Notes: generated from the letters alone by a model not told the origin. Numbered from the stretch's first letter, positions 1 through 64,000 are shown. The stretch is 64,000 nt of DNA from an uncultured delta proteobacterium (GCA_963803975.1 CAWDOY010000042.1:27365-91364); one strand, 5' to 3'. Numbers and translations: made by a program.

Positions 1-1050
1 GCACCCAGAAGTGGGAAGTGAAGGAAGGCCCGTTCAAGGGAGAGAAGACTGATAAGCTTGAGTTCGGCCACTATACCAACATGGGCCCCCTGCTTGGCCT
101 CTTTGATTTTCCGGCACTAATGCATATTTCAGATCTGGTCAACCGCATGGGAATGGACTGCGTCCAGTTCGGCTGGAACCTTGCCATGGCCATGGAATGC
201 TATCAGCGGGGCATTATCGGGACCGAGGATACCGGCGGCATCCACTTAGAGTGGGGGGATGAGCGGGTGATTTCTGACATGATTATGAAAATTACCCGGC
301 GCGAAGGATTCGGTAATATCCTTGCCGAGAGCATGCCGGATGCAGTTGCGCGCATTGGCGGCAATGCCCAGGAATACGGCTTTCACACCAAGGGCCAGTC
401 TTTCACCTACAACTGCACCCAGGCCATTGCCATGAGCCTTGCCTCATCTGTCGCCACCCGCGGCGCAGACCATTTGAAAGGCCACCCGTTCCCTGCCATG
501 ATCGGCCTGCAGGACATGATGGAAAGAATCTTCGGCAAAGACCTTCCCGAGGGAATCCTCGAGCACGCCAACCCCGCGGCAAAGGGCCGGGTGGTGTGGT
601 GGAGCGAGAACTACAAGATGCTCATGGACTGCTCTCGGCATCTGCTTTGTGCCCATGGTAGGCTGCGATGTGTTTGCCGACCCGCTCATTCTTGTTGAGG
701 AAATGGGGGAAATCTACCAGGCGGCAACGGGCCGGGATCCGGATAAACTCTATGAAGCAGCCGAGCGGGCATACCAGGTTGAGAAAAGCTTTAACGCGCT
801 GCTGGGCATCACGCGCAAGGATGACCTGCGGCAGGGCACCCGGCGCGGGGAGAATGATCCGATCCACCATCCGGGCATGCTGGAGGAATACTATCATTAT
901 CGCGGCTGCTCAACTGACGGCCTGCCCACCAGAAAGAGACTTGCGGAGATCGGGCTCTCTGATGTGGCGGAAGATCTTGCTAAGAAGGGAAAACTTGGCG
1001 AGCGCGAGTGCCCGGCAATTACAGAGCTGCTGGGGAAACCGGCAGCGTAA
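1..1050 (+). CDS. Aldehyde:ferredoxin oxidoreductase family protein, C-terminal part (5' end outside window; 1-nt frameshift near 632)
   Basis: ORFs 18..698 and 649..1050 join. AOR motifs: GMDCVQFG, AMECYQRG, RREGFGNILAE, ATRGADHL, DCLGIC (after correcting the frame), MLEEYYHYRG..DGLPT...L.EIGL. Confidence 0.85.
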
Positions 1051-1074
1051 GGGTCGCCGACATAAGATGTGTAA

Positions 1075-1362
1075 GTCGCCAGCATTATTGCAGAGTATCA
1101 AAACAAGGGAACGATTGAATCTGCCATCAGTCAGGCGCTGGGCACCACGGGCAAAGCCATCGTTTTTATCGCCACGACCCTGATGTGCGGCATTGTGTTC
1201 TGGTTTATGTCCAAGATGATATTCCAGACACTGATGGGACTGCTGCTGGCAATCATCCTGCGGTTTAACATGCCCCGGGCACTGCTGATCATCGCCAGTT
1301 TCATAGAGGTGTTTAAACCCCAATTTGTTGTCAGAAAAGGCTTGGCCGGTATAACGGTGTAA
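1075..1362 (+). pseudogene. C-terminal fragment of an MMPL/RND transporter
   Basis: Startless frame reads VASIIAEYQNKGTIESAISQALGTTGKAIVFIATTLMCGIVFWFMSKMIFQTLMGLLLAII...FKPQF*. It aligns by eye with the C-terminus of the MMPL protein at 8160..10535 (ALTTNGKSIIQIATT...KFQAEMGILLAILL...LKPKF). Confidence 0.75.
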
Positions 1363-1489
1363 ATCACTCAAGGGGAATCCGGGAACAGCCATAATCGTTT
1401 TTATTCTTTGGTCTTTCACCTTTTTGAGGTGTCACTGGTTTACCAACATCTCTTCCAGTCGCGACATAAACTTAATCCGGGATAAAAGC

Positions 1490-4400
1490 ATGAATGAGTT
1501 CAATGTGGTTAAAGAAACATTTGACATAATTTACGGCTCGTTGCCAATGCCCATCTTTCTGTTTGACGAAAAAGCCAGGCTGATAAAGGCAAACCAGGCA
1601 TTCCTTGATCTCTCCAAGGCAAACGCAGCTGACCTTCAGAGCTTTTTCGTAGCTTCTTTTTTTAAGGTGCTCAAAACATACCGGTTCCCTGTCCCAGACC
1701 GTTATGTCACCGAGCTTACCAGTTTAAGCGGCGAGGTTATTCCAGTAGAACTTAATTATACCAAATTTTCCGGGGCTGACGATTATGCCAAGGGCTGCAT
1801 TGTTTTTTTAACTGATTTGCGGGAAACACATAAACTAAAGGAGCATATAAATCAATTAGCTATTGAAAAGGATGTCCTTAAAATTCAACTGGAGGGGGAA
1901 GATCCGGATCAGGCCTTACTGGAGAGGAAAAAACTGGAGCAGCAGCTAAAAGATGAAAAAGCATTTCTTGAAAACATCCTGGAATCCTGTGGCGATGGAA
2001 TAATTATTTTTGATGGAAAGGGAACAATAACTCGCGTAAACGAGGCATTTACCCGGATTGTAGGAAAAGATAAAAAGAAAATAACAGGAATTTTTTCTTC
2101 CCTGGGTCCTGCCGAAGGAACATTTAAATCAACCACCGGTGAGATGATTACGCTGGACCAGTCTTACCGTGAGTATACCTACCGCCAGGTGGAAAAATTT
2201 GTTAAGCTCAAAGATGGTGAAAAAATTGAGAACTGGGAGCTCTATGCTTTTAACAAGAATGGCGAAGTTGTTCCTTTGGATGCAACAGCAACGGTGCAAC
2301 GAAATGCCTCAGGGCTTATGACGGGCTCGGTTTGTGTCCTGCGGGACATCACTGAAAGAAAAAAGGCGGAGTCAGCAATTCGCGAGGCATATCAATTTCG
2401 CAGCCAATTTTTCACTAATATCACCCATGAATTTCGAACGCCGCTCACCCTGGTTATCGGTCCCGCAGAGGAAATTCTGCGGGGTACGTTCGGGAAAATC
2501 AATAAATCTATTTCAGGTCAGCTCACCGTTGCCCTGATGAATGCCAGACGGCTGTTAAAATTGATCAATCAGCTGCTTGATTTCAGCATGCTGGAGTCGG
2601 GAGCCAAGAATATAATGTTTGAAAAAAAGGATCTGAAAAAATTTACTGCGGCGATACTTGACTCTTTTGCCCTTATTGCAAAAAAGAAGCATATTAAACT
2701 CACTTTTAATGCTGAGCGTGATCTTCCTGATGTTCCTATCGACCCGGGCAAAATGGAAAAAATCCTTTTTAATCTCATTGGAAATGCTTTCAAATTTACG
2801 CCTGAAAAGGGCTCCATCACCGTTACCATTACGAAGCAGGTTGGATTCAGGGCTGGGACAGACTGGAATGAAAAAGTTGCGAATGACTCCTGCATAAAAA
2901 CTGCAGTTCCGGAGGGCAATTGTGCAAAGATATCAATTCATGATACCGGCATCGGCATTAAAGAAGAAGATCTGCCAAAGATATTTGATCGCTTCAATCA
3001 GGGCAGTATCTCTTACAATAATAAACAGGGGGGAGCGGGTATAGGGCTTGCCTATGCCAAGGAGCTGGCTGAATTTATGGGAGGGCACATCACCGTTAGC
3101 AGTCAGTATGGCAAGGGGTCTGCTTTTTCAATATATCTGCCCGTGGATGGCCCTCAGGTTAATAAAAAAGCTGATGCCGGGACATCTGACGAGGAATTGT
3201 CATTGCAGGCCGCGGTAGAGCTTTCAGATGTTTATCAGGAAGAAGATATCATCCCGGAGAGTATCAGCGGTACCAAGCCTCTTATTCTTATCGTTGATGA
3301 TAATCCTGATATTCGCCAGTATGTTTCAGGGATTATAACAAGGGATTATGATTTCATACCAGCACGCAACGGCAACGAAGCTTTGCAGAGACTGGAGACA
3401 CATGTACCGGATGTAATCCTGTGCGATGTGTTGATGCCTGAGATGGATGGACATGAGTTATTGAAGCGCGTTAAAGCAAAGCCCGGCCTGCAGGAAATAC
3501 CCTTTATATTTTTGACTGCCCGGGCAGACACTGAAATGAAGATCGAGGGTCTGGAAAAAGGTGCTGATGATTACATTGTGAAACCCTTTAACTCTCTTGA
3601 GCTCCTTGCAAGGATCAAGTCGCTTTTAAGAATCAGGGATCTGCTGCGTACAGCCAAGGCACAGGAGAAACGAATAGATACCCTCACCCAGAAACTCCAG
3701 GGGAAATATCACTATGGCAGTATCATGGGCAACAGCCCATCCATGCGAAAAATTTATCAGCTTATCGAGGCAATAAAAGACAGTGATTCAAATGTGCTCA
3801 TTAGTGGGGAGACCGGCACTGGCAAGGAACTGGTTGCCAATGCTATCCATTATAACAGCCCGCGGAAAAATGGTCCCATGGTATCTGTCAACTGCGGGGC
3901 AATTCCCAAAGAATTGATGGAACGCGAATTTTTCGGTCATGTAAAAGGAGCCTATACCGGTGCTGTTGATTCACGTAAAGGATATTTTGCTGAGGCTGAT
4001 AAGGGAACTCTGTTGCTCGATGAGATTGGAGAAATGGACAAAGACATGCAGGTAAAGCTGCTGCGGGTGCTGGAACGAGGAGAAATGATGCAGGTAGGTG
4101 CTGCCGTGCCGACCAGGGTTGATGTCCGTCTTGTCGCAGCCACAAACAAGAATTTACTTGCCGAAGTGCAAAAGGGAAATTTCAGAGAAGACCTGTATTA
4201 CCGGATTCATGTAATACCCATTCATCTTCCTCCGCTCAGGCACCGCACAGAAGATATACCGCTGCTGATAGACCTGTTTCTGAAAAATTTCCAGAAAAAA
4301 TTTAAAAAAGCCTTTCCCTCCTTTACAGAAAAAGAAATAAGCCTGTTTATGGACTATTCCTATCCTGGCAATGTGCGTGAACTGGAAAACATTGTGGAAC

Positions 4401-4678
4401 GATTTTGTCTGCTGGGAGATGATGTTGCCAATCTGTTTAATGAGAAGCCAGCTAATGCAGATTTGCTTCCCGCAGAGGTTACCTGTGACGAACAGCTTTC
4501 AAGTTCAAACCCCTTAAAAAAAGCTGCTCAAAGTGCAAAAGAGCATGCTGAAAAAAATATTATTTTGTATGCATTAAAAATTTGTCGCAATAATTATCCG
4601 CAAACAGCACAGAAGCTAAAGATCAGCCGTGCCTATCTTTATGAGAAAGTAAAAAAGTATGGAATAACAAAACCATAA
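1490..4678 (+). CDS. Fused PAS-PAS / histidine kinase / receiver / sigma54 AAA+ activator / Fis-HTH protein
   Basis: H-box NITHEFRTPL, N-box NLIGNAFKFT, G boxes DTGIGI and GAGIGL, receiver IVDD..CDVLMP..KPF, AAA+ GETGTGKE, FGHVKGAYTGA, LLDEIGEM, FREDLYYR, YPGNVRELEN, C-terminal HTH. ATG at 1490 preferred over the ORF-track start at 1424. Confidence 0.9.
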   Translation: MNEFNVVKETFDIIYGSLPMPIFLFDEKARLIKANQAFLDLSKANAADLQSFFVASFFKVLKTYRFPVPDRYVTELTSLSGEVIPVELNYTKFSGADDYAKGCIVFLTDLRETHKLKEHINQLAIEKDVLKIQLEGEDPDQALLERKKLEQQLKDEKAFLENILESCGDGIIIFDGKGTITRVNEAFTRIVGKDKKKITGIFSSLGPAEGTFKSTTGEMITLDQSYREYTYRQVEKFVKLKDGEKIENWELYAFNKNGEVVPLDATATVQRNASGLMTGSVCVLRDITERKKAESAIREAYQFRSQFFTNITHEFRTPLTLVIGPAEEILRGTFGKINKSISGQLTVALMNARRLLKLINQLLDFSMLESGAKNIMFEKKDLKKFTAAILDSFALIAKKKHIKLTFNAERDLPDVPIDPGKMEKILFNLIGNAFKFTPEKGSITVTITKQVGFRAGTDWNEKVANDSCIKTAVPEGNCAKISIHDTGIGIKEEDLPKIFDRFNQGSISYNNKQGGAGIGLAYAKELAEFMGGHITVSSQYGKGSAFSIYLPVDGPQVNKKADAGTSDEELSLQAAVELSDVYQEEDIIPESISGTKPLILIVDDNPDIRQYVSGIITRDYDFIPARNGNEALQRLETHVPDVILCDVLMPEMDGHELLKRVKAKPGLQEIPFIFLTARADTEMKIEGLEKGADDYIVKPFNSLELLARIKSLLRIRDLLRTAKAQEKRIDTLTQKLQGKYHYGSIMGNSPSMRKIYQLIEAIKDSDSNVLISGETGTGKELVANAIHYNSPRKNGPMVSVNCGAIPKELMEREFFGHVKGAYTGAVDSRKGYFAEADKGTLLLDEIGEMDKDMQVKLLRVLERGEMMQVGAAVPTRVDVRLVAATNKNLLAEVQKGNFREDLYYRIHVIPIHLPPLRHRTEDIPLLIDLFLKNFQKKFKKAFPSFTEKEISLFMDYSYPGNVRELENIVERFCLLGDDVANLFNEKPANADLLPAEVTCDEQLSSSNPLKKAAQSAKEHAEKNIILYALKICRNNYPQTAQKLKISRAYLYEKVKKYGITKP

Positions 4679-4875
4679 TCTCAATGTAAACAATTTATGG
4701 ACAATGTCAATTTTTTCACGAAACTTAGAAACAACTGTTAAGTCAAGTGGTTGTAAACATCTGCAGCTTTTTCTGTCCTCAATATATGGAATTTTTTTGA
4801 ACTGCCCCATTGATAAGAACCTCGCCATTAAATCTAACCTGCTGTAATCCAATCCCATTTTAAATAAATAGGCTT

Positions 4876-4892
4876 TTGGCATATTTTTTGGT
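4876..4892 (+). promoter_or_regulatory. Putative sigma54 (-24/-12) promoter of the OYE gene
   Basis: TTGGCATATTTTTTGGT: GG at -24 with correct spacing; -12 reads GG instead of GC. It lies directly downstream of a sigma54 activator gene and ~75 bp before ATG 4966. Confidence 0.5.
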
Positions 4893-4965
4893 TAATACGA
4901 CCGCATAACTTTATATCATAATTTGGGAACTTTATATAATATACAGAAGGGAGCAATCAAAAAGC

Positions 4966-6919
4966 ATGAAACTGTTGGACACTGGTTTTATTGGTAACAT
5001 TGAGATTAAAAATCGTATCGTTATGGCGGCCATGGGCGGCCATGGGATGCATGAGCCTGACGGAGACTGGGGTGAACGCTATCTGGCTTATTTTGAGGCC
5101 AGAGCCCGCGGCGGTGTTGGCCTTATTACGACCGAGGCGACCTTCGTTTCCCAGGCATTGGAGCCTTTTGCAAAAAGTTTGTTTAACGTGGCCTCTGACA
5201 AACATCTGGCTTCGATGCGCCGCCTTGCAGATATACTTCATTCCTATAATTGCAGGCTGAGCATTCAGCTGACTGCCGGGTTCGGCCGCGTTGTCCCGTT
5301 CCCCACAGTACCCGAAGGCGTTAAGCCGGTTTCGGCATCAGAAAACAGTTATTTTTATTTTCCTGACGACCCTGCATGGACAACCAGGGAGATAACGACT
5401 GAAGAAGCAGAGGCTCTTGCCCGGGCTTTCGGCTACGCTGCGATGCGCTGCCGCGAGGCAGGAGCGGACTGTGTTGAGCTGCACGGCCACGAGGGCTATC
5501 TTCTGGATCAGTTCATGACCGGCCTCTGGAACAGCCGCAATGACCGCTACGGCGGTTCCCGGGAGAAGCGGCTCACCTTTGCCCGTGAATCAATCGAGGC
5601 AATCCAGCGCGAAGCCGGCACTGATTTCCCGATTATCTACCGCTATGGCATTACCCACTATCTTGAGGGCGGACGGGAAGAAGAGGAAGGGCTGTGGATA
5701 GCCGGAGAGCTTGAGAAAATGGGAGTCAGCGCACTGCACGTTGACGCCGGCTGCTACGAGACGCACTGGTGGCCCCATCCGCCCCAGTATGCACCGCCGG
5801 GCTGCCTGGTGGATCTGGCAGGGAAAGTCAAAAAGGTCAGCAGCCTGCCGGTTATTACCGTAGGTCGTCTGCACTACCCTGATGTGGCTGAAAAAGCACT
5901 GGCCGAGGGCAAGGCCGACTTTGTCGCCATCGGCAGGGGCCTGCTCTCTGAGCCGGAATGGGTGAACAAGGTTCAGAGCAACAGGATCGCTGAGATCATT
6001 CCCTGCTTAGGCTGTCATGAAGGCTGCAAGTGGCAGATGATAGTCGGGGAACCGACCAGCTGCTCGCTGAACCCCACCACCGGGCATGAAACCGATCGGC
6101 AACTTATTCCGCTGAAGCAGAAACGCACTCTCCTGGTGGTCGGCGGCGGACCGGGTGGCATTGAAGCAGCCCGGGTTGGAGCAGAGCGCGGTTTTGACGT
6201 TACCCTGTGGGAGGCCTCTGACCGGCTGGGTGGAAATCTCTGGCCCGCTGCAAAGCCTGATTTCAAGCATGACCTTGCAGACTACATAAAATATCTCAAT
6301 GGACTTGTACGGCGCTTGCCCGTCAATGTTGTGCTTAATAAAAAGGCCACAGCCGGGGATATCCAAAACTTTGGCGCAGACTATGTTATCCTTGCTACCG
6401 GAGCAAACATGGAGCCGCCCCCTTTTAACAGCTGGACAACAGATAGATTGCTGACAGTGATCCAGGTGCTGAGCGGCATGGAGCCGCAAGGAGAAAGAAT
6501 ACTGGTCATGGGCGGCGGTATTCTCGGATGTGAAACCGCGGTTTATCTGGCGCGCCGGGGCAAGCTGGTTACCATCAGTACCAGGGGGGATGCCGACGCA
6601 CTGGCTGCAGACCACTTTGACCACAATAACCGTGAAATGCTTCTGCTGATGATACAGGCTGCCACTATCAATGTGCTGCCAGGCACGGTGCCGGTAAGGC
6701 TTGAAAAAGACGGTGTTGTGGCCAGGCAACAAGGTGTAGAGACGAAGATTGCAGCTGACAGTCTTGTTTTTGCAGGTCGATTCATGCCGGAAAACAGTCT
6801 TAGCAAGGCCTTTGGCGACTAGAGGGAATATTTTCAGCATTGGTGACTGTGTGGAACCCGGCCGGATTATGGATGCTGTGTGGGGGGCTTTTAAGGTCGT
6901 ACGAGCAATTGAACAATAG
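4966..6919 (+). CDS. NADH:flavin oxidoreductase, Old Yellow Enzyme family with Fe-S and FAD domains (enoate reductase/BaiCD-like); frameshift near 6811
   Basis: IKNRIVMAAM, RARGGVGLI, ELHGHEGYLLDQF, NSRNDRYGGS, CLGCHEGC..CSLNP, VVGGGPGG. Removing one T of the TTT run gives ...ALATRGNIFSIGDCVEPGRIMDAVWGAFKVVRAIEQ* ending at 6919. Confidence 0.88.
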
Positions 6920-7206
6920 CTCATATCTTTGTCTTTTTCTTAACTGCAGATAAACACGGTTGAAAAAAAGATGCAGGATACTATGGACAGATATACACGG
7001 GACGAATGCTAACCCTGTTTTTATCAAGCTGAGTATCAGACACGAAAGGGAATTCGCACTACCGAATGAATTTACGGAAGTGCGTATCTCAGACAACAAT
7101 TGAAGCGTTATGTAAAACTGCTTGCGGGTTATGCAGTTTTCACAAACCTATTACCTCAGGATAATGAGAGCCTTCAATCGACCCATATGAACGACGAGAG
7201 AACATA

Positions 7207-7911
7207 ATGAATAATAATCCCCCGAACAACAGCAAAAAAACAGTAGTTGTCGCAGGCGCGACAGGAAGGGCCGGCAGATGTATTATAAAAGAATTGTTGC
7301 GCAGCGGTTATCGCGTACGGGCACTGCTGGTACCTCCCTTTGATTCGCCCGATCCGTCAGGGCTCATCCAGCCAGAGATAGAGCTGGTACAAGGAGACCT
7401 TGGCTCAGCAGCATCTCTTGAACTGATTATGGAGGGTGCTGACTATGTGATAAGTGCCATCGGATCAAAAAAACCGTTTAGCAAAAAGGAAAACAACCGG
7501 ATCGACAACCTGGGCAATCAGAACCTTGCAAGAGCTGCACAGTCAAAGGGATTGCAGCACCTGGTGGTTATCTCTTCGACGGGCGTTGGTGATAGCAGGG
7601 AGGCTGTTCCATGGCTGTACCGCATAGCAATGGGACCGGTACTGAAGATGAAGGAAAAATCCGAGAATTTCATCAGGTCCTGCGGCATTGCCTATACGAT
7701 TATCCGACCCGGGGGATATACGGAAAAAGCATTACCGGATGATATTGTTTTCGGGGAAGGCGGTAAAATTTCCGGTCTGGTAAAAAGAGAGCAAATTGCC
7801 CGCGTATGTGTCGCTGCGTTAAGCAACCCGGCAATGAGAAACAGGACCTTTGAAGTTGTCAATGCCGCAACCTTGAAAGAAGAGCGACGTAAATTTGTCA
7901 TAACAGTTTGA
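7207..7911 (+). CDS. Atypical SDR / NAD(P)H-binding oxidoreductase (NAD_binding_10-like)
   Basis: VVVAGATGRAG Rossmann motif, GADYVISAIG, YTIIRPGG. Confidence 0.85.
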   Translation: MNNNPPNNSKKTVVVAGATGRAGRCIIKELLRSGYRVRALLVPPFDSPDPSGLIQPEIELVQGDLGSAASLELIMEGADYVISAIGSKKPFSKKENNRIDNLGNQNLARAAQSKGLQHLVVISSTGVGDSREAVPWLYRIAMGPVLKMKEKSENFIRSCGIAYTIIRPGGYTEKALPDDIVFGEGGKISGLVKREQIARVCVAALSNPAMRNRTFEVVNAATLKEERRKFVITV

Positions 7912-8159
7912 CCGGTGCTTTTTCATTACTGTCTGCTTCAGGCTGTCAACCGGAAGCAGCAGGGAACTCATAAGGAAACGGTTGCTGCGCAGGGTATAAG
8001 CCCCTGCGGGATTTTCGGTTCGTCATTGATACATGCAGCAGCACCTATCGTGTGCTGCTGGTCAGCATTGATTAAAATGCGCTGCTGCTACAAGGAAGGG
8101 TCCGGGCATGCATGCTTTTCTCTCTATGTCCGGATACCTGATTTTTACAAAAAGGATCT

Positions 8160-10535
8160 GTGACGGTGAAAAAGTTTGCTGAATTCATTATTCGTAGGCG
8201 CATCCTGATTTTAGTCATCATCAGTATTGTCACCGGTTTTTTCATGTATGAGCTTACCAGTCTCTCGGTAAAGACAAAAATTGCTGACCTGCTGCCACAG
8301 AAACACCCCTACATAAAAGTCCATAATAAAATCAGGCATATTTTTGGCGGGTCCAATCAGGTACTCATTATGGTCCAGGTCCGCACGGGTGATATTTTCA
8401 ATCAAAAGACCCTCACCAAGATCCAATGGATTACCCGCGAGCTTGAAAATATACCCGGAGTTGATCCATACAAAATCAGGTCCATTGCCGTATCAAAGAT
8501 GAAGACCTTTAAATACACCTCGGGAACCATGCAGATTGATCCGCTCATGTATCCCGACATTCCGCGCAATGAACAAGAGATGAATACGCTCCGCGATAAT
8601 ATATACAGCAATCCGCAGTATTACGGGCAAAACGTATCCTATGACAGTAAAAAGAGCCTTATCACGGTAGATTTTCTGGAAGAGGACATCGACTACCGTA
8701 CGGTGTTCAATGAACTCAGCCGTATCAGGCAGCATACCGAGGATGAAAACCATATCGTCAGCATTGCCGGCGAGCCAATGCATCTGGGCTATATTGACCA
8801 GCTCACGGGCCAGGTTCTGATAGTGCTCGGCGGAACGGTTTTCAGCATGATCATAATGCTCTTTATATACTACAAAAGTATTCGGGCAGTGGTTATCCCG
8901 GTATTGTCTGCTGCAATAAGCGCTGTCTGGGGGTTGGGCTTTATGGCCCTTGCCGGGTTTAACCTCGATCCGCTTATACTGGTTTTGCCATTTCTCATTG
9001 CCCTTATGACCGCGCGCCATTCCATGCAGTGCTTAAGCCGTTATCTGGAAGAGTATGCGACCGCTAAAAATATCCAAACAGCAGCAGTAGCGACGATTGA
9101 AAGCATGTTCCTTCCCGGCGTTACCAGCATTATTACCGATGCGCTGGGCATTGCCCTGGTTGCTATTGCGGTAATACCGGTACTGACAAACATTGCCGTT
9201 GCATGCAGTTTCTGGTGCATCGCAACAGTTTTTCTCTCTGTGATTTTTACCCCTCTTTTACTTTCATTCATTCCAGAGACAAAACGAATGAGAAAGTATA
9301 TGCAGCGGTCACTGGATCAGGAAAGGCAGGATTATCGCGACAGATTTCTCAGCATGGTCGGACGCTGGATACCCCGGCGGGGGAAATGGTATGTTACTGC
9401 AGTTACTCTTGTTATGGTTATCGTGGGACTTAATTATGCCCAGCAGATAAACGTTGGAGATTTTATGCCCGGCTCTTCAATCTTATGGCCCTTTCATAGA
9501 TACAACAAGGATGCATTCAGGATTACTTTCAGCATGCCGTTGCTCAATCCGCTTTACATTATTCTTGAGGGCGAGGGGGGAAAATTTGATGACGAAAAAG
9601 GAGGCGGCTTTGTTACCCAGGCTGCAACGCTCAGAGAGATGAACAGGTTTACCCGGTATATGATGCAGCATGAACGGGTGATGTTTGCCATGTCAATTGT
9701 TAGTACTGTACCCAGATTTTTAATGTCAACCTATGAGGATGATCCCCAGTGCTTTCACCTGCCCCGGGAAGACGAAGCCCTGCATTTCATTACCCGCCGA
9801 CTTCTCCACTCAGGTGAACCCGGCACCTGGGATAAGTATGTGGACACGGAAGAAACCTATGCAAATATAGTAATTTACTGCCGCGATAAAATGCCCAAAA
9901 CCATTGAAGGCGTATTTCAGCACATACAGGCGTATTTAGCCAAAAATCCCGGCCCGCCGGGGGGGAAGTATCGGTTAGCAGGTGGCGCTGTCGGGGTTCA
10001 GGCAGCAGTTCGCGAGGTCATCGCAGATGCTCAGATATGGAATCTCATCCTTGCGCTGGGAGGGGTGTGGCTGTTCTGTGCGCTTGAGTTCAAGTCAATC
10101 ACTGCCGGGCTTATACTTACCATACCGCTTGCCATTTCCAATGTCCTAACGTTTGCCCTCATGGGTGCCTACCAGATCGGGCTCACGGTTAATACCTTTC
10201 CGGTGGCTTCCGTGGGCATCGGGCTGGGGGTGGATTACGGCATCTATTTTGTCGGCCGGCTGGTGGAAGAGAAAGAGAAAGGAGTAACGCTTACCGCAGC
10301 AATATACAAAGCACTCACCACCAACGGCAAATCTATTATTCAGATAGCAACAACTATTACGCTCGGGCTTGTTTTGTGGGCATTTTCACCCCTGAAATTC
10401 CAGGCTGAGATGGGCATCCTGCTGGCTATTCTCTTGTTTTTGAATATGCTTGGTGCTCTTTTTCTTGTGCCGGCGTTGATCTGCATCCTTAAGCCAAAAT
10501 TTATAACTAATGTTCATCCAGCCACGCAAGAATAG
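8160..10535 (+). CDS. MMPL/RND family transporter
   Basis: 791 aa with two periplasmic loop + multi-TM repeats; GIGLGVDYGIY motif. Confidence 0.9.
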   Translation: MTVKKFAEFIIRRRILILVIISIVTGFFMYELTSLSVKTKIADLLPQKHPYIKVHNKIRHIFGGSNQVLIMVQVRTGDIFNQKTLTKIQWITRELENIPGVDPYKIRSIAVSKMKTFKYTSGTMQIDPLMYPDIPRNEQEMNTLRDNIYSNPQYYGQNVSYDSKKSLITVDFLEEDIDYRTVFNELSRIRQHTEDENHIVSIAGEPMHLGYIDQLTGQVLIVLGGTVFSMIIMLFIYYKSIRAVVIPVLSAAISAVWGLGFMALAGFNLDPLILVLPFLIALMTARHSMQCLSRYLEEYATAKNIQTAAVATIESMFLPGVTSIITDALGIALVAIAVIPVLTNIAVACSFWCIATVFLSVIFTPLLLSFIPETKRMRKYMQRSLDQERQDYRDRFLSMVGRWIPRRGKWYVTAVTLVMVIVGLNYAQQINVGDFMPGSSILWPFHRYNKDAFRITFSMPLLNPLYIILEGEGGKFDDEKGGGFVTQAATLREMNRFTRYMMQHERVMFAMSIVSTVPRFLMSTYEDDPQCFHLPREDEALHFITRRLLHSGEPGTWDKYVDTEETYANIVIYCRDKMPKTIEGVFQHIQAYLAKNPGPPGGKYRLAGGAVGVQAAVREVIADAQIWNLILALGGVWLFCALEFKSITAGLILTIPLAISNVLTFALMGAYQIGLTVNTFPVASVGIGLGVDYGIYFVGRLVEEKEKGVTLTAAIYKALTTNGKSIIQIATTITLGLVLWAFSPLKFQAEMGILLAILLFLNMLGALFLVPALICILKPKFITNVHPATQE

Positions 10536-10627
10536 GAAAAGCAAAGCAGCATGAATAATAGATATCGCTGAACATTAGGAGATTTATTGGAATGTGCAGC
10601 AAACACAAAACGAAAGGAGGGGTTCCC

Positions 10628-12241
10628 ATGAAAGACAAATTTTTTATCCCCGGCGTCATCGCAGGGGTACTGTTATTCTTTTCCGTGCTTCCCCGGCACT
10701 GTTCAGCTTCGCTGGATTTTTTCGATGGAAGACTCAGGGTAAAGGGGAGTTTGTATGAATTCATGATTTACCGTACGCAAGTAACCGACGAAGAGCGGCA
10801 GTACCGGGACACCGAATGGGGGCTTATGCGCACCAAAGGTACCCTTGAGCTGCTGTACAAAGCGGTTGAGAATGACAAGCTTCTCGTAAATCTATTCGGG
10901 TTTTTCAAGTACTGGCATGAATCAGTACCGGACTTTGATAACAAGTACCGGCGCAGTATTGCACCGCAGGACAGAAAAAAATATCAAGGGCCTTTATTTG
11001 ACCAGGATGACTGGATCAATGAGGCCTATGCAGATATTTACTATGGGCCCTGGAACATCCGGCTGGGTAAACAGATCGTGTTCTGGAGCGAGGTAGAGAT
11101 GGTGCGCACCATTGACCGGATCAATACCCTTGATTTGCGCTATACCACCCCCGGAATTGACCCGTGGGACGAAATAAAGCTGGGACTGTGGATGATGCGC
11201 GGGTTCTACAACTCTACCCTGCCGGGGCAGCTTGTTTTTGAATGGATCTGGATTCCGGGAGATTTTGAGCAGGTCAGGACCCCAACCGACGGGACCAGCA
11301 TGGCCGGCGGCGTTGTTAGACCGGAGGGTCCGGAGGGTCGCAGGCCGCGGCCATTTGGGCAGAAAGCATTGGCCGACCTTTTGTTTCAGCGGGCACGGCC
11401 GGCTGTTACTCTGCGCAATTCATCCTGGGCCTTAAGAATCCGGGGCAATTCAGGGGTTAATCTTTTCAAAGAGGATTATCTGCTTGACTGGACCGTAAGC
11501 TGGTTTCACGGCATGGAGACAAGTCCTGTTGCCCGCACAAAAACCCTTGGGAAACCCAGCGCAACCAATTTAAACCCCAACACCCTGAATGGACTTATGG
11601 GGAGGAATGCGGTGAGCCGTGTCTTCGGTCTGCCACTCCCGCAGGTGCCCTATTACAGTCTTTTCGAGTATAAATTTTTTGATGCAATCGGGGCAAGTTG
11701 TCAAACCCTCGTACCGGCAATAGAGTCGGTTGTGCGCGGTGAACTGTCTTATGAAATTGGCGTGCCCATCAACACAACCTTTCCCAAGAACATTGAGCCA
11801 TCGGGCGACTTCATAACCGGCAACTCAGAACGTGACCAGGTGAATGTTGGTCTTACTGTTGATCGACCGGTCCTCATCCCCTGGCTCCAGGAACGCGGGT
11901 GGGCCGCATTTGATTGTTCTTTAGGCTGGAGTGCGCAGTGGCGGCTTGGCAATGTCAGCCGCAGGTGGTCATCGTTTGGCTGGGGGGATAAGTCCCAGAG
12001 CAATTTGTCGGCATTGGTTAAAGGCAAGTTTTATCATGAAGAGTTCCGGCCGGTAATTCGCTTTTTGTACAATACCCGCAACTGGGGCTACGGCGTCATA
12101 GCCTGTCAGTATGCGCCTGGAGAGCATATGCGCTATGAAGCAGGATACCTGGGATTTTTTGCCAAAGATACGACCGACTCAAGTGAAGCCTCAATGGCAC
12201 GCGGGGATTGCCTCTATTTTCGTATCGGGTATGAGTTTTAA
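10628..12241 (+). CDS. DUF1302-like outer membrane beta-barrel protein
   Basis: Signal peptide, NEAYADI..RLGKQIVFW..IDRIN motif, C-terminal YEF, RBS AAAGGAGG; sits between MMPL and DUF1329 genes. Confidence 0.75.
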   Translation: MKDKFFIPGVIAGVLLFFSVLPRHCSASLDFFDGRLRVKGSLYEFMIYRTQVTDEERQYRDTEWGLMRTKGTLELLYKAVENDKLLVNLFGFFKYWHESVPDFDNKYRRSIAPQDRKKYQGPLFDQDDWINEAYADIYYGPWNIRLGKQIVFWSEVEMVRTIDRINTLDLRYTTPGIDPWDEIKLGLWMMRGFYNSTLPGQLVFEWIWIPGDFEQVRTPTDGTSMAGGVVRPEGPEGRRPRPFGQKALADLLFQRARPAVTLRNSSWALRIRGNSGVNLFKEDYLLDWTVSWFHGMETSPVARTKTLGKPSATNLNPNTLNGLMGRNAVSRVFGLPLPQVPYYSLFEYKFFDAIGASCQTLVPAIESVVRGELSYEIGVPINTTFPKNIEPSGDFITGNSERDQVNVGLTVDRPVLIPWLQERGWAAFDCSLGWSAQWRLGNVSRRWSSFGWGDKSQSNLSALVKGKFYHEEFRPVIRFLYNTRNWGYGVIACQYAPGEHMRYEAGYLGFFAKDTTDSSEASMARGDCLYFRIGYEF

Positions 12242-12311
12242 CCTGCACGGGTGCGTGCCCGTTCAGTGGTTGTTTGGGCAGGACGCTGTATTCAAAACAC
12301 AGGAGGAGATT

Positions 12312-13577
12312 ATGAAAAAAGTGTTGATGAGCATGATTGTTCTACTGTCATCGTGGTGTGTCAGCCTTGCACCAGGTGTTGCCGGCGAGATAACATTTCC
12401 GACCCGCAGCTATGAAGGTGAAGAGCTGGCAAAGGTGCGCGAGTGGGAAAAGACTTGGGCGGGCAAGAAAGTAGCAACTGAAAATGCTGATCAGGTCAAA
12501 GACTTTCTGCATGAGGCTGTATATAACACACTAAAAAATCCCAAGGGTTTCGGTGCAGAGTCGCTGTGGTTCAGTGTAGTGCCGTATCGGCCTTATACAA
12601 TATCGTCGGGCATGATTGCCGCCACTAAAAAAAATGCGCCTCAAAGCAAGCTCGATAATGACGGCATGCTGGCGGGGTATGGCGATGTTGCCGGGATCCC
12701 CTTTCCACAGCCCAAAACAGGTCTTGAGATGGCCTGGAATTTTGACGGCAACTCCCATGGAGACAGTCACCAAGAGGAGAACATTGGTGATGTTGTTAAT
12801 TGCCAGCAAAAAACCGAGCGTAGTGCAGGAATGCTTCGCTGGGAATTGTACTGGATCGGACGAGTAGATTCTGAGCCGCTTCCCCGCATTCCCGAAAAAG
12901 AAAATCAGCGGGGCATAGCACGTTCATGGTTTCAGCGTCACACGGCCCCGGTTGATTTTGCTGATAGCACAATGCTAGAGCTCAAATATCTGGACCATAC
13001 AAAACAGGAAGATCTATGGGTTTACACAGTGATGTTCAGAAGGATCAGGCGTTATACAGCAAGCCAGCGGACCGACTCAATTGACGGGACCGACATGGTC
13101 TTTGACGATCAGGACGGATGGTACACGCATGTTACCCGTAACACCTACGACAGTAAAGGCAGGGCTGATCTTCTGGTTGCACGACATCAGGATGCCAAGC
13201 AGCTCCAGAGGGTCAAAGGCCAGGCATTCTGGAACGGTGTGCAGCGCGAACGGGTTAATCACTGGGTCGTTGAGGTAAAAAACAAGGAGAAGGGATATCT
13301 GTACATTAAGCAGATATGGTACCTGGACCCTGAGACCTGGCAGATGAACTTCAAGGTAATGTACAATCGCAAGGGTGAGCTCTGGAAAATGTATGAACTG
13401 TTTTATGATGAGTATCCGACAGCCTGTGGTGAAAAAACGTCATTGTTCAGCGCTGAGCATTCGGTCGATCTGATCCGCCATCACGGTAGCCCAAATATCC
13501 GTGAAGTGAAGAATGTGGGAGCATCTATACGCCCTGATTATTTTCAGACTAAGAGCCTGAAGGACAAAAGTTATTAA
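12312..13577 (+). CDS. DUF1329 family periplasmic protein
   Basis: Signal peptide, GIPFPQPKTGLEMAWN, DLWVY..RRIRR, Y.KQIWYLD.ETW, YNRKGELWK; RBS AGGAGGAG. Confidence 0.85.
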   Translation: MKKVLMSMIVLLSSWCVSLAPGVAGEITFPTRSYEGEELAKVREWEKTWAGKKVATENADQVKDFLHEAVYNTLKNPKGFGAESLWFSVVPYRPYTISSGMIAATKKNAPQSKLDNDGMLAGYGDVAGIPFPQPKTGLEMAWNFDGNSHGDSHQEENIGDVVNCQQKTERSAGMLRWELYWIGRVDSEPLPRIPEKENQRGIARSWFQRHTAPVDFADSTMLELKYLDHTKQEDLWVYTVMFRRIRRYTASQRTDSIDGTDMVFDDQDGWYTHVTRNTYDSKGRADLLVARHQDAKQLQRVKGQAFWNGVQRERVNHWVVEVKNKEKGYLYIKQIWYLDPETWQMNFKVMYNRKGELWKMYELFYDEYPTACGEKTSLFSAEHSVDLIRHHGSPNIREVKNVGASIRPDYFQTKSLKDKSY

Positions 13578-13617
13578 GCAAGAAATGGGCAGCCATAGCT
13601 ATTGTTGAGGGTTATAA

Positions 13618-14676
13618 ATGATGACAAGGATACAAATAAAATTGGTTCTTATACCGGCTGTGCTGGTCATGGTTTTCGGTTGTGACAGGTTTGACCGTTC
13701 CAGGATACAGATGCCGGCTTTCAACTTTGTCACGAGAGAAAATCTGCATAGCATTGCCCGGGTTGATGCGCAGCATATCTGGGTGAGCGGTAATTACGGG
13801 ACTATCCTGTGCAGTGCCGATGGCGGGAAGACATGGGAAAAGCAAAACAGCGGCATCGCTGAGGAACTGCTGGGCTGTATATCGTTTGTTAACCCTCAAG
13901 AGGGCTGGGCTGCCGGCGTCAGGGGAACAATTGTTCATACAGCTGACGGAGGAAAAACCTGGGGGGTGCAGCCAAGCGGTATAGAGCAGGATATCCATGA
14001 TCTTTTTTTCCTGGACGCTCACTATGGCTGGGCGGTCGGCGAGAGCGGGACGGTTTTGCATACAGATGACGGCGGCAAACACTGGAAGCGGCAACGAGAG
14101 CCGGAGGATAGATACTTTAATGATGTTTTTTTTGTTGATCGCAAAACCGGGTGGATCGTTGGTGAATTCGGGACCATCTTACATAGTGCTGATGGGGGTG
14201 CAACCTGGCAGCCACAAGAGTGTCCAGAGCTTGCTGCTCTTGTAAAAAATGCTGAATGGGACCGGCCGCTGCCCGCGTTGTACGGGACGTATTTTCCTGA
14301 TAAGGACCGGGGCTGGATCGTCGGGATGGATGGTGTCATCATCAGGACGGAAAATGGGGGAAAGACCTGGGCCATGGTAAAGCCGGTTTCCGAAAAACCC
14401 CTGTACTCTATTGTAATGCACGGCGCAAAAGGATGGGCGGTGGGCAATGAGGGCGTTTATGTAATGACTGAGAATGGCGGGGACACCTGGTCAGTAAAAA
14501 ATCAGGCGCTGAAAACCAAATTCTGGCTGCGCGCGGTGTCCTTTGGGGATGATAAGCGCGGGCTTATTGTTGGCGCCCAGGGCACCATTGCGCTAACTGA
14601 TGACGGGGGCTTTTCCTGGAAGCTGATATCAGGCTACAGCTACGATATGAAAGAATTCGGGCTGGCTGATTTCTAA
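13618..14676 (+). CDS. YCF48/BNR-repeat beta-propeller lipoprotein
   Basis: Repeated GW.VG..G.IL.T.DGG.TW units; lipobox-like VFGC. Confidence 0.9.
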   Translation: MMTRIQIKLVLIPAVLVMVFGCDRFDRSRIQMPAFNFVTRENLHSIARVDAQHIWVSGNYGTILCSADGGKTWEKQNSGIAEELLGCISFVNPQEGWAAGVRGTIVHTADGGKTWGVQPSGIEQDIHDLFFLDAHYGWAVGESGTVLHTDDGGKHWKRQREPEDRYFNDVFFVDRKTGWIVGEFGTILHSADGGATWQPQECPELAALVKNAEWDRPLPALYGTYFPDKDRGWIVGMDGVIIRTENGGKTWAMVKPVSEKPLYSIVMHGAKGWAVGNEGVYVMTENGGDTWSVKNQALKTKFWLRAVSFGDDKRGLIVGAQGTIALTDDGGFSWKLISGYSYDMKEFGLADF

Positions 14677-14828
14677 CAGGTTGTTGAAAAAGCAGTTTTC
14701 TCCCAGGCTGGTCAAAAACATCCGGATGCAAGGCGCGCGAAATCGTGAGGAATGAGGCGTACTTTATGGTACGTCGCAATGACGAGGGATGAGCGCAACG
14801 CAGCAGATGGGTGTTTTTCAACACCCTG
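14677..14828. mobile_element. 152-bp MITE, copy 1 (reverse orientation to copies 2 and 3)
   Basis: Terminal inverted repeats CAGGTTGTTGAAAAA / TTTTTCAACACCCTG; flanked on both sides by CTAA; no ORF. Confidence 0.85.
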
Positions 14829-14865
14829 CTAAGGTTTATGTCCGTTATGTGGAAAGGAGCACATT

Positions 14866-16657
14866 ATGAACAGACGCACAGTCAATAACCTTCTCTGTAT
14901 TATTCCCCTGGCTGCTGGTCTTCTGCTGGGTTCATTGTCTTGCAGGCCCGCCGGGAAAAAAATCGGCGTGCTGTATGTACTCCACGGAGGTATGAAGACC
15001 AATGGGCCCCAGTACCTGTGGGATGCCGTGGTGCAGCAGTTTTCTTATGAACACAACCATTCTATTTATAATTATGTTATCTGGGATCCTTCCCAGTGGC
15101 CAAATGTTTTGGATCGGAACACAACCGATTTTGCAAGGCGGTTTCTGATGATGTATGACTTTGGATATGAGCGCATGGGGGGCATCGATCCTTATCCGGA
15201 CATCAGTGATAAGCAGCTGGCGCACTTGAAGACTGAACTGGAAAACAACACGCGCGGCTTGAAATTTGAAGTGGACTGGGTTGGTTATTTAAGCGCAGAC
15301 GATGTGGAGCATTACCCGTATCCCCGTTTTATTTATAATATTCCCGATGAACAATACCGGGTATCCGCCCGCCAGCGGAGTGTCAAAATGTACCTACTGC
15401 GGGGAAGGAGAGCCGGACGGCCCCTGGGAGACTTGTGATCCTGAGCGCTACAACGCAGATGGACCTGTCGAGCGGCTGCTTAAAAAGGGGGTCACGAGTA
15501 TCATTATGGTTGATATGACTACCAGCGGGGTTCGCTTTTCCAAAACTTTTGATGTGATCCAGATGACCAAGCTGGCTCTCAATAAATGGAACAATGAACA
15601 CGGAACCTCTATCCCCCTGGTGTGGGTCAATGACCCCAATAATGTAATGGAGCGATCATATCCAACAAAACCCGAAGGATGGACACGCATCAAAAAAGCT
15701 CCTGAGGTAGACCCGCAGGTTCCCCTGGAAGGAAATCCCAATCCAATTGCGGAAGATCCAATGCTCGCTCAATTGCACGCAGAAGGTATAGAAAAGGGCT
15801 TTTCCGATTCGGTTCCAGATAATGCTACCGGTGTCATTCTGTTTAACCATGCTCTGCACGACTATAATGAGTATTTTGACCCTAAAATCGATGACACTCT
15901 TATCTTAAATAAAAATATTAAGGCCTTGCTTATTGAGCGGCACCCTGACATTGATCCCGACCGTATCATAGGAGCCTTTGGAGGGATCATGGAAGTAAAT
16001 CCGGTACATGGCCGTGAGGAACGGACGCGGGAAATGCGCGGAGAAACCTATGGCTATGCATGGCTTTACGAGAGCGACAAGCAAATGCCTGGTGGAGAAT
16101 GGGGCTACCGATACTGGGATGCTTTAGAATATTTAAAGAACTGTGGTGTTAAGCACATTGTTATTGGATTCCCGCAGATGATTACTGACAATAACTTAAA
16201 CCTTATTGAAGTACCGCAGCAGATTGGCAAGGAGATCGGTATCAAGACCTGGGCAAAATATGACCAGGGTGATTTTACTTTGTACCCGGAAGTCGGCCAC
16301 CCCTTTGCAGATTACTGGGGAGTCTGGGTTGATACTGATTGCGGTGAAGCGGCGTGCTGCTTTGAAATGGGGGGATGCGCTGATGGCCGGCCATATCCGC
16401 CGCCACGGCAGACCCCGATTGATGCGCCGCGTGGGGATTTGGACCCCTCCCTTGCCTTTGACCTGAGCGCCTACGGGCATCTGGGGTTTGATGAAACCGG
16501 GACCAGCGGACCTCCTGATCCTGAAAAACCAGTACAGGATCAGTACACCGGCACCTGGGATTTGTATAGACCGGCAAATGACGACCCCCGGCTGGGAGAG
16601 CTGCTGGCACGTCATGTATTAGATGCTGCTCTTAAAACACTGCAACCGGAGAAGTAG
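14866..16657 (+). CDS. Lipoprotein with ferrochelatase (class II chelatase)-like motifs; frameshift near 15345
   Basis: ORFs 14866..15438 and 15302..16657 join. Lipobox LGSLSC. KIGVLYVLHGG, GVILFNHA and DALEYLKNCGVKHIVIGFPQMITDNNLNLIE resemble HemH/CbiX segments. Confidence 0.5.
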
Positions 16658-16690
16658 AAGAATACTATATAGAAAACCAAGGAGAGTCAT

Positions 16691-17398
16691 ATGAAAGCAA
16701 TCCCCTATTATGAACGTATGCAGGAACATCTGGCACCTTTTAATCTGTCCCCAATGAAAGAATATAACGGAGATGATATCACACAATTTGAAAACATTAA
16801 GACGGACATGATGACACAGCTTCTGCGGGCATATAAAGCTGACAAGTTAGACAAAATTGTCACGCTTACCACTGATATCATGGAAGGAAAAATTTTCGTT
16901 TATGGCACCACGATTGTTCCAACGGATGAATACCCACTCCCCATCTTTACCTCTGAAATAGTTCAAGCGGTAAACCATCTCAGTTTACGGGTGGATTTTA
17001 TCCCCCTGGCAGATTGTGCCCGTGACCTTGATTATATGGAAAAATACATGATGCCCATGGAAGACCTGTGGAAACAACATAGAGATATTGAGGGATCCGG
17101 GATTGAGCGCTATACCTGGCAGCGGGTTATGCTTTCACCTTTTTACACATATGGAAAATATAAATATACCATTGAAAATATTGAGGAAACGGCATTGCAA
17201 ATTACTATTGACTATCTGAAGCTCTATATAAAACTCTGGTCCGAGGTTCAAAAGGCAGATCCCGGCTATATGAAGTTGCTTAATGAAAGAAAGAGCGTAA
17301 TGCTGAATACCATGCTGGAGAATGACCCGGGTGAAGGGCCTCTAAAACAAGCCTTTGGCAAAGAGGCAGCCCACAAAATTCTGTCACTTCTTTTTTAA
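16691..17398 (+). CDS. Ferredoxin-dependent bilin reductase / red chlorophyll catabolite reductase-fold protein
   Basis: PTDEYPLPIFTSE, VDFIPLAD...DYMEKY, W.RVMLSPF, ENDPGEGPLKQAFGKE...LF resemble the PcyA/PebA/PebB/RCCR pattern; RBS AGGAG. Confidence 0.65.
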   Translation: MKAIPYYERMQEHLAPFNLSPMKEYNGDDITQFENIKTDMMTQLLRAYKADKLDKIVTLTTDIMEGKIFVYGTTIVPTDEYPLPIFTSEIVQAVNHLSLRVDFIPLADCARDLDYMEKYMMPMEDLWKQHRDIEGSGIERYTWQRVMLSPFYTYGKYKYTIENIEETALQITIDYLKLYIKLWSEVQKADPGYMKLLNERKSVMLNTMLENDPGEGPLKQAFGKEAAHKILSLLF

Positions 17399-17461
17399 AC
17401 AACCCAGACCGTGAAGACTATGCCCGGAGGTATATAGGGCAAGGCCTGAAAGGGACGTCAA

Positions 17462-17917
17462 ATGAAAAATTATTTTTTATTACTGTCTGTGGCACTTTTT
17501 CTTTATGCCGGCGCCGGCTTTGCTGGCGAACAACCCCCGGTACGCGGGGTAGTTGAAAAAACAGGTGTTGACCTCAAACAGCAGGTTGTAAGGATACGCG
17601 GATACGAAGGTGTTTCTCCCCTGAACCTTTTCATAGAGCCGGGTACGGTGGTTATTTGGCTCAACCAGTATCAGGGAAAGATAAAAATAACCTTCCCTTC
17701 AAAAAGGGTGACGCTGGCATGTAAGAGCCCGGTTAATTTTTCGCTCAATAACCAGGGGTTCTTTGAATCAAACGCTGTCGAGTTTGGTGCGGTTGCCAGC
17801 CTTTGTTTTATTGAATGTGGATCATTTGACTATATTATAGAGCGAGCGCCTGTTTCGTCCACGGCAAAATATGAAGGCTTCAGATTTGAAGGAAAGATTA
17901 TTGTTAAGAAAAAATAG
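17462..17917 (+). CDS. Secreted protein, possibly cupredoxin-like fold
   Basis: Signal peptide; P..L.I.PGT.V.W.N and G.FDY....GKI.V patterns; no clear copper-ligand set. Confidence 0.5.
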   Translation: MKNYFLLLSVALFLYAGAGFAGEQPPVRGVVEKTGVDLKQQVVRIRGYEGVSPLNLFIEPGTVVIWLNQYQGKIKITFPSKRVTLACKSPVNFSLNNQGFFESNAVEFGAVASLCFIECGSFDYIIERAPVSSTAKYEGFRFEGKIIVKKK

Positions 17918-17932
17918 CAGAAAGGGTTCTAT

Positions 17933-18472
17933 ATGGTAGTACATGAACTAACACCGGAAGAAAGAAATCAGATGGTGGAGAAGGCGCTGATAAGAATGAA
18001 AATCAAGAGACAACATCTCTCCCGCGAAGAGCTGGAGAGGGCAATCATTGACTATCTCAGCAAAAAACAGCCTTGCAGTTTGGCAACCTGCGATAGGGAC
18101 TGCACCCCCCGCATATCGGTAGTAGACTATGTCAATGATGGTCTTACTATCTATATTCTCAGCGAAGGCGGGGATAAATTTAAAAACCTTAAAGAGAACA
18201 ACAGGGTTGCCATTGGAATCGGTACCGGCTCGAAGGCTTTAAAAACAAGAGGTGTTAATATCTGGGGTATTGCCGAGGTTATTAGTGATGATATGCCCGA
18301 GTTTGCCCATGGTATAAAAATCTTACAACCTATACTGGATGACATGGCAGAGGTCTTGGGTTCACCTATTCAGATACCCAAGGGAATTCTCAGGCTGATC
18401 AAGGTTACGCCAACTAAAATAGTTTACCATCATACCATGAAGGGGATTAAACATGCTGTTTGGGAAGCATAA
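17933..18472 (+). CDS. Pyridoxamine 5'-phosphate oxidase-like FMN-binding split-barrel protein
   Basis: CSLATCDRDCTPRISVV, KFKNLKENNRVAI, GV.I.G.A, LIKVTP. Confidence 0.8.
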   Translation: MVVHELTPEERNQMVEKALIRMKIKRQHLSREELERAIIDYLSKKQPCSLATCDRDCTPRISVVDYVNDGLTIYILSEGGDKFKNLKENNRVAIGIGTGSKALKTRGVNIWGIAEVISDDMPEFAHGIKILQPILDDMAEVLGSPIQIPKGILRLIKVTPTKIVYHHTMKGIKHAVWEA

Positions 18473-18508
18473 TAGTAATAAGGTTTAGTTAGGCAGTGCC
18501 GAAAGACT

Positions 18509-18592
18509 GTCGCTGGTATTGCTGAAATTTCCCGGGAGGAACAGCAGGCACAGATTATTCAGGCGACCCTTGACTTGCTTGAGAAGCTTTAG
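18509..18592 (+). pseudogene. Orphan 3' end of a gene, possibly an alpha/beta hydrolase
   Basis: Startless frame VAGIAEISREEQQAQIIQATLDLLEKL* with a natural stop. Confidence 0.35.
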
Positions 18593-18693
18593 GTCAAAGC
18601 CGGCTTACAGCAAAACAAGGGAGATAGGTTTGACCTCGCGCAGCTCCACAGCTAAACGGTAACGTTTAAAATTATTTCAATGAAGGATCAGTC

Positions 18694-19554
18694 ATGGCAG
18701 ATAAGTTCACTGAAGTGCGTATGGTCGATAACTTTTACCAGACCTCCAGTTTTTTTCCTATGCCGGTTGTTCTTGTGAGCACCCTGGCAGAGTCAGGGCA
18801 AACCAATCTGGGGCCCTACTCACTCTGTTTTCCTCACAATATCACCGGAGGAAAAGATCATGCCATGATGCTTATTGCCCGCGGCACAAGCAATACGGCC
18901 ACGAATATAATCCGGACCAGGGTGTGTGCCCTTAACTTTATCCCGCATAAAAAGAAATACATGAAAAACTGCGTCATGCTGGGGTATCCGGGCGAGACCA
19001 CTGAGGAAAAGATGAAAAACAGTATTTTTACCCTGATACCATCTACCCGGCATGAAACACAAAAATCCGCGCCCTATCCTGACATTGTAGAAGAAGCTGT
19101 TCAAGTTTTTGAATGTACCTGGGATGACAGCTATCCTTTAAAGCCGCGCGAGGATCTAGTAGAATCCCACTTTCTGCTGCGTATTGATAAGCTTGTCATG
19201 AAGGAGAAATGGAGAGATTGCCTGCTTAAGGGTAAAGGGTTTCCCAGTTTGCCGATTGATTATGGATACCGGGATAATGTGCGCTTCTGGTTTTCACGGC
19301 AATGGCGGCCCTATGCGGTCAACATCCCCAAAGAAAAAGGCAACAAAATTGAAACGGTAAGGTATGCCTGTGACCGATTTGACCCGGCTATCACCTGGGA
19401 AGATGCAGCCTGCGCAAAAATAGTGAAAGTGCCAAACATATTTTTAAATAAAGTTATCAGTGGCGTGGTGAAAACAGCAAAAGAGCAGGGGATTACGGTG
19501 ATTACCCCTGAGTTTATGGACAAAATCCGGGATAAGCGCTCAACTGAGAAATAG
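18694..19554 (+). CDS. Flavin reductase-like (DIM6/NTAB) protein with C-terminal PCP_red-like domain
   Basis: FPMPVVLVST...NLGPYS, NTATNI.RT..C.LNF, VFEC; tail WEDAACAKIVKVPNIFLNKV...AKEQGITVITPEFMDKIR. Confidence 0.7.
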   Translation: MADKFTEVRMVDNFYQTSSFFPMPVVLVSTLAESGQTNLGPYSLCFPHNITGGKDHAMMLIARGTSNTATNIIRTRVCALNFIPHKKKYMKNCVMLGYPGETTEEKMKNSIFTLIPSTRHETQKSAPYPDIVEEAVQVFECTWDDSYPLKPREDLVESHFLLRIDKLVMKEKWRDCLLKGKGFPSLPIDYGYRDNVRFWFSRQWRPYAVNIPKEKGNKIETVRYACDRFDPAITWEDAACAKIVKVPNIFLNKVISGVVKTAKEQGITVITPEFMDKIRDKRSTEK

Positions 19555-19560
19555 TGCAGC

Positions 19561-19684
19561 TGGCCGACTAGAAAGAAACTTCTAGAGATCGGGCTGTCTA
19601 ATGTGGCAGAAGACCTCGCAAAAAAAGGAAAGCTTGGCAGCCGACTGCCCGGCAATTACAGAGCTGCTGGGGAAAAAGAGCTGA
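19561..19684 (+). repeat. Diverged duplicate of the AOR 3' end (counterpart of ~922..1038)
   Basis: Reads WPTRKKLLEIGLSNVAEDLAKKGKLG../CPAITELLGK. The 30 bp TGCCCGGCAATTACAGAGCTGCTGGGGAAA are identical at 1009..1038 and 19646..19675. Confidence 0.9.
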
Positions 19685-19714
19685 GCAGTTCATTGAGGTT
19701 ATGGTGAATAGATG

Positions 19715-19757
19715 ATCGGCAGCCCTGTCATGAATGGCGGGGCTGCCGGTTTTGTTT
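19715..19757 (+). terminator. Rho-independent terminator
   Basis: ATCGGCAGCCCTGTCA...TGGCGGGGCTGCCGGT stem followed by TTTGTTT. Confidence 0.75.
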
Positions 19758-19926
19758 AGATATAAGAGGATGCAGGGGATATTTCATCCCCTTTTTTAGC
19801 AAGGGAATCTTTGAAACCATTGACCATAACAAAACCTTAAACTACATCGATTCGGCATAACCAATTTAATAAAATCATATTGTGGAATTACGGACAATTT
19901 TACAGGAAAATATTCATATAAAAACC

Positions 19927-19998
19927 TTGACGGGCAACATGTTTGCTTATATTAGGTTGACAATAGTAGAATAAGCATAAAAGACAGTGTTGGGTGGC
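19927..19998 (+). promoter_or_regulatory. attI-like site with Pc-like promoter at the head of the cassette array
   Basis: Crossover G/TTGGGTGGC at 19989 is the exact complement of GCCACCCAAC at 21039..21048. There is no attC hairpin upstream. TTGACG, TTGCTT-N18-TAGAAT and TTGACA hexamers and an inverted repeat TGCTTAT...ATAAGCA are present. Confidence 0.55.
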
Positions 19999-20029
19999 TG
20001 GTGCAGGCACACCATCGGAGGTAGATACG

Positions 20030-21034
20030 ATGGCGATTTTCTTGAAAGCGAAAAACCACGACAAGCGAAGTTTAAGGGCAAGTCTCCGTACTTCTCCTTT
20101 GCGGCTCGTGCTGACGGAATTTATAAAAGCAAGCCTCGCCCATTCTGCCTGCCGCTTGACCATGCAGAAGAAAATCTGTTTCCTGAAATTCGCCAAACCG
20201 CCATAGCCCACTTTGCTGCACACAGCATCAAATGGCATGATGGGCAAAACGGGAAGCCAAGTAATCACCTTTGCGACTCCCAAGTCTGCTGCGTCAATTT
20301 CCTTTTTCCATTTACTAATCTGCCTCACGCGTTGGCAGAAGTGTTGCGCCACCTTTCCCACCATTCGAGAAATGCTCCCAATAGAAAGCGGGCAATACGT
20401 CACCTTCGAGTGGATTGGCCAAGAAAATTACTTGGGCGAGAAAATCTCCCGCAATGGCAAACGCACACGCGGCGCGAATTTCACAGCGCGGATGCGGCGG
20501 TTATGTTTGAGCGAACAGACGGAAAGCGACAGATTGTTTTGATTGAGTGGAAGTATACCGAGTCATATGGCGGCACATCGCTGAAAATTGCTAAAAGCGG
20601 CACAGACCGCACGACCATTTATAAGGCACTCTTCAAACGCGATGATTGTCCTATCAATAAAGAACTGTTACCCGACTTCGACTCGCTTTTCTATGAGCCG
20701 TTTTATCAGTTTGTGCGGCAACAGTTGTTTAGCCAATGAAATGGAACGAGCGCAGGAATTGGGCGCAAATACGGTAAGCGTGCTTCATATCGCCCCTGCT
20801 CATAACACTGATTTTCGCAAAGTGACCTCACCCAAATTAGCAAAACTTGGCGAGACAGCCACAGAAGTTTGGAAAAAACTGGTGCTGACTCGCGGTAGGT
20901 TTATTAGTGTAAATACCGAGCAACTATTCGGTAGCCTATCCGCCGAGCAATTTCCCGAACTGCATGTGTGGCTAGAATATATCGGCATGAGATATGCCTG
21001 GGTTCGAGAAGGCACGGCAACACTTCCAAAATAA
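20030..21034 (+). CDS. Cassette 1: PD-(D/E)XK nuclease, PGN_0703-like putative restriction endonuclease (several frameshifts)
   Basis: Joined ORFs 19987, 20213 and 20588: HLCDSQVCCVNFLFP, FEWIG..NYLGE, RTRGANFTSADA, LIEWKYTESY, EPFYQFVRQQ.LA.EME; RBS GGAGG at 20017. Confidence 0.7.
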
Positions 21035-21041
21035 AGGCGCC

Positions 21042-21103
21042 ACCCAACACGGGGTTGCAGGCGACGGGGAAAACCGCCCCGCGCCTGAACCCGACCGTAA
21101 GCT
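21042..21103 (+). other. attC site 1
   Basis: R'' ACCCAAC; arms GGGTT[G]CAGGCG[A]CGGGG / CCCCGCGCCTGAACCC with two extrahelical bases; R' GTAAGCT (GTT changed to GTA). Confidence 0.85.
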
Positions 21104-21119
21104 CACTTTGGAGGCATCG

Positions 21120-22558
21120 TTGAGTCCGCGAGTGTTCATCTCCTACAGCTGGTCATCACCGGGGCACCAAGCTCGTATCCGCCAGTGGGCTGAGCAGATG
21201 GTGAGCGACGGCGTTGACGTCGTTCTCGATGTCTGGGACCTAAAGGAAGGAGATGACAAGTATGCGTTCATGGAGAAGATGGTCACGGATGAGTCTGTCA
21301 CCCACGTGCTTGTCTTCTCCGATTCGGAATATGCCGCCAAAGCCGACGCCCGCAAGGCAGGTGTCGGTACCGAATCACAGATCATCTCGCGTGAGGTGTA
21401 CTCGAAAGTTAAACAATCCAAGTTTATCCCGGTTGTCTGCGAATTCGACGACTCAGGCGAACCATTCCTGCCCACCTTCCTTAAGTCCCGTATCTGGATC
21501 GACTTCTCCAGCCCCGAGGCTAGCGAACGAGAACTGGGAGCAACTGATCCGGCTCCTCTATGGCAAGCCGGCTCACGAGAAGCCGACTCTGGGAAAGGCG
21601 CCCACCTACGTCACAACGGATGTCACTGTTCCCGCCAGCCCAGCGGTTGCGAAGTTCGCGGCACTTAAGCAGGCCATCATTCAGGAAAAGCGGGGACTGA
21701 AGCTTTATCGGCAGGACTTTCTCGACGCGTGTTACGTTTACTGCGGATGCTCTGCGCATCAGAGAGCGGCCTGACGTCACGAACATGGGCGAGCGGGTTT
21801 TGGAGGACTGCGGAAAACTCAAACTCGTGCGCGACCATATCGTGGATTGGGTCTTGCTCGAATCCGAGGTCAATCCCTCAGAAGAGTTCGGCGAGGCGCT
21901 AATTGCCATGCTTGAGCGGTTGCTTGAACTCAAGTCCAGGCCGCCAGAAGTCAATTCTTGGAGCGACGTGTGGTTCGAGGCGCATCGTGTGTTCGTCTAC
22001 GAGACCTTCCTCTACATCGTATCGCTGCTCTGATCAAGACCGGCTCGTTCGGTATTCTTCACCTTATTCTCACTAGCCACTATCTCTTGCCGGAGACAGA
22101 GGCGCATGGACCCGAACCGATTCGTCACGTTCGACGCATTCTACGGCTACTCCGAGACGCTACAGGTGCTCGCGCCCGAAGGACAGAAGCTCTACGCACC
22201 TGCGGCAGAGCTTATCAAGCGACAGGCGGATCGCACGGACTTGCCTTTCGCAGAGGTTATGCAGGCAGAGTTGCTCGTCCTGATGATGGCTTTCATCACC
22301 GATGGCGCTCGGTGGTATCCACAGACACTTCACTATTCATCGCGTGCAGGCGCATTCCCGTTCTTCGTGAGGGCTGCACAGCACCGCAACTTCCAGAAGC
22401 TCGCAAAGATCACAGGAATTGAGAGCGCAGACAAACTTCGTGAAGCCGTGAAAGCAGGGCATCAGCGGTTGGATGTGAACCAGTGGCACAACTTCTGGAT
22501 GAACGATCGATCGTTCTGGGACAGCATGAACATGGATGCACTGGATACGCTTAAGTGA
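21120..22558 (+). CDS. Cassette 2: SEFIR/TIR-domain protein (frameshifted)
   Basis: TTG start after GGAGG; PRVFISYSWSS..H, GVDVVLDVWDLKEG, YAAKADARKAGVGTESQII, KFIPVV; continues through ORFs 21253, 21785 and 22106. Confidence 0.85.
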
Positions 22559-22611
22559 GCTAACAACAGCATGCAGCGGACGGCGCCGCGCGCCGCCGCT
22601 GAGCGTTATGC
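22558..22611 (+). other. attC site 2
   Basis: R'' AGCTAAC; stem CAGCGG[A]CGGCGC / GCGCCGCCGCTG; R' GTTATGC; right arm appears about 6 nt short. Confidence 0.8.
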
Positions 22612-22651
22612 AGGATATAAAACTGAAATAAAAAAATATTGAGAATAAATT

Positions 22652-23862
22652 ATGACTAAATTAACAATTCGAGAAATAATAAAGGAAGTACCTGATATCC
22701 AGACTGTGATTTTGCCAACCCATTGGTTTGATGATCTAAGTGATAGCCAATCAGTTTTTGCTTCTTTATATTATTGGATGCTGAAAAATAGCCAAGTGCC
22801 TTCAGATAACAAAGATTCCTTGCACAATAGAACTTACGTTGGCGAAAAATTATTTAATAAATTTATTGCTGCAGAAAAAAAACGCCTTAGCAAAACGCTC
22901 AAGATTAAAGGAAACGAGTTGGAACATGCGGTTTCTTGGTCAGATATCAATTCAGGACCAAAAACAGAGATCGGTGGCTGCAGCATTAACGGGGATGTGA
23001 TTCTTGTAATACCTGAGTCGAGCAGACAAGCGCTTGGGGAATTTTCTTTAAAGATTTACAAAAGAGAACGGGATACAGCAATTAAAAAAATCAAAGCTAG
23101 TGCTGCTGGCGCTACATTTTATCAATGGTTGCTTCCTCAAATTGAACGACCTGATCCAGTTGGAGATATTGCAAGAGATGCAGTCGGTGACGAACATTTT
23201 CCTCGCGAAAGCAACCATTACGAGGAAATAAGATCGTATTTAGACTCTTAAGGTAGAAATTCTGCAGCAATTGAAAGCTTGAAAGAAGGCTGGCTAGAAT
23301 ATATTCAAAAATATCCAGAACGAGTACAACCATATGCATGGTGCAGTGCCTGTGGTGCGAAGATAAATGTTGAAAATGCTTTACTCGCATTAAACTTGGA
23401 TACGCAAGAACTACTAATTTATGATGAGAAATGCCTCAATGATTTCAAGCAATATGATGATTTCTTATCGCGTCCCTTATTGGGAATAACCCATGACGAA
23501 CTCAAAAGATTAGCTGTAAAGTACGAGGTGAGCGAATATCAAGCTGCGGTATTACTTGAGTGCTTTAATTTGTGGGGCATTATGCCTGCCAATCATTGAA
23601 TATTGTTTTGCAAGACCACTCAATGTTGTAAATAGCTGGTCGTTCGATCTCCAATTCGAAGAGGTATGACGTTATGAGACGGGGCAATTTTCAATGTGTA
23701 CTATGTGGTGCAGGCGGCAATGAAGCTAAGCTCGAAATTGATCACATAATCCCAGTCTCGCGAGGTGGTACGGATACCATAAGCAATCTTCAGTGCTTAT
23801 GCTTTAAATGCAATCGCGGGAAACACGCAAAAACAGAACCGATAAACAATATGTTAGAATGA
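22652..23862 (+). CDS. Cassette 3: unknown N-terminal domain + YozE SAM-like domain + Cys motif + HNH endonuclease (in-frame TAA at 23249, break near 23600-23630)
   Basis: TFYQWLL.Q.ERPDPVGDIARDA..D.HFP.....EEI.SYL...W.EY (YozE-like); CSACG; RYDVMRR.NFQCVLCG...LEIDHIIPVSRGG.D..SNLQCLCFKCN.GK (HNH). All lie within one attC-bounded unit. Confidence 0.65.
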
Positions 23863-23880
23863 AGATAAATTAGATAGAAG

Positions 23881-23938
23881 ACATAACAAAATCACTTCAG
23901 CCGACCGCATCCGCTGCGGCTGACTTTTAGCGTTAGCT
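23881..23938 (+). other. attC site 3
   Basis: R'' ACATAAC; TCAGCCG...CGGCTGA stem; R' GTTAGCT. Confidence 0.85.
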
Positions 23939-23961
23939 CTCTAAAATCAAAGTATTAACCA

Positions 23962-24480
23962 ATGGAAACAACGAGAAAAAAAGCTTTGGAAATCATGCAA
24001 AAGGGGCTGGTTTCCTACAAACTCCTGAGTGAAGGCTGGTATGTTAGCGATCATTTCGGCGATGGTTGTGACCTAATTGCAGAAAAAGCTGGTAGATTCG
24101 TAAAAATTGAACTCAAAGCCATTGATCTTAACAGCATAAAAAAAGGCGATAATGCAACACAACACCTGTCAGCAAATGAAATAGTTACCGCCACACATCT
24201 TATTATAACTGTATTTAAAGGCATTGAAATGAAAGATAACTACATAATGAACATTCGCCAGTTTGTGGAAAACTCAGGCGTAAAGAAATATAACAACTAT
24301 AGTAGCTTTGGAGAATTTATTGAGAAATACAAGAAATTGGCTGCGGCAAAGTCCCAACAGGTGAAAAACTTTAGAGTGAAAAAAAACGATTGGATTTTGA
24401 TTTTAATTTTAATCCCCGCAATACTGAAAAATGGAAACTATCCAAGATTTAAAAACCACTGGGGAAACATAGAATTGTAA
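23962..24480 (+). CDS. Cassette 4: small PD-(D/E)XK-type nuclease
   Basis: V.YKLLSEGW.V....DGCDLIAEKAGRFVKIELKA matches the D..(E)xK Holliday-junction-resolvase-like motif; AT-rich; 3' end may be frameshifted. Confidence 0.6.
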   Translation: METTRKKALEIMQKGLVSYKLLSEGWYVSDHFGDGCDLIAEKAGRFVKIELKAIDLNSIKKGDNATQHLSANEIVTATHLIITVFKGIEMKDNYIMNIRQFVENSGVKKYNNYSSFGEFIEKYKKLAAAKSQQVKNFRVKKNDWILILILIPAILKNGNYPRFKNHWGNIEL

Positions 24481-24524
24481 AGAGCTAACAAAGCCGTCGA
24501 CCGGACGCCGGGGAAAGCGCGGCG
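24481..24524 (+). other. attC site 4, truncated (left half only)
   Basis: AGAGCTAAC is the exact complement of GTTAGCTCT at 23932; apical CGCCG...CGGCG stem present; no L' or R' box. Confidence 0.7.
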
Positions 24525-24815
24525 GGGCCTCGCGGTAGGAGGGGAAGAATGGGTCACCCATTAAAGGTTCCTTGTCAAGAGAATAGAGTTCTCCTGTGAC
24601 AAAAAGCTATGCTGTTTTGCCTTGGAGGGGAAGAATGGGGTCAAATCTTTATCTTGACACCATGACGGCCCCTAAGATTAATAAGGCGTTCCTTGGAAAA
24701 TGAACCCAATTTGCTATTCAGTTTTATTACATGGATTTCAGCAGTTATTCAAAGATTTACGATTATGACAATATCCTTATTCACTATCTCATGAAAGGAC
24801 AAATGAGCTAGAGTA

Positions 24816-24877
24816 GCATATCAACGGCATTAAGGGCGACGGCAAAAAGCTGCCGCGCCTTATGCCAGGCGTATCTC
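24816..24877 (+). other. attC site 5, degenerate
   Basis: GGCAT[T]AAGG[G]CG[A]CGGCA / TGCCGCGCCTTATGCC stem; R'' GCATATC and R' GTATCTC both deviate from AAC/GTT. Confidence 0.7.
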
Positions 24878-24897
24878 ACTAAGGCGTGAGGTTTTTT

Positions 24898-25246
24898 ATG
24901 GAACTAGTTTATATCTCTAAACGATCTTTTAAGAATACATGGCAGGAATATCGCGTGTACCCCAATCGGCTGGAACTCCAGTTTTGGCTCGGTTTGACAG
25001 ACTATCGTGATCCCGTTCGAGAACATTGATGCAATTGAAATTCGTCCACCTTTTTCTGCTTGGGACCTTTTCAGGGGCAAGGGTTTCATTTTTTCATTCC
25101 CTTTGAAAATTGATGCGGCGGATATTTTTCGGCATCTCGCAATCAAACGCAAGAAGGGAGTTTTCAAACACATTAGGTTTACACCTGATGACCCGGAGAA
25201 TTTTTTATCTGTTGTCAAATCTCATGCCGGTAATATTGATAAATGA
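24898..25246 (+). CDS. Cassette 5: small hypothetical protein, possibly bacterial PH-like (frameshift near 25000)
   Basis: MELVYISKRSFKNTWQEYRVYPNRLEL... joins IPFENIDAIEIRPP...IRFTPDDPENFL; RBS GAGG; directly follows attC5. Confidence 0.55.
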
Positions 25247-25278
25247 TAAACAAGACCTGCAGAAGGAGGAGAATAATC

Positions 25279-25952
25279 ATGGCACGCTTGACCGAGGACT
25301 TTCTTTCCCACTTTTATTACGGGCTGAGAGAAGATTATGTGGAACGGGTGCAGGGAGCAAAGAAACCGCTCTCAGAGGTATTCCTGGGATTGACCAGAAA
25401 CAATCCGGTGCTGGTTACCTGCGATAAAAATTGTATCCCCAACGGCGCGGTCAAAAGTGTCGGCTACAATCTCAAGGAGAAACTACCTGCAGGAGGCAAT
25501 TGAAGCCTATGACAGCTTCCTTGCCCGAAGGTGGCAGAAGATACGGGAGCTGATGGGCGTCGGGTATGAGGGCGAGGGCTGGGTCTATTCACCGAATCCG
25601 GAGTTTATTGTGGACGGCCTTAAACATTCTCTCAAATATCTCTATTTTCCCAAAGAAGAGGCTGAGCAGCGAATAGACTTTGAACAGCTTGGCACCCTGG
25701 AAGGCTTTGGCAGGAAAACCTGGGAGAATATTCAGCAGAATAAAAAAGTTGCCATTGTCGTACTATTATCCGCCCGGAATTCATTTCCAGGTAAACTGCA
25801 CGGTAGAGGTGCAGAAGTCAGGGCTTATCCGGGATTTTATCAACCGGGCAGCCTGCGCTGCCCATGGCGAGAACCCGGCAAAATGGCCCTGGCGCACAGC
25901 CTACATCTTTCACGTGGAGGACGTGATAGACAAGAGCGTGTATCCGAAATGA
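25279..25952 (+). CDS. Hypothetical protein, probably split-barrel (PNPOx-like) fold; two frameshifts
   Basis: Strong RBS AGGAGGAG; ORFs 25243, 25457 and 25680 join; KTWENIQQNKKVAI.YY.PP..HFQVNCTVE. Confidence 0.55.
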
Positions 25953-26054
25953 TTGTAAAGCTATAAGCTCTCAGCTGACAGCTATCAGCCGCAATGTTAG
26001 ATAAAAAATACCGCGGTCAATTTTAAAAACACTTTTTCTGAATGAGGAACTTAT

Positions 26055-26819
26055 ATGAATACTATTAAAATCATGCCCTGCCTGGATATGAAAGACGGCC
26101 GGGTGGTCAAGGGTATCCATTTTGTAGACATCAAGGATGCCGGAGACCCGGCGGCACATGCTGAATTTTACCAAAAAGAAGGCGCTGATGAGCTTGCGAT
26201 GCTCGATATTGCCGCGACCCTTGAGAACCGCAAAACCCGGCTGGAGTGGGTTAAGAATGTCTCGTCGGTTATTGATATACCGCTCACCGTCGGCGGCGGT
26301 ATCGGCAGCATTGATGATATTGAACAGGTGCTTGCGGCAGGAGCTGACAAGGTCTCCATGAACAGCGCAGCGGTGAAATCACCGCAGCTGGTACGGGAGG
26401 CGGCAGGAAAGTTCGGTTCAGAAAAAATCGTCGTTGCCATTGACGGCCGCCGCAACAAAGATATGCCGTCCGGGTTTGAAGTGGTGGTATCGGGCGGCAC
26501 CAAACCTGCCGGCAGAGATGCTGTTGTCTGGGCACGAGAGTGCCAGAAGCTGGGAGCGGGGGTGATTCTGCCCACCAGCATGGATGGTGATGGAACCCGT
26601 GCAGGGTATGATCTTGCTTTCACACGGGCAATTGCCGATGCGGTTGACCTACCGGTTATTGCGTCAGGCGGGGCAGGGACGCTTGAACATTTTTATGAGG
26701 GCGTGGTGAAGGGCGGCGCTGATATCCTGCTGGCAGCCTCGGTGTTTCATTTCCGCATTTTCAGCATTAAAGAAGTTAAAGAGTACCTGAAGAGTAAGGG
26801 GCTGCAGGTTAATCTCTAA
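26055..26819 (+). CDS. hisF: Imidazole glycerol phosphate synthase cyclase subunit
   Basis: IMPCLDMKDGRVVKG, DAGDP, IPLTVGGGI, AGADKVS.NSAA, TSMD.DGT..GYDL, PVIASGGAG, LAASVFH. Confidence 0.95.
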   Translation: MNTIKIMPCLDMKDGRVVKGIHFVDIKDAGDPAAHAEFYQKEGADELAMLDIAATLENRKTRLEWVKNVSSVIDIPLTVGGGIGSIDDIEQVLAAGADKVSMNSAAVKSPQLVREAAGKFGSEKIVVAIDGRRNKDMPSGFEVVVSGGTKPAGRDAVVWARECQKLGAGVILPTSMDGDGTRAGYDLAFTRAIADAVDLPVIASGGAGTLEHFYEGVVKGGADILLAASVFHFRIFSIKEVKEYLKSKGLQVNL

Positions 26820-26971
26820 CAGGCTGTTGAAAAACACCCATCTGCTTTGTTGCGCTCATCCTTCGTCATTGCGACGTACTGTAATGTACGCCTCATTCCT
26901 CAGGATTTCGCGCGCCTTGCATCCGGATGTTTTTGACCAGCCTGGGAGAAAACTACTTTTTCAACAACCGG
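26820..26971. mobile_element. 152-bp MITE, copy 2
   Basis: CAGGCTGTTGAAAAA...TTTTTCAACAACCGG; CTAA on both sides, the left one containing the hisF stop codon. Confidence 0.85.
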
Positions 26972-26986
26972 CTAAAATAAAAGCAT

Positions 26987-27032
26987 AAAAAAACAGGGGG
27001 CGGCAGTTATTTATAGCTCTGCCGCTCCCTGC
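26987..27032. terminator. Terminator hairpin between convergent genes (T-tract on minus strand)
   Basis: AAAAAAACAGGGGGCGGCAG...CTGCCGCTCCCTG. Confidence 0.6.
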
Positions 27033-27068
27033 TCCATGTTTTAACTGGATTAGAGCGCTTCTCCGGCG

Positions 27069-29151
27069 CTATCCCTGCCCCAGGCGGTTATTTTTTTCGA
27101 GTTCATCCGCAACATAACCTAATGCGAGTGATTCCAGTGTCGCTCTGGAAGGATAACCGGTAGCCGTGTCCCACCCCTGCATTTTATAAAATAAGGTTTT
27201 GAACTCTTCAAACTTTTGTCTGTCTACGATCCTGGGTTCAATGCCACTGGCATTCCACGAACCTTCTTTTCTAACGAAAAAAGTTTTATCCGTTCTGCCG
27301 GCGGGGATGTCGTAGATATAGTCGGCATACTGCACCATATCCCGGTGCCGGCCCTGCAACGTCCAGATGGCATGATCAAGGTTCCATATTTTTCTGCCAA
27401 GCTCTATGCCGTCAAGGAACGTAAAATTTTTACCGGTCACGATATTAAAGAACAAGGGTTCTGCTTCGCCGGTGGACCCTATCATATCAGGGGCATAGGA
27501 ATTGATAAAGTCCGGCCAGCGATTGTCGCACAACAGCATCGACTGTTTCCAGAACCGGGTGTAGTAGCGGTGCCAGGACACCAGCTTTGCCATATGTTCC
27601 GAATACATGTTATCGGTACTGAAATCGAGCATGAGCCGGTCGTCCTGAAAGGGGACCATTTTATCGGTAACGATGTTGATGACTTCTTCGGGAGACAGCT
27701 GTTTTGCGCCGTTATAAAATATTTCCTTAAGAAAAACATACAGCCGCATAATGTCATGCTCATTAATATCCCGGTCGCCTAAAATGGTGCCATACCCCCA
27801 TTCGACCTGAATCCTCGGGTCAAAGTGAAAGGGGAATCCCCAGTATGGATACTCAAGCTTGCCGGTCTTCAGGTCCTCTTCCAGCCTGCCCCATTTTTCT
27901 GCTGCCCTGACAGCTCCTTCGGCGATAATGTTGCCGCACTCGTGCTCGTTGCCGAGCCCGTCATTCCGGTAGGCTACCATCTTCAAAAACTGATCTATAA
28001 ATTCAAGGCTCCCGATGTCAGCAAAATTGAGCGGGCAGTCAATCTCTTTCCCGGGGCCCAGAATTCCCTCTTTGTTGAGCTGCCGCATATAGGTATAGCA
28101 CCCGTATGCTTCAAGACAGTTGATGCCGTATTTATTTAAAAGATCTACGGCCTGGTGGAGAATCTCGGCAGATTTTGCTGACAGATAAAATGTTGTTTCA
28201 GAACATGTTGCTTCGTTGCCAAGACCGCTTTCATACCTCCTGCGGCAGCCTGAATGGCAGCCAATACATGCCTGAGGCCTCTGCCCGCTGCTATGCTTAA
28301 AGTTGGGAAAGCTTTCCCAGGTTGTTCCCTGACCGGGAGGGCTCTGAAACAAATTCGGGGTTCCGGCATCTTTGGGGTTATCAAAGTCATAAGCATACTG
28401 CGCTACCTGTTCAAGCCGTGCCTTAAACAATGCCTTGGGGTCAGAAATTGTGATACTGCCGGTTCCCATCACGCTGATGGCCTTCAGCTTTTTGGAACCC
28501 CACACTGCGCCGAATCCTCCCTGGCCGGAGGTATTGGATGCGCCATGCTGAAGTACTGCCATCCTGCTCAGATTTTCCCCGGCCGGGCCGATGGTCAGCA
28601 CAGCAGGCCGCTGCGTGCTTCGTGCATCGCTCGCACTGTCAGGGCTCACCCAGGTATGCATAGCTGCCGCTTCCTGCAATATAATCGCAGATAATCTCCT
28701 GGCTTTCCCAGGCATCCTTGCCCCATAGCGATAAATCACTGCAGTCCCTGATCGTTACCTCTCCGTCTCTGATGTCAATCCAGGCCGGGGTGTCTGCCGC
28801 ACCTTCAATGGCGATCCCGTCCCATCCGGCAAACTTGAGCATCGTGGAAAACCGCCCGCCGAAACCGCTTCTGGTGAACCACTCCACCGGGTACGGCTGC
28901 GCCCCGATGCCCTGAACTTCAGTTCTTGACGAGCAGCCCGGTGCCATGGTTCCTGACAGCGGAGAAGTCATGATGGTCACCACGTTGGCGGGGTCAAACG
29001 CGCTGATTGTTTTGTCCTTCACCAGATCAAAGAAAATCGCCGAGCCAATGCCGTGCCCGCCGCCCCACTGCTCATAATCGCTGGTAGGTATGGAAGAGAT
29101 GCTTTTTGTGGTTAAATTTACCCGCAATATTTTTCCTGCATATCCGTACAT
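27069..29151 (-). CDS. Aldehyde:ferredoxin oxidoreductase family protein (frameshift near 28650)
   Basis: MYGYAGKILRVNLT, GGHGIG, GG.F...LKFAGWDGI.IEG, IGPAGENL, GG.GAVWGSKKLKAI, C.GC..GC, GWD..TG.P.R.TL..L.L. Confidence 0.88.
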
Positions 29152-29202
29152 TGTTTATCCTCCGCTCTGCTTATTAGTGCATTGCCGTCGCGATTGTTTG
29201 CC

Positions 29203-29880
29203 TCAAGACCTGGGGAATCCCAGCTTTTCCCATTGCTCGTCCCTCAGGTTTACGTTGTAGCCCTCGTCTCCCTGCTGGTCAGGTATCACTTTGGTGAAAA
29301 TAATGGCGTTTACAGGGCATATCTCAAGGCAGGCTTTTTTGCCGTTGGGGCCGCCTTTTTCGCCCAGGTACGGCGAGTTGGCGCAGAGGTCGCATTTCTG
29401 GGAATGTTTTTCCTCGGCATTCCAGATGGCCCTGCTGGGCGGATAGGGGCAGGCATTGACGCATTGCTTGCAGCCGATACATTTTTTTATAGCAACTGTC
29501 GCTACATTGCCGGCAAACAGATCCCGGTGCAGGGCTCCGGTTGGACAAACTTTGAGGCAGGCAGCATCCACGCATTGCCGGCACTGGGATATAGTCAGGT
29601 CATCAGGCCATTTTTCAAAAGAGTTTTGCAGTACCTGGATTCGTGAGCGAGACATGCTGATAACACCTTCGTGAACCAGCGAGCAGGCCAGCATACATGA
29701 TGCGCATCCCTGACACTTTTTCATGTCAACGAGCAGAAACCCCCAGGTCGCCTTGTTGTCGCCCGGGCCAATGCACCCTAACATGCCGGCCCCAATAATA
29801 GCCATGCCGGAGAATTTAATAAAATCTCTGCGTGAGACAGTGATAATGTTTTTCTCTGTTTTTTTGACTATACTGCTCAT
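29203..29880 (-). CDS. 4Fe-4S dicluster protein with twin-arginine signal (AOR electron-transfer subunit)
   Basis: SRRDFIK Tat motif; four Cys motifs CQGCASCMLAC, CRQC...C..VCP, CIGCKQCVNACP, KCDLC...C..ICP. Confidence 0.9.
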   Translation of the reverse strand: MSSIVKKTEKNIITVSRRDFIKFSGMAIIGAGMLGCIGPGDNKATWGFLLVDMKKCQGCASCMLACSLVHEGVISMSRSRIQVLQNSFEKWPDDLTISQCRQCVDAACLKVCPTGALHRDLFAGNVATVAIKKCIGCKQCVNACPYPPSRAIWNAEEKHSQKCDLCANSPYLGEKGGPNGKKACLEICPVNAIIFTKVIPDQQGDEGYNVNLRDEQWEKLGFPRS

Positions 29881-30463
29881 GGGCCCTCCTTATGCAGTAC
29901 CAAGAGATGGGAAGTAAAGAGATGATTGTGTGATGGTCGGTTATACGCAACTGAGCTATTATATAACAGGTAATAACCGGTTTTAAAAGGTTAAAATTTA
30001 TTGTGCCCGCAGATTGACACCCCATCTGCTTTTGATATTCGTTGTAACTTTACCCTCTTTGTGATTTAATTTCTTTCGCTGCAAGCGCTTCGGTAATGTT
30101 ACTGGTTTTATGAAAAACATTGAACCACCAGGACACGGAGACGCGCAAAAAGCGCAGAGTGTTGAGTCAAAGGCGGGAAAGGACGGGGGAATCGTGGCAC
30201 GCTTGCGGTGAGGGTGCCGAACAGTGGCTTGTGACAATTAAAGAAACCAGTTATCTCTGCGAACCCCGCGGACTCTGCGGTGAATGGAATTAATATTTTC
30301 GCTGTGTTCCCGCGCGATAGCTGCCGTAAAATAAGCTCTTGACAGAAAATTGCAGTTTCAATAAAATCTGCTTTCTGAAACAAATCCACCCTCAGCAGTT
30401 CACTACCATTTCTTATTCATTAGAGGTTAATCTTTTATTCCCGGGTGCAGGGAAAGGGTCACC

Positions 30464-31396
30464 ATGATTGAAGTTAACAATATAAGTAAAAGTTTTGGCC
30501 CGACACAGGCAGTAAAAAACGTCTCCTTTAATGTCAACAAGGGTGAGGTGGTGGGGTTCCTGGGCCCTAACGGGGCCGGCAAATCAACCACCATGCGCAT
30601 CCTTACCTGTTATCTGCCGGCTGATGCGGGCACGGCAAAAATTGCCGGCTTTGATGTTGCCACCCAGTCGTTAGAGGTGCGCAGGCGCATCGGCTATCTG
30701 CCGGAGAACAACCCGCTCTACATGGAAATGGGCGTGCTTGAATCGCTCTATTATATCGCCGCGCTGCGCGACATTCCGAAGGCCGCGCGGAAAGAAAAAA
30801 TCAGGAAGGCATTAGACCTGTGCGGCCTCGAGCCGATTTTGAGCAAGGACATCGGCGAGCTCTCCAAAGGATTCCGGCAGCGGCTGGGACTGGCCCAGGC
30901 CCTCATCCACGACCCGGATATCATGATTCTTGATGAGCCGACCATCGGCCTTGACCCCAACCAGATCATAGAGATCAGAAACCTGATCAAGTCAATCGGC
31001 AGGGAAAAGACCGTCATCCTGAGCTCCCACATCCTGCCTGAAGTTTCAGCCACCTGCGACCGGGTGCTCATCATAAACCGCGGCGAGATTGTCGGCAGCG
31101 GCACGCCCGGGGAGCTTGCTGCAATGGCAAAGGGCGGGCAGGCCGTTCACGCCAGCATTCGCGGCCCGCTTACTGACGTCACCGCGAAGCTTCAGTCTCT
31201 GGCCGGGGTGCGGGAGGTTTCTGTCACGGGGGAAGACAATGGCATAACCCGCCTCACCATCAAGACCGATCCCGGCACTGATCTGTGTGAAGAAATATTT
31301 TCCCTGGTTTCCCGGAACAGCTGGAGCTTAAGCGAGCTGTACCGTGAAACAATAACCCTTGAAGACGTGTTCCGCGAGCTCACACGGGAGGGATAG
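30464..31396 (+). CDS. ABC transporter ATP-binding protein (GldA-like)
   Basis: GFLGPNGAGKST, LSKGFRQR, ILDEPT.GLDP, SSHIL. Confidence 0.92.
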   Translation: MIEVNNISKSFGPTQAVKNVSFNVNKGEVVGFLGPNGAGKSTTMRILTCYLPADAGTAKIAGFDVATQSLEVRRRIGYLPENNPLYMEMGVLESLYYIAALRDIPKAARKEKIRKALDLCGLEPILSKDIGELSKGFRQRLGLAQALIHDPDIMILDEPTIGLDPNQIIEIRNLIKSIGREKTVILSSHILPEVSATCDRVLIINRGEIVGSGTPGELAAMAKGGQAVHASIRGPLTDVTAKLQSLAGVREVSVTGEDNGITRLTIKTDPGTDLCEEIFSLVSRNSWSLSELYRETITLEDVFRELTREG

Positions 31397-31405
31397 GTAC
31401 GCCGC

Positions 31406-32122
31406 ATGAAAACCATACTGACCATATTCTGGAAAGAGTTCAGGGGCTATTTCAACTCCCCCATTGCCTATATCTTTATCATCTCTTTTCTGGTGTTCAC
31501 CAGCTGGCTTTTTTTCAAGGGGTTCTTCCTCATGAACCAGTCCAGCCTGCGCTCGTTCTTTTCCATTCTGCCGTGGGTGTTTCTGTTCCTGGCGCCGGCG
31601 GTTACCATGCGCTCCTGGGCTGAGGAGAAAAAGCTCGGCACCATTGAGCTTTTGATGACGCTCCCGGTTAAGGACTACGAGGTGGTGCTGGGAAAGTTTC
31701 TGGCGAGCTTTATCTTTCTCATCGTCACGCTTCTGTGCTCTATTCCCCTGCCGCTGACGGTAATGCTGGTCGGGAACCCTGACATAGGGCCCATCTGGGG
31801 CGGCTATTTGGGAGCATTTCTGATGGGCGGGGCCTATCTTGCCATCGGCTGCTTTGCCTCAAGCCTCACCGAGAACCAGATTGTGGCCTTTATCATAGCT
31901 ATTTTTCTCTCCTTCGCCCTGCTCATTATCGGCGAGAACCTGGTGATCATGAACCTGCCCGCCGCGCTGGTGCCGGTGTTTACCTTCCTTGGCCTGGGCG
32001 CGCATTTTGAGAGTATCGGCAGAGGCGTGATCGATTCGCGGGATATCATTTATTATATTTCAATTATTGGATTTTTCCTGTTTCTCAACGGGCTGTCAGT
32101 TGAAAGCCGCAAATGGAAGTGA
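31406..32122 (+). CDS. ABC-2 permease (GldF-like)
   Basis: KEFRGYFNSPIAY, AEEKK.GTIELLMTLP, GKFLA, TENQIVA, RGVID.RD..YY. Confidence 0.9.
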   Translation: MKTILTIFWKEFRGYFNSPIAYIFIISFLVFTSWLFFKGFFLMNQSSLRSFFSILPWVFLFLAPAVTMRSWAEEKKLGTIELLMTLPVKDYEVVLGKFLASFIFLIVTLLCSIPLPLTVMLVGNPDIGPIWGGYLGAFLMGGAYLAIGCFASSLTENQIVAFIIAIFLSFALLIIGENLVIMNLPAALVPVFTFLGLGAHFESIGRGVIDSRDIIYYISIIGFFLFLNGLSVESRKWK

Positions 32123-32128
32123 TGAGAC

Positions 32129-33736
32129 ATGAAGCTTAAAAAAGTGAGATACGGTACAAACTATATACTGATGATACTGCTGCTCGCGGCAATCCTTGCG
32201 GTCATTAACATCCTGTCCTATCGCCACTTCCTGCGGGCCGACCTTACCGATAACCGGCAGTATACCATCACCGAGTCAACCAAGAAGGTGCTCGCGGGCC
32301 TTGATGATGTGGTCAACATAAAAGTATATTTCTCCCGCAAGCTGCCTCCCTATCTCACCACCCTCACCGACCAGATAAAGGACCTGCTCGACGAGTACCG
32401 CACCTATGCCAGGGGCAAGCTCGCTATTGAATTTATCGATCCTGCCAATGATCCGGCCATGGAGCAGCGGCTGCGCTTTCTCGGCATTCCCCAGGTGCGG
32501 CTCAATGTCATTGAGCGGGACCAGGCGCAGTTCACCAACGTGTATCTGGGCATGGCGGTGCTGTACGGGGATAACAAGGAAGTAATCCCTGCCATCACCG
32601 ATACCAACAACTTTGAATATGACCTCACGAGCAGGATTCTGCAGGCAATAAGTACCGAGGTCAAAACCATCGGGTTCTTAAGCGGCCACGGCGAGCCGGA
32701 TATAAACAAGGAGCTGAAAAGCATTCAGGGCCTCCTGCAGGACCATTACTCCTGCCGCAGCATAGACACGAAGAAGGATAAAAACATCCCTGCTACCATT
32801 GCCGCCCTGGTGGTGGCAAGCCCGAAGGAACTGTCCGAGCGGGAGAAATTTCTCATAGACCAGTACCTCATGTCCGGGGGCAGGGTGCTGTTTTTCATTG
32901 ACTCTGTTGCCATGGATGAGCGCCGGCTTGCAGCAACCCCGCTTGCCTCGCCGCTTCTTGAGTTGCTGGCGCACTACGGCGTCAAGCTGAACAATGAGCT
33001 GGTCCTTGACCGGTCCAATGCCACTGCCTCGTTTCAGAGCGGCTATTACACCATCTCGGTGCCCTACCCCTTCTGGGTAAAAATCATCAGGGACAATTTT
33101 GCTCAAGATAATCCCGCGGTAAACCAGCTTGAGAGCATGGTGCTTCCCTGGGCAAGCCCCCTTGAAATAGTAAAGGATAAAACAGCCGGGCTCCGGGTGA
33201 CCGAGCTTTTCAAAAGCTCGAAAGATTCCTGGGCCCAGAAAGAGGTCTTTGACCTGAGCCCCAAGGAAGAGTATTCCCCGGCACCCGGTGAGATGAAAGA
33301 ACGGATTATGGGAGTGGCGCTGAGCGGAAAGTTCAAGAGCTTCTATGCCGGGAAAAAAGTGCCGGCAGCGGACGAGGAGAAAAAGACCCCGGCACTGCCG
33401 CAGCAGAAAGAACCATTGTTTAAACCGGAGAGCACAGAAACAAAGCTCATCGTGGTCGGCAACTCACGGTTTATAACAGAGAATTTTCCGGCTGAGTTTG
33501 ACGGCAACCGCATCTTTTTCCAGAACGTAATTGACTGGGTCACGGTTGGTGACGCGCTCATCGGTATCCGCTCCCGCGAGTCAACAGACCGGCCGCTCAT
33601 GGTCGTTTCCGAACGGGCAAAGGCTGCCATCCGCTTCATCAATATCCTGGGCGTCTCGATTCTGGCAGGGCTGTTTGGCCTGGGCCGCTTTTATCTGCGG
33701 CGCAGAAGGAAAAAAAACGGGATACAAGAAATTTAA
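32129..33736 (+). CDS. ABC transporter auxiliary component (GldG-like)
   Basis: RADLT.NR.YT, EFIDP, EYDLT, GFLSGHGE, IDQYLM.GG, C-terminal TM + RRRRKK. Confidence 0.88.
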   Translation: MKLKKVRYGTNYILMILLLAAILAVINILSYRHFLRADLTDNRQYTITESTKKVLAGLDDVVNIKVYFSRKLPPYLTTLTDQIKDLLDEYRTYARGKLAIEFIDPANDPAMEQRLRFLGIPQVRLNVIERDQAQFTNVYLGMAVLYGDNKEVIPAITDTNNFEYDLTSRILQAISTEVKTIGFLSGHGEPDINKELKSIQGLLQDHYSCRSIDTKKDKNIPATIAALVVASPKELSEREKFLIDQYLMSGGRVLFFIDSVAMDERRLAATPLASPLLELLAHYGVKLNNELVLDRSNATASFQSGYYTISVPYPFWVKIIRDNFAQDNPAVNQLESMVLPWASPLEIVKDKTAGLRVTELFKSSKDSWAQKEVFDLSPKEEYSPAPGEMKERIMGVALSGKFKSFYAGKKVPAADEEKKTPALPQQKEPLFKPESTETKLIVVGNSRFITENFPAEFDGNRIFFQNVIDWVTVGDALIGIRSRESTDRPLMVVSERAKAAIRFINILGVSILAGLFGLGRFYLRRRRKKNGIQEI

Positions 33737-33789
33737 ATGCAGAAGGTTATTACGAGAATGATATTTTTTGTGAGAGAACGGAATCAGCC

Positions 33790-34861
33790 ATGAGCTTTAA
33801 GAAGACCATACTACTTGCAGCAGTGCTGTGCTTTCTACTCCTGGTGTTTTATATCATCGAGAGCCCGAAAAAAGATGCTAAAAAAACCGAGCACCCGCTG
33901 TTTATACCCGGGTTTGACAAGGCACAGGCAGCAGCTGTTTTTCTGACAAGCAAAACCCGGGGGGAAATTTCTCTGCAGAAGAAGGGAGACGGCTGGGCGG
34001 TAGCGGTGAATAAAAAAACCTATGCCGCAGACACGGCATCAGTTGATAACCTGCTCAACACCACGGCAAAAATACGGGTTGAGTCCATTGTCTCCCGGAA
34101 CGAGGGTAAATATAAGGCCTTTGAAGTAGACGCAGAGAACGGGGTTGACGTGCGGATTGATGACGCCGCACAGAAAAGCCTGGCGCGCTTTGTGGTGGGG
34201 AAAAGCGGCCCTGACCTGTTCAGCACCTATCTGCGGCTGGCAGATGCACCGCAGGTGGTGCTCGCCAGCGGCATGCTGAAAATGGCCTTTGACCGGGAGC
34301 TCAAGGAATGGCGCGATAAAACAATTTTCAGCCTGAACCAGCAGGAGATAACCGGGTACCAGGTGCAGGGGGACCTGCACTATCAGATGCAGAAAGCGGC
34401 AAGCGGCGCCTGGGAGATGATTGCCCCGGAAAAGTTCGAGCCGAAAAAGGAAATAGTTGAAGACTGCCTGAAAAACGTCTGCAGCGCTTAAGGCCGCGGA
34501 TTTTGCCGAAGGCAGGCTGCAGGATTTCCAGCTGGATAAGCCGATGCGGGAGATTATCATAACCATGAAAGGCGGCGGGTCCTCGAAGGCGCTTCTCATC
34601 GGCAAGGAGAAAAACGCTTTTCAGCGCTTCGTAAAGACAGCGGATGCAGACACCGTCTATGTGCTGGAGAGCTATAACCTGGAAAAGCTGAGTCCGGCGC
34701 TTGCCGTGCTCAAGCTGGGCGAAGCTGCAAAAGCCGCAGCACAGGCCCCGGCCCCTGACAAAAAACAGGAGCCGGAGGTTAAAAAAGAAGCAGCACCGCA
34801 AAAAAAGGCGGCAAAGCCGGCCGGGACTTCATCCGGCAAAAAGAAAAAAAAGAAAAGGTAG
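33790..34861 (+). CDS. DUF4340-like protein (frameshift near 34478) with Lys/Ala-rich tail
   Basis: N-terminal TM, WRDKTIF, repeated domain; usual position after GldAFG homologues. Confidence 0.7.
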
Positions 34862-34896
34862 CGGCATCCCGCACCGTATCCTTTCACTGCGACCTG

Positions 34897-35602
34897 ATGA
34901 TTGAGACCTTTGTACTGCGTGTTGATAATAAATCCATCTGCGGGGTCCTGCACCTTCCTCTCCTTGAAAAGCCCCCCTGTGTCATAACCTGCCATGGCCT
35001 GTTCAGCTCCAAAGACAGTGATAAATTTCTCTCCATAGCGAGGGTTTTTACTGACCGGGGCATAGCGGTTATCCGCTTTGATTTCAGCGGCTGCGGGGAA
35101 AGCACCGGGTCAATTGCAGACACCACGGTAACAGGGAGGCTTGCGGAGCTGACGGCAGTGGTACAGTTTGCCAGACAGCATCAGCTGCCTGGCCCGCGTC
35201 TCGGGCTCCTGGGAAGTTCCCTGGGCGGCTATCTATCACTGCTGTATGCAGCACAGGATACCGTCAATCAGAGCACTATCCGTCTGGGCCACGCCGTTCA
35301 GCCTGCCCGGGTTGCGGGAGAGCATCCCGCCGGAAGAGCTGTCAATGCTGAAGGAGGATTTTTTCATTGATGCACGGCGCTTTGACCTTTCGACCCTGTT
35401 GCCCGCGCTGCACTCCCTCTTAATACTGCACGGCACCCAGGATGAGATCGTGCCGTACGCGCATGCAGAAAAAATTTTTCAGCTGGCAGGAAGCCCCAAA
35501 GAACTCAAGCGTATCGCTGGTGGAGATCATTCATTGACTGTCCCGAAAGGCCGGGAGCAGGCAATTCAGAAAAGCGCTCTCTGGTTTCAACGGTATCTGT
35601 AA
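34897..35602 (+). CDS. Alpha/beta hydrolase (frameshift near 35262)
   Basis: CHGL, RFDFSGCGES.G, GSSLGG nucleophile motif, HGTQDEIVP, GGDH. Confidence 0.85.
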
Positions 35603-35691
35603 AAACACCCGGCGCCGACATTCATTATTTTCCCTGCTTTACTATTTCCCAAATAAAGTTTATATATTTACAAATATATGTTATATTTTTC

Positions 35692-36714
35692 ATGCTTATG
35701 AAAAAAGACGCAAACCTCTACGACATAAAATCAGCCCGGGAAGACCTGCCCCTTTCCCGGTCCGAGCTTGAGCACCGGCATCGCATGGTGGCGGAAAGCC
35801 CGAGCCTGAAACAGGTGATAAGCGAAGCGGTCAGGGCAGCGCGCTCCGGGAGCACCATCCTTATTACCGGTGAAAGCGGTACCGGCAAGGAGCTTATCGC
35901 ACGGCTGGTTCATAATGTCAGCCCGCGCAGCGAGCAGCCCTTTGTTGTGGTAAACTGCGGTGCGCTGCCGGAGACGCTTCTTGAGACCGAACTGTTCGGC
36001 CACGAAAAGGGCTCTTTCACCGGAGCCCTGTATCGCAAAATCGGCCTGTTTGAAACAGCCAGCAGCGGCACCATCTTCCTTGATGAAATCGGCGAGATGA
36101 GCCCTGCCATGCAGGTCAAACTTCTGCGGGTGCTGCAGGAAGGCACCTTTAATAGAATCGGCAATTCTGCAACCATCAGCGTGGATGTGCGGGTCATCTC
36201 TGCAACCAACAAGGACCTGCGCGAGGAATTGAAAAAGAGAAAATTCCGTGAAGACCTGTTTTACCGTCTCAATGTGATTCATCTCGCACTGCCGCCGCTT
36301 CGCCAGAGAAAAGAGGATATAGCGCACCTGGCCGGTTTTTTCGTCAAGCGGCTGAAGGAATCATTCGACCTGAAAGAGCTGAATATCTCGGAAGAGGCGA
36401 TGAAACTCATCGCCGGCTACAGCTGGCCGGGGAATGTGCGCGAGCTGGAAAATGCCATCGAGCGGGCAGCGGTGATGGGCGACGGGCGCGAGATACTTCC
36501 GCAGGATCTGATACTGCACAGGAACGAGCCTGCTGCAGAAGATCATATCGAGGTAGGCATGACGCTCCAGCAGGCGCTGGATGGCTTTAAAAGGGATTTT
36601 ATTAAAAAGACCCTGCAGCTCACCAAAGGTAACCGCAAGAAAGCTGCAGAAATACTTGACATACAGAGAACCTATTTATCACGGCTCATTAAAGATTATG
36701 ATCTGGATGTCTAA
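35692..36714 (+). CDS. Sigma54-dependent transcriptional activator (AAA+ and HTH, no evident sensor domain)
   Basis: GESGTGKE, ELFGHEKGSFTGA, FLDEIGEM, FREDLFYRL, WPGNVRELEN. Confidence 0.92.
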   Translation: MLMKKDANLYDIKSAREDLPLSRSELEHRHRMVAESPSLKQVISEAVRAARSGSTILITGESGTGKELIARLVHNVSPRSEQPFVVVNCGALPETLLETELFGHEKGSFTGALYRKIGLFETASSGTIFLDEIGEMSPAMQVKLLRVLQEGTFNRIGNSATISVDVRVISATNKDLREELKKRKFREDLFYRLNVIHLALPPLRQRKEDIAHLAGFFVKRLKESFDLKELNISEEAMKLIAGYSWPGNVRELENAIERAAVMGDGREILPQDLILHRNEPAAEDHIEVGMTLQQALDGFKRDFIKKTLQLTKGNRKKAAEILDIQRTYLSRLIKDYDLDV

Positions 36715-36760
36715 TAACAGCGAACGTTATGAGACATCCAGATCATGCAGCATATATATA

Positions 36761-37192
36761 TTATATCTCTTCGAGCAGCGTTGAGAATATATCGTGGTGT
36801 TCCTCTTCATCAGCTAAAATCTGGCGGAAGAGTCGATTGGTCACCTCATCATTTTCTTTCCGTGCCACGGCAATGATCTTCCGGTAGAGTGCGATGGCGA
36901 CCTCCTCGTCTTTCTGGTCCTGCCTGATCATTTCCTTCAGGCTGCCCCCCACTTTAATCGGATCAGGCTTGGTAGTGGGGATGCCGCCGAGATAGTTAAG
37001 CCGCTCGGCAATCGCTTCCGCATGCTTCATCTCCTCTATGGCAATACTTTTCAACTCGTCCTTGACGGCAAACCCCTTTACCCCGCTCCACAGAACATGC
37101 TGCCACATGTACTGTACTGCGACCTGTATTTCCCGTGCTATGGCCTGGTTCAGCAGATCCATTAATGCTTTTGATGCTTTTGGTTTTTTCAT
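36761..37192 (-). CDS. Ferritin-like (bacterioferritin-related) protein
   Basis: E..A..QY..QH, EEMKHAE..AER...LGG.P, E..AI..Y, DEEEH diiron motifs. Confidence 0.85.
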   Translation of the reverse strand: MKKPKASKALMDLLNQAIAREIQVAVQYMWQHVLWSGVKGFAVKDELKSIAIEEMKHAEAIAERLNYLGGIPTTKPDPIKVGGSLKEMIRQDQKDEEVAIALYRKIIAVARKENDEVTNRLFRQILADEEEHHDIFSTLLEEI

Positions 37193-37305
37193 GACTTTTT
37201 CCTCCTCCTGTTCAACGGGTTGTATATTGCCGCAAAGGGCACTCGAGGAACCTCTGCGGTAATTTATAAAACTATATTAGTTTAGATAGAGGCTGGAGTC
37301 AATAG

Positions 37306-37457
37306 CAGGCTGTTGAAAAACATTCATCTGCTGCGTTGCGCTCATCCTTCGTCATTGAGGCGTTATTGTAACATACGCCTCATTCCTCGTGATTTCGTGC
37401 GCCTTGCATCCGGATGTTTTTGACCAGCCTGGGGAAAACAGCTTTTTCAACAACATG
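37306..37457. mobile_element. 152-bp MITE, copy 3 (more diverged)
   Basis: CAGGCTGTTGAAAAA...TTTTTCAACAACATG; same length and body as the other copies; flanks ATAG/AAAG. Confidence 0.8.
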
Positions 37458-37473
37458 AAAGAGGAAGCGCGGA

Positions 37474-38190
37474 TTATTGCAGCAGGGAGAGGTCAATGTG
37501 TGAGCAGACCAGGGATGAGAGCAGTTCAAGGTTTTGCCGATCCTTTGCTGGTATGTACGGAACAACGCCCAGCAGCGGAACGCGGGAGAATTTTTCAATC
37601 ACCGCCGGGTTTGTTTCCTCTGCTTCGTCAGGCTCCGGGCTGGTCTTGTTAAGTATGATTCCGCGCACCTCAAGGCCTTCGCTTTGCGCCTGTTTTACGG
37701 TGAGCAGCGTGTGGTTGATAGTGCCGAGAAAGGTGCGGGCTATGATGATAACGGGAAGATCGAGCAGCCGGATAAGATCAGCGGTCAGAAGCTGCTGCGT
37801 TATTGGCACCATGAGACCGCCGGCACCCTCTACCAAGACCAGGTCATAGCGCGCTGCAATACGGGCAAACGCTGTGGTGACCGTTTCAATGTTGATGACA
37901 ATGTTTTCCGCTTGTGCTGCCACGCCGGGGGCAAGGGGCCGCGCTAAAGCATACGGGCAGATGAGCGAGAGGTCGTCGGTAGCGCCGGCCATTTTTTTCA
38001 AGAACAGGGCATCCGCAGGGATAAGCTGCCCGTTCTCCCGCCGGCAGCCGCTTTCAAACGGCTTCATTACCCCTACACGCCTTCCGGTTGCGGTCAGAGC
38101 TTTTGCCAGCGCACCGGCGATAAGTGTTTTGCCAACGCCCGTATCAGTTCCGGTAATAAAGAAGCCGCGCGAGGAGGGACGGTTCTGCAT
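37474..38190 (-). CDS. bioD: Dethiobiotin synthase
   Basis: FITGTDTGVGKT, MKPFESG, LVEGAGGLMVP, LGTINHTLLT. Confidence 0.95.
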   Translation of the reverse strand: MQNRPSSRGFFITGTDTGVGKTLIAGALAKALTATGRRVGVMKPFESGCRRENGQLIPADALFLKKMAGATDDLSLICPYALARPLAPGVAAQAENIVINIETVTTAFARIAARYDLVLVEGAGGLMVPITQQLLTADLIRLLDLPVIIIARTFLGTINHTLLTVKQAQSEGLEVRGIILNKTSPEPDEAEETNPAVIEKFSRVPLLGVVPYIPAKDRQNLELLSSLVCSHIDLSLLQ

Positions 38191-38192
38191 AC

Positions 38193-38672
38193 TTATTTCA
38201 GCTTATTTTCCAGCTGCTGGTAGAGGTTATCAGCAGCACTGGGGTCCTCATTGTTGTGCTTCCAGCCGGCATTGGGGTTCTGGTCTTTTGATTTTTCTTT
38301 AAAGCGCAGGTCACTTTTATCGAGGATATCACGCTGTTCCATATCTCTTTCAAGCAAAACCAGGGTGCCGTCTTTTTTTTGCTTAACTTGAGCTTTGATC
38401 CTCCACCTCCAGGTCCCCTCGGTGGTCAGCTGGGTCGCCCACTCGGTCTCTATGTAACCCTTTTTCTTGTTCACTTTTTTATCAACGCAGCCCAGGTCCG
38501 TAAAAATGAGATTATGCACCGCGTCCCAGACCTTGTCATAAGGCTCAGGGTAGAGCTTTCCCTCAGGGAAGCTTGATTCCTTTACTGGTTTTTTGCCAGC
38601 GCACCCACTGTAAAAAATGGTTGCTACAATAAAAAAACCAATTAGTATAGAAACGTAATGACATTTTTTCAT
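38193..38672 (-). CDS. Hypothetical lipoprotein
   Basis: Lipobox YSGC; YDKVWDAV, GYIETEW pattern (BamC-like, weak). Confidence 0.7.
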   Translation of the reverse strand: MKKCHYVSILIGFFIVATIFYSGCAGKKPVKESSFPEGKLYPEPYDKVWDAVHNLIFTDLGCVDKKVNKKKGYIETEWATQLTTEGTWRWRIKAQVKQKKDGTLVLLERDMEQRDILDKSDLRFKEKSKDQNPNAGWKHNNEDPSAADNLYQQLENKLK

Positions 38673-38813
38673 ATAGCCAACCCCTTCCAGAATATGTTTG
38701 TTATGATTTATATCTTTAACCAGTTCTCTCCTGGAGGATAATTTACACCATTACGAGTAGAATGGAACAAAAATGTTATTCAAGCATTCTTTTTTGTGGA
38801 GACGATTTGATTC

Positions 38814-40525
38814 ATGAATATCTTTAAGCCGGATTTAATTCTCCTGCATGCCCCCAGCGTTTATGACTTCCGCAAGGAGCCGATCATGTTCGGCCCCATA
38901 AGCGACGTCATTCCCTCCACCGCGGTGTTTGAGATGTACCCGGTCGGCTTTTCTGCCATCTCAGAATACCTGGGGGAGCGGGGCTTCAGCGTGCGGATTA
39001 TAAACCTTGCCTTCCAGATGCTTGATGATCCCGCCTTTGACCCGGAACAGCTGCTGAAGAAACTCTCCCCGATTGCTTTTGGCATTGACCTCCACTGGCT
39101 TCCCCATGCGCACGGAAGCCTTGCGGTGGCGCGGCTCTGTAAAAAATATCACCCGCACATCCCGGTCATATTCGGCGGCTATTCTGCAACCTATTTCCAT
39201 GAAGAGCTGATCCTTTATCCGCAGGTTGATGTGGTGGTGCGGGGCGATTCCACGGAAGAGAGCGATGCTTCAGGTTCTTGACGCCATCAAAAATAACGGC
39301 AGCCTCAACGCCATCCCCGGCATTACCTGCAAAGAGAAGGGGAAGGTAACCATTAATCCGCCGGTACAGCCGGTATCGGACCTGAATCACTGCTCAAACA
39401 ATTATCTGGCCCTGTTTAAAAATTCCATTAAATTCGGCGTCAAAGGCTTCACCCCCATTTATGACTGGTGGGAATATCCCATAACTGCGGTCATGACCTG
39501 CCGTGGCTGCACGCAGAACTGCGTTATCTGCGGCGGCTCGCAGCTATGCGCTGAAAAAATTCTGCAGCCGCGAGGAGATTGCCTATCGCCGGCCGGAGCT
39601 GATTGTGGAAGATATGAAGAACATCTGCCGCTATACCCGCGCCCCGGTATTCGTGGTGGGAGATTTGCGGCAGCCCGGAGATGATTATGCAGAAACAATC
39701 CTGCAGGGCCTCAGCAACCTGAAATTCGACAACCGCGTGGTTATTGAGCTCTTTGAGCCGGCACCGGAAGCATACTTTAAAAGAGTTTCAGGATCAATCC
39801 GGCATTTTAATTTTGAAGTTTCACCAGAATCCCATGATGAAACAGTGCGGAGAGCCTCAGGGAAGCTCTACTCGAATCATGACCTGGAGGCCTCCATCAG
39901 TGCAGCGCTTACATACGGCTGCGAGAAGTTTGACATCTTTTTCATGATCGGCGTGCCCCGGCAGACCTGCCAGTCGGTGATGGAAACCATAGATTATTGC
40001 GATTATCTGATGCAGAAGTATGACCGGCGGCTCAATGCATTTATTTCTCCGCTGGCACCGTTTGTTGATCCGGGCAGCATTGCCTATGAAGAATCAGAGA
40101 AAGTCGGATACCGGATTTTTTACCGCACGCTTGAAGAGTACCGGACGGCGCTTCTTGCCCCGAGCTGGAAGCACACCTTGAGCTATGAGACGCGGTGGAT
40201 GAGCCGCGATGAGATCGCAGCAAGCACCTATGAAGCTGCCCTTCGCCTCAACCGGCTGAAAAGAAAGTACGGCCGCATTTCCGAGGAAGTATTTCAGGAT
40301 GTTGAAGGGAGAATTATCATAGCCGTGGAGCTTATAAAAAAGATAGATGAGATTATGGAGAAGGTTCCGGCTTCTGAACAGCGAAACGCCCTGCTCGCTT
40401 TAAAAAAAGATATTGACCGGGTCAATGAATCAACCCTGTGCCACACCGAAGAAATCAAATGGCCCACGGCTAAAAGCCCGTTCCGGTTTTTCAATATTGT
40501 GAAGGATGTGCTGATGGGGAAGTAA
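38814..40525 (+). CDS. B12-binding domain / radical SAM protein (TIGR04190-like); two frameshifts
   Basis: LLHAPSVYDFR..FEMYPVG, GIDLHWL.H.HG, CRGCTQNCVICGGS, SPESHDE, FFMIG.P.Q. Confidence 0.8.
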
Positions 40526-40788
40526 CGGCATGATCGCAGTGAAAAGGAGAATAGGTGAAAAGGTCAAGGGGCAGAGAGGCAGAGAGGTTTTACCTTTTAA
40601 CCTCTTAGCCTTTGGGCCTTTATTGGGCACGAGCCACGAGTCACTGGTCACGAGCCACTGAACCCCCATGTGCCCTGGTAAGGACAGCACTATAAATTTC
40701 CGGGGAACGTCCTGTTCTGTTTTGTCTTGATTAGGCAGGGGTTTACCTGTATTCTACTGCCATAAACTATATGCGGAGGGTTCCACTC

Positions 40789-41988
40789 ATGTTCACGGAC
40801 AGGCAATTAGATAACTATGCAGAGGTGCTGCTGTGGGGCATAAAGACGGCTCGTGACGGGCAGTACAAAAAGAATGATATCATCCTGGTGCGCTACGATC
40901 TGGCGGCACTCAAGCTTGCCGAGATTCTGCAGAATAAAATTCTTGAGCAGGGAATGCATCCCCTGCTGCGTTTGAGCGCGACCTCAACCATGGAGCTTAC
41001 GTTTTATGCATTGGCAAACCCTGCCCAGCTGGTGTTTCAGGCACCGGGAGACCGGGAGCTCTGCGAGCATTTGAACGGCAGTATCTACCTGCATGCCCCC
41101 GAGTCCCTTACCCATCTGAGTGTCATTGACCCGCGTAAAATCGGGAAAGCAGCAGTTGCCCGCAAGCCGCTGCGGGATATCCTTACCCGGCGGGAGGAGA
41201 AGGGCCTGTTCGGCTGGACCCTCTGTTCTCTTCCCACCCCAGCGCAGGCGCAGCACGCCGGGCTCTCCCTCAAAGACTATACCAGCCAGATTACTAAAGC
41301 CTGCTACCTCCACACGGCACATCCGGTCCGGGAGTGGGAAACCATCCTGAAGAAGGCCGCAGCCATAAAGAAGTGGCTCAACAGCATGCAGGTCGCGGCC
41401 TATCATGTAGAATCGGACCGGATCGATCTCATGCTGACGCCGGGACAGCAGCGGCGCTGGGTCGGCGTCTCCGGCCACAATATCCCGAGCTTTGAGCTCT
41501 TCCTCTCCCCGGACTGGCGCGGCACGCAAGGGGTCTATTATGCAAACCAGCCGTCCTTTCATAACGGCAACTATGTGGAAGGCGTGCGGCTGGAGTTTAA
41601 AAAAGGCGCAGCCATTAAAATGCAGGCCAGGAAGGGTGCAAACTTCGTGAAGAAGCAGCTGTCCATGGACACGGGCGCCAACAAGGTGGGCGAGTTCTCG
41701 TTAACTGATACCCGCTTCTCAAAAATCGACCGGTTCATGGCTAATACCCTGTACGACGAAAACTACGGCGGCCGCTATGGCAACTGCCATCTGGCCGTAG
41801 GCTCGTCATACACTGATACCTATGCCGGCAATCCCGCACGCCTGACCAGGGAGATAAAAGCGCAGCTTGGTTTTAATGACTCGGCGCTGCACTGGGATCT
41901 CATCAATACCGAGCAGAAGACGGTAACCGCTCATCTGAAATCAGGCAAGAAGCTGGTTATCTATGAGAAAGGGAAGTTTACTTGTTAA
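40789..41988 (+). CDS. Aminopeptidase (M29, AmpS/AmpT-like)
   Basis: NIPSFELF, KVGEFSL, NTLYDEN, HLAVG.SY, NDSALHWD. Confidence 0.88.
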   Translation: MFTDRQLDNYAEVLLWGIKTARDGQYKKNDIILVRYDLAALKLAEILQNKILEQGMHPLLRLSATSTMELTFYALANPAQLVFQAPGDRELCEHLNGSIYLHAPESLTHLSVIDPRKIGKAAVARKPLRDILTRREEKGLFGWTLCSLPTPAQAQHAGLSLKDYTSQITKACYLHTAHPVREWETILKKAAAIKKWLNSMQVAAYHVESDRIDLMLTPGQQRRWVGVSGHNIPSFELFLSPDWRGTQGVYYANQPSFHNGNYVEGVRLEFKKGAAIKMQARKGANFVKKQLSMDTGANKVGEFSLTDTRFSKIDRFMANTLYDENYGGRYGNCHLAVGSSYTDTYAGNPARLTREIKAQLGFNDSALHWDLINTEQKTVTAHLKSGKKLVIYEKGKFTC

Positions 41989-42050
41989 GCTTTCAGCCAA
42001 CCAGCGGCTGCAGCTATCCTGAGCTAAGAGCTGGCAGCTATCCGCCTCCT

Positions 42051-42900
42051 ATGTATAATTCTGAACGCCGCTCCATTCTCTGCCCGCAATGCAGGAAACT
42101 TATCAGCCTTGATGAGCCGCAATGTCCCTACTGTGGTCTGTCCCATCCTGGGGCCTGGTGGAAAACCAGGCTCTTCAGCCTGGTTGCACTCGATGCCGGC
42201 AGCATCGTCAGGACGCTTGTTATTATAAATATAGTGCTGTTTGCAGTTTCGGTGCTGCTGAGCAGTGCCGGGTCTCAGCATGTCGGCAAATCCCCTGGGC
42301 TTTCTGTCCCCTTCAAACAACATCCTTTTGCTCCTGGGCGCTACCGGCACCATCCCCATCGAGCGGTTCAACCGCTGGTGGTCGCTTCTGGCTGCCGGGT
42401 ACCTGCATGGCGGCATCCTGCATATCTTTTTTAACATGACCGCGCTCTACCAGATAGGCCCGCTGGTGCTGCAGGAATACGGCCTTAACCGCATGATTAT
42501 CCTCTACACGCTGGGCAGCATCTGCGGCTTTCTGCTCTCATATCTTGCCGGGGTTCCCTTCACCATTGGCGCTTCGGCAAGCCTGTGTGCCCTCATCGGG
42601 GCGCTGCTGTACTACGGTAAAAGCCGCGGCGGCATCTACGGCCAGAATATATACCGGCAGGTTTTAGGGTGGGTTATCGGGCTCGGGCTGTTTGGCCTTA
42701 TAGTGCCCGGCATCAACAACTGGGGCCATGGAGGCGGGCTTGCCAGCGGCATTGCGTTCGGATTTTTACTGGGCTACAATGAAATAAAACAGGAGACAAG
42801 CCTGCATAGGTTGCTTGCCCTGGTCTGCATTGCTGCTACCGCAGCCATCCTTCTGTGGGCTCTCGGTTCAACATGCTATTATCTCTTTTTTGTGCACTAG
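42051..42900 (+). CDS. Rhomboid intramembrane serine protease with N-terminal Zn ribbon (frameshift near 42262)
   Basis: CPQC..CPYCG; YLHGGILHIFFNM, IGASAS, NWGHGGG. Confidence 0.85.
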
Positions 42901-43088
42901 CACCTGCGGCATGAAGAACGGCACCCAGGAGGGGCTGCGGGCTCAGGTTGCTGTAGACAGGAATATAAAAATGGGATAATAGTATTAAGACGCTGCGGAT
43001 ATACCGATCCGCCTGCGGCGGTGTCTAAAAATATTTTCCGTCACCTATCTTGAGGAATGCCTATCATTCCTCTCTTTTTATTTGCTGT

Positions 43089-44269
43089 ATGCAGAAAATC
43101 AAGGTCATCAACCCCATCACCAGACTCATTGTCGGCGGTGCACAGGAAACGGTCATAGAAACCTGTGCCTGCATAAACAAGGACCGGTTTGAGACGCAGA
43201 TCGTTGCCGGGCCGCAGACCGGTCCGGAGGGAGAGCTCATATCCGAGGTAAAAAAAAGGCAGATCCCTCTGACCGTAATCCCTGAGCTGGTGCGAGAGAT
43301 CAATCCGGTAAAAGATTTTATTGCTGCCTATAAGCTGGTCAAACTGTTTAAGCGGGAGCAGCCGCACATTGTGCACACCCACAGCTCCAAGACCGGCATC
43401 ATCGGCCGCTGGGCAGCGCGTCTTGCCAGGGTGCCGGTCATAGTGCACACGGTTCACGGCTGGGGACACCACCCCTATCAGCAGCCGCTCATACAGAAGA
43501 TATACATTTTTGCTGAACAGAAAACAGTTCCCTTTACTGACAAGCTCATCGCGGTATCAACGCTCAATGTTGATAAGGGGCTTAAAGACCATATTGGTAC
43601 CAGGGAGAAATATGCTGTTATCCACAGCTGCATAAACCTGGATGACTTCAGCCGGCCGAAGGCTAGATCCGTTAGTCACTGAGAAAGGCGCTGGGCATTG
43701 ACGCAGCCAGCCCGGTGGTGGGAACCGTGAGCCGCCTGTCACACCAGAAAAACCCGCTTGATTTTGTCAGGATGGCGGCACAGGTTAAAAAAGAGATCCC
43801 GACCGCACAGTTTTTGTTCGTGGGAGACGGACCGCTGCGCGCTGAGACCGAGGCGCTCATACGGGAGCTGCATCTGGAGCAGGATATTATTCTTGCCGGG
43901 CTGCGCATGGATGTGCCCGACCTGCTGCACGCCATGGATATTTTTACGCTGACTTCACTTTGGGAAGGCCTGCCGCGGGTCATCCCCCAGGCCATGATTG
44001 CAGGACTTCCGGTAGTGGCAAACAACGTGGATGGCAATGCTGAAATTATCCGGGACGGGGTAAACGGCTTTCTTACGCCCCCGGGAGATATTTCACTGAT
44101 GGCAGAGAGAATCGTCCGGCTCCTTAAAGACCAGCCTTTGAAGCAGGCAATTGTTGCGCAGGGGCGGGAGACGGCTGCACAAGAGTTTTCGCTCCATGAC
44201 ATGGTGAAAAAAATTGAAACCCTCTATGATGAACTGCTTACCCTGAAGGGGATAACAGCAAAGACGTGA
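43089..44269 (+). CDS. Glycosyltransferase family 4 (frameshift near 43665)
   Basis: GGAQE, IVHTHSSK.G, HTVHGW, VGDG.LR, SLWEGLPRV..QAM.AG.PVV. Confidence 0.88.
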
Positions 44270-44306
44270 GGAAAAGAGCGGAACTTTCAGCTGCGGGGGT
44301 TATCAC

Positions 44307-45458
44307 TTGTCAACTGCTGCCGAGAAAAAGAAGATAGTTCATATTGCCAAGGTTACCGGCATTCACGGGATGGAAAATCACCTCCTGACGCTGCTTCCCC
44401 GCCTTAACAGCCCCGCGTATGAAATAATATTTTTAATCCTGACAGATCCCCGGCACCCTGTTGATGACTATTGTGCGCTGCTTGCACAACGCGGGGTTAT
44501 AACTCATACTATTACCATCCGGCATGATATTGACCCGGCCTGTTTTGTGCGCCTGGTGCAGTACCTGCGGGACGTACGGCCGGCGCTCGTGCATACTCAT
44601 CTGATGCACGGAGATGTGTACGGGATACCAGCAGCAAAGCTTGCCGGAATACCCTGCATCATTTCTTCCAAGCACAATGATGATGCATTCCGGCAGCATG
44701 GTTTTCTGCGGCTGGTGAATTACGCGCTCAATAGAAATATCACCCGGGCTATAACCATATCAGAATGGATCCGCACCTTTACCCATACGGTTGAACGGGT
44801 ACCGCTGGACATGCTGCAGACCATTTACTACGGAATAGAGCCCCCGCAGCCGGCGACAGAGCGCGCTGTCGTGCGCACGAAGCTGGGTATAGGCCGCGAT
44901 GAAATCGTGCTTGGTATTATTGCCCGGCTCGTTGCGCAGAAAGGGCATCGCTATCTCATTGAGGCGTTTACAAAAGCTTTGCAGCAGAACCAAAACCTGC
45001 GGCTGCTGATTGTGGGGAGCGGCGAACTTGAAAATGATCTCAAGGCCCGGGTGCAGAAATCAGGTCTTGAGAAGGCGGTGCTGTTTACCGGCTACCGGTC
45101 AGATACCGCTGACCTGCTCAATGCTATCGATATATTTGTCCACCCCTCCCTGTGGGAGGGATTCGGCCTGTCAGTGCTTGAAGCCATGGCCATGGGAAAG
45201 CCGGTCATTGCAACCAGGGTGAGTGCGCTGCCGGAACTTATTGAAGACACGGTCTCAGGATTCCTGGTGGAGCCAAAAGACCCGGACGCGCTGGCAGCAA
45301 TGATTACCCTGCTGGCAGGCAGTCTGGTGCTGCAAAAACAGATCGGGGAGCAGGCCCGGCAGCGCTGCCGGAAGCAGTTTTCCGTGGAGCGCATGGTGGA
45401 GGCAACCAGGGAGCTCTACGGGGACGTGCTTGCTTCTCTATCAGGAAGGCCCTCATGA
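44307..45458 (+). CDS. Glycosyltransferase family 4
   Basis: ARL..QKGH, PSLWEGFGLSVLEAMAMGKPVIAT. Confidence 0.92.
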   Translation: MSTAAEKKKIVHIAKVTGIHGMENHLLTLLPRLNSPAYEIIFLILTDPRHPVDDYCALLAQRGVITHTITIRHDIDPACFVRLVQYLRDVRPALVHTHLMHGDVYGIPAAKLAGIPCIISSKHNDDAFRQHGFLRLVNYALNRNITRAITISEWIRTFTHTVERVPLDMLQTIYYGIEPPQPATERAVVRTKLGIGRDEIVLGIIARLVAQKGHRYLIEAFTKALQQNQNLRLLIVGSGELENDLKARVQKSGLEKAVLFTGYRSDTADLLNAIDIFVHPSLWEGFGLSVLEAMAMGKPVIATRVSALPELIEDTVSGFLVEPKDPDALAAMITLLAGSLVLQKQIGEQARQRCRKQFSVERMVEATRELYGDVLASLSGRPS

Positions 45459-48148
45459 CAAAAACAAAAAAGAAAAAACCAGCAGCTAAACCAGATGGCG
45501 GCAGCACCCAGGCTGTCAGGCCGGTCCCGGGCAGCTGGTTTGAAAAGATACCTATTGCAGAGGGCCTGCTGGTGTTTGGACCGCTCTTTCTGCTCGGGGT
45601 GTCACCGCTCATATTTTATGGACAGGCAGGAGAGTTTGAAAATGTTCCCAAAATGGCTATCCTGCAGTGGGGAATTATATTGCTTTCTCTGGTAAGAATC
45701 TGGCACTTTAAACCGGGTGCAGGGTTTACCTGGAAGATCTCCGCGCTTGATATTCCTATCCTGCTTTTTTATGCCTTGTGCTGGATATCTCTGATCAAGG
45801 CGCCAAACATCTCCCTGGCGTCACTGCCGCTGCTGCACTACGCTGCCTCGATCCTCTTCTATTTCTTTCTTCTTAATACGCTCCCTGACGGGGAAAGTAT
45901 TGACCGCTACTTTTTTACCGTCACGCTGAGCATCATGGCGGTTTCTGCCGTCGGCATATGCCAGTACCTGTTTAATTTTGCCGGGGTGCCCCAGATTGTT
46001 CCGCCTGCCAGCACCTTATCCAACAAAAACATGGCCACGCATATTATTTCCATGTCTTTGCCGCTGTGCGTGGGATGCCTGGTACTGGCCGGCAGATTAT
46101 GGAAGTCGATCATCAGCGGGGCCAGCATCTTTCTCACGCTGCTCTATTTATTATATACCAAGACCCGCGCCGGCTGGCTGGCAGCGCTGGTTGTTTTTAC
46201 CCTCATGGGGATTGCCTGTTTACCCCGGCTGAAGGCACTGGTACAGAAGCAGTCCAGGCAGAAGCTCCTTATTGCTTCGGCAGTTGCCGGCATTTTTCTG
46301 GTCCTCCTGGTCGTTTGCTCCCAGATGCCATCCGCTGACATTCCCGTTCCCATGAATAAGGAGTCTATTCAGGAGCGCTTTTTTTCCATGACCGACACCA
46401 CCGGCGGGGACTCGGCACAGCTCAGGATCATCTGGTGGAAGAATACCCTGTACATGGTGAAGGATTACCTCTGGTGGGGTACCGGGCTGCAGAATTTCAA
46501 GATCTTCTACCCCCTCTACCACCGCGCTGCTGATTTGGACTGGTCGTTTACCGATGAACACCAGCTCACCCGCGTGCACAACGATCACCTGCAGATGCTC
46601 GTCGAGCTGGGCATCTTCGGGTTTGCCGCCTATGCCGCGATGTTCGGGATATTTTTCTGGATGTTCGGGCGCATCTTTTTTCGCAGCCGCGATGACCGCA
46701 TCAAATTGCGGGCGCTGTTTATCTGCCTGGGCGTGGTCGGCTTTATCATTAATGCCGCGTTTTGCTTTCCCATGGAGCGGGCACTTCCTCCCGTGTATCT
46801 GTTCAGCTTCTTTGCCCTTATGGGAGTGCTCTACCGCGAGAGCTTTCCGGCACCGCTGGCCACGGTTGCCGTGCGCCGCCATATCCTGCTGCGCAGCGCT
46901 TTTTCCCTTGTGCTGCTGGTGTTCCTCCTGGTTTCGGTCTACGTTATCCGCCGGGTGATGCTGTCAGATAAATATTTTGTCGAGGCAATAATAGATGATC
47001 AGAAGGGCAGCATCGAGAAATCAAGCGAAGCCCTGAAAAAGGCCAAAATCTTCTCCCTCTACAATTCCAATATCTCAGCGCTGCTGGCCCGCAACTACGC
47101 GCTGCAGGGTAACTTTCAGCAGGCCATTGAAGAATATAAAGAGACGTTTCGCGCGCACCCCAATAACACCAGCGCCATCCTCAATACCGGGTACTGCTAC
47201 CTGCAGCTGCGGAAGTTTGACGAAGCGGAAAAATATTTCAAATGGGCCATAAACCTCATGCCCAACTTTGAGCAGGCCTATAATGATCTGGGGATTGTCT
47301 ATTACTCGCAGCAGAAATTCGATCAGGCAATCGCACAGTATCAAAAAGCCATTGAGATAAACAAAGACTATCCCGAGCCGCACATCAACCTCGGTAATTT
47401 ATACCGCTCGCTGAAACGGACGGAACAGGCGATTCAGGAATACGAAAACGCGCTCAGGATCAAGCCCAATCAGCCGGAAACCCGGCAGTGGCTGTGCGGA
47501 CTGTATATGGAGCGGGGCCAGTATGAAAAGGCGCAGGAAGTGCTGAAGCCCCTGCTGCAGAACACGGCAGCGCCGGCAGCAGAAAATTATGTCATGCAGG
47601 GCAATATCTATCAGCGCCAGGGGCAGCACGCGCAGGCGCTTGCTGAATATGAAAAGGCGTTTCGTTTAAAGCCGCAAAACCCGCTCATTTGTTACAACAT
47701 AGGGCTCTCCCACTATTACCTGCAAAACTATGCAGCGGCTGCAGACTATTTCAGAAAAACACTTGCCATCAACCCCAACATTGCTGAGGCGTACAACATG
47801 CTGGGACAGCTTATGGTATTAAAAAAGGATGATACGGCAGCGCTCGAACTATTCCAAAAAGCAGTCGCCATTAACCCGAAGCTCAAAGATGCACAGTTTA
47901 ATCTTGGAACCCTCTATCTGCGTCTGGGTGATCTTGATAGCGCGGCAAAAGCATATCAGGACACCCTGGCGGCTGATCCAAACCATACCCTCGCCCATTA
48001 CAACCTGGGCGCTATCTATATGGAGAAGGGTAACAATGAAAAAGCCCTCTTTCATTTTCAGCAGGCGCTTAAAAACCCCTCGTCCCTCATCGATGTGAAG
48101 GCAGCAGAAAAATTTATTATTGACCTCAAAACTAAAACACCCGGATAA
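45455..48148 (+). CDS. O-antigen ligase/O-oligosaccharyltransferase-like membrane domain fused to TPR repeats
   Basis: Multiple TMs, TKTRAGWL, R.IWW, WG.G..NF, HNDHLQML.ELG..G, then many TPR units. Confidence 0.85.
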   Translation: MTKTKKKKPAAKPDGGSTQAVRPVPGSWFEKIPIAEGLLVFGPLFLLGVSPLIFYGQAGEFENVPKMAILQWGIILLSLVRIWHFKPGAGFTWKISALDIPILLFYALCWISLIKAPNISLASLPLLHYAASILFYFFLLNTLPDGESIDRYFFTVTLSIMAVSAVGICQYLFNFAGVPQIVPPASTLSNKNMATHIISMSLPLCVGCLVLAGRLWKSIISGASIFLTLLYLLYTKTRAGWLAALVVFTLMGIACLPRLKALVQKQSRQKLLIASAVAGIFLVLLVVCSQMPSADIPVPMNKESIQERFFSMTDTTGGDSAQLRIIWWKNTLYMVKDYLWWGTGLQNFKIFYPLYHRAADLDWSFTDEHQLTRVHNDHLQMLVELGIFGFAAYAAMFGIFFWMFGRIFFRSRDDRIKLRALFICLGVVGFIINAAFCFPMERALPPVYLFSFFALMGVLYRESFPAPLATVAVRRHILLRSAFSLVLLVFLLVSVYVIRRVMLSDKYFVEAIIDDQKGSIEKSSEALKKAKIFSLYNSNISALLARNYALQGNFQQAIEEYKETFRAHPNNTSAILNTGYCYLQLRKFDEAEKYFKWAINLMPNFEQAYNDLGIVYYSQQKFDQAIAQYQKAIEINKDYPEPHINLGNLYRSLKRTEQAIQEYENALRIKPNQPETRQWLCGLYMERGQYEKAQEVLKPLLQNTAAPAAENYVMQGNIYQRQGQHAQALAEYEKAFRLKPQNPLICYNIGLSHYYLQNYAAAADYFRKTLAINPNIAEAYNMLGQLMVLKKDDTAALELFQKAVAINPKLKDAQFNLGTLYLRLGDLDSAAKAYQDTLAADPNHTLAHYNLGAIYMEKGNNEKALFHFQQALKNPSSLIDVKAAEKFIIDLKTKTPG

Positions 48149-48167
48149 TGCCCAGCAGGGGTTCCAG

Positions 48168-49097
48168 ATGAGAACAGTGCGCATCGGCTATCTCTCCACC
48201 ATCTATCATACCTCCCATATCATACAGCGCCGCCCGTGGCTTGACGGGCTTAACGTCAATGCTTCGTGGCGCCTGTTCGGGACCGGTCCGGCCATGGTCG
48301 AGGCTTTTGCTGCAGGTGACATTGACCTGGGCTATATCGGCCTTCCGCCGGCGATGATCGGCATTGACCGGGGGGTGCCCCTGCGCTGCATCGCAGGCGG
48401 GCACGTGGAGGGAACGGTCATGATTGCCGGCAGCAGCTATGCCCCTCTGCACCGTCTTGACAGCTTGCAGGCAGTGCTCAGCCAGTTTGCGGGCAAGAAG
48501 ATCGGGTCTCCGGCGCGGGGCTCTATTCATGATGTGATTATCCGTTTTTTGCTGCGAAAGTTTCAGATTGAGGGCGTTGAGGTAATAAATTTCCCCTGGG
48601 CAGATCTCATCCCTGCGGCAATCGATGAGGCAGAGATTGACGGGGCAATGGGTACGCCGCAGCTTGCCGTGGTAGCGCGGCAGTTTTATGGACAGGAAAT
48701 TGTTTTACCGCCGGACAGTTTGTGGCGTTTCAGCCCGAGCTACGGCATCGTGGTGCGGGAGGAGCTTCTTAAAGAGGCAGAGCTGCTGCAGGGATTTTTG
48801 CAGCTCCATGAGAAGGCCTGTAATTTTATGAGGCTGCAGCCGGAAAATGCCGCGGCACTGCTTGCCGGAGAGAACCGGGCCATGAGCCCTGACTTTATTT
48901 TAAAGACCTGCGCAATTTCTCCCAAGTACTGTGCGTCGCTTCCTGATGAATATATTCAGTCAACGCTTGAGTTTGTCCCGGTGCTTACGAATATGGGTTA
49001 TCTGAAGCGCTCCCTCACCAGGGATGATATCTTTGATTGTTCCTTCATCCAGGCGGCCCATCCTGAGCCGCATCATTATAATAAGTTTAAAGTTTAA
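48168..49097 (+). CDS. ABC-type substrate-binding protein (SsuA/NrtA-like), no signal peptide seen
   Basis: FGTGP.MVEA..AG.ID.GYIG.PP, KIG.P..GSI.D. Confidence 0.75.
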   Translation: MRTVRIGYLSTIYHTSHIIQRRPWLDGLNVNASWRLFGTGPAMVEAFAAGDIDLGYIGLPPAMIGIDRGVPLRCIAGGHVEGTVMIAGSSYAPLHRLDSLQAVLSQFAGKKIGSPARGSIHDVIIRFLLRKFQIEGVEVINFPWADLIPAAIDEAEIDGAMGTPQLAVVARQFYGQEIVLPPDSLWRFSPSYGIVVREELLKEAELLQGFLQLHEKACNFMRLQPENAAALLAGENRAMSPDFILKTCAISPKYCASLPDEYIQSTLEFVPVLTNMGYLKRSLTRDDIFDCSFIQAAHPEPHHYNKFKV

Positions 49098-49150
49098 GGT
49101 TTAAAGTCTGAGGTTTAAGATTGAACCTTAAACTTGAAACATTAAACCTT
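49082..49150. repeat. Inverted array of heptamer repeats between convergent genes
   Basis: (AAGTTTA/AGGTTTA)n followed by (TAAACTT/TGAACCT)n. Confidence 0.6.
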
Positions 49151-49161
49151 CCCTTCTGCGC

Positions 49162-50247
49162 CTAATCCCGAGTCACGAATCCCGAATCCCTTTCATACTT
49201 TTCCAGCACCCGCTCATAATCTTCCGGGGTGTTTATGCTCTGAAACGCATCATTCTGCTCCGTGCGGATAACGTTGACGTTGAGCGTGGGAAACAGGTCA
49301 ATGATCCGGTATTCTCGGTGGTCCATGAGCTCTTCAAGTGCCGGCAGGCAGGTGCGGCGGTACACCGCACAGAGGGGTTCAAACAGTTCATGTTTGTAGA
49401 GGGTGATGTCGTATCCCGGGTACCCGGCGAGCAGCGTGCGCAAAATATGCAGCGTGAGCAGCGGAAGATCACAGGAGACGACCAGCACATATTCCGTGGG
49501 GCTCAGGCTCAGGGCAGCATGGATTCCCGAGAGCGGGCCGCACCCGGGGCGGATATCCGGAGCAGCGGCAATAGTTAGATACTGGAATTCAGCAGGGCTG
49601 TTGGTAATAATCGTTACCGGCGAGACCAGCGCTGACACTTTTTCCAACAGCAGCTCTATGCCCGGCCGGCCATGGAACTTTAAGAATGCCTTGTTAACTC
49701 CCAGGCGGCTTGACCTGCCGCCGGCCATCACCGCCCCGGAAATGGCAGTTTTGATATAGCGCTCCTCTATGAACGAAGAGAGCCCGTCCACGTCCTCCGG
49801 GTCAAACGAGGGGAGGCCGGGGACAGCATAGTGAGCACTCACCAGTGCGCGCAAGCTGACATCACCGCCGCAGAGCGGGCTTTCACCGGGCGGTATAATT
49901 TCAATTTTTTCTTTTCCCTCTTTCACTCCCCCTTCAACCAGAATGAGATGACAGTGATTAAAGGAATGCCTGATGGGCAAAAACTTGTCATCCCAGCTCA
50001 TGGCCGGACAAAACAGATTGGTCTCATGAGCGGTAATGAGCGCTGCACCGATGGCGCCGGCCTTTTTGTAGGCATCGGTATCAGATCCTTCTGCATCAAG
50101 GCAGTGCGTATGGGGCGAATGGCGCACGCCGGCAATGCGGTAGCCTTTTGCCGCAAGGCTGCGAATCAGTTTTATAATGAGGCCGGTTTTCCCTGAGCGT
50201 TTCCTCCCGACAATGTGGAGAACCGGCGGCGTTCCGGGAGAAAGCAT
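49162..50247 (-). CDS. mobA: MobB-MobA fusion (molybdopterin-guanine dinucleotide synthesis)
   Basis: N-terminal GRKRSGKT P-loop and ILVEG (MobB); C-terminal MAGGRSSRLG.NKA, GPLSGI, SCDLP, EPLCAVY, INTPEDY (MobA). Confidence 0.88.
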   Translation of the reverse strand: MLSPGTPPVLHIVGRKRSGKTGLIIKLIRSLAAKGYRIAGVRHSPHTHCLDAEGSDTDAYKKAGAIGAALITAHETNLFCPAMSWDDKFLPIRHSFNHCHLILVEGGVKEGKEKIEIIPPGESPLCGGDVSLRALVSAHYAVPGLPSFDPEDVDGLSSFIEERYIKTAISGAVMAGGRSSRLGVNKAFLKFHGRPGIELLLEKVSALVSPVTIITNSPAEFQYLTIAAAPDIRPGCGPLSGIHAALSLSPTEYVLVVSCDLPLLTLHILRTLLAGYPGYDITLYKHELFEPLCAVYRRTCLPALEELMDHREYRIIDLFPTLNVNVIRTEQNDAFQSINTPEDYERVLEKYERDSGFVTRD

Positions 50248-50386
50248 AAATACCCTTATCTTGAAAAATCAACAGCAGAGAAAATTATTAAAAGCTGTCA
50301 GCGTTCGGCCCAGAGCTCACGGTCGAGGGGCTGACAGCTTTCAGCTCTTAGCTTTCTTTATACAACAACTTTTTAATATCATCTCT

Positions 50387-50995
50387 TTAGCGGGCAGTTG
50401 CCAGCCGCACTCCAGCGGCAAATGCGGTGTTTAGATCAGCCGGCTTTTCCTGAACCTGGGCCCGTTTCAAATTAAAGGTGCTGAAGACTTCGCCGACCTT
50501 GCGCAGATGAAAATCACGCAGGTTGGCGTCAAGTATCATCAGCACCAGCGCTGATGATGAAGCTACATTATCTCCCTGGCTGACCACGATGACCGCTTTT
50601 TTCCCCCTGATGAGCGGCCGGGATTCAGCATGCACGATGTTTCCGGCATCATCCCGTTCAACGTGCATCTTGAGGAGCGGCATCATCCGCGAGAAGAAGT
50701 TGGTGAGCCCCGCCGAGATGGTGCGGCCATGATTCGGTGAGCCGAAGATAAAGCCGTCAGCTTCCTGCATGCGCTGGAGAATACCTGCCATGTCATCCTT
50801 CAGCGGGCAGTCTTTACTTCCCTGCAGGATCGAATGCGCCCCGCACCCGGTGCAGTATTTTATATCCGCATCATAGATATAAACTTTTTCCACTTCAACT
50901 GCTGCCGCGCTTTTTGCTCCCTCAATAACCTGGTCAATGAGCAGGTCGGTATTTGAGCCTTTCCGCGGACTTCCCGCAAACGCCATTATCTTCAT
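50387..50995 (-). CDS. Flavodoxin family / iron-sulfur flavoprotein-like protein
   Basis: MKIMAFAGSPRKGSNT, C.GC..H..C..KDDM, FGSP; RBS AGGAGG. Confidence 0.85.
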   Translation of the reverse strand: MKIMAFAGSPRKGSNTDLLIDQVIEGAKSAAAVEVEKVYIYDADIKYCTGCGAHSILQGSKDCPLKDDMAGILQRMQEADGFIFGSPNHGRTISAGLTNFFSRMMPLLKMHVERDDAGNIVHAESRPLIRGKKAVIVVSQGDNVASSSALVLMILDANLRDFHLRKVGEVFSTFNLKRAQVQEKPADLNTAFAAGVRLATAR

Positions 50996-51187
50996 GGTCT
51001 GCCTCCTGTAATAGGTGTTGCTGTGTGCTGTTGCCTGCAGGTAATTATCATATACTACCACAATCAGATGCAAATAATTGAGAATTATTATATATCATCT
51101 CTGATACTTTTTATTTTACTCTCGTATCATTACTTGATATATTTTGCCTGCATTTAGCAATAAATTTATTTCGAGGAGATTCGAGGT

Positions 51188-53743
<2,556 letters not shown>

Positions 53744-53797
53744 CAACAGGCTGATAGCTATCAGCTGACAGCTCAGCTTTTTACGAAAGGAAAAGCT

Positions 53798-54727
53798 ATG
53801 CCTTTAGTTACCACAAAAGAAATGTTTAAAAAAGCCTACGCCGGCGGGTATGCGGTGGGGGCGTTCAATGTAAATAATATGGAGATTTTGCAGGGGATCG
53901 TGGATGCAGCCGCAGAGCAGAAGGCCCCGCTCATCCTGCAGGTTTCAGCAGGCGCGCGCAAATACGCCCGGCACGAATACCTGATGAAGCTTGCTGAGGC
54001 AGCGGTGGAGACGTCCACCATCCCTATCGCGCTGCACCTTGACCATGGAGAGGATTTTGCCATCTGCAAGTCCTGCATTGACGGCGGCTTTAAATCCGTG
54101 ATGATTGACGGCTCACGGTTTCCCTTTGCCGAGAATGTGCGGGTCACAAAAGAAGTGGTTGAGTATGCCCATGCGCGGGGAGTGTCGGTTGAGGCGGAGA
54201 TCGGAAAGCTTGCCGGCATTGAAGATGATGTAAAGGTCGCCGCGCATGACGCGCTCTTCACTGACCCCGCGGAGGCGGTCGAGTTTGTGCAGCAGACCGG
54301 CTGCGATTCTCTTGCCATTGCCATTGGCACCAGTCACGGCGCGTATAAATTCAAGGGTGAGCCAAAGCTTGACTTTGAGCGCCTGGAGATAATCAGTAAA
54401 AAGCTGCCCGGCTTTCCCATCGTGCTGCACGGCGCGTCATCTGTGCCCCAGGATCTTGTGGCACTCTGCAATAAATACGGAGGGAACATTCCGGGCGCCA
54501 GGGGGGTGCCGGAAGAGATGCTGCGCAAGGCCGCGGGCATGGCAGTGTGCAAGATAAATATCGACACTGACCTGCGCCTGGCCCTGACCGCGACCATCAG
54601 GCAGCAGTTCTCCGAGCACCCGGAAGAATTCGACCCGCGCAAATACCTGGGTCCGGCCCGCGATGCGATAAAAAAAGTGGTTACCTACAAGCTGGTCAAT
54701 GTGCTGGGATGCGCGGGGAAGGCGTGA
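53798..54727 (+). CDS. fba: Class II fructose-1,6-bisphosphate aldolase
   Basis: AVGAFNVNN, ALHLDHG, SVMIDGS, AIGTSHG, VLHGAS, KINIDTD. Confidence 0.95.
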   Translation: MPLVTTKEMFKKAYAGGYAVGAFNVNNMEILQGIVDAAAEQKAPLILQVSAGARKYARHEYLMKLAEAAVETSTIPIALHLDHGEDFAICKSCIDGGFKSVMIDGSRFPFAENVRVTKEVVEYAHARGVSVEAEIGKLAGIEDDVKVAAHDALFTDPAEAVEFVQQTGCDSLAIAIGTSHGAYKFKGEPKLDFERLEIISKKLPGFPIVLHGASSVPQDLVALCNKYGGNIPGARGVPEEMLRKAAGMAVCKINIDTDLRLALTATIRQQFSEHPEEFDPRKYLGPARDAIKKVVTYKLVNVLGCAGKA

Positions 54728-54772
54728 GAGAGGGGTTCTGCGCAAGGTGAGATTACCAGCGGATTTAAACTG

Positions 54773-56355
54773 TTAGCGGGTTCCCAGCTTTTCCCGTATG
54801 CACTCGATAGCTTCTCGTTCCCAGTCAGGGGGCTCAGTCCGCGGCCGCCAGCCATCATAGCGCTCGGGCACGGGCGTAGTGGCATCCAGTATTACCTGTT
54901 CGGCCTGTGGTTCAGCGCCCCGGTCCCTGCTGCGGAATCCAAGCATTGCGTCGATGCCGGGGAAATCCTTCCTGGCGGCAGTCGTGCTTGACAGGGGCGC
55001 GGCACGCATGGCAACGGTCCAGGCAACCTGGGCAGCATCATGGGGATCAATATCAGGCCCCACTACTATTATATAGGGTGAAGCAGCGTGCACACCGTAG
55101 GAGGACAAGCGCCGCTCCAACTTCCTGCCCGTAATGGGAGTGCGGCTTTGCTTTGCCGTCAACTGTCAGTTGAATCACGGTCATAAATGGACCAACAAGT
55201 AGAACTACATCTTTTACCAGGAACCCGAGCCCACGCAGATAATTGAGCGCCTCTACCTCGAGGTTCAGAAGCGCCAGGGCTGAGTGGGTCCCCTCATTCC
55301 CGTGCAGTCCGCCCACTGAAGACAAATTGCCGGCCCAGAGCGCGTCCCGGCGATGAGTCATGCAGCGCACGCGAAATACGGTGTAGGTCATATCGCCCAG
55401 AACAAAGCCGATAAAATTGTCCTCACCGGCATAGGCTGGCATCTTCTCCTGCTGCGGCAGAAATTCTCCTTCAATAACCCACTCGGTGTGTGCAGGAATC
55501 ATGAGCCCCGGCACGGTCTCGCTCTCCACGAGGTCAACCGGCTCTCCCCTGAGGCCGCCCAGCATCTCATATTCATCGCCGCTCTCCGGCCAGGGAATGG
55601 TCTTTATCGGTGCCAGCATCTCAATATCAGCCGGATCGCCAAAAATGAAAACGCCGGGCATGGGTTTGCCGGCAGCGCGGTGTTTCTGATAAAAACGACC
55701 GGTGTTGCTCATGCGCGGGACCTGCAAGCTGCAATGCCGCAACCATGTGGCGCTTTACCAGCTCTTCAGGATAGGGAGTAGCCGGGTTTGCGTCGCGCCA
55801 CTCATACTGGCCGAGCCTGATTTTCCCCAGGCTGTGGCAGCCGGTTTCAGGGTCGCGCAGTATTAGCGTAGCGTTAAAGGTGCTCCACAGGGATTGCTGA
55901 AATTCTACCCAAACCCGCGGCAGGTCTTTTCGCAGGTCAAGACGGTCTTCCGGGATAATAACTTCCTTGCAGGGCGATTTTTTTCCGGACACTATGCGCG
56001 GCTTGACGCGGCAGGTAGAAAGGTCTTTTATCTTCCGGCACAGCTCATCTTTTTCGCGCAGGCCCATGCCCCTGAGCACACGCTCCCGTGTGGGCCAGGG
56101 ATTGACCACCACCGCTACATCAGGCCGGTTGTAGACGGGTTTTTCGAGAATGCCGGTGGGCTTCCCGGGCAGGCTGTGCAGGTACCGGGCGAGGGCACGC
56201 ACTTCAGTCTCCGGCTGTTTGCCGGGAATGCTGTTGCCAATGTCAACGATTGAAGAGTAATCACCGCATTTTATCGGCGCTGTAATACGCACCACTGTGC
56301 CCAGGTTCTCTTCTTCCAGCAGCCAGTCGCGAAAACTTTTATATGGATACGACAT
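54773..56355 (-). CDS. UbiD family (prFMN-dependent) decarboxylase-like protein; two frameshifts
   Basis: SFRDWL..E..G, EYE..GGLRGEPV.LV, IPA..EWVIEG, VV..DIDP.D..QV.W..AMR, ILDAT.P. Confidence 0.75.
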
Positions 56356-56710
56356 CAGGAACTCCGGTAACTGCTTACCATTTTTTGCTCACTTCAAACA
56401 GAGCTCAGTCACAACCTGTTACGTTTTTCATTATAAGGGATTTTTTATAAAAAGGAAACGAGCAAGAAAAAAAGGGATGCTGCTATAATAAAGTATGCAA
56501 TGGCTTGAGCAGAAGTGGCCTTGTGCTTATAAACAGTAAGCATGAATTTTACTGATAATAGCGTACCACAATATATGGCACATATTAAAAAGCAGGGCCA
56601 TTGCTTTAACATGATATATGCAGTTTTGTAAAAGTGTAGACTACGTTTCACATTATTGCATATAGAATATTCAGGTCCTGATTCTTTGGTTCACACCTCT
56701 CATGTTCCCA

Positions 56711-57383
56711 GTTATAACGTCCCCGCAATGCGGGGAGCTTAACGGTTGTGAGCCACCCCAGGGGTGGCCAAGGTCACAGGTTATGGTGTTTTAAAAATGA
56801 CCATCGTCTTTATCCTCAGCCTCATGGTTCTCTTCCTTCTGGTCATATCCTTTTGTGTCAAGCGTTTCCTGATGACGGATGTATTTTTGTATCTGCTCCT
56901 CTTCAAACCCTACCGTCGATACCGCATACCCTCTGGCCCAAAACTTCTCGCCATTGAAATTTCGCTTCCGCCCTCCAAACTGCCGTCGCGACGGCTATTG
57001 CACTTTTTCCCTTGATATATCCTATTACCTCTGCCACGGCATATTTCGGCGGTATCTTTATCAGCATGTGCACATGATCTGCCACCATGTGCCCTTCCCC
57101 TATCTCACTTCCTCTCTGCCGCGCCAATTCATGAAATACTGGCCCAAGAAATTTCCGTATCTTTCCGTACAACACTTTCTTGCGCCCTTTCGGTATAAAT
57201 ACAACATGATACTTGCAATCCCATTTGCAATGACTTAAACTTTCATATGACATGTTTTCTTCCTCCTTTGTGCACAACCGTTAAGCCCTTCCACTTTGCA
57301 CAAAGGAGGATTCTTTTTAAACTAAATCTCTATGTCAAACATTTATAGTCTCACTGGTCAAACCAGTGGCTTACCTGTCTTTA
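56711..57383 (-). mobile_element. IS200/IS605-family insertion sequence (tnpA only)
   Basis: Subterminal hairpins CCCCGCA-A-TGCGGGG (56721), GCCACCCC-A-GGGGTGGC (56752) and CACTGGT-CAA-ACCAGTG (57352); boundaries set by the interrupted XRE frame. Confidence 0.85.
56791..57253 (-). CDS. tnpA: IS200 Y1 (HUH) transposase; frameshift near 56987
   Basis: CKYHVVFIPK.RKK, DHVHML..IPPKY, GYIKGKS, then FWARGYAVSTVG..E..I.KYI..Q in the shifted frame. Confidence 0.92.
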
Positions 57384-57522
57384 GTTATAGATAGTGGTTT
57401 CACTCACCCCCAACTTCTCCCCCAGTTCTTTCTGGGACAGCCCTTGTAATAACCTGTATTTTCTGATAGATTCGGCGAAGTTATTGGAGGGATACTTGGA
57501 TGCCTTTATGAAAACTAACCAG

Positions 57523-57645
57523 AATACCCCGTCTTGTAGACGGGGATGAATGGTTGTTTTTAAGAAATTCTTAATAGAAATCGTGGTGGCTTTAGCCATG
57601 AATTCGGCGTAATGCCCCGCCCTGTGGGCGGGGAAAGTCGAATTC
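57523..57645. repeat. Paired GC-rich hairpins, possible REP-like or non-autonomous IS200/IS605-derived element
   Basis: CCCCGTCT-TGT-AGACGGGG (57527..57545) and CCCCGCCC-TGT-GGGCGGGG (57615..57633), the latter enclosed by GAATTCGGC/GTCGAATTC. Confidence 0.5.
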
Positions 57646-57945
57646 AAACGATTTCTTTACTCTCAGGTAAGGAAAGTAGCCACAGGTGTGTTGGCCCAGA
57701 ACCGCATGGGTGTCCGACAAAAGCTGCCTGAAACCACAAGTCGTAACTATTCAGAAACTGAGCACTCTGCTGAATCCTTCCATTTAGAGCGCCTCTAATA
57801 ATTTCAAACACTACTTAATATAGTGTTGAATGCCGTGTGCAGCTCTGATTTGAAGTTTCGCAGAAGTAGTCTACACTTTTACGATTAAAGGGACACCACA
57901 ACATATAGGAAAAACAAAAGTAGGGCCATCGGAATAGAACAGGAG

Positions 57946-58236
57946 TTATTTGTCCTGATGATTTTCCTCCTCATTGTTCTTTCTCTCCCATTCTATTTCC
58001 AATACTCTATACTCCTCCATCCTTTTTTCAAACTCGTCGTTGCTTTTTTTACATTGCTCACGATACTCTTCCGATAGTTTCTTTATTTTATCGATTGTAC
58101 GGTCAATTTCGATTTTCCATTTCAATCCCCAATTCACCTGACTGACCTCAACGTAACGATGGTTCTTCGTCAAAAAACCACCATTACAGTTGCTGTCAAG
58201 TTCATACCAATCGTTCCCGTATTTATAACTTCCCAT
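57946..58236 (-). CDS. Hypothetical protein with charged coiled-coil C-terminus
   Basis: 96 aa ORF with RBS GAGGAG. Confidence 0.6.
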   Translation of the reverse strand: MGSYKYGNDWYELDSNCNGGFLTKNHRYVEVSQVNWGLKWKIEIDRTIDKIKKLSEEYREQCKKSNDEFEKRMEEYRVLEIEWERKNNEEENHQDK

Positions 58237-58387
58237 AACTCCTCATTTGTACAAAGCGGCAGGTTGTCAGTTTTTATCTCATTGCTTACGATATCATAGT
58301 GGTGTCAGGTAGTGAACATGACTGCCTACACTGTGACTGTCCGCAGCCCACACCTCCCCGGTACATTTTTCGTTTGAGTCTTTTTAT

Positions 58388-58906
58388 TTATTTCTTTTCT
58401 TTCATGTGATCTTTGCCAGGTTTACCTTTAAACCGCTCCATCTTCATCTGCCTGCGTTCGGCCCGCAGCTGCTCCAGCTTCGTGCGCTGTTCTTTGGTCA
58501 TGATGTTTGCCATCTGCGCTGCATGCATGATCTTCATCGTCGTCAACTCAGCCCGCGCTTTGCTAATCTTGTCAGCCAGTTCGCCGATCTTCACTATATC
58601 AATTGTGTCCTTGTCCATCTCCGTCTTGAGATCAACCCTCAGGATATCCATTTCTGCCTGCTTCGTAATCGCGGCCTTCTGGTTCTCGCTGTTCAGCACT
58701 TCGATCTTTGCTTTTTGATCAGCCGTAAGACCAACCTGATTGAGCAGGTTCCGATCCATCATCATCCAAGGACCGTCATCATCTCCACCGGGACCCATCA
58801 TGTGCGGGCCATGACCAGGACCTTGCCCCGCATAAAGTGTATTAATCCCAAGCGTGAGCACAAAAGCTATGGTAAACAATGTCAACAGGTTCAATGTTCT
58901 TTTCAT
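58388..58906 (-). CDS. Spy/CpxP family periplasmic protein
   Basis: Signal peptide, Gly/Met/His-rich linker, LTADQ and MTKEQ (LTxxQ) motifs; RBS AAGGAG. Confidence 0.85.
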   Translation of the reverse strand: MKRTLNLLTLFTIAFVLTLGINTLYAGQGPGHGPHMMGPGGDDDGPWMMMDRNLLNQVGLTADQKAKIEVLNSENQKAAITKQAEMDILRVDLKTEMDKDTIDIVKIGELADKISKARAELTTMKIMHAAQMANIMTKEQRTKLEQLRAERRQMKMERFKGKPGKDHMKEKK

Positions 58907-58969
58907 TTCAGTTCTCCTTATAATTGGTTTTGAGAATATCATGTAATATTTCCTTCAAGGACAAAACCA

Positions 58970-59914
58970 TTATCGAACGTGTGCTTCAGACTGGTTCCCC
59001 CCTTGTTGGTGCTGCGGTTTCTGGACAGCAGGCTGCTGGGGTCTCTGCACAGCAGGCTGCCGCGGTTTCTGGACAGCAGGCTGCTGCGGTCTCTGGACAG
59101 CAGGCTGCTGAGGTCTCTGGACAGCAGGTTGCTGAGGTCTCTGGACAGCAGGCTGCTGCGGTCTCTGGACAGCAGGTTGTTGAGGTCTCTGGACAGCAGG
59201 CTGCTGTGGTCTCTGGACAGCAGGTTGCTGAGGTCTCTGGACAGCAGGCTGCTGGGGTCTCTGGACAGCAGGCTGCTGGGGTCTCTGGACAGCAGGCTGC
59301 TGGGGTCTCTGGACAGCAGGTTGCTGCGGTCTCTGGACATCAGTGCTGCGGCTCTGACGCCCTTGGCCTTGCTGCTGCTGATGCAAAGTCTGGACACCCC
59401 GCTGCTGACGATCCCTATCAATACGATTATACCGTTCTCGCCTTATATCATCCCTCCTCTCATGCCTATACCAATCATAACGGTCCCAATGCCGTTTATG
59501 ATCCCATGTCCGCCAGTTGCCATAGAAATCATTGTAGTGTATCCGGTAATATCCGGATGGCACGTAGTGAATATATTCCGGCGGTATAACAAAGATAACT
59601 TGCGGGACCATAGACGGCTCAATATATTCCCAGTACCCGTTGTAGTTGGAAGACCAGAACCAGTAGTTATTATAATACCTGTACCAGGTGCCACCGTAGA
59701 AATAGACCCCATCATAATTCGGCACCATATAGACATAGCTTGTTCCACTGGGAACCACGTAGACATCAGGCGGTGCGACAAATTGCAAAGGTGGAGGTGC
59801 AACGATGCCTATGTTGACCTGCACCTGTGCCGACGCCACTTGAGGCGCACTAATGGCAACCAGCGCCCCGAAGAAAACAATCAGCTCTAACATTCTATAA
59901 ATACTTTTTTTCAT
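58970..59914 (-). CDS. Secreted protein: Tyr/Trp/Pro-rich domain + Arg/Asp/His-rich segment + (QRPQQPAV)n tail
   Basis: Signal peptide ending ASA-Q, VQVNIGI.APPP, repeat tail; RBS AAGGAGG. Confidence 0.8.
   Translation of the reverse strand: MKKSIYRMLELIVFFGALVAISAPQVASAQVQVNIGIVAPPPLQFVAPPDVYVVPSGTSYVYMVPNYDGVYFYGGTWYRYYNNYWFWSSNYNGYWEYIEPSMVPQVIFVIPPEYIHYVPSGYYRIHYNDFYGNWRTWDHKRHWDRYDWYRHERRDDIRRERYNRIDRDRQQRGVQTLHQQQQGQGRQSRSTDVQRPQQPAVQRPQQPAVQRPQQPAVQRPQQPAVQRPQQPAVQRPQQPAVQRPQQPAVQRPQQPAVQRPQQPAVQRPQQPAVQRPQQPAVQKPRQPAVQRPQQPAVQKPQHQQGGNQSEAHVR
59010..59340 (-). repeat. 24-bp coding tandem repeat, about 14 units (QRPQQPAV)
   Basis: Contiguous GGTCTCTGGACAGCAGGCTGCTGN-type units with mostly synonymous variation. 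Confidence 0.95.
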
Positions 59915-59986
59915 TTTAACCTCCTTAAAGGCCTATGGCCGCATAAGTGAAATTTTTTCTACCACTAAAACTTATAATTAAAAGAT

Positions 59987-60003
59987 TACAACAGTTATGC
60001 CAA
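59987..60003 (-). promoter_or_regulatory. Putative sigma54 promoter
   Basis: Minus strand TTGGCATAACTGTTGTA, ~70 bp upstream of start 59914; -12 reads GT instead of GC. Confidence 0.45.
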
Positions 60004-60435
60004 CCAACAGATTATTTTTAACCATATGATATTGCTTGCAATTTTATTTAACGGGAAGTGCTGTTTGCGATGGGTTGTCTATATTTTGTCCTGGCGGGAA
60101 AGTAGGGTTAGAAAATAAGATGATTTACTAAATAATTGCGCAATGTCTTTGTTTTAAGACAACGTGACCTTTTTTCCCTGCAATTTGTTGCCTTACCAAT
60201 GGGTACAGTCAGTAAATTTTGCTGCGGGTTTCTTAACATAGTGTTGAATGATTTTTGTAGAAGTGGGTTTACGTATAGATAGAGCAGTAAGAAGAGGGAA
60301 ATTTCAGTTGCAATTGCTCACCAATATATAGCAAAAGGCGGAGCTACATATGACCCCGCCTCATTATATTGTTTGATTCAATGCTTGTTGCCGTTAGAGA
60401 TTAAAAGTTTTTGACCTGCTTAGGACTAAATCTTA

Positions 60436-61317
60436 CTACCACCTATGCCCGTGATAGCCTTTGCTATTGTTATAAATGATATTCACTCTGCCCATTCCGC
60501 AATAAGGGCGACCATAACCGCCATAAACAGCGGGAGGACCATAATATAAAACAGGAGCTGGAGCATAGGCAACAGGCGGAGGAGCATAAACCGCCGGTGG
60601 TTGGTACTGCGCATTCGGTTGTGCCTGAGGTTGCAGCTGTCCCTGCGGTTGTTGACCCTGTTGCTGAATTGGCTCTATCACTATATTGACCCGCCGGTTC
60701 AACTGGCGGCCTGCTGCTGTGCTGTTGTCTGCAATGGGATTAGACTCTCCCATCCCAAGAGCAGAGATGCGGGCAGCTTGTACGTTCTTAACCACTAGGG
60801 CATTCTTTACCGCATTGGCCCGCTGCTCCGATAACTGCTGATTATAGGATTCTGATCCCGTGTTGTCGGTATAACCCACTACCTTTATGGTGGTGTCAGG
60901 GTATCTATTGAGAATTTGTGCCACGCGGTCAATTTCCCCTGAAGCGTAGGCCGCAGATTTTATGACGGATGAGTTGCTATCAAACATCACATCTGACTTA
61001 AAGGTGATGATAAGGGCATCCTGTTCCCGCTGCACCCCCTGCATGATTGCTGCCTGCTCCCGTGCCTGTGACTCAGCGAGTGCCTGTTTGAATTCACGCT
61101 CCTGCTTGTCCATGTAATGACCGATGACACCGCCGGCAAGTCCGCCTACTACTGCGCCTATTGCAGCGCCCTTGCCCCCGCCAATCGCGTAGCCGACCCC
61201 TGCTCCAACCACTGCGCCCGCCCCGGCGCCGATGGTGGTCTTTTTATTTTCCTGCATGGTGGCACAGCCAGCACTGATAAATGCTACCACAAGCACCAAT
61301 ACAAGGAATTTCTTCAT
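60436..61317 (-). CDS. OmpA family lipoprotein with glycine zipper and Gln/Pro/Tyr-rich tail
   Basis: Lipobox SAGC, glycine zipper, GYTDNTG...YNQQLSEQRA..V, GESNPIA.N....GRQLNRRV. Confidence 0.9.
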   Translation of the reverse strand: MKKFLVLVLVVAFISAGCATMQENKKTTIGAGAGAVVGAGVGYAIGGGKGAAIGAVVGGLAGGVIGHYMDKQEREFKQALAESQAREQAAIMQGVQREQDALIITFKSDVMFDSNSSVIKSAAYASGEIDRVAQILNRYPDTTIKVVGYTDNTGSESYNQQLSEQRANAVKNALVVKNVQAARISALGMGESNPIADNSTAAGRQLNRRVNIVIEPIQQQGQQPQGQLQPQAQPNAQYQPPAVYAPPPVAYAPAPVLYYGPPAVYGGYGRPYCGMGRVNIIYNNSKGYHGHRW

Positions 61318-61394
61318 CGTATACCTCCTTTATCAATTATTAGTTAAAGGCCAGTTGGACTGATTTGTTAACCTTATCCGGTTAGATCTCACTG

Positions 61395-62105
61395 CTACCT
61401 ATGTCCAAGTACTGTGCGAAGCAACCCACTAACATTCTTGTTATGACGACCGGAACCGCCACTTTTAGCCGTGCGTAAAAACTTGCCCAAGTTGCTGCTA
61501 TGGCCAAAACTACCGCCATTGCCAGAGCGAAAATAACTGTTTCCCTTGCCACGGTGACCAGAGCTGCCACCATTGCCAGGTCGATAATATCCGCTACCAT
61601 TGCCACGGTGACCAGAACCGCCACCATTGCCTGAGCGATAATGGCCGCCATTATTACCGCGGTATCCGTACCCACCGCCATTACCCCGGTATCCATAACC
61701 GCCGCCGTTGCCGTAGTACCCATCACCCCCATCATTATAAGAGCGATAATGATCATCGCCACCATAATTGAAAATTAAGCTCACGAGCCCGGATAGGGGA
61801 CCACATCCATACCCTTCATACCCCCCGTATCCCCCATATGCACCTGCAGGAGCGTAGGCTACCGGAGGAGGAGCATATGCCACGGGAGGCTGAGCATAAT
61901 AAACTGGAGCCGGGGCATAATACACTACTGGAGGAGGTGTATAATATACAACCGGAGGGGAAGCATAAGCGACTGGTGGTTGCGCATAGGCTGGTGCTGG
62001 TTGATACTGTGGCTGTACCGGGTAATTTCCCTGGGGATAAGCAGGTAGAGCTCCGCCTGCGCTGACTAAAACTACTGTGGTTAGAAGCAAAACTACCTTT
62101 TTCAT
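61395..62105 (-). CDS. Secreted Pro/Tyr-rich and Gly-rich low-complexity protein
   Basis: Signal peptide; (P)PVAYA repeats; GNGG repeats; RBS GAGGTG. Confidence 0.75.
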   Translation of the reverse strand: MKKVVLLLTTVVLVSAGGALPAYPQGNYPVQPQYQPAPAYAQPPVAYASPPVVYYTPPPVVYYAPAPVYYAQPPVAYAPPPVAYAPAGAYGGYGGYEGYGCGPLSGLVSLIFNYGGDDHYRSYNDGGDGYYGNGGGYGYRGNGGGYGYRGNNGGHYRSGNGGGSGHRGNGSGYYRPGNGGSSGHRGKGNSYFRSGNGGSFGHSSNLGKFLRTAKSGGSGRHNKNVSGLLRTVLGHR

Positions 62106-62133
62106 GGTTCACCTCACTGTTACAATGTTGCGG

Positions 62134-62754
62134 TTATTGTGGACAGCGTTCTCCGCTGCCTTCTGACTGGGCGGTAAACAGGCTCATGATATGAGAATGA
62201 ATAGCCTCAGTCGTAGCAATCTGTGTATCAGCAGATTTTGACAACTGCTGTATTACGTTTCTATTGGAAAAATGAAACATGAGGATTGCCGGTAGTGTCA
62301 GTGCGCACAGGTCATAATTAAGTGATGAACGGAAAGCCCCGGCTTGTGCCCCATCCCTGAAAAATGCTGCCATCTGACGCTGGATTTTAGAAAAATATCT
62401 TTCGGTCAAATGCTCGAGAAACCGGCCGTGACCCACTGTCTCGCGTTGGTACAGCTGAAGCATCTCCGGGTTGGTGCGAAAGGATTCATCATAATAATCA
62501 ATCAGCATGCCGAGAATCTGCAGGTGATCGCGGGGTGCAGTAAGTATATCCTGGAGGCGGTTGCAAAACCTCTCCACGTAGGATTCCAGCAGATACAGAT
62601 AAAGGTCTTTCTTATTCTTGAAGTGGTAATAAATCATGGGTTTGGTGAGTCGGGCTGCCTGAGCAATACCATCCATGGACGTCCCGTCGTAGCCTTTTGC
62701 AGCAAAAACCTTGATTGCTGCCTTGATAATTTTTTCTTTTGAAGTTAGTGTCAT
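62134..62754 (-). CDS. TetR/AcrR family transcriptional regulator
   Basis: KEKIIKAA..VFA.KGYDGTSM..IA..A.LTKPMIYYHFKNK.DL. Confidence 0.92.
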   Translation of the reverse strand: MTLTSKEKIIKAAIKVFAAKGYDGTSMDGIAQAARLTKPMIYYHFKNKKDLYLYLLESYVERFCNRLQDILTAPRDHLQILGMLIDYYDESFRTNPEMLQLYQRETVGHGRFLEHLTERYFSKIQRQMAAFFRDGAQAGAFRSSLNYDLCALTLPAILMFHFSNRNVIQQLSKSADTQIATTEAIHSHIMSLFTAQSEGSGERCPQ

Positions 62755-62767
62755 AGCAATTCCCCCT

Positions 62768-63248
62768 ACTTATCAGTAAGTTTTATAATATTAAATATAT
62801 TTGGTAATGCGGGCTATGCATAAGCAACTCAAGGGATTTTAAAAATTAATAAATAATGTAAATACATATATTTATAATTTTTATCTGCACATTAATACCT
62901 CAAAATAAATTATATATAAGCATAACTTACTTACCAGTAAGTAAGTATATAATACATAAAAATGAGCATGTCAAGGGAATTATTTAAATAAAAGGAAAGT
63001 GCCTGTCGGATTTTTAAAATTGTTGATAGCTACAATCCTTACTAATAAGTAAGTATTAATAAATATTATTTATTTTTCAAACAGACCACATAACATCATT
63101 TTAGACATTAGAATAAAATATATTGAGTAATTTCAAGTAATTTAATATCTTCTTGTGTGTTATTCCTTTGAGCCCTTCTATCAACAATTTTTTCTTACTT
63201 ACCGGTAAGTAAACACTAATACATTAAAATGAACGTGTCAAGGGAATT
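62768..63248. promoter_or_regulatory. Array of palindromic operators with duplicated promoter module upstream of tetR
   Basis: ACTTACTTAC-CA-GTAAGTAAGT (62925..62946), TTACTTACCGGTAAGTAA (63195..63212), weaker copies at 62768 and 63039. Both strong copies are followed by TGTCAAGGGAATT (minus-strand TTGACA). Confidence 0.75.
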
Positions 63249-63796
63249 TTTTATATAAGGGGGTATCTGTTGCATTAATGGTTCTGCCTTTGATACAACA
63301 AAATATAGTTGTATGGTTGAGAACAAAATTCATGCTTATGCTGCAAGCCGCTCTCAGCCCAGCCCACTTTAACAGCTTACCAGATGTATCTGTGACTTTT
63401 GCAAAAGCGCAGACTTCGTGTCACACAAAAATTCTTTAGCAAAAAATAGTTACACAAGGAGTCTTTTGATAGTGTGTACTCTCGTGTAGGTAATTTTGAT
63501 TACTGAGGCTTCTGATGTTTGGGTGATAGCCGAAGCATTGACTTTCTTGAAGGGTTAAAAATGTTAGGATTGCGGAAGTAATATGCAGTAATAATTATAA
63601 TAACAACAATGACAATAGGGGTGTAATTTGAATGCAAACGGACAGATAGACTTCTTAATAGAAGTGTGAGCGCCGTTCCGATACCTCTTCTTGTATACTG
63701 TAATACAATATTTGACTTTACGTATAGCACGAAGGCGGAGTCAGTAAAGACCCAGCCTTTATTCTTATCCCCTGTGTTCTTTCAAACGGCACTTTC

Positions 63797-64000
63797 CTAT
63801 TGCCGCAGTCCCTTTTGCTGAACCGTAAATGTCTTTCCGGCAATTTTCATTGTTCCTGTTCTCGATTTGTTGCTCCAGTTTGAAGCAACAGAATAAGTAA
63901 CGGTCGTGATGCCATAACCGCTGGAATTGGATGAAATTTTAATCCAAGATACATCACTTTTTGCGCTCCAAGCACACATGCTCTGTGTTGATACATTCAC
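63797..64000 (-). CDS. C-terminal BACON domain of a protein starting outside the window
   Basis: CAWSA.SD.SWI.I....SG.G..TV.YSV..N....RTGT..IAG.TFTV.Q.G. Confidence 0.8.
   Translation of the reverse strand: MNVSTQSMCAWSAKSDVSWIKISSNSSGYGITTVTYSVASNWSNKSRTGTMKIAGKTFTVQQKGLRQ

Follow-up and report, generated by a model that had tools for sequence, protein, structure and literature searches.

A 72-nt leader heads an integron-type array of defence-type cassettes with no integrase beside it in an uncultured sediment lineage

A row of four cassettes, arranged head to tail behind a 72-nt leader, is carried by a 64,000-nucleotide stretch of DNA from an uncultured sediment lineage, which is referred to here as the window. 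The row is a CALIN-type array, namely an integron-type cassette array that lacks a neighbouring integrase, loaded with defence-type cargo, and as such it is an element of an already known sort; its assignment over positions 19917-24876 is held with high confidence. The reading as an integron cassette array is upheld by matches to an independent attC model and by the complementarity of the cassette ends. What is new in the present analysis is the head of the array, a promoter-like, attI-like leader which occurs in multiple copies in the family. Among the cargos, one appears to be a bSEFIR protein of an experimentally validated kind, while the other three would be of nuclease type (REase-ARP, YozE-HNH and minimal PD-(D/E)xK).

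Layout of the array

Each cassette is constructed with a (G)TT-side half-site at its start and an attC at its end, the left box of which complements the first bases of the same cassette. This complementarity, which had been pointed out in a first-pass annotation of the DNA, was confirmed over 6-11 bases in all four successive cassettes: 10 of 10 positions agree in cassette 1 (19989/21048), 11 of 12 in cassette 2 (21097/22564), where the mismatch falls on position 3 (GTA for GTT), 6 of 6 in cassette 3 (22605/23887), and 9 of 9 in cassette 4 (23932/24489). It is likewise found in a sister array of the same genome and in the array of a same-genus genome (G001). Head-to-tail cassettes with complementary ends are the footprint of circular cassettes that were inserted singly at the G|TT crossover, and the newest cassette would be the one beside the leader. 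The abrupt change of base composition between cassettes was also recovered, with GC contents of 0.499, 0.561, 0.385 and 0.380 for cassettes 1-4 against 0.505 for the genome.

Two terminator-like hairpins (19714..19792, + strand; 19714-19751 and 19774-19792) are located between the remnant of the upstream gene and the leader, and these would protect the array against read-through transcription. Upstream of the leader stands a flavin-reductase-like gene, in place of the adjacent divergent intI, with its IntI-specific extra domain, that marks a complete integron. Within the array tail lies a 75-nt repeat (24551..24628, no strand assigned), copies of which were found on contigs C39, C18 and C25 of the same genome and twice in a family relative (G002), while in metagenome contigs it has loose ends at 24551 and 24625. 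Beyond the tail, the gene at 25243..25966 (+ strand) adjoins hisF and is a backbone gene rather than a cassette, forming the right border of an error-rich stretch. The idea that the arrays end in a common terminal element behind the last attC was abandoned, as such an element is present only in the arrays of the present genome and G001 and absent from those of a further genome, G003.

The attC sites

The sites were judged with a covariance model, R1, built from nine attC sites that all lie beside true integron integrases of related genomes and were chosen there by a scan for AAC...hairpin...GTT; compensatory changes were seen in 11 of its 16 pairs, and with nine training sites its calibration is rough. 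The search covered both strands of the 64-kb window (128 kb) with filters off, and only three matches fell below E 0.2, all of them on the + strand: attC 1 (21042..21103; 26.1 bits, E 7e-4), attC 2 (22558..22611; 29.2 bits, E 1e-4) and attC 3 (23881..23938; 35 bits, E 3.5e-6). These are three of the five hairpins that the first-pass annotation had named, and they lie 1.3-1.5 kb apart, so that at least two same-strand sites identified by a covariance model stand within 4 kb of one another, as in a CALIN. The right box of attC 1 is GTA, not GTT, and its hairpin bears two bulged bases on a single arm, 6 pairs apart. The core of attC 2 (22560-22602) is shared by dozens of metagenome contigs whose flanks are unrelated, with a summed depth of about 500 in two runs, and attC 3 is the top R1 match genome-wide.

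The remaining two of the five hairpins fared less well. The site at 24816..24876 (+ strand), termed attC 5, is a probable degenerate last site, which scores 16 bits (E 0.28, rank 5, below a 35-nt spurious match) and folds into an imperfect hairpin of -14 kcal/mol with its bulges on the same arm as those of the other sites; its base 24857 is missing in one related contig. The site at 24481..24545 (+ strand) is a remnant, attC 4, of which only the left box AGAGCTAAC stands, complementing the cassette start; it has neither a hairpin nor a GTT right box, folds no better than its shuffles (z -0.3 and -0.2), and gave no R1 match in the window search. The attC architecture, comprising the R''(..AAC) and R'(GTT..) boxes, an L-box hairpin with imperfect pairing and extrahelical bases confined to one arm, is found in sites 1-3 (with GTA for GTT in site 1), weakly in site 5 and not in site 4. 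Aligned with MAFFT, the five sites of the window fell out of structural register, and no model was made from that alignment; Rfam, which has no attC family, gave no match at the gathering score in the window.

Across the genome, R1 reached E<=1 only at the present array (150 of 382 candidates scored). Downstream of sister leaders in relatives it gave nine matches on the array strand, at 5 of 8 loci, and around homologues of cassette 3 all 23 matches, at 11 of 25 loci, lay on the gene strand. The attC sites of the array share a structural family with those beside true IntI genes in related genomes. The fold z-scores of single sites are modest (about -1.8 to -3.2), and the case for the array is carried by the R1 matches and the cassette-end complementarity.

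The cassettes and their cargo

Cassette 1 (19989..21097, + strand; ends GTTGGGTGGC/GCCACCCAAC) harbors a gene at about 20030-21034 for a PD-(D/E)xK nuclease of the REase-ARP family, which matches PF22558 with 87.4 bits (cut-off 27) over profile positions 18-197. A C-terminal piece in a different frame adds 18.2 bits over positions 193-269, and the gene has at least three frame changes in the assembly.

Cassette 2 (21098..22605, + strand) carries a bSEFIR-type single-gene defence protein at 21120-22558, whose gene begins with TTG behind GGAGG and is broken into five frame pieces by four frame changes. The PADLOC model for bSEFIR (PDLC03957) was matched with 222 bits over residues 3-136 and with 36 bits on the next frame piece. 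As in the bSEFIR described by Millman et al. 2022 (10.1101/2022.05.11.491447), one gene encodes a SEFIR/TIR-like domain at the N-terminus and, behind it, a long C-terminal part; unlike the systems described there, it is borne by an integron cassette, with a reading frame that is broken in the assembly. In the methods of that study, a SEFIR match is called where it is stronger than the TIR match, on the basis of HHsearch; with a different tool, a Pfam hmmscan, cassette 2 has TIR_2 (53 bits) slightly above SEFIR (49.3 bits).

The first-pass annotation counted five cargos. The three ORFs of cassette 3 (22606..23932, + strand) proved to be one gene (22652-23862) for a protein of about 400 aa, and the cargo count is four. 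In the assembly this gene is interrupted twice, at 23249-23251 by a TAA and ahead of the HNH domain by a single frame change. Behind an N-terminal domain the protein has a SAM-like YozE domain, then a zinc-ribbon-like part with CxxC, and at its C-terminus an HNH domain (PF01844, 58.4 bits against a cut-off of 21.4), which is C-terminal in the full-length homologues as well. The homologues are single proteins of 396-401 aa with a best identity of 76%, they lie between attC sites in other metagenomes, and the nuclease end of this protein type is swappable, being either HNH or GIY-YIG. A contig scan of the genomes returned only two loci for cassette 3, and it was not found in the 41 other genomes of the class, save for one HNH-only match. 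For the predicted model (pLDDT 69, pTM 0.40) Foldseek returned nothing at E<=0.001, and VIA-align only weak similarity, zinc-finger-like at Z<=4.9 and to HNH at Z 4.2.

Cassette 4 (23933..24530, + strand) encodes a 172-aa protein (23962-24480) with a predicted PD-(D/E)xK-like fold, in which a +1/-1 frame-slip pair that begins in an A8 run (about 24386-24393) garbles some 20 residues near the C-terminus. None of its 102 homologues has a precomputed Pfam domain, and the protein itself reached no Pfam family over cut-off (PDDEXK_5, 18.5 bits against 26.1). Across 28 sequences D37, E50 and K52 do not vary, giving the pattern D...ExK. With the predicted structure (pLDDT 82.9), the best Foldseek match was I-Ssp6803I (E 1e-4), followed by the SPARDA nuclease, Hjc and PvuII; the matches listed are PD-(D/E)xK nucleases, 16 of them with E<=0.001, at TM 0.35-0.54. 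The likeness to these minimal nucleases (E 1e-4 to 1e-3, TM 0.4-0.5 on the target) is accompanied by an identity of 10-23% and by no Pfam assignment. As the TM values are only 0.35-0.54, there is moderate support for a PD-(D/E)xK core in the predicted structure, with D...(D/E)xK as its catalytic residues.

The description of the cargo as defence-like stands in part. Relevant matches were found in all four cassettes (bSEFIR at 222 bits, REase-ARP at 87 bits, HNH, and the PD-(D/E)xK-like fold), but a model specific to a known defence system was matched by one of the four, namely cassette 2 with PADLOC, and against the defence-system models the HNH piece of cassette 3 gave generic nuclease-domain matches only. 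A defence role of cassettes 1, 3 and 4 is putative, and the cargo genes may work as single-gene effectors against phages or mobile elements.

The leader and cassette turnover in relatives

The leader (19917..19988, + strand) ends at the crossover, immediately before the GTT at 19989, and contains promoter-like hexamers, TTGACG followed by TATATT/TATTAG, directed into the array. A blastn search recovered ten copies across four genomes of the family, and at these ten loci the identity starts sharply at an A-run and ends exactly at GTT, the G|TT junction; TTGAC(A/G) with TATATT/TATTAG is kept in nine of the ten. The leader was not found outside the family in 401 genomes of the phylum, with only two candidates per genome scored, nor in the viral contigs searched. 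It may be an attI that carries the promoter driving otherwise promoterless cassettes. Because a strict sigma-70 scan, in which its spacing and hexamers fail, did not list it, and because it has no detectable similarity to known attI or to IntI-adjacent regions of relatives, it is by its position that the leader is proposed as a candidate attI and promoter.

The locus in G001 has the same flanks (87% identity) and the leader, with different cassettes behind it. In contigs of other metagenomes the leader region matches at 91-96% and divergence sets in at 19984-19991. Cassette content differs between two congeners and apparently also between near-identical strains, a pattern that favors recent turnover; toxin-antitoxin cassettes are present in the sister arrays.

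The missing integrase

The integrase-less state of the array, already proposed from the window, is supported within the limits of a draft of 57 contigs and 98% completeness. The IntI profile TIGR02249 had no match on the contig of the window and at best 78 bits in the genome against a cut-off of 265, the top tyrosine recombinases there being XerC (343 bits) and XerD (368 bits), and in three genomes of the same family no IntI exceeded the cut-off. The integrase that assembled the array would then not be resident, having been given in trans or lost.

One explanation, which we put forward tentatively and consider to have perhaps a modest chance of being right, is that the family keeps several 72-nt landing pads per genome, each combining promoter and attI and each followed by its own row of cassettes, without an IntI of its own; insertion and loss would be the work either of an integrase that visiting mobile integrons, plasmids or phages provide in trans, or of some recombinase not recognised as IntI.

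It is rather unlikely that an ordinary integron integrase is simply missing from the draft, unbinned or unassembled, and that the integrase-less state is an artefact. The family relatives are 89-98% complete, IntI in related genomes often sits on short contigs of 2.5-4 kb, and draft genomes are reported to overestimate CALINs in the IntegronFinder 2.0 paper (PMC9024848). Yet the array is flanked on both sides within a single long contig, where no intI adjoins the leader, all four genomes of the family are without an IntI over the cut-off, and at seven of the ten leader loci 500-700 nt were read upstream with no IntI match reported.

Frame breaks and gene decay

Within about 6 kb, reading frames are broken at least 13 times and a TAA stands in frame once. 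Since splits also affect ordinary genes of the window (at least four outside the array), the frameshifts are probably, for the most part, indel errors left uncorrected where the assembly varies among strains, rather than gene decay. Nearly all of them are 1-base indels, with few other changes against near-identical contigs; the backbone gene at 25243..25966 is an intact 223-aa ORF in G001, whereas two 1-base insertions split the copy in the window, and extra bases at 24996, 25480/25483 and 25758 are missing from related contigs, a comparison that bears only on those parts of the array which such contigs cover. Among public sequencing runs the best share of sampled words was 0.14 and none holds the whole stretch; since no run held more than 14% of those words, the breaks could be real.

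If they were, the array could be a fossil, its integrase lost long ago and its cassettes neither moved nor used, a reading that agrees with the broken attC 4, the weak attC 5 and the number of breaks, and also with the proposal, made in PMC9024848, that CALINs are degraded integrons. We hold it to be improbable, for in spite of their breaks the genes retain strong matches to their families (bSEFIR with 222 bits, and intact homologues at 76-78% identity), the breaks are almost all 1-base indels, the conserved backbone gene and ordinary genes of the window are broken likewise, and cassette content varies among congeners and apparently among near-identical strains. The idea that the hairpins are ordinary terminators or repeats between unrelated genes, with a chance likeness to attC, is effectively refuted, for although single-site z-scores are only about -2 and the loose AAC...GTT scan, which proved too noisy as a genome-wide detector, gave many background matches in the window, the three R1 matches are alone below E 0.2 in 128 kb, the ends of four successive cassettes are complementary, the bulges are on the same arm in every case, and the same site family occurs beside IntI in relatives.

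Relation to known systems and significance

The array reads as a CALIN and resembles those described in 2016 (PMC4889954) and by Neron et al. 2022 (PMC9024848) in having at least two same-strand attC within 4 kb, no nearby intI and about five sites, and in holding cassettes unrelated to those of clinical integrons. A CALIN in a genome devoid of any IntI, the situation met here, is stated in these papers to be surprisingly frequent. They differ from the present array in its head, which retains a conserved, promoter-like and attI-like leader in multiple copies in the family; in the same papers, split-off CALINs are described without Pc, and attI is said to be known from the clinical classes only. 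The literature searched yielded no account of a leader in multiple copies, although this does not prove that none has been published.

Sedentary chromosomal and mobile integrons have been presented as stores of anti-phage cassettes (10.1101/2024.07.02.601686; 10.1101/2024.07.02.601719), and the likeness extends to small, mostly single-gene defence or nuclease-fusion cassettes in attC-bounded arrays. Unlike the array studied here, which has no IntI and is known from sequence alone, the arrays in those papers have a resident IntI and cassettes tested against phage; SEFIR has no occurrence in the main text of the sedentary-integron paper (10.1101/2024.07.02.601686).

The array supplies a clean and checked example of a cassette row with defence-type cargo in an uncultured sediment lineage, and the family of about 400 aa with YozE and zinc ribbon, together with the 172-aa minimal PD-(D/E)xK family, are candidates for phage-defence screens, with intact homologues at hand. 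The conserved multi-copy leader is a concrete candidate for an attI with promoter outside the clinical classes, where attI is poorly described according to PMC9024848, and it offers a testable case of how integrase-less arrays arise and renew. If the landing pads were indeed used in this way, integrase-free capture of cassettes at multiple sites would be a working lifestyle of the family and not a product of decay.

Organization of the cassette array

The stretch from a flavin-reductase-like gene (18694-19554) on the left to hisF (26055-26819) on the right is filled by reading frames of one orientation, with imperfect, GC-rich hairpins between them. It contains a genuine integron cassette array of the CALIN type (an attC array without an integrase), with four cassettes of defence or nuclease type, one of them known and three putative. 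The complementary start and end that the first-pass annotation had assigned to each of four cassettes were confirmed exactly in all cases, with 10 of 10 bases pairing in cassette 1 (19989/21048), 6 of 6 in cassette 3 (22605/23887), 9 of 9 in cassette 4 (23932/24489), and 11 of 12 in cassette 2 (21097/22564), where the third base is an A that gives the right box GTA. The abrupt changes of base composition between cassettes were likewise borne out, the GC content of cassettes 1 to 4 being 0.499, 0.561, 0.385 and 0.380 against 0.505 for the genome.

The tail of the array contains a 75-nt repeat (24551-24628), and the short direct repeat GGAGGGGAAGAATGGG is present at 24539 and 24623. Further copies of the 75-nt repeat lie on contigs C39, C18 and C25 of the same genome, another genome of the family, G002, has two, and metagenome contigs end at either edge of the repeat. 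An open reading frame of about 120 aa (24886-25246), for which no family match was found, is located between the last attC and a backbone gene (25243-25966) adjoining hisF. This frame is missing from the three other family genomes (G001-G003), yet metagenome contigs carry it in one piece with the backbone, and it may represent either a last cassette without attC or a strain-specific part of the backbone.

Judging by names on homologues, this is probably a sediment bacterium resembling sulfate reducers. Its genome also contains a repeat of about 155 nt, present in the window right behind hisF (26817-26969) and on the minus strand at 14679-14831, of which at least 40 copies with 90-96% identity were counted in the own genome (116 candidates, 40 scored), dozens in the same-genus genome G001 and in G002, and few in G003. 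The repeat gave no Rfam hit and seems to be an element of MITE or REP type.

Identification of the attC sites

Rfam contains no attC family, and nothing was found with it in the window, so an independent attC test was built. The integron integrase profile TIGR02249 scored above its cut-off in 15 of the 61 genomes searched, a set that includes the window's own genome, where there was none. For several of these intI genes in relatives, the DNA flanking them on their cassette side served as the attC source, from which nine AAC...hairpin...GTT sites were chosen and aligned, and a covariance model (R1) was constructed from these nine alone. RNAalifold revealed the canonical layout in the nine sites, namely an R box of 4 bp followed by an L box in which stems of 3, 6 and 3 bp are parted by two bulges, with compensatory changes in 11 of 16 pairs.

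The window was searched with R1 on both strands with the filters off. All three sites at which the first-pass annotation had staked its reading were matched, at 23881-23938 (35 bits, E 3.5e-6), 22558-22611 (29.2 bits, E 1e-4) and 21042-21103 (26.1 bits, E 7e-4), which settles that test in favour of the original observation. The fuller claim of five attC hairpins stood for these three; the site at 24816-24876 reached only 16 bits (E 0.28), ranking behind a spurious 35-nt match in the window (E 0.24), and the site at 24481 had no R1 match and folded no better than shuffled sequences (z -0.3), its left box being complementary to the start of its cassette. The bulged bases of sites 1, 2, 3 and 5 all fall on the bottom strand's 3' arm, and the two bulges of site 1 are 6 pairs apart, which is the geometry of classical attC sites. 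A whole-genome search with R1 returned only the window array at E<=1 among the 150 of 382 candidates scored. The core of attC 2 (22560-22602) was also found near-identical in dozens of contigs from two freshwater or sediment metagenomes, at a summed depth of about 500 and with different flanks each time, indicating that this attC type is abundant in those communities.

Absence of an integrase and the conserved leader

The description of the array as integrase-less was upheld in the 4.25-Mb draft genome (57 contigs, 98% complete), whose best TIGR02249 score is 78 bits against a cut-off of 265. No TIGR02249 match was found on the window's contig, NCBIfam identifies the two best tyrosine recombinases of the genome as XerC (343 bits) and XerD (368 bits), and none of the three other family genomes possesses an IntI above the cut-off. 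The array is a CALIN by the published definition; two reports (PMC4889954, PMC9024848) describe CALINs as similar in frequency to complete integrons and as present also in genomes that lack IntI altogether.

Upstream of the GTT at 19989, two terminator-like hairpins are followed by a 72-nt stretch (19917-19988), of which ten copies exist: two in the own genome (the window and contig C31), two in G001, one in G002 and five in G003. In the alignment of these copies, similarity starts sharply at an A-run and stops exactly at the GTT, beyond which all loci differ, each continuing from GTT into mostly purines. The elements TTGAC(A/G) and TATATT/TATTAG are kept in nine of the ten copies; a strict sigma-70 scan did not list the leader among its promoters, so a promoter role is something that we only infer. 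Downstream of the leader and on the same strand, R1 detected attC sites in five of the eight sister loci searched (nine matches, eight at E<=0.0014 and one at E 0.07). Behind the second leader copy of the own genome stands one cassette with the ends GTTAGGCC/GGCCTAAC, which had no R1 match. Searches for the leader outside the family among 401 genomes of the phylum (two candidates scored per genome), beside IntI in relatives, and in viral contigs were all negative. On the basis of its position and conservation, it is read as a compact candidate attI with a putative promoter.

Cassette cargo

Cassette 1 encodes a REase-ARP family PD-(D/E)xK nuclease (PF22558, 87 bits), the C-terminal part of which lies in another frame. 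The PADLOC bSEFIR model scores 222 bits on cassette 2, and 36 bits on the following frame piece; SEFIR proteins are single-gene defences, for which protection of B. subtilis from phi29 is described in the preprint 10.1101/2022.05.11.491447.

Cassette 3, which had been drawn as three reading frames, is instead one gene, as its 130 homologues (best identity 76%) are mostly single proteins of 396-401 aa. Their first approximately 315 residues, in which a YozE SAM-like domain and a CxxC motif are found, are conserved, while the C-terminal nuclease is swapped, some homologues carrying HNH and others T5orf172/MUG113 (GIY-YIG-like), a module exchange typical of conflict systems. R1 gave 23 matches in 11 of 25 loci with such homologues, all on the gene strand and several directly flanking the homologue, which reveals a widespread cassette family. 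The predicted structure (pLDDT 69) matched HNH and a weak zinc-finger-like part, with no clear fold match past these. For cassette 4, 102 homologues measuring about 160-172 aa are known, in none of which a Pfam domain was found, and D37, E50 and K52 are invariant in 28 sequences; the model of its protein (pLDDT 82.9) resembles the PD-(D/E)xK nucleases I-Ssp6803I, SPARDA nuclease, Hjc and PvuII (Foldseek E 1e-4 to 1e-3).

The sister arrays carry ThsB-type TIR, HSDR_N, DCD, DUF2283, weakly HEPN-like and antitoxin genes, and together with the window's genes they indicate cargo of conflict or defence type, in agreement with published integron-cassette work (10.1101/2024.07.02.601686, 10.1101/2024.07.02.601719). 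Only cassette 2 falls within a tested defence family, and cassettes 1, 3 and 4 are putative defence or nuclease cassettes.

Origin of the frame breaks

Reading frames are broken at least three times in cassette 1, four times in cassette 2, by one TAA and one shift in cassette 3, by a +1/-1 pair starting in an A8 run in cassette 4, once in the frame 24886-25246, and twice in the backbone gene 25243-25966. Their density is about two per kb inside the array stretch against about one per 12-15 kb outside, and the single cassette of the own genome's second array is spread over three frames. The extra bases of the window at 24996, 25480/25483 and 25758 are missing from related contigs, the backbone gene is whole in G001 (223 aa), and the cassette frames of G001 and G003 mostly look whole. 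Moreover, at least four ordinary genes outside the array (3-1047, 27072-29154 on the minus strand, 43029-44266, and 54776-56388 on the minus strand), comprising two AFOR, a GT4 glycosyltransferase and UbiD, fall apart into neighbouring frames whose Pfam profile positions are consecutive, which points to indel errors throughout the assembly. Further splits may lie at 38811-40522 and 41967-42897. The simplest reading, and in our judgement a quite probable one, is that the breaks are indel errors left uncorrected, clustered in places where few reads give support owing to strain variation; real decay is the less probable alternative.

Probable cassette turnover

The corresponding locus of G001, contained on one contig, has the leader and flanks alike at 87% identity but none of the window cassettes; its junction is followed by toxin-antitoxin genes and an HNH_2 cassette whose ends read GTTATCC/GGATAAC. 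In four metagenomes from sediment or freshwater, contigs share 91-96% identity with the window in the leader region and about 97-99% (longest pieces) over 24830-26100, and they end or diverge from the window at 19984-19991, two of them (742 and 544 nt) running on for 620 and 290 nt with sequence absent from the window. Cassette 3 itself recurs in metagenome contigs at 96% identity with a different site upstream. The distal end (24836-25357) is common to the samples and the leader-proximal end is variable, the pattern that insertion of new cassettes at the leader would produce. Since the metagenome contigs may partly stem from paralogous leaders, strain-level cassette turnover is likely rather than proven.

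Farther upstream, a remnant of an AFOR-like coding 3' end follows the stop of the flavin-reductase-like gene (19555-19684). In G001 this remnant is doubled, and an attC (R1, 24.9 bits), a 138-aa frame and a MazEF-like pair lie in between, so that cassettes are located upstream of the G001 leader too.

Two points go beyond the literature consulted, namely that a family without IntI keeps its leader in multiple copies and that the cassettes show signs of recent turnover.
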